Position numbers and translations under genes: made by a program. Positions 1 through 24,103 of a stretch of 24,103 bases of DNA are shown here, in pieces. Origin of the DNA: a virus (Duplodnaviria > Caudoviricetes); IMG/VR virus record IMGVR_UViG_3300023283_000204, positions 1-24,103 of that record. One strand, given 5' to 3'. How positions within the stretch are numbered: position 1 is the stretch's first letter; each line of letters starts with the position of its first letter. A model generated the notes under the pieces. The model did not search any database. It was not told the origin of the DNA and saw only the letters and a list, made by a program, of their open reading frames with translations.

Positions 1-3000
1 CTGCGTCGAACGTCTGATCGAAGCTGATGTTCGTGTCCATGTCCGCCCCCACATCGTCTTCCTGGTGGCGCAGGATCGGGAAGCCCGACCCGTGTAACAT
101 CGTGGTACGTGCAAACCCAACGGACGATAGATGCTGTTGTACCGTGTTGATCGGGGCGTTGTCGGACGGACGGAGCATGTTGTCGGTCACCGTCTCCGAT
201 GCGGTATCGATCAGGTCCCGCAGGCCGTCCGCCGAACGCACGGGCCCCTTCACGGATTCTGCGCCCGGCACTTCGCCGCCGAACCCGCTGCGGTGGCGGT
301 CGTCCTCCAGCGGGCCGCGACCGAGGCCCGGCAGGTCGCCGCGTTCGATGAACGGCGGGATGAACAGGGTCTGTTCGGCGCTCTCCGGGTTGTCCTGGAC
401 CCCCGTATCGCGAGCCTTGTAGACCAGCTCACGGTCGAATACCGCGCCCCGGGATACCGTCACCGTGTCGGGCGCGGCGCGCCACCCCTGCCAGTCGAGT
501 ATGAGCCGGCCCGTCTGCGCCTCGATTAGCTTGTAGTTGACCTCCAGCGACGACGTACCCAACGCACCCGCGATCGCGTCGAGCGTCACGTCCTGGAACA
601 CCGGGTTCGTCGTACGCAGGGGCTCGGCCGTCGCCGTCGGTACGACGAGCACGCCGGTGTCGCCGCCCGGCCGGACCTGCTGGTCGCTCTTGATGGTCTC
701 GACGGGCGCCAGCGTGGTGGCCGCGTTCTCGCCGCGGGCCTTCACCCACAGGATATTACCTTTGGGTACGGTGCCGGCGAACGTGACGCTGCCCTCGCGG
801 GCGTTGATCGTCGCGTCGGCGTTCGCTGCCGTCGGATCGACGGGCTCGCTGCCGTCGGTGGTCATGGTCAGGTGGATCTTGGCGGTGTCGCTGTCGCCAC
901 CCGCGTCGGCGCCCGGCGTACCGTCGTCACGGATCCATGCGCCGAGGTGCTGGACCTGGGCCACCTGTTCCTGGTCGAACGCCACGACGCTACCGGCGAC
1001 ACGCTTCGTCGTGCCCGCCTCGAACACTTCGTACTTGACAAACGATAGATCCTTCTCGACCAGCGTCACGCTGTCCTGTGTCGTCTGGCCCAACGTCAAC
1101 CCCGACGCGCTCGTGCCCGATACGAAGCTGCCGTCGCGGCCCTGCTTGGTCTCGAACTGTACGTCGTACGCGCCCGTCTCGGCGACGATCGTCAATGCCA
1201 GCGTGCCCGCCGTATCGGTCTCCGACACGTCCTCGACCACGATACCGCGCGTATCGCCAAACAGTAACCGCGCTTCCTTGACGGGACCCAGCACGCCGTC
1301 GCTGTTCTTGGACCGCGCCTTGACGCGTGCCTCCTCGCCACGTGCCAGCGCCACGCCCGTATCGACCGATCCCACGCGGCCCGCGATCACCGAATCGGAC
1401 GCCGTGTCGTCGGGGTCGGGCGGGTCCGCGTCCACGCCGACACGTGCGCGTATTTCGGTGGTGTCGCTGTCGCCGCCCGCCGCCACGAGCACCGTGTCGG
1501 ACGGTGTCAGTGTAGCGACCAACGTGTTGACCTCGGCCGTGCGATCGGCGTCGAACGCCACCGTACCGCCGCCCAGCAGCGTACCCTCATCGTTGTCGGT
1601 GATTTCGTACCTGATGAACGACAGGTCGCCCTCGACCAGTGTCACGTCCTGCTGCGTGAACTGACCGGCCGTGAGCGCGGTCGCGCTACCGGCGGCCACG
1701 AAGCTGCCGTCGCGGCCCTGTTTCGTCTCGAACTGGATGTCGTAGGACCCGACCTCCGCGCGTACGGTCAGCGTCAGTGTGCCCGTCGTACCGGTTTCCG
1801 CGATGTTCTCTTCGACGATACCACCGCGCGTGTCGCCGAACCGCAGCCTACCCTCGGTCACGGGTCCCAGTTCGCTGTTGGCGTTCACGCCGCGTATCTT
1901 GACGTGTGCTGTCTGGCCGCGCGACAGCTTGACGCCCGTGCTACCGGTACCAGCACGCGCGTTAATCACGAGGTCGTCGTCCACCGTACCGTCGGGGTCG
2001 ACGGGGTCGGCGTCGATGCCGACGCGTGCGCGTATCTCGGTGGTATCGGAATCGCCGCTGCCCGACACGATGACGTTGCGATCAACGTCCAGCGTGATTT
2101 CCGGCGGGCCGACCTCGGCCACGGCGTCGGGATCGAACGTGACGACCGACCGCGCCAGGCTGTTTGTGGTGCCAGCTTTAAACAGTTCGTACCGGATGAA
2201 TGCGTTCTGGCCCTCGATCAGGTCGACGTCCTGCGACGTCTGTTGACCCGACGACAGACCGGTCACGAGCGGCTGCGTGTTCCACGTCGTGCCGCGACCC
2301 TGCCGCGTGGCGAACTCCACGTCGAACGTGCCGCTGGCCGCCGCTGTCGTCAGCGTGAGCCGACCCTCGACGGTACCGTCGCCATCGAAGTCGTCCTCCT
2401 GGATGTCCTCCAGTACGAACGCGCCGCCGATGTCCGACGCCACGAAGTCGGTGTCGAGCACCACCGTAGCCGTTACGGGATCTGAGCGGAGTCCCGGGCC
2501 GAATGTGTTGACCGCGACGACCTTGACTTCCCACGTCTCACCTTCACGGCCACGGCCGATCATTTTCTGCTGGTCGCCGTTGTCCAGCCGCTCCGCGCCG
2601 TCCACCGACTCCAGCCGCTCGAAGTCTTCGTCGACTGGGCTTCCGCCGGCGTCTTCCGTCCGTCGGACAGAGATCTCTGTGCGGTCGAAGAACGGGTCCT
2701 GCGGAGGAGTCCAGGTGGCCTTGATACGGGGGATCTTGTCCCCCGCCGGAGTGATGAGCTGTGTCGATTGATCCGACGTCAGGGTCAAGTTGGTGACGGG
2801 AGCGATCGAGAACGGATCGGGCAGGCTGGAGCCCGGCACCGTAGGTTCGGCGTTCTGCGGGTCGAGGCTGTACGCGTTTGAATCGAATTCCGACAGCGTC
2901 AGTCGGGCCCGTGCCGACTCACCGCCCTCGGACGGATCCGGCGGAAGGATTCCCACCTCGTCGACCCACATTTCCTTGTCGGTCCAATCGGGCGTCGGGT

Positions 3001-4333
3001 GAGTGATCTTGACGACATCGCCGGCTTCGAGCTCGAGGGCCGCTTCGGTGGCGGTCAGCTGTGCGCCGACGTCCTCGCGCGCCTCTCGCAACAATACCAT
3101 CGCGATCTGCTGGGCGCGGACGAAGTTGGTGGTGGCCGGAAGGTCGATCTCCATCTGCTTGGGGACGCTGTTGTCGTCGTCGAGGAAAGGGTTGTTCCCC
3201 GGGTCCGGCCACTGGACCTCGTCGGTGACGAAACGGTTGTTTTCGTTCGGGAACTTGGCGATGACCGTGTTGGGTACCTCGCGGGATCCGGCCCGTTTCC
3301 ATGTCCAATCGCCGATGATGTTCGATTCGTCGAGCGTGAAGTCGACCGGCGTGACAGGCTTGCGGCTAAACACCCTCCACTGACCGCCCTGATAGACCAG
3401 CTCGGCGCGTGCGGACGACTTGAGGATCTCGAGGTTCTCCGCCCAGTTCGCCTCCGTGTCGAGCCACACGTCGCAGGTGAAGCGGTCCTGCACGCCGCCC
3501 GAGCCGTCCTGGACCTGTTCTTCGCAGAAGTTGGCCAGGTCGATGAAGCTCTGCTCGTCGATCTCGGAAGCCTCGGTCCCGCCGTCCCGCTCGGGATAGG
3601 GTGCGCCCACCCCATACCGCTTCGAGGTCAGGTAATCGAGGATGCAAAGCGCCGGGTTGTTCGACCACTTCCACGTCTGATCCCGGGGGTCGTAGACGCG
3701 GTTCCCCTTCACCTCGGCGGTGATGTTCGGGATCCCCGAACTGAAGACCTCCTTGTCGAACGTCAGGAAAGTGTGGACGTAGGCAATCCCGAGCCCACGA
3801 GAGGAGGTGGGCCACTCGCTCGAAAACCGCGCGTTGGCCACCCCGTCGACCGACTGGGAATCCGAGCCTGTTCCGATGCGATAGGTCAGCTTGCCGGAGA
3901 AGAAGTCGGTGACGCCCGCCGTCTCGTCGTCGGTATTGAGTGTCGGGCCGTCGATGGCAAGCCGCTCGTCGAAGAAGACCTTGGTGACGCCCTCGATGCC
4001 CGACCCGTCCTCGGAGGCGACCATCGGGGCGACGCCCCGAAACAGAAACTTCCGGTCTTCCGAGTTGGGGTCGACGCGGGTTTCAGAAAGCGCTCCCCCC
4101 ATCTTCGTCGTCCCGTAGACGATCTTGGTCGAGGCCACCCCGGAGGCGACGTTGCCCTGGATCCCCTCTTGGGAGGGACGCTGCTGAAAGACCGACCGCT
4201 GGAGAAGCCCCGCACCGAACGTCACGCCCGCAATCGCACCCGCAGCGGACAGCGACGCCCCGGCCACGACCGCGGCACCGCCTGTGGCGAGCCCCGAGAT
4301 GACGAGCGGGACGAGTGCGCCAGCAGGAGGCAT
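1..4333 (-). CDS. Tail tip / central tail fibre protein (lambda gpJ-like), partial, runs off left edge (>1440 aa)
   Basis: Not in ORF track because no stop lies in the window. ATG at 4333 overlaps the upstream stop (TGATG). Manual translation of most of the frame found no stop down to base 2: MPPAGALVPLVISGLATGG..., KIVYGTTKMGG, GLGIAYVH, PNITAEVKGNRVYDPRDQTWKWSNNPALCILDYL, RFTCDVWLDT, an FN3-like PVTNLTLT...WTPP...WEVKVVAVN segment, then tandem repeats. Position after Dit-hub-NlpC is canonical. Confidence 0.9.
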   Translation of the reverse strand, partial: MPPAGALVPLVISGLATGGAAVVAGASLSAAGAIAGVTFGAGLLQRSVFQQRPSQEGIQGNVASGVASTKIVYGTTKMGGALSETRVDPNSEDRKFLFRGVAPMVASEDGSGIEGVTKVFFDERLAIDGPTLNTDDETAGVTDFFSGKLTYRIGTGSDSQSVDGVANARFSSEWPTSSRGLGIAYVHTFLTFDKEVFSSGIPNITAEVKGNRVYDPRDQTWKWSNNPALCILDYLTSKRYGVGAPYPERDGGTEASEIDEQSFIDLANFCEEQVQDGSGGVQDRFTCDVWLDTEANWAENLEILKSSARAELVYQGGQWRVFSRKPVTPVDFTLDESNIIGDWTWKRAGSREVPNTVIAKFPNENNRFVTDEVQWPDPGNNPFLDDDNSVPKQMEIDLPATTNFVRAQQIAMVLLREAREDVGAQLTATEAALELEAGDVVKITHPTPDWTDKEMWVDEVGILPPDPSEGGESARARLTLSEFDSNAYSLDPQNAEPTVPGSSLPDPFSIAPVTNLTLTSDQSTQLITPAGDKIPRIKATWTPPQDPFFDRTEISVRRTEDAGGSPVDEDFERLESVDGAERLDNGDQQKMIGRGREGETWEVKVVAVNTFGPGLRSDPVTATVVLDTDFVASDIGGAFVLEDIQEDDFDGDGTVEGRLTLTTAAASGTFDVEFATRQGRGTTWNTQPLVTGLSSGQQTSQDVDLIEGQNAFIRYELFKAGTTNSLARSVVTFDPDAVAEVGPPEITLDVDRNVIVSGSGDSDTTEIRARVGIDADPVDPDGTVDDDLVINARAGTGSTGVKLSRGQTAHVKIRGVNANSELGPVTEGRLRFGDTRGGIVEENIAETGTTGTLTLTVRAEVGSYDIQFETKQGRDGSFVAAGSATALTAGQFTQQDVTLVEGDLSFIRYEITDNDEGTLLGGGTVAFDADRTAEVNTLVATLTPSDTVLVAAGGDSDTTEIRARVGVDADPPDPDDTASDSVIAGRVGSVDTGVALARGEEARVKARSKNSDGVLGPVKEARLLFGDTRGIVVEDVSETDTAGTLALTIVAETGAYDVQFETKQGRDGSFVSGTSASGLTLGQTTQDSVTLVEKDLSFVKYEVFEAGTTKRVAGSVVAFDQEQVAQVQHLGAWIRDDGTPGADAGGDSDTAKIHLTMTTDGSEPVDPTAANADATINAREGSVTFAGTVPKGNILWVKARGENAATTLAPVETIKSDQQVRPGGDTGVLVVPTATAEPLRTTNPVFQDVTLDAIAGALGTSSLEVNYKLIEAQTGRLILDWQGWRAAPDTVTVSRGAVFDRELVYKARDTGVQDNPESAEQTLFIPPFIERGDLPGLGRGPLEDDRHRSGFGGEVPGAESVKGPVRSADGLRDLIDTASETVTDNMLRPSDNAPINTVQQHLSSVGFARTTMLHGSGFPILRHQEDDVGADMDTNISFDQTFDA
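690..2430 (-). repeat. Three tandem ~192-194 aa repeats within the tail-tip protein (boundaries approximate)
   Basis: Recurring motifs EFATRQGRG / QFETKQGRDGSFV / QFETKQGRDGSFV and GDSDTTEIRARVG / GDSDTTEIRARVG / GDSDTAKIHLTM. Identical 23-mer acgaagctgccgtcgcggccctg at 1122-1144 and 1698-1720 (576 nt period); the third copy lies 582 nt further. Confidence 0.9.
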
Positions 4334-4755
4334 CAGGGCACCCGCAGCGTCAGCAGGTCACGCGGCAGGCGACCAATCGGCGATCGGATCACATGCTCAC
4401 CTTCGGGACAGAGGACCACGGCCCTGTCGACCACGACGCCCGCCCCGCCGAGCCGGTTGTCTTCTGTCGGCGCCTCGATCGCGATGTCAGCCTGACGGGC
4501 GAACGCCAGCGTCGTCTCTTCGGCCCCCAGATCGAGAACCGCACCCGAGATGCCGTCGGTCTCTCCGAACAGCCGAATCGCGCCGGTCTGTGTCTCGTAC
4601 CAATCGAGGTGGGGCACCGGATCTTCGCCGTAGACCACCGACAGGGCGCTACGGACCAAACTGCCGCAGTCGGTCTCCCCCCACCGGAACGGACGCCCGA
4701 GCATGTCCGCCTGCCAATCCATAATCTTGACGTCCCAGTTCCGGACCCGGTCCAT
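4333..4755 (-). CDS. NlpC/P60-like tail tip assembly protein (lambda gpK-like position)
   Basis: FRWGETDCGSLVRSALSVVYG (F-x-WG-x-x-DC motif). TGATG overlaps at both ends; lies between hub and tail tip. Confidence 0.8.
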   Translation of the reverse strand: MDRVRNWDVKIMDWQADMLGRPFRWGETDCGSLVRSALSVVYGEDPVPHLDWYETQTGAIRLFGETDGISGAVLDLGAEETTLAFARQADIAIEAPTEDNRLGGAGVVVDRAVVLCPEGEHVIRSPIGRLPRDLLTLRVP

Positions 4756-5480
4756 CAACGCCTCCCCGTCGGATCGTCGGGACCTCGACCGCCGCGGCCA
4801 CCACCGCCGCCCCCCCCTCTCGGACCGGCGCCGCCACCGCTCGTGGTGGCTTCATCCGGGGCGTTGGTGCCCCAGAAGATCCGACGGCCGGGCAGGTTCG
4901 GTACGTTTTGGAAGTAGGTGTCCCCCGTGGACAATCCGGCACGGGCCAGCATCGCGTTGTGAGATCGCTGGTTCGTCCGGACCGGCTTCGACTGCCTCAG
5001 GTCGGCCAGTCGGCTTCTGACCCGTGTCTCGATGTCGACCGTGGCGGGCCCCTCGTGGGAGCCGGGCGTCTCGGTGATCGAGTAGTCACCGAGCTGTCGG
5101 CCGCGGAAGATGAGCAGCGTGTCCGACACGCTCCCGTCGGTGACCGTCGCGCGCCAGATCCGCGCCTCCCGGCCGCGAAAGCTGTTGTTGAGCAGCGCGG
5201 AGATGATCGTCTGTTCGACGCCCGACAGCCTGATCCTCGTCCCCTGTGCCCGCTCGCGGGCGGTCTCCTGTGCCCCTCCCCACGACAGCCAGCCGCCGCT
5301 GCCCTGAAACGTGACTTCCCCCGTGCCGTCCGGATCCGCGTTGATGTCGTCTCCGGCCGTCGCGAGCCGGACTTCCGTCTCGGACGACCCGGTCCAGAAC
5401 TTGAGCTCCAGCAAATAGACGACCGTGCCGGTCTCGGCCTGGATCGCTGCCTGCTGTCCGCTCGTCAGTTCACGGGTCAC
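4755..5480 (-). CDS. Baseplate hub / minor tail protein (241 aa)
   Basis: Synteny between Dit and NlpC. VYLLELKF...VTFQGSGGWLSWGGAQET...RIRLSGV...FRGREARIWRA pattern resembles siphophage hub proteins; Gly/Arg-rich C-terminus; GTGA overlap. Confidence 0.7.
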   Translation of the reverse strand: MTRELTSGQQAAIQAETGTVVYLLELKFWTGSSETEVRLATAGDDINADPDGTGEVTFQGSGGWLSWGGAQETARERAQGTRIRLSGVEQTIISALLNNSFRGREARIWRATVTDGSVSDTLLIFRGRQLGDYSITETPGSHEGPATVDIETRVRSRLADLRQSKPVRTNQRSHNAMLARAGLSTGDTYFQNVPNLPGRRIFWGTNAPDEATTSGGGAGPRGGGGGGGRGGRGPDDPTGRR

Positions 5481-6637
5481 GGTGCCTCCAGAAAGGTGAC
5501 GCGGAGGCCCCCCATCAACTCACTCGGCAGTGCTTCTGGCATCGTATAGTCGACGATCTTGGCCCGGATGCGACTCTTCTGCAGCCGAAGCGCCGCCCCA
5601 TCGGCGGGTGTGTTGCCAGACAGAATTTCCGGTTCGATCGTGAGGGTGGCGTCGCCGTTGGAGTCGGAGTCCGCATCTTCGGTCGCCCGGAAAGCCGTCA
5701 CGATCTCGTCGGCCTCCGCATCCGCCTGTGTGGCGCCGCTGCCACCGATGCGAATCAGGTCTCCCGCTCGGACCACGTTCGTCGTCGACGCCGGCCACCC
5801 GGCGGTATCCAGCGTATCTCCCGTCTGGCTTCCGCCGCTGACGTGGGGGTTGGCGTAGGTGGCAGGGTCGGAGGAGGCGCGGAGGAGGCGGGCGTTGCGC
5901 CAGAACACGCTACCCGACACACCGTCTGTTTTCAGGCGGGCCAGCACCCGTACAAAGGCGGACGCAGCGCCGTCGGGGGCCTCTATACTCTCACGGGTGA
6001 GCCGGGAGAAGGAGCCATCCAGCGTGAAGTCCTGCGCGCTACCGCCGAACTGCGAACCGTCTGCGTCCCGAAACCGTATCGTCCACTGCGTCTGCACATC
6101 GCTTACTGGATCGAATGTCGTACGCGCCTCGATAGAAAGCGTGATAACATCTCCCGCGAAGACCCTCACAATCTCTTGGCGCATAAATATCTGATCGCCG
6201 TCCAACCCCGTTCCGTCTTGCTCAAACTCTTGGGAGTCGTCCGTCGTATCGAGCTTGGCCGTCCAGCCGGTCTCAGAACCCTCAAGGTTCCACGAATCTA
6301 CCACCCCGTCCCCGTTGGTGTCGTCCTTCATCTCGGCGTCGCGGATCAGGTTCTCATCGGCGGCGCCCCCCGATGGATTTCGCGCGCCAAGCAGCGTCGG
6401 GTGTTGCACCCAGAACAGCGTCCCGAGACGTGCGTGCCGTTCGATAAACGCGAGAAGCCGCTCTACCTCCGCCTCGCCTGCCTTCAGAATCGGCCAGCTC
6501 TCCTCCCACCGGATCCCTCGCGCCGTCGTCGAGCGTGTCTGTACCTGCCCCTGTGCAGATACCGACTGACGCGCCATACGCCCCATCGGACGACGCGCCC
6601 GGTTCGGCATCTTGTCTCGCGGGAAAGGAACGGCCAT
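5477..6637 (-). CDS. Distal tail protein (Dit) with inserted carbohydrate-binding-like domain
   Basis: Immediately follows TMP. Dit-like ends (GQVQTRS...W, VSGGSQTGDTLDTAGW...AGDLIRIG, ATLTIEPEI, VTFLEAP) flank an insert starting ENLIRDAEMKDDTNGDGVVDSW that resembles galactose-binding/CBM4-9-like modules. Confidence 0.75.
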   Translation of the reverse strand: MAVPFPRDKMPNRARRPMGRMARQSVSAQGQVQTRSTTARGIRWEESWPILKAGEAEVERLLAFIERHARLGTLFWVQHPTLLGARNPSGGAADENLIRDAEMKDDTNGDGVVDSWNLEGSETGWTAKLDTTDDSQEFEQDGTGLDGDQIFMRQEIVRVFAGDVITLSIEARTTFDPVSDVQTQWTIRFRDADGSQFGGSAQDFTLDGSFSRLTRESIEAPDGAASAFVRVLARLKTDGVSGSVFWRNARLLRASSDPATYANPHVSGGSQTGDTLDTAGWPASTTNVVRAGDLIRIGGSGATQADAEADEIVTAFRATEDADSDSNGDATLTIEPEILSGNTPADGAALRLQKSRIRAKIVDYTMPEALPSELMGGLRVTFLEAP

Positions 6638-6640
6638 CGT

Positions 6641-9034
6641 CTACATCCCCTGCTGGATGCCCTGCCGGACGAGTCCAGTGATCTGTGCTTGATGGCGCTT
6701 GAGCAGCTCAAATGTGTCGCGAGGACCGAGACTGGCGACCCTTATATCAGTACGATTGTTGACAACTGGTCCCCCCTGGCCCCCCGACCGAACACCGCCC
6801 CGCGACAGAGCACTGGCCGCGCCTGAGGACATCGACATTTCCGGCGTGCGAGGAACCGCTGCGTCGGCGACCTCTTGAGCGCGGCGTGCCAATTCACCTC
6901 GCGTTCGATCCATCCCGGCGATGATACCCCGAACGATACCTTCACCAACGGGAACAAGCGCCCGAGCAGGCGAAGAGATCTTGAGCGCGGAAGTCAACTG
7001 GCCCACGATAAACTTGCTTGCCAGGTTAGTTAGGAACCGCCCGAGCAAATCTTTGAGGTTGCCAGAGCCTGTGATGATTCCCTGCACGATCGATTCACCC
7101 ACCGATACCGCGCTTCGCCTGGCAAACCGAGACATCTCTTTGAGGTTGTCACCCAACCCGCCCTCGAGTCGCTCTCGAAGCCGCGCCTTGAGCTGTTCGG
7201 CATCGGACTCTGATAGGATGTTGAGCTTTAGCGCCTGGTTGATGGTGTCGATCTGCGTTTGAATTCGTTCGGCTTCGGTTTGAACAGATCGTCGGATCGC
7301 ACCTACTGCATCTCGTACCCGGTTGGCAGCTTGGCTCGTTTCAGCTGACCGAGCCACTGCTCCGATGTCCATCAACTGACTAAAGTCGAAGTCGGGACCC
7401 TGTGCTTCAAATCCGGCCAGTGCCCTTTCGCCGATGCGTGCGAAGGATTCAGCTGCACGTTCAGCCTGCGTCGCCATCTCGCGGGTGGCGGTCGCGGCAC
7501 CGACGGTCGACTTCTCGGTCTCACGGGTCGCGTTCTCGGTCGAATCCACGATGCCGAGAACCTCGCCCCACGCACGTCCCGCCTCCGTTGTCGTGTCGAC
7601 GATGTCGCGTAGATCTTTGCCGATCGCCTGTGCGCCACGATCTGCCAGCTCCAACGCGCCCTCCGCATCGAGAAGCGCGAACCGCCAATCGACCCCAATG
7701 ATCTCAGCTGCCCTGTTGAGTGGCCGAATGAGGGTGTTGATTCGACGAGCGATCTGGCCGAACAATTCGAAAACAGCCGTGAGTGCTCCAGCGACCACCA
7801 CCTCCACCACGTTCCCAACCAACCGAAACCCGGAGACGATCGTCTGGACGGCCGCGCCCGCGACGTCAGCGAGGATTCGGAATGTTTCGGTTTGCTCATT
7901 GACGTCAATCAATGCCGCGGCCGCTTCGTTGATCGCTTGGCGCAGCGGCGTACCGATAGTGGTGCTTGCCTCAAGGGCGATGTTGTTCAACTGGCCAAAC
8001 CGAGACTCGGTGATGCCGATAAATTGAGCGAACTCCTTACCGATTGACGTACCCTCCTCGAACGCGGTGGCCATCGCACCCTGCGCGTCGACCACCTCGT
8101 CGAGGTTCTGAGCGAGTCCGCGAAGAACCTTGAGGCTCGTCTCTTCCAGCTCGCTGGCGAGTATGTCTGCTGACTGACCCCCCTGACGCATCACACGCGA
8201 CAGGGTGATGATGGCGTCCGCCGGGCTCTCCTGAACCATCGCTCGGAACGCCTGTGTGGAAATGCCGAGGGCGCGGCCGAACGCGGCAGCCCTGTCCGGG
8301 TTGCCAATCACCGACGCGAGACGATTCAGTCGCGTGCCGGCACGCTGAGACGAAGCGGAGACCTGAGCCAGGGATGCAGCCAGAGCGACGATCTCGCCCT
8401 GTGTCGCTCCGACGGACGCGAGACCCGGGGCCGCGCGGAGCGACGCATCCAGAACCTCGCTGAACGAGACAGCCATTGTGTTCGACGCCTCGTTCACCAC
8501 CGAGGCAAGGTTTCGGATCTCGGAGATCGGCGTCTGGGTGATCTTGGCCAATCGCGCCATGGAAGTGGCCGCTTGATCGGCACTCAGATCGGTCGCGATT
8601 CCGACTTCAGCCATCACCTGCGTGAACGTGCGAATGTCTTTCGTCCCGCGAACGCCCAGTCGGGCCGCCGAAGCGGCCACGTCGAGCAGTCGGTCTCGGG
8701 CGACCGGCAGCGAGGTGGACAGATCCCGAATCTCGGCCGCCACCGCGTCGGCCTCGACCGACCCGAGGAGCTTAGCCAGCTCGGCCGTCGCGGTCTCGAA
8801 CTCGATGGCGGCCTGTGCCGCGCCCCGCAGTCCACGCGCGCCGGTGAGCGCACCCAGAGCGACACCAACTGCCTTGAGCGGTCCCGGAAGTGACGCGAGG
8901 GCGGCTGTCATTCCCCCGGCGTTGCTCGTGAACGTGCTCATCGCAGCGGCACTCGAAGCGATGGCTCGCCGAAACGTGGTGGCACCCTTCGCTTCAAGGT
9001 TTGCCTGAAGAGAACGAATGGTCGCAGCGGCCAT
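6641..9034 (-). CDS. Tail tape measure protein (TP901-family core), 797 aa
   Basis: Long Ala-rich helical protein with AAIEFETATAELAK...ARLGVRG...VATDLSADQAATSMARL...AGTRLNR core and KISSPAR...VGEGIVRG C-terminal motif; follows the tail chaperones. Confidence 0.93.
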   Translation of the reverse strand: MAAATIRSLQANLEAKGATTFRRAIASSAAAMSTFTSNAGGMTAALASLPGPLKAVGVALGALTGARGLRGAAQAAIEFETATAELAKLLGSVEADAVAAEIRDLSTSLPVARDRLLDVAASAARLGVRGTKDIRTFTQVMAEVGIATDLSADQAATSMARLAKITQTPISEIRNLASVVNEASNTMAVSFSEVLDASLRAAPGLASVGATQGEIVALAASLAQVSASSQRAGTRLNRLASVIGNPDRAAAFGRALGISTQAFRAMVQESPADAIITLSRVMRQGGQSADILASELEETSLKVLRGLAQNLDEVVDAQGAMATAFEEGTSIGKEFAQFIGITESRFGQLNNIALEASTTIGTPLRQAINEAAAALIDVNEQTETFRILADVAGAAVQTIVSGFRLVGNVVEVVVAGALTAVFELFGQIARRINTLIRPLNRAAEIIGVDWRFALLDAEGALELADRGAQAIGKDLRDIVDTTTEAGRAWGEVLGIVDSTENATRETEKSTVGAATATREMATQAERAAESFARIGERALAGFEAQGPDFDFSQLMDIGAVARSAETSQAANRVRDAVGAIRRSVQTEAERIQTQIDTINQALKLNILSESDAEQLKARLRERLEGGLGDNLKEMSRFARRSAVSVGESIVQGIITGSGNLKDLLGRFLTNLASKFIVGQLTSALKISSPARALVPVGEGIVRGIIAGMDRTRGELARRAQEVADAAVPRTPEMSMSSGAASALSRGGVRSGGQGGPVVNNRTDIRVASLGPRDTFELLKRHQAQITGLVRQGIQQGM

Positions 9035-9420
9035 CAGGTCACCCCAAATACGCTGAGGCGAGAGCCGAGACGGTTGGCGATCCTGTCGGCGATTCGTCCA
9101 CGGTTTGCGTCAAACGCGGGCCGCAGCGATGGCTGGGCGCTTACGTGAACAGTGCCGAGTTCCACAAAGTGAAAGAACCAACCAGCGGGACCGGGACCTA
9201 CAGCCACCAAAACCCCGCCTCGGAAGCTTTTGCGCTGGGTCTCCTTCTTGGCGCTTTCGGCCAGCCGGCCCGTATCCCGTGGAATTCGTGGAACCCAATC
9301 ATCCAGCAGGAGGTCAGCGCCCGCGTTCAGGGCGTCCTCAATGTCGTCGACGTCGATGGAGCCGATCGCCTCGATCTCTGCCTGAAAATCACGGGACGCC
9401 TGGTCTATCCGTGTGGCCAT
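9034..9420 (-). CDS. HK97 gp10-like tail completion protein
   Basis: PRDTGRLAES and FHFVELGTVHVSAQPSLRPAFD match the HK97-gp10 pattern (P-x-DTG-x-L-x-x-S; F-x-E-x-GT-x-x-x-x-A-x-P-x-LRPA). ATG at 9420 is chosen just after the stop of the frameshift product. Confidence 0.88.
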   Translation of the reverse strand: MATRIDQASRDFQAEIEAIGSIDVDDIEDALNAGADLLLDDWVPRIPRDTGRLAESAKKETQRKSFRGGVLVAVGPGPAGWFFHFVELGTVHVSAQPSLRPAFDANRGRIADRIANRLGSRLSVFGVT

Positions 9421-9421
9421 C

Positions 9422-9622
9422 CTAGCGACCTTCAATACGCGAGACGGCTCGCTGTTTCAGGTGGTCTCGCATTTCCTCTTCGCGCTCCATTCGATAGAAT
9501 GCCCGCCACTCCTCGAGCAGGGGGGCGGGCATCGCATTCATCAGCGCCGGCACGTTCCAGATTCCAAGGTCTTTCGCGATCCGGAAGGCCCACAGTCGCG
9601 TGGGCCGCCGCTTCAGTTTCCC
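9422..9622 (-). CDS. Tail assembly chaperone frameshift extension (gpGT-like C-terminal part)
   Basis: -1 frame after GGGAAAC reads LKRRPTRLWAFRIAKDLGIWNVPALMNAMPAPLLEEWRAFYRMERE...IEGR*, fills the gap exactly, and has the typical gpT-like L-x-E-W-x-A-F-Y motif. Not in ORF track. Confidence 0.85.
   Translation of the reverse strand, partial: GKLKRRPTRLWAFRIAKDLGIWNVPALMNAMPAPLLEEWRAFYRMEREEEMRDHLKQRAVSRIEGR
9587..9622 (-). promoter_or_regulatory. Programmed -1 ribosomal frameshift site with downstream hairpin
   Basis: G GGA AAC (X XXY YYZ, 9616-9622) immediately before the TGA of the chaperone; hairpin GGCCCAC-gcgact-GTGGGCC (9587-9606) 9 nt downstream. Confidence 0.85.
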
Positions 9623-9966
9623 GCCAGTTCCTCGGCGTCCTCCTCCGTGATGCCGGAAAGCTCTGAGGCGACTCGCCAGATCCGGTTCACCGCCGCCCCG
9701 CTTTTTCGACCGAGCGCGTCGACGTCTGAATCTCTGAAAACTCTGTCGCCCTCCTCGTCGACCACGGTGCGGGCCACCAGCTTCGCCCGAACGTTGGCGA
9801 GATCCACGGTCGACTGATCGTCCTGTAGGCAGTCGGCCTCAAATGCGTCGCGCTCTGCGGCGGTCAGCGCCCGAACCAGAACCTCACCGCTCCATTCGGG
9901 CACCTGGACGCGTCGGCGATTGAGATCGTCAGCCTCAAGAATCGTCTCTCGATCCAATATCGTCAT
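9613..9966 (-). CDS. Tail assembly chaperone (gpG-like), 117 aa
   Basis: MTILDRETILEADDL...VQVPEWSGEVLVRALTAAERDAFE...VDEEGDRVF...ELAGN; AAGGAG RBS before ATG 9966. Confidence 0.88.
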   Translation of the reverse strand: MTILDRETILEADDLNRRRVQVPEWSGEVLVRALTAAERDAFEADCLQDDQSTVDLANVRAKLVARTVVDEEGDRVFRDSDVDALGRKSGAAVNRIWRVASELSGITEEDAEELAGN

Positions 9967-10069
9967 CTTCGCTCCTTGTGGCGTATCGGGGACGCCCCGG
10001 CCGGAACCGGAGACCTGCACACGCCGAACAGGTGGGCCCGCGCCCCCGTACTCAGTGGCCCAGCAATCG

Positions 10070-10480
10070 CTAGGATGTGTTTCGACTCAGGGTGCCGGCC
10101 GACTGGATCGTGATGGCCGACGTAGCCAACTCCCCGACGCTGTTGTCGAGCGGGGGGTAGCTCTCCAGGACACCGTTGCCGGTATATTCTGGGTTGTCGG
10201 CGGCGATCGATCCGGTCGACTTGCGGATCTTGACCGTGAAGGCAGCAGCTCCGACAAGTGGAAACAAAGTCGCGTCCACGCTGGAGGCCGCCCAGTCCTG
10301 TGCGAACTCAACGTCCAGTGACCAGTTTTTGAGCGCCGGCTTGCTGGCCCTCGTGTCGTCACCCATCACCGTGTCGTCCTCCTGCTCTGCCTCGTAGTTG
10401 AGGGTTAGCTGTCGGACGTGGTCGGACAGGTCTGTACCGTTGATCTCGACGAAGGCGTCTGTGAGCACCTCGGTTGCCAT
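10070..10480 (-). CDS. Major tail tube protein (136 aa)
   Basis: Directly upstream of the chaperone; AGGAGG RBS; INGTDLSDHVRQLTLNYEAE...DTVMGDDTR...LKNWSLDVEF...NPEYTG tail-tube pattern. Confidence 0.82.
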   Translation of the reverse strand: MATEVLTDAFVEINGTDLSDHVRQLTLNYEAEQEDDTVMGDDTRASKPALKNWSLDVEFAQDWAASSVDATLFPLVGAAAFTVKIRKSTGSIAADNPEYTGNGVLESYPPLDNSVGELATSAITIQSAGTLSRNTS

Positions 10481-10492
10481 TGGGTCCTCCTG

Positions 10493-11233
10493 CTAGTCAG
10501 TGCCGATCGCGACGACGAACGTGTAGCTCGGGCTACCAGTCCCGCCGATCGTCCATTTGACGCGCCACCAGGTGTCGGAGATCGGCCCGGCCGCGCTAGC
10601 GATTTCTGAACTGTTTGTGGTTGTCACTTGTGAATGAGAGATCTGACTGACCGGAGAAGGAAAACCGCTGTCGTCGTCACTCTCGATTTCCACATCCAGC
10701 GTCTGTGACCCGTCGCCGCCGTTTGCCAGAACATGGAGTGCCGCGAATATTTCCTGGTCCGCCCCCACCGATCCGAGCTGCGTGCCAGCCGTACTGTCGT
10801 CAGACGTCTCTTCCCCGTCCGCGTGTTCGACCACGCCGCCGACCAACGGAGCTCCGTCACCCCCCTGAGCTGAGACCGAAAACTCAAACATGCCGCCGAC
10901 TTCACCCTCGGGGTTGTATTCGGCCTGGGAAGCCCGGAAGAAGTAAGCGGTATCCCCTCTCGCTCCTGTCGGAACAGCGACAGTAAGCGGGCTGTTTGCG
11001 GCACCAATCCGCCCAAACAGGACGTCATCGATACCGCCGTCGCCCCCCTGCCAAAGGCCTTCGTGTTCGACACGTATCACACTGAGTCCGGCCTTGTTCA
11101 CTCGTGTGTCATCTCCGAACGTCGTTCCATCCTCAAGTTCAGATTCGTACGTGAATGCAATGGCATTCATGTCGCCCGAGACATCGTACCGATCGAGATA
11201 GAACTTCGCGTCGGTCAGTACCTGTGTGGCCAC
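10493..11233 (-). CDS. Second tail-tube-like protein with extra C-terminal domain (246 aa)
   Basis: N-terminus MATQVLTDA...YESELEDGTTFGDDTR aligns with MATEVLTDA...YEAEQEDDTVMGDDTR of the adjacent gene; about 110 extra C-terminal residues. Confidence 0.7.
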   Translation of the reverse strand: MATQVLTDAKFYLDRYDVSGDMNAIAFTYESELEDGTTFGDDTRVNKAGLSVIRVEHEGLWQGGDGGIDDVLFGRIGAANSPLTVAVPTGARGDTAYFFRASQAEYNPEGEVGGMFEFSVSAQGGDGAPLVGGVVEHADGEETSDDSTAGTQLGSVGADQEIFAALHVLANGGDGSQTLDVEIESDDDSGFPSPVSQISHSQVTTTNSSEIASAAGPISDTWWRVKWTIGGTGSPSYTFVVAIGTD

Positions 11234-11234
11234 A

Positions 11235-11636
11235 TCAGACTCCGTGTGTTATCTCGATGTCTACCTGGCGACCCTCTAGCTCGACATCATCGTCGAACCG
11301 ATCGATCTCGGCCTGCACGAATCCGCTTTTGATTTCGAAATCACTACCGTCGACTGTCACTGTTCCGTGAAACCGCGAAAGCGCGTTCTTTACTTCCGTG
11401 GCTGTCGCAACCGCTTCGGCGTGGCTCGAAGCCCATGCGGTGATCTGGAAAACGGGACGTGAGTCCGTGTCGCGGCCCATTGCCGACTCTCGCGGCGCGC
11501 TCACCAGCTCGTAGACGACGAACGGCGACGACGGCGCCTGCGGAGGCCGCTTGGGGAACACGCGAGACCCGACCTTTGCACTCACCCCGGCATGAGACGC
11601 GAGCCGCTCGTGGATTGCCTCGCCGATTGCCACCAT
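11235..11636 (-). CDS. Tail terminator / tail completion protein (DUF3168, SPP1 gp17-like)
   Basis: VGSRVFPKRPPQ...PFVVYELVS...FQITAWA...A...V-x-x-AL pattern and synteny. Confidence 0.85.
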   Translation of the reverse strand: MVAIGEAIHERLASHAGVSAKVGSRVFPKRPPQAPSSPFVVYELVSAPRESAMGRDTDSRPVFQITAWASSHAEAVATATEVKNALSRFHGTVTVDGSDFEIKSGFVQAEIDRFDDDVELEGRQVDIEITHGV

Positions 11637-11639
11637 CGG

Positions 11640-11852
11640 TCACGAACCCCTCGCTTGCTCGGCCATCTTCGCTTTGATCCACGCGAACGCTTCGGTATCA
11701 ATTGAGACTTCGTCGACCGCAATCTCGAACCTCACCGTATGGCGACAGCCCATCACCGCCTCGAATCCCAGCCCCCTAAGGTCGGGCACCGGCCGACCGT
11801 CGAGCTTTACTTGCAGGTCACCCCTCTCGCCTTCGATCTCGAGTCTCGCCAT
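11640..11852 (-). CDS. Hypothetical protein (70 aa)
   Basis: Fills the gap, TGATG overlap with the upstream gene, GGAGG RBS; no family recognised. Confidence 0.7.
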   Translation of the reverse strand: MARLEIEGERGDLQVKLDGRPVPDLRGLGFEAVMGCRHTVRFEIAVDEVSIDTEAFAWIKAKMAEQARGS

Positions 11853-12178
11853 CAGTCGGTATCCTCCACGGCTATGATCACGGTTCGTCGCTTTCGACCG
11901 TCGAGGTCGAGGACCGATTCAATGTCAAATACGCGCTCTTCCCACTTGATTCGCATCTTTGGGTCAACTCCCGAGATGTGTCTCAACTCAAACTCGTGAG
12001 TTGCCTCTGCGAACTTCTGGTCGTCCGCAAACGTCTCGCGTCCTCCAGTGGCTCGCACCGCCGCCCAACGGGTAGCGAACTCCGACCAAGACGGGACCTC
12101 CTCACCGAAGTTGTTCTGCGTCGGGGAATTCTGCTCGATCGTGATCCGGTGTCTCAGTTCACCCGCCCGGATCGACAC
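11852..12178 (-). CDS. Head closure / head-tail adaptor (SPP1 gp16-like)
   Basis: IRAGELRHRITIEQ...W...WAAV...GRE...MRI...FDIESV, the canonical head-closure motif. Confidence 0.92.
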   Translation of the reverse strand: MSIRAGELRHRITIEQNSPTQNNFGEEVPSWSEFATRWAAVRATGGRETFADDQKFAEATHEFELRHISGVDPKMRIKWEERVFDIESVLDLDGRKRRTVIIAVEDTD

Positions 12179-12356
12179 TCAAACCCCCCGGCAAAGGGTC
12201 GTCGTCAACTGGAGGCTCTTCGCCCCACGTGGCTTGACCCTCGCGCACGGCCTTTCGGGCCTCCGCTTCCGGAAGAAGGTATTCGCGGTCCGGGTCCAGC
12301 CACCCCCTCGACGACCGGAATCGCTCTTCGACCACCACCCAAACTCGCTCACTCAA
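12159..12356 (-). CDS. Small hypothetical head-region protein (65 aa)
   Basis: Fills the gap, TTGA overlap with the upstream stop; LPEAEARKAVREGQA resembles small proteins found near capsid genes. Confidence 0.6.
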   Translation of the reverse strand: MSERVWVVVEERFRSSRGWLDPDREYLLPEAEARKAVREGQATWGEEPPVDDDPLPGGLSVDPGG

Positions 12357-12955
12357 GCCAACATCCTCACACGTTCGGTGGCGACAAGGTCGCCGAGTGC
12401 ACGCTGTACGACGCGGGGCACCTCACCGGTGGTGACCGCCTCGCGGTGCTCGTACCAGTGGGCCACCAGCAACATGAGGGCCTGTTTGACCCTCTGGGGG
12501 ACATCGTTCACCCCTCCATATCCCGCCTCGAACTCGATTTCTACTCCGTTGGCTGCCTGTAACGTCTCGGTCGGCCAATTCTTGTTTCGTTTGACCACGA
12601 TTCGGCCGGGTTCTGACGCTGTATCTACGATGAAGTCGGTCGAAGGAAGTGTCTGCGTCGTACCGTCGTCGTCGGTGAACTGAACGCTGTCGACTGCACG
12701 CAGCGGCGGTTTGGGCAAAACAATCGGTTTCGGATCGGGCGGAAACTCGTCGAGAAAAAGTTTCCACGTCTGTGTCACGAATGCCCGGTTGGTCTCTTCT
12801 TCCAATTGTTCTCGGGCCGCGACGACTAGGCCGCTGAGTAGTCCATCATCGGCATTGATGTCGACGCGCGTGTGGTCTTTGACGTCCTGGAGTGTGATCG
12901 GCTCCTCTGTAGGCCCGACGAGCAACTCACGCCGCCCAACAAGGTTGCGACTCAC
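12353..12955 (-). CDS. Head-tail connector protein (HK97 gp6 / phiE125 gp8-like)
   Basis: EPITLQDVKDHTRVD...AAREQLE...RAFVTQTW...AGYG...VPQRVKQALMLLVAHWYEHRE; GTG start at 12955 overlaps the upstream stop (GTGA). Confidence 0.93.
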   Translation of the reverse strand: MSRNLVGRRELLVGPTEEPITLQDVKDHTRVDINADDGLLSGLVVAAREQLEEETNRAFVTQTWKLFLDEFPPDPKPIVLPKPPLRAVDSVQFTDDDGTTQTLPSTDFIVDTASEPGRIVVKRNKNWPTETLQAANGVEIEFEAGYGGVNDVPQRVKQALMLLVAHWYEHREAVTTGEVPRVVQRALGDLVATERVRMLA

Positions 12956-13125
12956 GTCCACCGCCCTGACGGGGCTCTCGTTCGGAACGCCGCCGATTCT
13001 ACGCCGGTGGAGCCAACCACGCGGAACTCTACATGTCCGGAGTCGTCGACATGTCCGGGCAACTCATGGTCTTTGACCACCACACCACAGACGACACATC
13101 GAAGGCGGATTCGGCCAGGGGTCAT
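12952..13125 (-). CDS. 57-aa C2H2 zinc-finger-like protein (below ORF-track cutoff)
   Basis: MTPGRIRLRCVVCGVVVKDHELPGHVDDSGHVEFRVVGSTGVESAAFRTRAPSGRWT*; ATGA overlap upstream and GTGA overlap downstream, filling the gap exactly. Confidence 0.7.
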   Translation of the reverse strand: MTPGRIRLRCVVCGVVVKDHELPGHVDDSGHVEFRVVGSTGVESAAFRTRAPSGRWT

Positions 13126-13421
13126 TCGGAAAGCTCCACCTCGACATCGGCCTTGAGGATTCGACCCGCCTTGCCCGAGCCATCGATCTGCGACAGGTCG
13201 AGTCCATGCTCGTCTGCCAGGTCGACGGCAGCTGCCGTCGCGTCTACCTCTCCTGGTGTCTTCTCGTCGTCCACCGTCTCCGACTCGGGCGACACCCGAA
13301 AGCCGTAGCCATAGGACTCGGCGGTCTCGGCCTCGCGAGCGGAAACCTCAGCCGTCGAGCCGGGTGAATGTTCGGTTCCGTCGGTATCGATCCGGCGGTG
13401 TGTATACTCGATGGTGGGCAT
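13122..13421 (-). CDS. Small capsid-adjacent protein with C-terminal E3-binding (peripheral subunit-binding) domain
   Basis: ATAAAVDLADEHGLDLSQIDGSGKAGRILKADVE matches the 2-oxoacid dehydrogenase E2 PSBD consensus (A-x-P-A-x-R-x-LA-x-E-x-G-x-DL-x-x-V-x-GTG-x-x-GRI-x-K-x-DV); AGGAAGGAG RBS. Confidence 0.8.
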   Translation of the reverse strand: MPTIEYTHRRIDTDGTEHSPGSTAEVSAREAETAESYGYGFRVSPESETVDDEKTPGEVDATAAAVDLADEHGLDLSQIDGSGKAGRILKADVEVELSE

Positions 13422-13491
13422 CGGCACTCCTTCCTGGCGCGTGGAACGGGGCCGGACTCCGCGAAAAGCCCGACCCCGTCACCTCATGCGA

Positions 13492-14796
13492 TTACTTCCA
13501 GCCGGTGGTCTCTGCGAAGTTTTCGATCTGCGCCACCTTGCCGTCGTATCGCTCGCTGACACGGATCGCGACCTGGAAGTTCTCGAAGAACTTGCCGCCC
13601 CTGTTCTCGGCGAACTGCATCTGTCGGCGGTCGCCAAACACGTATCCGCGCCGGAAATTACCGAGAATGAGCACGCTCTCGTCGGTCCCGGTACCCAGGT
13701 TTTCGGGCAGAGCTTCCGTGACGAAGAGCGGGCGGCCCAGCATCTCGTCGAACGGTCCGTCGCCGAGACGCTGTACGACGGGGTTGTTGTCGGCATCCTT
13801 CGTCTGGGCCAGCACCTTCCAGGTCTGCTGCGAGGCCAGCCAGATCGCATCCTGGACAGCCCTCGGCGGCAGCTGGTTGTACTGGTCGACCACGGTGTCG
13901 TGGATCGTGCCGCCGTCGGTGAGATCGGCCGCCGTGGAGGTCAGGCCGCTGGCGTTGCGCACTCCCTCCGGCTCGTTCGTGCCCGATCCGGTCAAGACGA
14001 GCTCGTTGCGCTTCTCCGCCAGGACTTCGGCGTAGACATCTCGCAGATATTCCAAGACCTCGACGTCGGCGTCGGCGAGCAGCTGCTCGGACATCGGAAG
14101 GACCCTGCCGAACAGCTGAGCCGCAAGCGACACGTTGCTGAACGCCGGATCGGTGCCCGTGTCACCCGAAGTGTTCTCGGCGATACGCTCGACCGTCGGC
14201 CGCGTGTTCTCGACCGGCACCTGTGCCACGTCGCGCGTCATGGGGATGACCCTCATGAACTCGCGGTTCGCCAGAGGCGTCAGCTGACCGACGAGGCGGA
14301 CGATCTCGTCCTCGAAGTCCTCGTGGACCAGAAAGCCACCCTCGGAGTCGGTGCCCTCGGACAGGGCCCGAGCCTCGGCATAGTCACCGTGCACGATCGC
14401 GCGATGCCACCCGACCACACGCCGGGCGAGCTCACGGTCACCGGGCTCCAGCTGGCGGTTGAAAATCTCGGGCGTCTCACCCGTGAACTTGCGCGGATAT
14501 GCGCTCCGCCTGCCTTCCAGCCTGGTCTCGCCGGTCCCCTCATCGGGGTCGGGTCGCCTCGAACGCGGCTCGCCGACCTCGTCCAGCTGATCGGACCTCT
14601 CTGTGGCCGACTCGGCGCGCTCGGCCCGCTCCAGAAGGTCCTCGACCTGCTGGTCGCGGCCTTCGAATTGTTCGATCTCCTCTTCCGTCCAGCCGTCGCC
14701 GTCCTGTTCGATGCGCTCCTCGACCTCGTCGACGAGCGCCTCGTTCTCGGCGTTTAGCTCGGAAGCTCGCTCCCTCAGTTCCGTTGCTCTGATCAT
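13492..14796 (-). CDS. Major capsid protein, HK97 family with N-terminal delta/scaffold domain (434 aa)
   Basis: Coiled-coil acidic N-terminus, RALSEGTDSEGGFLV, S-x-QLLAD, GSGTNEPEG, LGRPLFVTE, GNF...R-x-DGKV; GGGAGG RBS before ATG 14796. Confidence 0.96.
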   Translation of the reverse strand: MIRATELRERASELNAENEALVDEVEERIEQDGDGWTEEEIEQFEGRDQQVEDLLERAERAESATERSDQLDEVGEPRSRRPDPDEGTGETRLEGRRSAYPRKFTGETPEIFNRQLEPGDRELARRVVGWHRAIVHGDYAEARALSEGTDSEGGFLVHEDFEDEIVRLVGQLTPLANREFMRVIPMTRDVAQVPVENTRPTVERIAENTSGDTGTDPAFSNVSLAAQLFGRVLPMSEQLLADADVEVLEYLRDVYAEVLAEKRNELVLTGSGTNEPEGVRNASGLTSTAADLTDGGTIHDTVVDQYNQLPPRAVQDAIWLASQQTWKVLAQTKDADNNPVVQRLGDGPFDEMLGRPLFVTEALPENLGTGTDESVLILGNFRRGYVFGDRRQMQFAENRGGKFFENFQVAIRVSERYDGKVAQIENFAETTGWK

Positions 14797-14835
14797 TTGC
14801 TGCCTCCCTGTGTTTCTGCGTCCACCGGGGCCACG

Positions 14836-14894
14836 AAAAAAGGCCCGAGGCGGACGCACCCGTGTGTAGTGGATGCGATCCGCTCTCGGGCCTT
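14836..14894 (-). terminator. Long hairpin plus U-tract just upstream of the capsid gene (terminator/attenuator-like)
   Basis: Minus strand AAGGCCCGAG-a-GCGGA-t-CGCA...TGCG-TCCGC-CTCGGGCCTT running into TTTTTT, about 40 nt before the MCP start. Confidence 0.65.
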
Positions 14895-15028
14895 CCCTCG
14901 AACGCCTGTTCGGCGCGGCGGTGCTGCTCTTCTGGCCTGCTCGGTCCTACGGCGCCAGGGTCGTCGCGGCCTTCCGCTCGCCCGGCCTCGCCCCGTTGGG
15001 CTCGGTCCGTGTGACCCGCAGTCTGTAT

Positions 15029-15083
15029 ATGAGGCGTGGGAATCGAACCCCGGTCAACGCAGCCCGTCGCCGCACCGCCTCAT
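15029..15083 (-). ncRNA. 55-nt tRNA-like element (acceptor-like stem, one internal hairpin, T-arm)
   Basis: ATGAGGCG-GTGCGGC gacgg GCTGCGT-tgacc-GGGG TTCGATT CCC a-CGCCTCAT: perfect 8-bp closing stem and canonical T-loop TTCGATT; too short for a real tRNA and lacks CCA. Confidence 0.5.
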
Positions 15084-15097
15084 CATTGTCTACCGGA

Positions 15098-15126
15098 AAT
15101 CTATCACCCGGTTCCAATCAGAACAA
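15098..15126 (-). promoter_or_regulatory. Putative sigma70-type promoter for the capsid leader
   Basis: TTGTTC-17 nt-TAGATT with extended -10 TG (TGaTAGATT), in an AT-richer patch right after the protease stop. Confidence 0.6.
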
Positions 15127-15134
15127 GAGAACAA

Positions 15135-16235
15135 CTATCGCGACGAGGCAATCCCCCTGTCACGCATAACCACTCGCCGCCGAAGTCGGCGGCTGATAGC
15201 TCGGGCGTTTTCGGGACCGAGATCCTCCTCGACATCGCAACCATCTTGCTCTAACAACCCGATGGCCTCATCAACCGTGATGTCCGCCCCGTGTTCACGC
15301 AGAACAGCCACCAGCCCCTCGACACGGCACCGAGGCGGGCAGTTGATCGACTGCTCGACGACAATCGCACTGACCGTAGACGCGCTGATTCCGCTGTCGC
15401 CCTCGCAAACTGCGGCCGCTCCCATCTCTGTAGCCAGGTCTTCTTTCGTCAAGTCATCATTATCGGCCACGATCTCATCCATCAACTCGTTCAACCTGTT
15501 CCCGAACGCTTCACCGCGAGACTCTTTGGCCAGCCGCTCGCCACAGTGGATGCAATCGGTATCTTGAGTTGTACGCATTCTGTTCTTCCCATCCACACGC
15601 ACTACCTCGTCGTCTCCCGCCTGTGACCCACGCTGCTTCGCGGCATCCAGGTCTCTAGCCGCCTTCACGGAGCGTGCCGAAACAACCGTCTGCTGGTATG
15701 CCGGACTGGTGACGGGCCCGACATCGTGGATTGACCGGAACATGTGGATCCGCCGCACCGTTCGGCCCTCCTCGCGGACCACCTCCTGGTCGTCCTCGTC
15801 GACGGTGAAGATGAACGAACTACCGTGGATGTCACCACGCTTGACTAGCTGCTCTGTGTCGCGCCCGACCGACGTGTCTGGGAGGGCGACGTCATAACGC
15901 AACCCCCGGGCGTCGACCTCCAACTTGAGCGTTCCGTTCGACTCACGCCCCAGCAGATTGTCTGGATCGTGGTTTCGACTGGCCACCACATCTCTGGCCG
16001 GGTCTTCCATCACACGATCGAAGGCGCCGGGCTGAATCTCTTCGACGAACTCGCCGCCGAAGCCCGGGAGGGGCACGCTCCTCGACTCGAACACGGCGGC
16101 ATATCCCGTCAGGCGTGGTGTGCCGTCATCGGCTTCTCTCACGCGGATCTCGGCGTCCTCGGGCGACAGGGCTCGTCGCTCTCGCACACCATCGGTAATC
16201 CGGATCTCGTCGCTGTCTGTGATGTCTGTGCTCAT
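15135..16235 (-). CDS. HK97-family prohead protease with long C-terminal HTH-like extension (366 aa)
   Basis: LTGYAAVF...FVEEIQPGAF...NHD...LLGR...GTLKLEVDARGL...VKRGDIHGSSFIF...DVGPVTSPAY; AGGTGA RBS before ATG 16235; about 150 extra C-terminal residues. Confidence 0.92.
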   Translation of the reverse strand: MSTDITDSDEIRITDGVRERRALSPEDAEIRVREADDGTPRLTGYAAVFESRSVPLPGFGGEFVEEIQPGAFDRVMEDPARDVVASRNHDPDNLLGRESNGTLKLEVDARGLRYDVALPDTSVGRDTEQLVKRGDIHGSSFIFTVDEDDQEVVREEGRTVRRIHMFRSIHDVGPVTSPAYQQTVVSARSVKAARDLDAAKQRGSQAGDDEVVRVDGKNRMRTTQDTDCIHCGERLAKESRGEAFGNRLNELMDEIVADNDDLTKEDLATEMGAAAVCEGDSGISASTVSAIVVEQSINCPPRCRVEGLVAVLREHGADITVDEAIGLLEQDGCDVEEDLGPENARAISRRLRRRVVMRDRGIASSR

Positions 16236-16240
16236 TTCGC

Positions 16241-18298
16241 TCACCTGGCCGGTAGAATCATGCAGTCGCACCCCTGATGTAGGGGCGGGTGTCCAATGTC
16301 GGTTCGCGTCTTCAACGTCGACGGCTCGTCTCCCTCTATATTGATCTCGTCACCTTCTCCCAGGAACGTGCCCTGGATGTCCACGACCTTGCCCTCCAAG
16401 CTCTGACACAGCGGGCAGTTTTCTGTGCCGACGTTTCGCCAGATCAGAGCCGTCACGCCACCCGCTGCGAACGCGAAACGTGCAGAAGCGTTGGACAGGC
16501 GATGGACCTCTTCGGTCGCCACTTTGGCGGGTCTCGGAACGATGTCGCTCTCTCCTCGGCCCTCCCACTCTTCCAGTCTCTGCTCGATCGCCTCGGGGGC
16601 TGTCCGATCTTCGTTGCGCGACTTGCGAGCCACGTCCTGGAGCTGTCGACGAGAAGAGGCCGACTCTCGCACCGCAAACTTGTCGGTGTATTCGTCGGCG
16701 AACGACTGTACTCGCTCTTCGTCGATCGACGTGTCGACCCGATCCGCAGATTCAGAAGCCACGGCCTGCGTAAGACTGCGGAATACCGGACGCATCACCG
16801 ACCGGACAAACGCCGGGTGGTCGTTGCGGTAGAACCGCTCCAGCTCGTTGAGCAGCCGCTCCAGGTTGTCGGCAGGCACCTGTTTCAGCAACTCGCTGAC
16901 GTTGCGGACTTCACCCCGTATCAGCTGCTCCGCCTTGTCTTGTAACATCGGCGAAAAAGCGCGAATCAACCGCTTACGTGCGGCCACGAGACTCGCCTCG
17001 CCCGGACTTCCGGGAATGGTCTGCCGCCGCTCCATTTCCACCGGCTCCGCTTCGGCGGCGAGCAGTCGGGCCCGCTGATCGATGCTCAACCCCTTCGCCT
17101 GCTGGAGCGGGATCATGTTGAGCGGAATGAACGGCATGTCACCGCCGGGAACCGGGTTGTCGTTTTCGAGCGCTCGGATCTCGTTGGGCGTGATCGAGCC
17201 CGTCTGCATCCGCGCCTGATAGAACTCGGCCCGCGCCTGGCTGTCACCCCGCAAAAGGCCCTCGACAACGTGTTCGGCGAAAAGGTTTTCTTCACCTTCG
17301 CCAAACAGCTGCATCGTGATGCGCGACTCGATCCGACGGAGCCAGGGTAGCATTGTGTACATGACAAATTCGAGCGACTGCATCTCGATGTTCGAGAACG
17401 TCGCATCGCTCATATCCCCGATCAGATGCGGCTGGATGTTCAGGATCTGGGCGGCCTTTCGGTCGTCCAGACGGCGAGCTTCGACGAGCTGGCTTCGCTC
17501 GGGGTCTGTAGTGATCTGCTTCCACTTGAGCCCCTCCTCGAGCAACGCCAATCGATGTTGCTGGTCCAGGCCGCTGTAAATCGTGTCGGCGTCCTCTCGA
17601 AGCCGCTCATACGCTTTGTCGGAAAGACTCTTGTCCGTCTCCAACACACCCGACGGGGCCGCTCCCTGGCCGAAAAACTTGGCGGCGAACCTCTCCGTTG
17701 CGAGGCCAAGACCGATCGTCTCCTTGTGAAGGTCGACTAGCGACTCGCCGATCAGGCCGCCCGTGGCAAAGCCGGGGATTCTCAACATCTGGTCGGAGGT
17801 AAAATCGACTTCCAACGCCCGACCGTTTCGGTTGAAGCGGCGCGGCAAGCGCACCTTGAACACCAGGTCGTCACCCACGTCCCGTTTGATGCGAACGCGA
17901 TCTGGATTGATCGGCCACAACTCTCGAACCCGACCTCTCCGGTCCGTCACGATCTCCGTATAGCTGACCCCGAACAAGATGATGTGCGCAATCAGCATCT
18001 CGCGGTATTCGAGTGCGGTCATCTCCGGATTGGCGGCCCGGTTGATGGCATTGAACACCGGATGCGATCGCTTCGGCTCTTTGCCGCCGTCATCTTGACG
18101 CTCAAACACGGGCAGCGGGAGCATGGCGGCGATCGACGAGATCCGGCGCACACCCGCCGAGAGCGCTGTCCATTCCAGGGCGTTGTTGGTCGAAACGGGC
18201 ACACTAGAAGAGGTCCGCCTCCGGCTGCCTGTAAAAGCGTTGACGACCGCATCGGACGGGTCTGTCAGCGACCTGCGCTCCATGACTCTCGTCAGCAT
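16241..18298 (-). CDS. HK97-family portal protein fused to a MuF/SPP1-gp7-like minor head domain (685 aa)
   Basis: Portal motifs (ANPEMTA, LWPINPDRV, FF-x-x-GA-x-PSGVL, LEEGLKW, TFSNIE, LLRGD, TPNEIRALEN) followed by ATEE...W...CPLC...HPPLHQGCDC, the C-terminal MuF/gp7 signature. Confidence 0.92.
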   Translation of the reverse strand: MLTRVMERRSLTDPSDAVVNAFTGSRRRTSSSVPVSTNNALEWTALSAGVRRISSIAAMLPLPVFERQDDGGKEPKRSHPVFNAINRAANPEMTALEYREMLIAHIILFGVSYTEIVTDRRGRVRELWPINPDRVRIKRDVGDDLVFKVRLPRRFNRNGRALEVDFTSDQMLRIPGFATGGLIGESLVDLHKETIGLGLATERFAAKFFGQGAAPSGVLETDKSLSDKAYERLREDADTIYSGLDQQHRLALLEEGLKWKQITTDPERSQLVEARRLDDRKAAQILNIQPHLIGDMSDATFSNIEMQSLEFVMYTMLPWLRRIESRITMQLFGEGEENLFAEHVVEGLLRGDSQARAEFYQARMQTGSITPNEIRALENDNPVPGGDMPFIPLNMIPLQQAKGLSIDQRARLLAAEAEPVEMERRQTIPGSPGEASLVAARKRLIRAFSPMLQDKAEQLIRGEVRNVSELLKQVPADNLERLLNELERFYRNDHPAFVRSVMRPVFRSLTQAVASESADRVDTSIDEERVQSFADEYTDKFAVRESASSRRQLQDVARKSRNEDRTAPEAIEQRLEEWEGRGESDIVPRPAKVATEEVHRLSNASARFAFAAGGVTALIWRNVGTENCPLCQSLEGKVVDIQGTFLGEGDEINIEGDEPSTLKTRTDIGHPPLHQGCDCMILPAR

Positions 18299-18516
18299 CA
18301 CTTATCCTCTAGCCGCGGCAGGCCGAAGGCCCCAATCAACCCGAGCGTCAGACCAACCGCTATATATCCCCCGGGGGTCCACCACTCAGACACCCCATAT
18401 GCGAACAGAAACAGGCCGCCGTAAACATGGAAGTCTCGAACGAGACCCGGAACGGCACCGCGCAGCCACGTCCAGCCTCGGTTCACCTGTCGCCTGATCG
18501 GCCCCAAGAAGCCCAT
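18298..18516 (-). CDS. Small membrane protein between TerL and portal (72 aa)
   Basis: Two hydrophobic stretches (VYGGLFLFAYGV; GGYIAVGLTLGLIGAFGL); abuts both neighbours. Confidence 0.72.
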   Translation of the reverse strand: MGFLGPIRRQVNRGWTWLRGAVPGLVRDFHVYGGLFLFAYGVSEWWTPGGYIAVGLTLGLIGAFGLPRLEDK

Positions 18517-20184
18517 TCAGACCCCCACCGTCCGGATGCCATGCCCTTCATAGATGCTTTGGGTCGAACCCTCGTGTCTCATCGCACGATCAAGGCCCAT
18601 CAACATCGCCACTACCGGGTCGATCTTGGCGTCCGGTGTGTCCTTGACCGGTCTCTTGCGGTCGGGGTCGGGCTGCTTGAGTGCGACGTTGCGCACCGCC
18701 CACGTGAGTACCGGATTGCCGCGGTGACGGATCTTCGGCCCACCCCTTTCGGGGTCGAGCAGAATGCGTCGTTCGAACTCGTCGCAGGGCGACGTCATCT
18801 GGGAATAGGTGGTCCGCATCGCGGCCACCTCGATGTCGTGATCTTCCGCCAATTCGACCATCAGCTGATGGCCCTGGAACTGCGTGTCGACCCCCATGTC
18901 GACGAGCCCAAATTTCACTGCATCTCGGGCCACTTGTTCTCGAACCGACCAGTAGTCGACCGCGTTGCCCGTCGTCACTTCTAGCCACCCCTCACTCGCC
19001 CACTGCCGGTATCGGTCTGCGTGCCGGTTTTCCGAGTGGTCCAGGTGTGACTCCGGACACCAAACCCGGCAGATAGCCCGCACCAGTTCTGCGTCGGAGT
19101 GGTCTGGAAACAACATCACCCACGCCGTCAGATCAGAGACACTCCCGATGTCCAGTCCGCCATATGACGGCCCTCCCGCCAGCTCGCTTAGATCGAAGTC
19201 TTCCCGGCAACCGTCCCACACCTCAGGATCGATCCACTGATTGACCGACCGCGTCCAGATGCCTAGTTGCCACTGCCTGAACGCATTCAATTTTGATGGT
19301 TGACGACGAGCCCGCTCTGCCATGCTGGTCAGCTTGTCCATGCCGACCGTGATAGGTACGCCGGGGTTAGCTCGCATCCAGTCGCTCTGATCGCCGATCC
19401 CGTCGAGTTCGCCCTCGGTTCCATAGACGACCCCCAAGAACGATGGATCATCGAACTCACCGTCGTTTAGGCCAATCGCATACTCGCGCTGCTGATAACA
19501 GATCGACTCACGGTCGTAGCCCGAATTCGTGATCGCGAGCATCACGGGCTCCCGCCATGCGCCCATCGAGTCTTCGATCGTATCCCACAGTTCCCTGTCG
19601 GGCTGCTGGTGGAGTTCGTCGAAGGCGACCGCATACGGGTTCCACCCGTGGTGTCCCGCCGCCTTGCGAGTCACGGGCTCATAGGAGGCAGACGTTTCTG
19701 GGTTCTTGATCGACCAGTTGCCCTGGTAGTCGGTGATCTCAAGGTGACGCGCAAGCCAGTCGGCACTCTTGATCATCTCGACAGCAATCCGCCATACGAC
19801 CATCGCCTGCTTGTGTTTGTAGGCCGCCGAATACAGCTCGGCTCCCGGCGGCGAATCCGGCCCCAGAAGATACAACATGACAGCAGCCGCCCACGAAGAT
19901 TTCCCAGACTTCTTCGGCATCTCTATGTATGCTGTCCTGTACTTGCGACGCCCACCCTCCACGTTTCCGAACAGGTGTCGCGTCACCTTCTCCTGCCACG
20001 GCAGCCAGCTGTCACCAAGTGTCTGGCCGCGTTCCGCCCATTCGCCCTTCGTGTGAGGACATGCCTGGATGAACTTGAGGGCTCGCTTGGCTGCGTCGGT
20101 ATCGGGGGCATCATTCCAGTCAGCCGGTGCCGACAAAGGCTGATCGCGGGGACCCTCAACCGGATCTGCGAGAAGCCCACCCAT
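18517..20184 (-). CDS. terL: Terminase large subunit (HK97/cos type)
   Basis: HTKGEWA, LPWQ, Walker A MPKKSGKS, Walker B VAFDELH, ITNSG, ANP, GGLDIGSVSDLTA, KIDPVVAM nuclease motif. Confidence 0.97.
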   Translation of the reverse strand: MGGLLADPVEGPRDQPLSAPADWNDAPDTDAAKRALKFIQACPHTKGEWAERGQTLGDSWLPWQEKVTRHLFGNVEGGRRKYRTAYIEMPKKSGKSSWAAAVMLYLLGPDSPPGAELYSAAYKHKQAMVVWRIAVEMIKSADWLARHLEITDYQGNWSIKNPETSASYEPVTRKAAGHHGWNPYAVAFDELHQQPDRELWDTIEDSMGAWREPVMLAITNSGYDRESICYQQREYAIGLNDGEFDDPSFLGVVYGTEGELDGIGDQSDWMRANPGVPITVGMDKLTSMAERARRQPSKLNAFRQWQLGIWTRSVNQWIDPEVWDGCREDFDLSELAGGPSYGGLDIGSVSDLTAWVMLFPDHSDAELVRAICRVWCPESHLDHSENRHADRYRQWASEGWLEVTTGNAVDYWSVREQVARDAVKFGLVDMGVDTQFQGHQLMVELAEDHDIEVAAMRTTYSQMTSPCDEFERRILLDPERGGPKIRHRGNPVLTWAVRNVALKQPDPDRKRPVKDTPDAKIDPVVAMLMGLDRAMRHEGSTQSIYEGHGIRTVGV

Positions 20185-20721
20185 CTACGTCCACGCCCCA
20201 GACCACGGGTCGTCCTCGTCCTCCGAGTCGGCCTGGCCTTCCAGCTTCAACGCTTCAGAGACCAACTTACGAAGTTCGCCCACAGAGACCCTGTAGTCTG
20301 TACCAAAGCTCTTGAGCTTTGACGCTGACGGGTTCGTCTTGTCCTCCCCACGTCGACCCTGCACCCGCGAGCCCACTTTCTTTACGTCTTGGTAGCAGAT
20401 CTCCTCAGCCTCATAAAACTTCGCTATGTGCTCGAGCAAAAACAGGCCACCGCGGTCTCTTACATACTCGAGCACCCCGACCTGAACCATCGCCTCTACA
20501 TGACGATTCCACTCGTATCGTGCGATCTTCCCGAGATTGTCGGGCGGCTCGGGCCCAGCAACTCGCGCGTCTTGATGGGCCGACAACCAGCAACGTCCGT
20601 CTTCGCCCGCTGGGTTCTTGCACGGACTCCCGTCCGACGTCTCGGCACCGCACAGGTCGAGATCGGCAGTGTTGACGACCGAAAGGCCTCGCCGGGACAT
20701 CTCTGCTGCCGCCTGGGTCAT
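20185..20721 (-). CDS. terS: Terminase small subunit with N-terminal Cys/His (HGGxSTG-like) module
   Basis: Directly upstream of TerL; P27-like PEPPDNLGKIARYEW...K-x-NP; N-terminal CGAETSDGSPCKNPAGEDGRCWLSAH. Confidence 0.8.
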   Translation of the reverse strand: MTQAAAEMSRRGLSVVNTADLDLCGAETSDGSPCKNPAGEDGRCWLSAHQDARVAGPEPPDNLGKIARYEWNRHVEAMVQVGVLEYVRDRGGLFLLEHIAKFYEAEEICYQDVKKVGSRVQGRRGEDKTNPSASKLKSFGTDYRVSVGELRKLVSEALKLEGQADSEDEDDPWSGAWT

Positions 20722-20729
20722 TTCACAAC

Positions 20730-20866
20730 CATCCTTCCTCTGTACAAAAGATCACTGCGGCGCCGGTAAACGGGGCGAAAGCTCCAGCGATTGACCCCCC
20801 TCCCCCTGCATTTTTTGCACACCCGGGCCGCGCTGGCTCGACGGGTCGACCGCCCCACCGCGCCGA
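20730..20866 (-). other. Putative cos / packaging initiation region
   Basis: Non-coding gap between HNH and terS with minus-strand G-rich GGGGGAGGGGGGTCAATCGCTGGAGC...ACCGGCGCCGCAGTGATCTTTT, the position and flavour typical of HK97-like cos regions. The exact cut site cannot be read from sequence. Confidence 0.55.
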
Positions 20867-21226
20867 CTATGTCTGACGCTCACCGGCGGTCTTCCTGCGG
20901 TGACACGGGCCACAGAGTGACTGGAGATTATCGAAGTCGAGTCGGTCCCCACCACGCGATAGCGGCTGAATGTGATCCACCTCGCTAGCCACCTCGACGA
21001 CACCTTTGCCCTCACATCTCTCGCAGAGAGGCATTCGTCGAAGATACTGACGCCTGACCCGCCGCCACTTCCGGTCGTAGCCACGCTCGGCTGCTGAAGG
21101 GCGACGGTCGTTGGCTCGCTTCCGCTTCCCATCATGTTCCTCATGGAGTTCACAGAAAGACCCCGGTGGAGTGATGGCAGGGCAGCCGGGCGAGCGGCAC
21201 GCGGTTCCAGGTACACTAGGTGACAT
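20867..21226 (-). CDS. HNH endonuclease, HK97 gp74-like terminase cofactor
   Basis: CRSPGC...FCELH, SAAERGYDRKWRRVR...PLCERC...VDHIQP...GG...NLQSLCGPCHRRKT; adjacent to terS. Confidence 0.94.
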   Translation of the reverse strand: MSPSVPGTACRSPGCPAITPPGSFCELHEEHDGKRKRANDRRPSAAERGYDRKWRRVRRQYLRRMPLCERCEGKGVVEVASEVDHIQPLSRGGDRLDFDNLQSLCGPCHRRKTAGERQT

Positions 21227-21230
21227 CGGT

Positions 21231-21875
21231 TCACGCCCGGTAGCCGTAGCGGTCCATGACGGGTCGCAGTAGCGGCATTACAGTCTCCAGCTCGCGAGCA
21301 TCCAGATTCTGCCGTCGACCAACCTTTGGCCGGGTCGGATCGATGGGCGCCTTCATGTCTTCATGGTAGTCAATGTCGACATGGTCACAGATCCGCGTGA
21401 GCTGATCTGCGGGACCTTTCACCAGGTCTTCGAGTCGTACGGTTAGCGATCGTTGTGGTGCGTTTTCGTGCACCCACCGTATGCGTCTCGCGTTTTGTTT
21501 CACGTTCGTCCCCCAATAGGTACCCGGGCTTCGTTCCGATTGGAGGGCGTCCAGGACATCGAGTGGGTGACGGATCATGTGTATGAGTCGTGGAACACCG
21601 AACTGTGCATCGAGCAGATGTGCACCAAAAATCGATTCCGGACTGTCGTCTACATAGATCCTCCCGCCGGCGTTGAAAATCACCTCGTTCACCCTGTCGA
21701 TCGCAAAGTAGCGGTCGTCAAAGCCCGGTCGATCGGTCTGGAACGTCCACAGCCAGTGGAGCTCGTCGGCCTGGCTGGATACTTCCGGGTGTCGCCATAG
21801 ACATCGCTTGGCCACCGATGTTCCGCACTTACCTGTGCCGCCAATGAAGGTCGGGCGAGGCTGTCGGTCAGCCAT
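21231..21875 (-). CDS. Sulfotransferase-family protein (Sulfotransfer_3-like), 214 aa
   Basis: FIGGTGKCGTS (5'-PSB loop), DDSP, IHMIRHPLDV (3'-PB), VRLEDLVKGP...LTRICDHV, KVGR, MDRYGY. ATG 21875 preferred over GTG 21899. Confidence 0.82.
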   Translation of the reverse strand: MADRQPRPTFIGGTGKCGTSVAKRCLWRHPEVSSQADELHWLWTFQTDRPGFDDRYFAIDRVNEVIFNAGGRIYVDDSPESIFGAHLLDAQFGVPRLIHMIRHPLDVLDALQSERSPGTYWGTNVKQNARRIRWVHENAPQRSLTVRLEDLVKGPADQLTRICDHVDIDYHEDMKAPIDPTRPKVGRRQNLDARELETVMPLLRPVMDRYGYRA

Positions 21876-21899
21876 CCGAGTCACCAGAGACGTGTTCAC

Positions 21900-22109
21900 T
21901 CATAACGCCACCTCCTCGAACTCGACGCCGTCAGCGAGCGCCTCGTTGTCCTGTCGTCCCTGACGATCGACCCGTGCGATGTAGCGGTGGACCTGGCAGT
22001 CGGGATGCGTGTGCTGGACAAGCGTCCGGCAGGCGCCACGCTCGACGACGACCGGCCGGTGATAGGCCACCTCGCCGCACGCGGGACATCTGGGGTAGAC
22101 CAGCTTCAC
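21900..22109 (-). CDS. Small putative Zn-binding protein (69 aa)
   Basis: GGGAG RBS then GTG 22109: MKLVYPRCPACGEVAY...QHTHPDCQVH... Confidence 0.6.
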   Translation of the reverse strand: MKLVYPRCPACGEVAYHRPVVVERGACRTLVQHTHPDCQVHRYIARVDRQGRQDNEALADGVEFEEVAL

Positions 22110-22120
22110 GCTTGGCTCCC

Positions 22121-22182
22121 ATACAGAGAAGCGGGGCGGAGGCCACACCTCTCGGTGCGACTTCCGCCCCGTCTGGCGGAGT
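22121..22182 (-). terminator. Terminator/antiterminator-like hairpin pair in the leader of the packaging operon
   Basis: CGGGGCGGA-a-GTCGCACC-GAGA-GGTGTGGC-c-TCCGCCCCG followed by CTTCTCTGTAT; upstream TCCGCC (22175-22180) can pair alternatively with GGCGGA. Confidence 0.55.
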
Positions 22183-22199
22183 TTGGGCTGTCTCCCGTC

Positions 22200-22229
22200 A
22201 ATCTACCCGGGTCGGCGCATGAAGGTCAA
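22200..22229 (-). promoter_or_regulatory. Putative sigma70-type (late) promoter
   Basis: TTGACC-18 nt-TAGATT preceded by TAAAA, in an intergenic gap. Confidence 0.6.
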
Positions 22230-22265
22230 TTTTAGGGCCGGGTACCGATGGTGCCTCTCCCGCTT

Positions 22266-22700
22266 TTACACGTCAGCCGTCGCCGGGTTTGGGGTTGCTC
22301 GCACCGCCGTCAAGGCCGCGCGAGAGATCACTTCGGGGAAGGTGCTTCCATACGCCTGAAAAACCTCTCCGTTGTCATTCTTCCAGCCCATCCTGCAGTG
22401 CGGGCCGTCGTTGAGAAGTTGGAGCCGGAAGAGGATCGGAACGCCGTATCGATGCCCTCCCTTTTCGAGGATCTTCCACGCGGCGGCGATGTTCGTGTGG
22501 AAATAGGGCACTGCGTTCGGGTCGCCGCCCCTGTCGTCGTCAGTCAGGCGGAATTGGTATGCGAACGGGCTCACGCCGACAATCCGGTACCTGTGTCGGT
22601 GGTCCTCGTCCCGACGCACGTCGAGGCCGAACACTTCCCTCGCGATCGCCGCGTCCAGCTCTCGACCCTTGGGGCGTTCGTCTTTCGGTCGTTCACTCAT
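22266..22700 (-). CDS. Phage ABA-sandwich domain protein (144 aa)
   Basis: GRELDAAIAREVFG...PYFHTNIAAAWKILEK...STFPEVISRAALTAV matches the phage ABA sandwich (BC1872-like) pattern; start at the ATGAGTGA overlap. Confidence 0.75.
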   Translation of the reverse strand: MSERPKDERPKGRELDAAIAREVFGLDVRRDEDHRHRYRIVGVSPFAYQFRLTDDDRGGDPNAVPYFHTNIAAAWKILEKGGHRYGVPILFRLQLLNDGPHCRMGWKNDNGEVFQAYGSTFPEVISRAALTAVRATPNPATADV

Positions 22701-22944
22701 CGGTGAGTTTCTCTGTGTCCACAACGGAGAAAATCAACCATGAGCACAGGCCAAACCATACCAGCAGGAATGTCCAGCCCATACCCAGTGTCAGAGCGTA
22801 AACCGGCCACATGATTGGACCGAGAAACACCACCAAAAACAGGACCGCTGCCAGCTTTCCCAGAACCCCCGTAACCCTTGCACCCATATCTATCATCAGT
22901 TCAACAAAATGGCGCAGCTCCCGGATGATCATCCGTTCACTCAT
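22693..22944 (-). CDS. Small membrane protein (83 aa, two hydrophobic segments)
   Basis: MSERMIIRELRHF...LAAVLFLVVFLGPIMWPVYAL...WTFLLVWFGLCSWLIFSVV; 8-nt overlaps at both ends. Confidence 0.7.
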   Translation of the reverse strand: MSERMIIRELRHFVELMIDMGARVTGVLGKLAAVLFLVVFLGPIMWPVYALTLGMGWTFLLVWFGLCSWLIFSVVDTEKLTDE

Positions 22945-23179
22945 CAGCGTCAGCCCCAGGCTCTTCTCCGCCGACCCGCCCGTCAAGGAAATCCGCCGCC
23001 CGCGCGAACGCTTCATCATCTATGGGCACCTTCCCATCGAATCCTAGACGCTCGGGCTCATGACGAAGAATATCTAGAATGATCAGGGCGGGGTTGTTGC
23101 TCACTTTATACTCTCCATCACGGGGGTCGTAGACAAGCTTGCCACGTATGTCCGCTTTGATCTTCGGTCGTTCACTCAT
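22937..23179 (-). CDS. 80-aa stand-alone homologue of the tail-tip (gpJ) core motif
   Basis: GGGAG-rich RBS and ATG 23179; PKIKADIRGKLVYDPRDGEYKVSNNPALIILDIL shares 21/34 identities with the tail-tip segment starting at 3730. Confidence 0.8.
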   Translation of the reverse strand: MSERPKIKADIRGKLVYDPRDGEYKVSNNPALIILDILRHEPERLGFDGKVPIDDEAFARAADFLDGRVGGEEPGADADE

Positions 23180-23285
23180 CGTTCGCTCCCTCCCTCTCCC
23201 GCACCGTCCGCTCCTCGATCCGCTCGTAGCTGGTCCACCGGGCTTGACACTGCTCGCAGTCTCGCCAGCTAGGAAACCCGGACAA
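23172..23285 (-). CDS. 37-aa ORF resembling the second half of an NrdR-type zinc ribbon (not in ORF track)
   Basis: GGGAGG-6 nt-TTG; MSGFPSWRDCEQCQARWTSYERIEERTVREREGANDE*; stop overlaps the next ATG by the same ATGAGTGA junction. Confidence 0.5.
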   Translation of the reverse strand: MSGFPSWRDCEQCQARWTSYERIEERTVREREGANDE

Positions 23286-23676
23286 GCTTTCCCTCCCACC
23301 GGGTACGCTGGTGATGGTCGCACCTTTCGCCGATTTCTTCCACCTCTAGTTTACAGGGCCTTCTCTGCGTCTTCGCCCACCCGCCCGAATCACCGCACGT
23401 TGGATGGTCGGTTCTCCGTTTCCATTTCCGGTAATAGACCAACTTCTTGAGCTGGCGGCGCTCCGCAGAGCGCTGGCGCAGTAGGTTGTGGCGGTCCTGG
23501 TGGCACGGCCGGCAGAGCCACTCAACGTCCAGGGGGCGGTCATAGTCTTTGTGGTGTCCCTCTATGTCGTGCTCCGATGAGCCACACCCTGAGCAGCTAT
23601 CTGGCCTCGTCATATCCCCTCTTTCAATCGCCCTTGCGACCTTGCGGTGTGCCGCACGTCGTGTCGTGTTCGCCAC
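23269..23676 (-). CDS. HNH-like Zn-binding protein with C-terminal Cys/His module
   Basis: RAIERG...RPDSCSGCG...IEGHHKDYDRPLDVEWLCRPCH (common phage HNH-like family), then TCGDSGGWAKTQRRPC...GERCDHH. Confidence 0.8.
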   Translation of the reverse strand: MANTTRRAAHRKVARAIERGDMTRPDSCSGCGSSEHDIEGHHKDYDRPLDVEWLCRPCHQDRHNLLRQRSAERRQLKKLVYYRKWKRRTDHPTCGDSGGWAKTQRRPCKLEVEEIGERCDHHQRTRWEGKLVRVS

Positions 23677-23677
23677 C

Positions 23678-23899
23678 CTAAACCCGTACCAGTTGAGTGA
23701 TAGTCACCTCCAGCGCGTCGGCCAGCCGCATCACCGTCGAAAGCCGTGCGTCATGCGTCCCAGACTCGAGATCGGAGATGTACTGCTGACTTCGGTCCGC
23801 CCGACGGGCTAGCTCCTGTTGGGTAATGCCGAGCTCCTCGCGGCGCTGCTTGATGCCCTCGCCCAACCGAGACGGTGCCCCTCTATACCTGCTATTCAT
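23678..23899 (-). CDS. XRE/Cro-family helix-turn-helix regulator (73 aa)
   Basis: LGEGIKQRREELGITQQELARRADRSQQYISDLESG...LSTVMRLADALEV. Confidence 0.92.
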   Translation of the reverse strand: MNSRYRGAPSRLGEGIKQRREELGITQQELARRADRSQQYISDLESGTHDARLSTVMRLADALEVTITQLVRV

Positions 23900-23937
23900 T
23901 GTACCGACAATCTATTGTATCGCCAACGCCAGCACAA
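23896..23937 (-). promoter_or_regulatory. Putative promoter with overlapping inverted repeats (operator) upstream of the XRE gene
   Basis: TTGTGC-17 nt-TAGATT (23932-23937, 23909-23914); ACAAT-ag-ATTGT-cggt-ACAAT half-sites overlap -10 and ATG; no SD, ATG 9 nt after -10 (near-leaderless). Confidence 0.6.
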
Positions 23938-24103
23938 GGTCTGGCCCCTACCCTGCCCCGTCCATCGCCACCAGCATCGATGCCGCGGAAATGCCCCCGT
24001 GAAGGGGTGTTTCGGGCGAAATCGGGGCCGAATCGAGGCAAGATCCGCATGGCTTATGTGGCGATCGAGTTACGGCATGGCACAGAGGGTCTGATTGGTC
24101 GCC

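Follow-up and report, generated by a model that had tools for sequence, protein, structure and literature searches.

What does a siphophage gain from encoding, far from its tail genes, a short free-standing copy of one piece of its tail-tip protein? The question is raised by an 80-aa gene, here called mini-J, in the 24-kb (24,103 nt) siphophage genome fragment referred to below as the window.

A short tail-tip gene outside the tail operon

ORF calls and PHROG/Pfam profiles place all structural genes of the window on the minus strand, where the set comprises HNH, terminase, portal, protease, capsid, tape measure, distal tail, hub, DUF6950 and gpJ-like tip genes. The full gpJ-like gene, hereafter J (2..4333, minus strand; >1444 aa; phrog_5616 E 4e-60, phrog_31 E 1e-51, PF13550), follows the tape measure, distal tail, hub and DUF6950 genes and runs off the window. 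Mini-J (22937..23179, minus strand; P0001; ATG start; phrog_31 E 3e-9) lies 18.6 kb from J and outside the tail operon and, unlike gpJ, is not placed after tape measure or hub genes. A preliminary description of this locus had reported the 80-aa ORF and its homology to J. Both are present; the strand, which it had left unstated, is minus, and the plus-strand frame at 22937-23179 is interrupted by stops.

The mini-J protein consists of an MSERPK leader, a J-like strand, a YDPR hairpin, an NNPA helix and a second helix. The gene has its own ribosome binding site and is translationally coupled on both sides, as first proposed: a Shine-Dalgarno-like sequence, GGGAGGGAG, stands upstream at 23186..23194 (minus strand), with GGGAGG preceding the ATG, and an 8-nt overlap, ATGAGTGA, is found at each junction. 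On one side is gene B (22693..22944, minus strand), which encodes an 83-aa hydrophobic protein matching no known family, followed by gene C (22266..22700, minus strand), which starts with the same MSERPK leader and carries a Phage_ABA_S domain (PF18066, 28.1 bits against a cut-off of 27). On the other side, the stop of a 37-aa ORF that may not be a gene (23172..23285, minus strand; no family match above the cut-off) overlaps the mini-J start. By profile match, an HTH regulator (23678-23899) and a phrog_2340 endonuclease (23269-23676), both on the minus strand, head this block of small genes. The late promoter postulated earlier does not rise above chance, with one sigma-70-like site of 9/12 matches at 22229-22200 and two sites against a chance expectation of 0.8 +/- 0.9.

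Several further features of the window were recorded. An inverted repeat (22132-22171; 18-nt arms, 4-nt loop), a possible terminator or operator, separates the small-gene block from the genes preceding HNH, and a sulfotransferase gene (PF13469, 21231-21899) is directly upstream of the packaging HNH gene. The 686-aa portal (16241-18301) has a C-terminal part with weak matches to head-morphogenesis families (phrog_2468, phrog_24918), and the 386-aa distal tail protein (5477-6637) carries an insertion of ~150 aa ahead of its phrog_1302 match that is possibly a carbohydrate-binding domain.

Relationship of mini-J to the J of the same phage

BLASTP aligns mini-J with residues 202-274 of the window J (3512..3730, minus strand; 3730-3512 in reading direction) at 31/73 identities (E 2e-13). 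The ungapped core reaches the 21/34 identities originally claimed; when the core was shuffled 500 times and compared with the remaining window sequence in all six frames, no shuffle exceeded 12 (mean 9.2). All eight codon pairs quoted in the preliminary description are correct, and the conclusion drawn from them, that this is not a recent DNA duplication, is upheld because different codons are used at 11 of the 21 identical residues and pS is 0.65 against a pN of 0.30. Third positions of the core agree at 13/34 and GC3 is 0.56 in mini-J versus 0.84 in J, so the piece is either old or came from another phage. The replacement of both cysteines, also noted earlier, is true of the window copy (I33, L65) but is not a trait of the family described below, in which the second cysteine is kept by 62% of members. 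The gpJ-type hub-core homology is thus present in mini-J (BLASTP, PHROG and structure matches), while the full hub scaffold (PF13550), FNIII and fibre parts are absent from this closed 80-aa ORF, which has no Pfam match.

A family of stand-alone modules

Single-sequence searches yield almost only full-length J, and one returned the query alone. Seven loci from such a search were rejected as candidates, six being full-length J and one a chance frame. A single sequence matched 78 phage records; of the 60 listed, 58 coincide with genes annotated as tail or hypothetical, a placement that rests on annotation, and two are in unannotated records. Profiles were more productive. The first retrieved 41 short proteins: the query, 30 that were discarded as frameshifted or contig-end pieces of J, judged from reading the sequences, and 10 of another kind, starting shortly ahead of YDPR and stopping shortly past the second helix. 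A second profile returned 42 proteins (40 new identifiers), including one J chimera, which was left out, and one 194-aa fusion. A DNA pattern found 38 loci, comprising 22 minis (short closed ORFs), 8 full J genes and 8 chance matches; this pattern was designed to exclude most full J genes, so 22/38 is not a frequency. The ESM Atlas has clusters of similar proteins, 68, 81 and 87 aa long and with 70-90 members each, that serve as a lead only.

After duplicate removal, 59 distinct mini cores were available for comparison with 70 J segments. Most database minis are known as protein sequence only, without DNA context, and 19 distinct genes besides that of the window are closed ORFs inside contigs. 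No copy with annotated surroundings is next to tail genes. The stand-alone homologues outside tail operons that the preliminary description had suggested looking for therefore exist, and mini-J belongs to a real, apparently undescribed family of stand-alone tail-tip modules, mostly 55-125 aa long. No Pfam or PADLOC model covers the family, and only J-type PHROGs matched. None of 24 proteins (minis and neighbours) matches PADLOC, including, in its 2023 release, five phage-type or chromosomal minis and the copy of genome G157; this library is older than the papers on the Tai and Tab systems discussed below. A search of titles and abstract openings, among mostly open-access papers, found no description of a stand-alone hub fragment and no paper on the motif, and none of the matches listed was an RNA dataset holding mini-J.

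Some members depart from the simple form. P0118, P0124, P0127 and P0134 have a long lysine-rich tail or lie inside the 194-aa fusion protein. One locus (L039) holds two diverged minis 1.7 kb apart. Another copy (L044) is a truncated form of L042, which shows that members of the family can also decay. A fixed partner gene was sought and rejected, as no downstream gene is conserved across the 15 minis examined.

Purifying selection and the question of remnants

Are the minis remnants of decayed gpJ genes? The flanks were scanned with 14 J proteins and their profile over 19 loci, reading through stops. At all 19 loci the tblastn matches are confined to the mini segment (plus the window's own J), and no decayed gpJ surrounds the mini; at one locus (L021 = L027) the HMM alignment stretched over 1.1 kb without tblastn support. 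The second check called for at the outset, the ratio of non-synonymous to synonymous change, gave values well below 1. Across five non-overlapping pairs of minis, with the window copy itself outside the measurement, pN/pS is 0.19 in the motif (p 6e-10), 0.74 in the rest (p 0.05) and 0.53 overall, and related minis compared in pairs have dN/dS values of 0.16-0.64 in every case that allowed the calculation. At the sequence level, then, the YDPR..NNPA motif is under purifying selection in the mini family. The clean flanks and the low ratios together rule out a family of gpJ pseudogenes, and the stand-alone family is apparently new to the literature and neither a gpJ nor a pseudogene family.

Predicted structure and retained residues

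The mini model (AlphaFold2, 26 minis; pLDDT 81.6) contains a hairpin (14-18, 23-27) and two main helices (30-40, 55-65), and a model of J predicts the same elements at 204-270. The three best VIA-align matches are the T1 and lambda J proteins (lambda 241-318), with low Z scores of 3.6-4.1. Foldseek returned nothing from the PDB at E<=0.001, the BFVD matches of the mini are J proteins at E>=0.004, and a PDB sequence search gave no real match. Judged from the domain order given in two structural reports, the mini module would correspond either to the last part of the HDII insertion or to HDII, a region that these reports describe as contacting gpI and rotating on tube opening (PMC10721106, PMC11101478).

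YDPR, NNPA and A-[ND]-x-x-[DE] persist in the minis, from which the aromatic residue ahead of SNNP, D-Y-L and YG have gone; the aromatic-Gly pair is retained in 2/59 minis versus 53/70 J segments. Conservation of the motif residues in minis equals or exceeds that in J (mini/J: D 98/95, P 100/90, R 98/94, N 100/100 and P 96/84 percent). In most minis the second helix is remodelled, with an F-W/Y pair, and the preceding strand is dropped; the window mini-J is closer to J in its features than most, and a weak tree puts it among the J segments. That tree (63 columns, quick search only, 82/126 inner branches open) is unable to tell one origin from several. Three minis have a long hairpin resembling that of a J subtype, which suggests that the family may have arisen more than once.

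A repeat-flanked, removable cassette

Overlooked in the preliminary description is a 19-nt direct repeat that brackets mini-J and gene B. Copy 1 (23163..23181) covers the stop/start junction and first codons of mini-J, copy 2 (22928..22946), 74% identical, the mini-J/gene B junction, and copy 3 (22684..22702), an exact copy, the gene B/gene C junction. Three successive small genes (22684-23181) share the MSER leader inside this repeat, which is the excision point. In an unrelated viral contig (L008, 2507-3017), two successive genes start with MSER, one of them with the same 18-mer.

Contigs of one sequencing run (X1), from which the window may derive, contain three states of the cassette. The first is intact. 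In the second, 154 nt are absent (22925..23078), and the first 34 mini-J codons, with a damaged motif and 22 other differences in the allele, are fused to gene B. The third lacks 479 nt, joining exact repeat copies 1 and 3 and thereby removing both mini-J and gene B. Contig depths are 34.7 (intact), 13.2 and 13 (flank 50.8), which are not shares of cells. A second run of the same study (X2) carries the intact form with zero differences. The coexistence of intact, decayed-fused and deleted alleles in run X1 makes mini-J an accessory gene. Gene B is part of the removable cassette here and not a conserved partner across the mini family. A possible 702-nt skip in X1 (23269-23972), which would remove the endonuclease and HTH genes, has a short side of 28 letters and is uncertain.

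The fused allele corresponds to database protein P0050, whose locus was not found in viral contigs. Among the differences listed, its mini part departs from the window at seven non-synonymous versus two synonymous codons, D18 and P19 among those affected, and its gene B has also decayed (five versus one). At all five differences with a clear commonest family residue (V16, D18, P19, K25, L32), that residue is present in the window allele and gone from the fused one. The intact window allele thus looks to be under constraint, although n is small.

Genomic contexts and comparison with each phage's own J

In phages the copies are mostly found within groups of small accessory genes, close to dUTPase, DUF4326, DUF2786 or HNH genes, and none of 130 proteins from 10 mini loci matches a tail family. 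In a Smithella prophage, the mini is located between terminase and portal with the full J 21 kb away. The replicon p7 of Rhizobium bangladeshense (NZ_CP071625.1; L077-L079, L074) has an annotated capsid, tape measure and L-NlpC-I-J tip, so it is a phage-like element (phage-plasmid), and its mini (WP_207610017.1) is 65 kb from its J. The annotation of p7 also shows the complete gene complement of a siphophage, together with DNA polymerase, ribonucleotide reductase and two ParB genes. A complete 108-kb phage (G004), at first a candidate for lacking J, was found by local HMM search to have two tandem J-like genes of 745 and 2068 aa (L064, 7372-15812); in both products the hub region is interrupted at one corresponding point by a common insertion.

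The preliminary description called mini-J a mimic of the phage's own tail tip. For the family this fails on two grounds: how the own J ranks against the mini, and four copies on bacterial chromosomes. In the five phages with both proteins readable, the own J ranks 10, 39, 64, 68 and 70 among 70 J segments, and in three of the five the mini is closer to other phages' J than to its own. These three (G003, G004 and p7; ranks 64, 70 and 68) lack the YDPR hairpin in their J; the second and third best matches of the p7 mini are the J of Rhizobium phage RHph_X2_24 and of a Labrenzia phage, which have the same long hairpin. The motif is kept by the own J in the window phage and the Smithella prophage, the former ranking 10/70 in a J set chosen mostly for likeness to the window mini. 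All own Js keep an NP-helix-AxYC core.

Solitary chromosomal minis without phage neighbours occur in four genomes (G001, G157, G595, G598) at three sites in one bacterial family. By Pfam, the G001 copy lies between peptidase and acyl-CoA ligase genes and the G157 copy after a xanthine-dehydrogenase cluster, each antisense to its neighbours. G598 is syntenic with G157, and the G595 copy is at another site, where the neighbours look non-phage from their translations. Among G157, G595 and G598, pN/pS is 0.17-0.29. Minis of any kind are present in 5/116 genomes of this family (four chromosomal, one prophage-borne), 2/201 in the order sample and 1/401 in the phylum sample, these genomes being incomplete. 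The genus with the chromosomal copies also has a prophage with a YDPR-type J.

Candidate functions

We tentatively favour, at somewhat less than an even chance, the reading that mini-J is a selected, free-standing hairpin-two-helix module of gpJ that acts as a competitive mimic and blocks tail-tip assembly by rival phages. The protein, if made, would replace the real J module at its interface with a tip partner, which might be a neighbouring J, the hub protein or the end of the tape measure. Tail initiation would then stall and tailless particles would result, as described for Tai and Tab. Self-harm could be avoided through a diverged own J, as in three of the five phages, or through timing or an antidote, which the window phage would need.

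What sets this reading ahead is that selected host copies and a mismatch with the own J are predicted by it and not by protection from a host sensor. Four solitary copies at three chromosomal sites have been retained under selection among non-phage neighbours; a host would presumably benefit from blocking phage assembly and not from shielding phages against its own sensors, and a prophage with a suitable J is at hand in the same genus. The absent hairpins in G003, G004 and p7, the match of the p7 mini to foreign J proteins, and the conservation of the motif point the same way, and single-gene prophage blockers of tail assembly have been published, according to the accessible parts of two reports (PMC11364771, PMC10884400). 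Several observations stand against it. The own J keeps the motif in two of the five phages, and in these the minis are co-oriented with the late genes, the Smithella copy lying between terminase and portal, so that self-poisoning is predicted; yet no antidote gene was identified, and no downstream gene is conserved across 15 minis. The loss of J-specific residues implies that those retained may merely hold the fold together, and the NP-helix-AxYC core common to all own Js means that the hairpin mismatch also leaves room for a decoy. The chromosomal copies, moreover, are rare, unmatched in PADLOC, and form a branch with extensions of its own that may act unlike the window copy.

A less probable, though possible, alternative is that mini-J sequesters a factor of the host or of a prophage able to recognise the J core, such as a STAND-type sensor or a Tai-like blocker, and so protects the phage's own tip. 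The accessory small-gene blocks fit, as do the expected late co-expression and a position before the packaging genes; the Smithella copy, within a head-packaging operon, would be co-produced with J. In the available text on Tai, the counter-defence gene atiEcA precedes the packaging module as mini-J does in the window (PMC11364771). Avs sensors bind conserved cores of structural proteins, and a survey of them suggests the hub as another possible target, but neither hub nor tip is among the 13 targets listed in its accessible part, which names no cognate sensor (PMC13581612). Selected chromosomal copies would undermine their host's own immunity, and a mini often nearer to a foreign J than to its own is poorly suited to this role. 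Gain and loss within one population would fit a host-dependent benefit; the damage or loss of the cassette in two of the three X1 alleles could reflect a cost of self-poisoning and fits such a benefit equally.

It is rather improbable that the module has become a scaffold, self-folding and now binding a host target unrelated to tails, with a purely structural motif. The compact predicted fold, the nearly neutral part after the motif, the remodelled second helix with loss of the preceding strand, and the basic tails or fusions of some minis (P0118, P0134) would suit such a change of role. Few new family-wide conserved residues have appeared beyond those of J, however, and the hairpin length of minis mirrors J subtypes, which fits continued matching or repeated capture.

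Very unlikely is the suggestion that the window copy, irrespective of how other family members behave, is a fragment that was captured recently, is neutral and is being lost. Two of three X1 alleles are damaged or lack the gene, the window copy is more J-like than most, its GC3 differs from that of J, and no second intact sequence offers a direct estimate of selection; but the window allele keeps the family residue at 5/5 positions, its start, ribosome binding site and frame are intact, and its flanks hold no J remnant. Last, a regulator of timing or chaperone for the phage's own tail assembly is scarcely credible: minis share the strand of the late genes in the window phage and the Smithella prophage, but deleted alleles exist, the position of the mini varies, the own J is often mismatched, and chromosomal copies have no tail genes nearby. 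Among the three functions originally proposed, assembly timing thus fits worst, while a tail-assembly poison and a sensor decoy both keep standing.

Mini-J would be a competitive mimic under either of these two, differing in the target bound, and either way the core of the tail-tip hub is a contested surface. A broader proposition, to which we give some credence but under half, is that phages and bacteria have repeatedly excised the most conserved module of the siphophage hub as a one-gene dominant-negative antiviral, domesticated in chromosomes. Mammalian restriction factors derived from retroviruses offer a comparison for such virion-derived defence. A blocker of assembly would be a 60-80-aa inhibitor and simple probe of tail initiation; a decoy would lure an immune receptor that senses the hub, a kind that a 2026 survey mentions only as possible. 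Both readings are directly testable, since one carrier is in culture (Rhizobium bangladeshense PLR8-1a, with p7 and WP_207610017.1), the matching J segment occurs in many E. coli phages, among them JenK1, HdK1, Halfdan and Seurat, and a damaged allele exists in nature.

Comparison with known systems

With gpJ, the central tail fibre hub (phrog_5616, phrog_31; lambda J 8IYK, T1 tail tip 9L9P, T5 pb3), mini-J shares one internal segment in sequence and predicted secondary structure. At 80 aa against 700-1500 aa, it lacks the other hub domains, the FNIII repeats and the receptor-binding part, and it lies outside the tail operon.

Small phage proteins that counter a sensor of tail proteins, as DSAD1 counters DSR2, are the model for the decoy alternative. 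DSR2, a known sensor, is triggered by the tail tube protein; for mini-J, the trigger would be the J core and the sensor is hypothetical. DSAD1 is not known to be a homologous piece of that tube protein. Avs STAND receptors are the broader parallel, in that conserved structural cores trigger immunity; in the accessible text, hub and tip are outside the 13 targets and appear only as a possibility (PMC13581612).

The closest parallel in proposed action is with Tai and Tab, described in the available parts of the reports as single accessory genes of prophages or satellites that give tailless phage (PMC11364771, PMC10884400), protein J being inferred as a target of Tai (PMC11364771). Mini-J is likewise a single accessory gene, and its mode of action may be the same. 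Judged by description only, in those same parts, Tai and Tab are not presented as pieces of tail proteins (PMC11364771, PMC10884400), and they have anti-Tai and anti-Tab partners, for which no conserved candidate appears downstream of 15 minis. By analogy with these systems, the mini family likely resembles tail-assembly blockers or anti-sensor decoys in its action.
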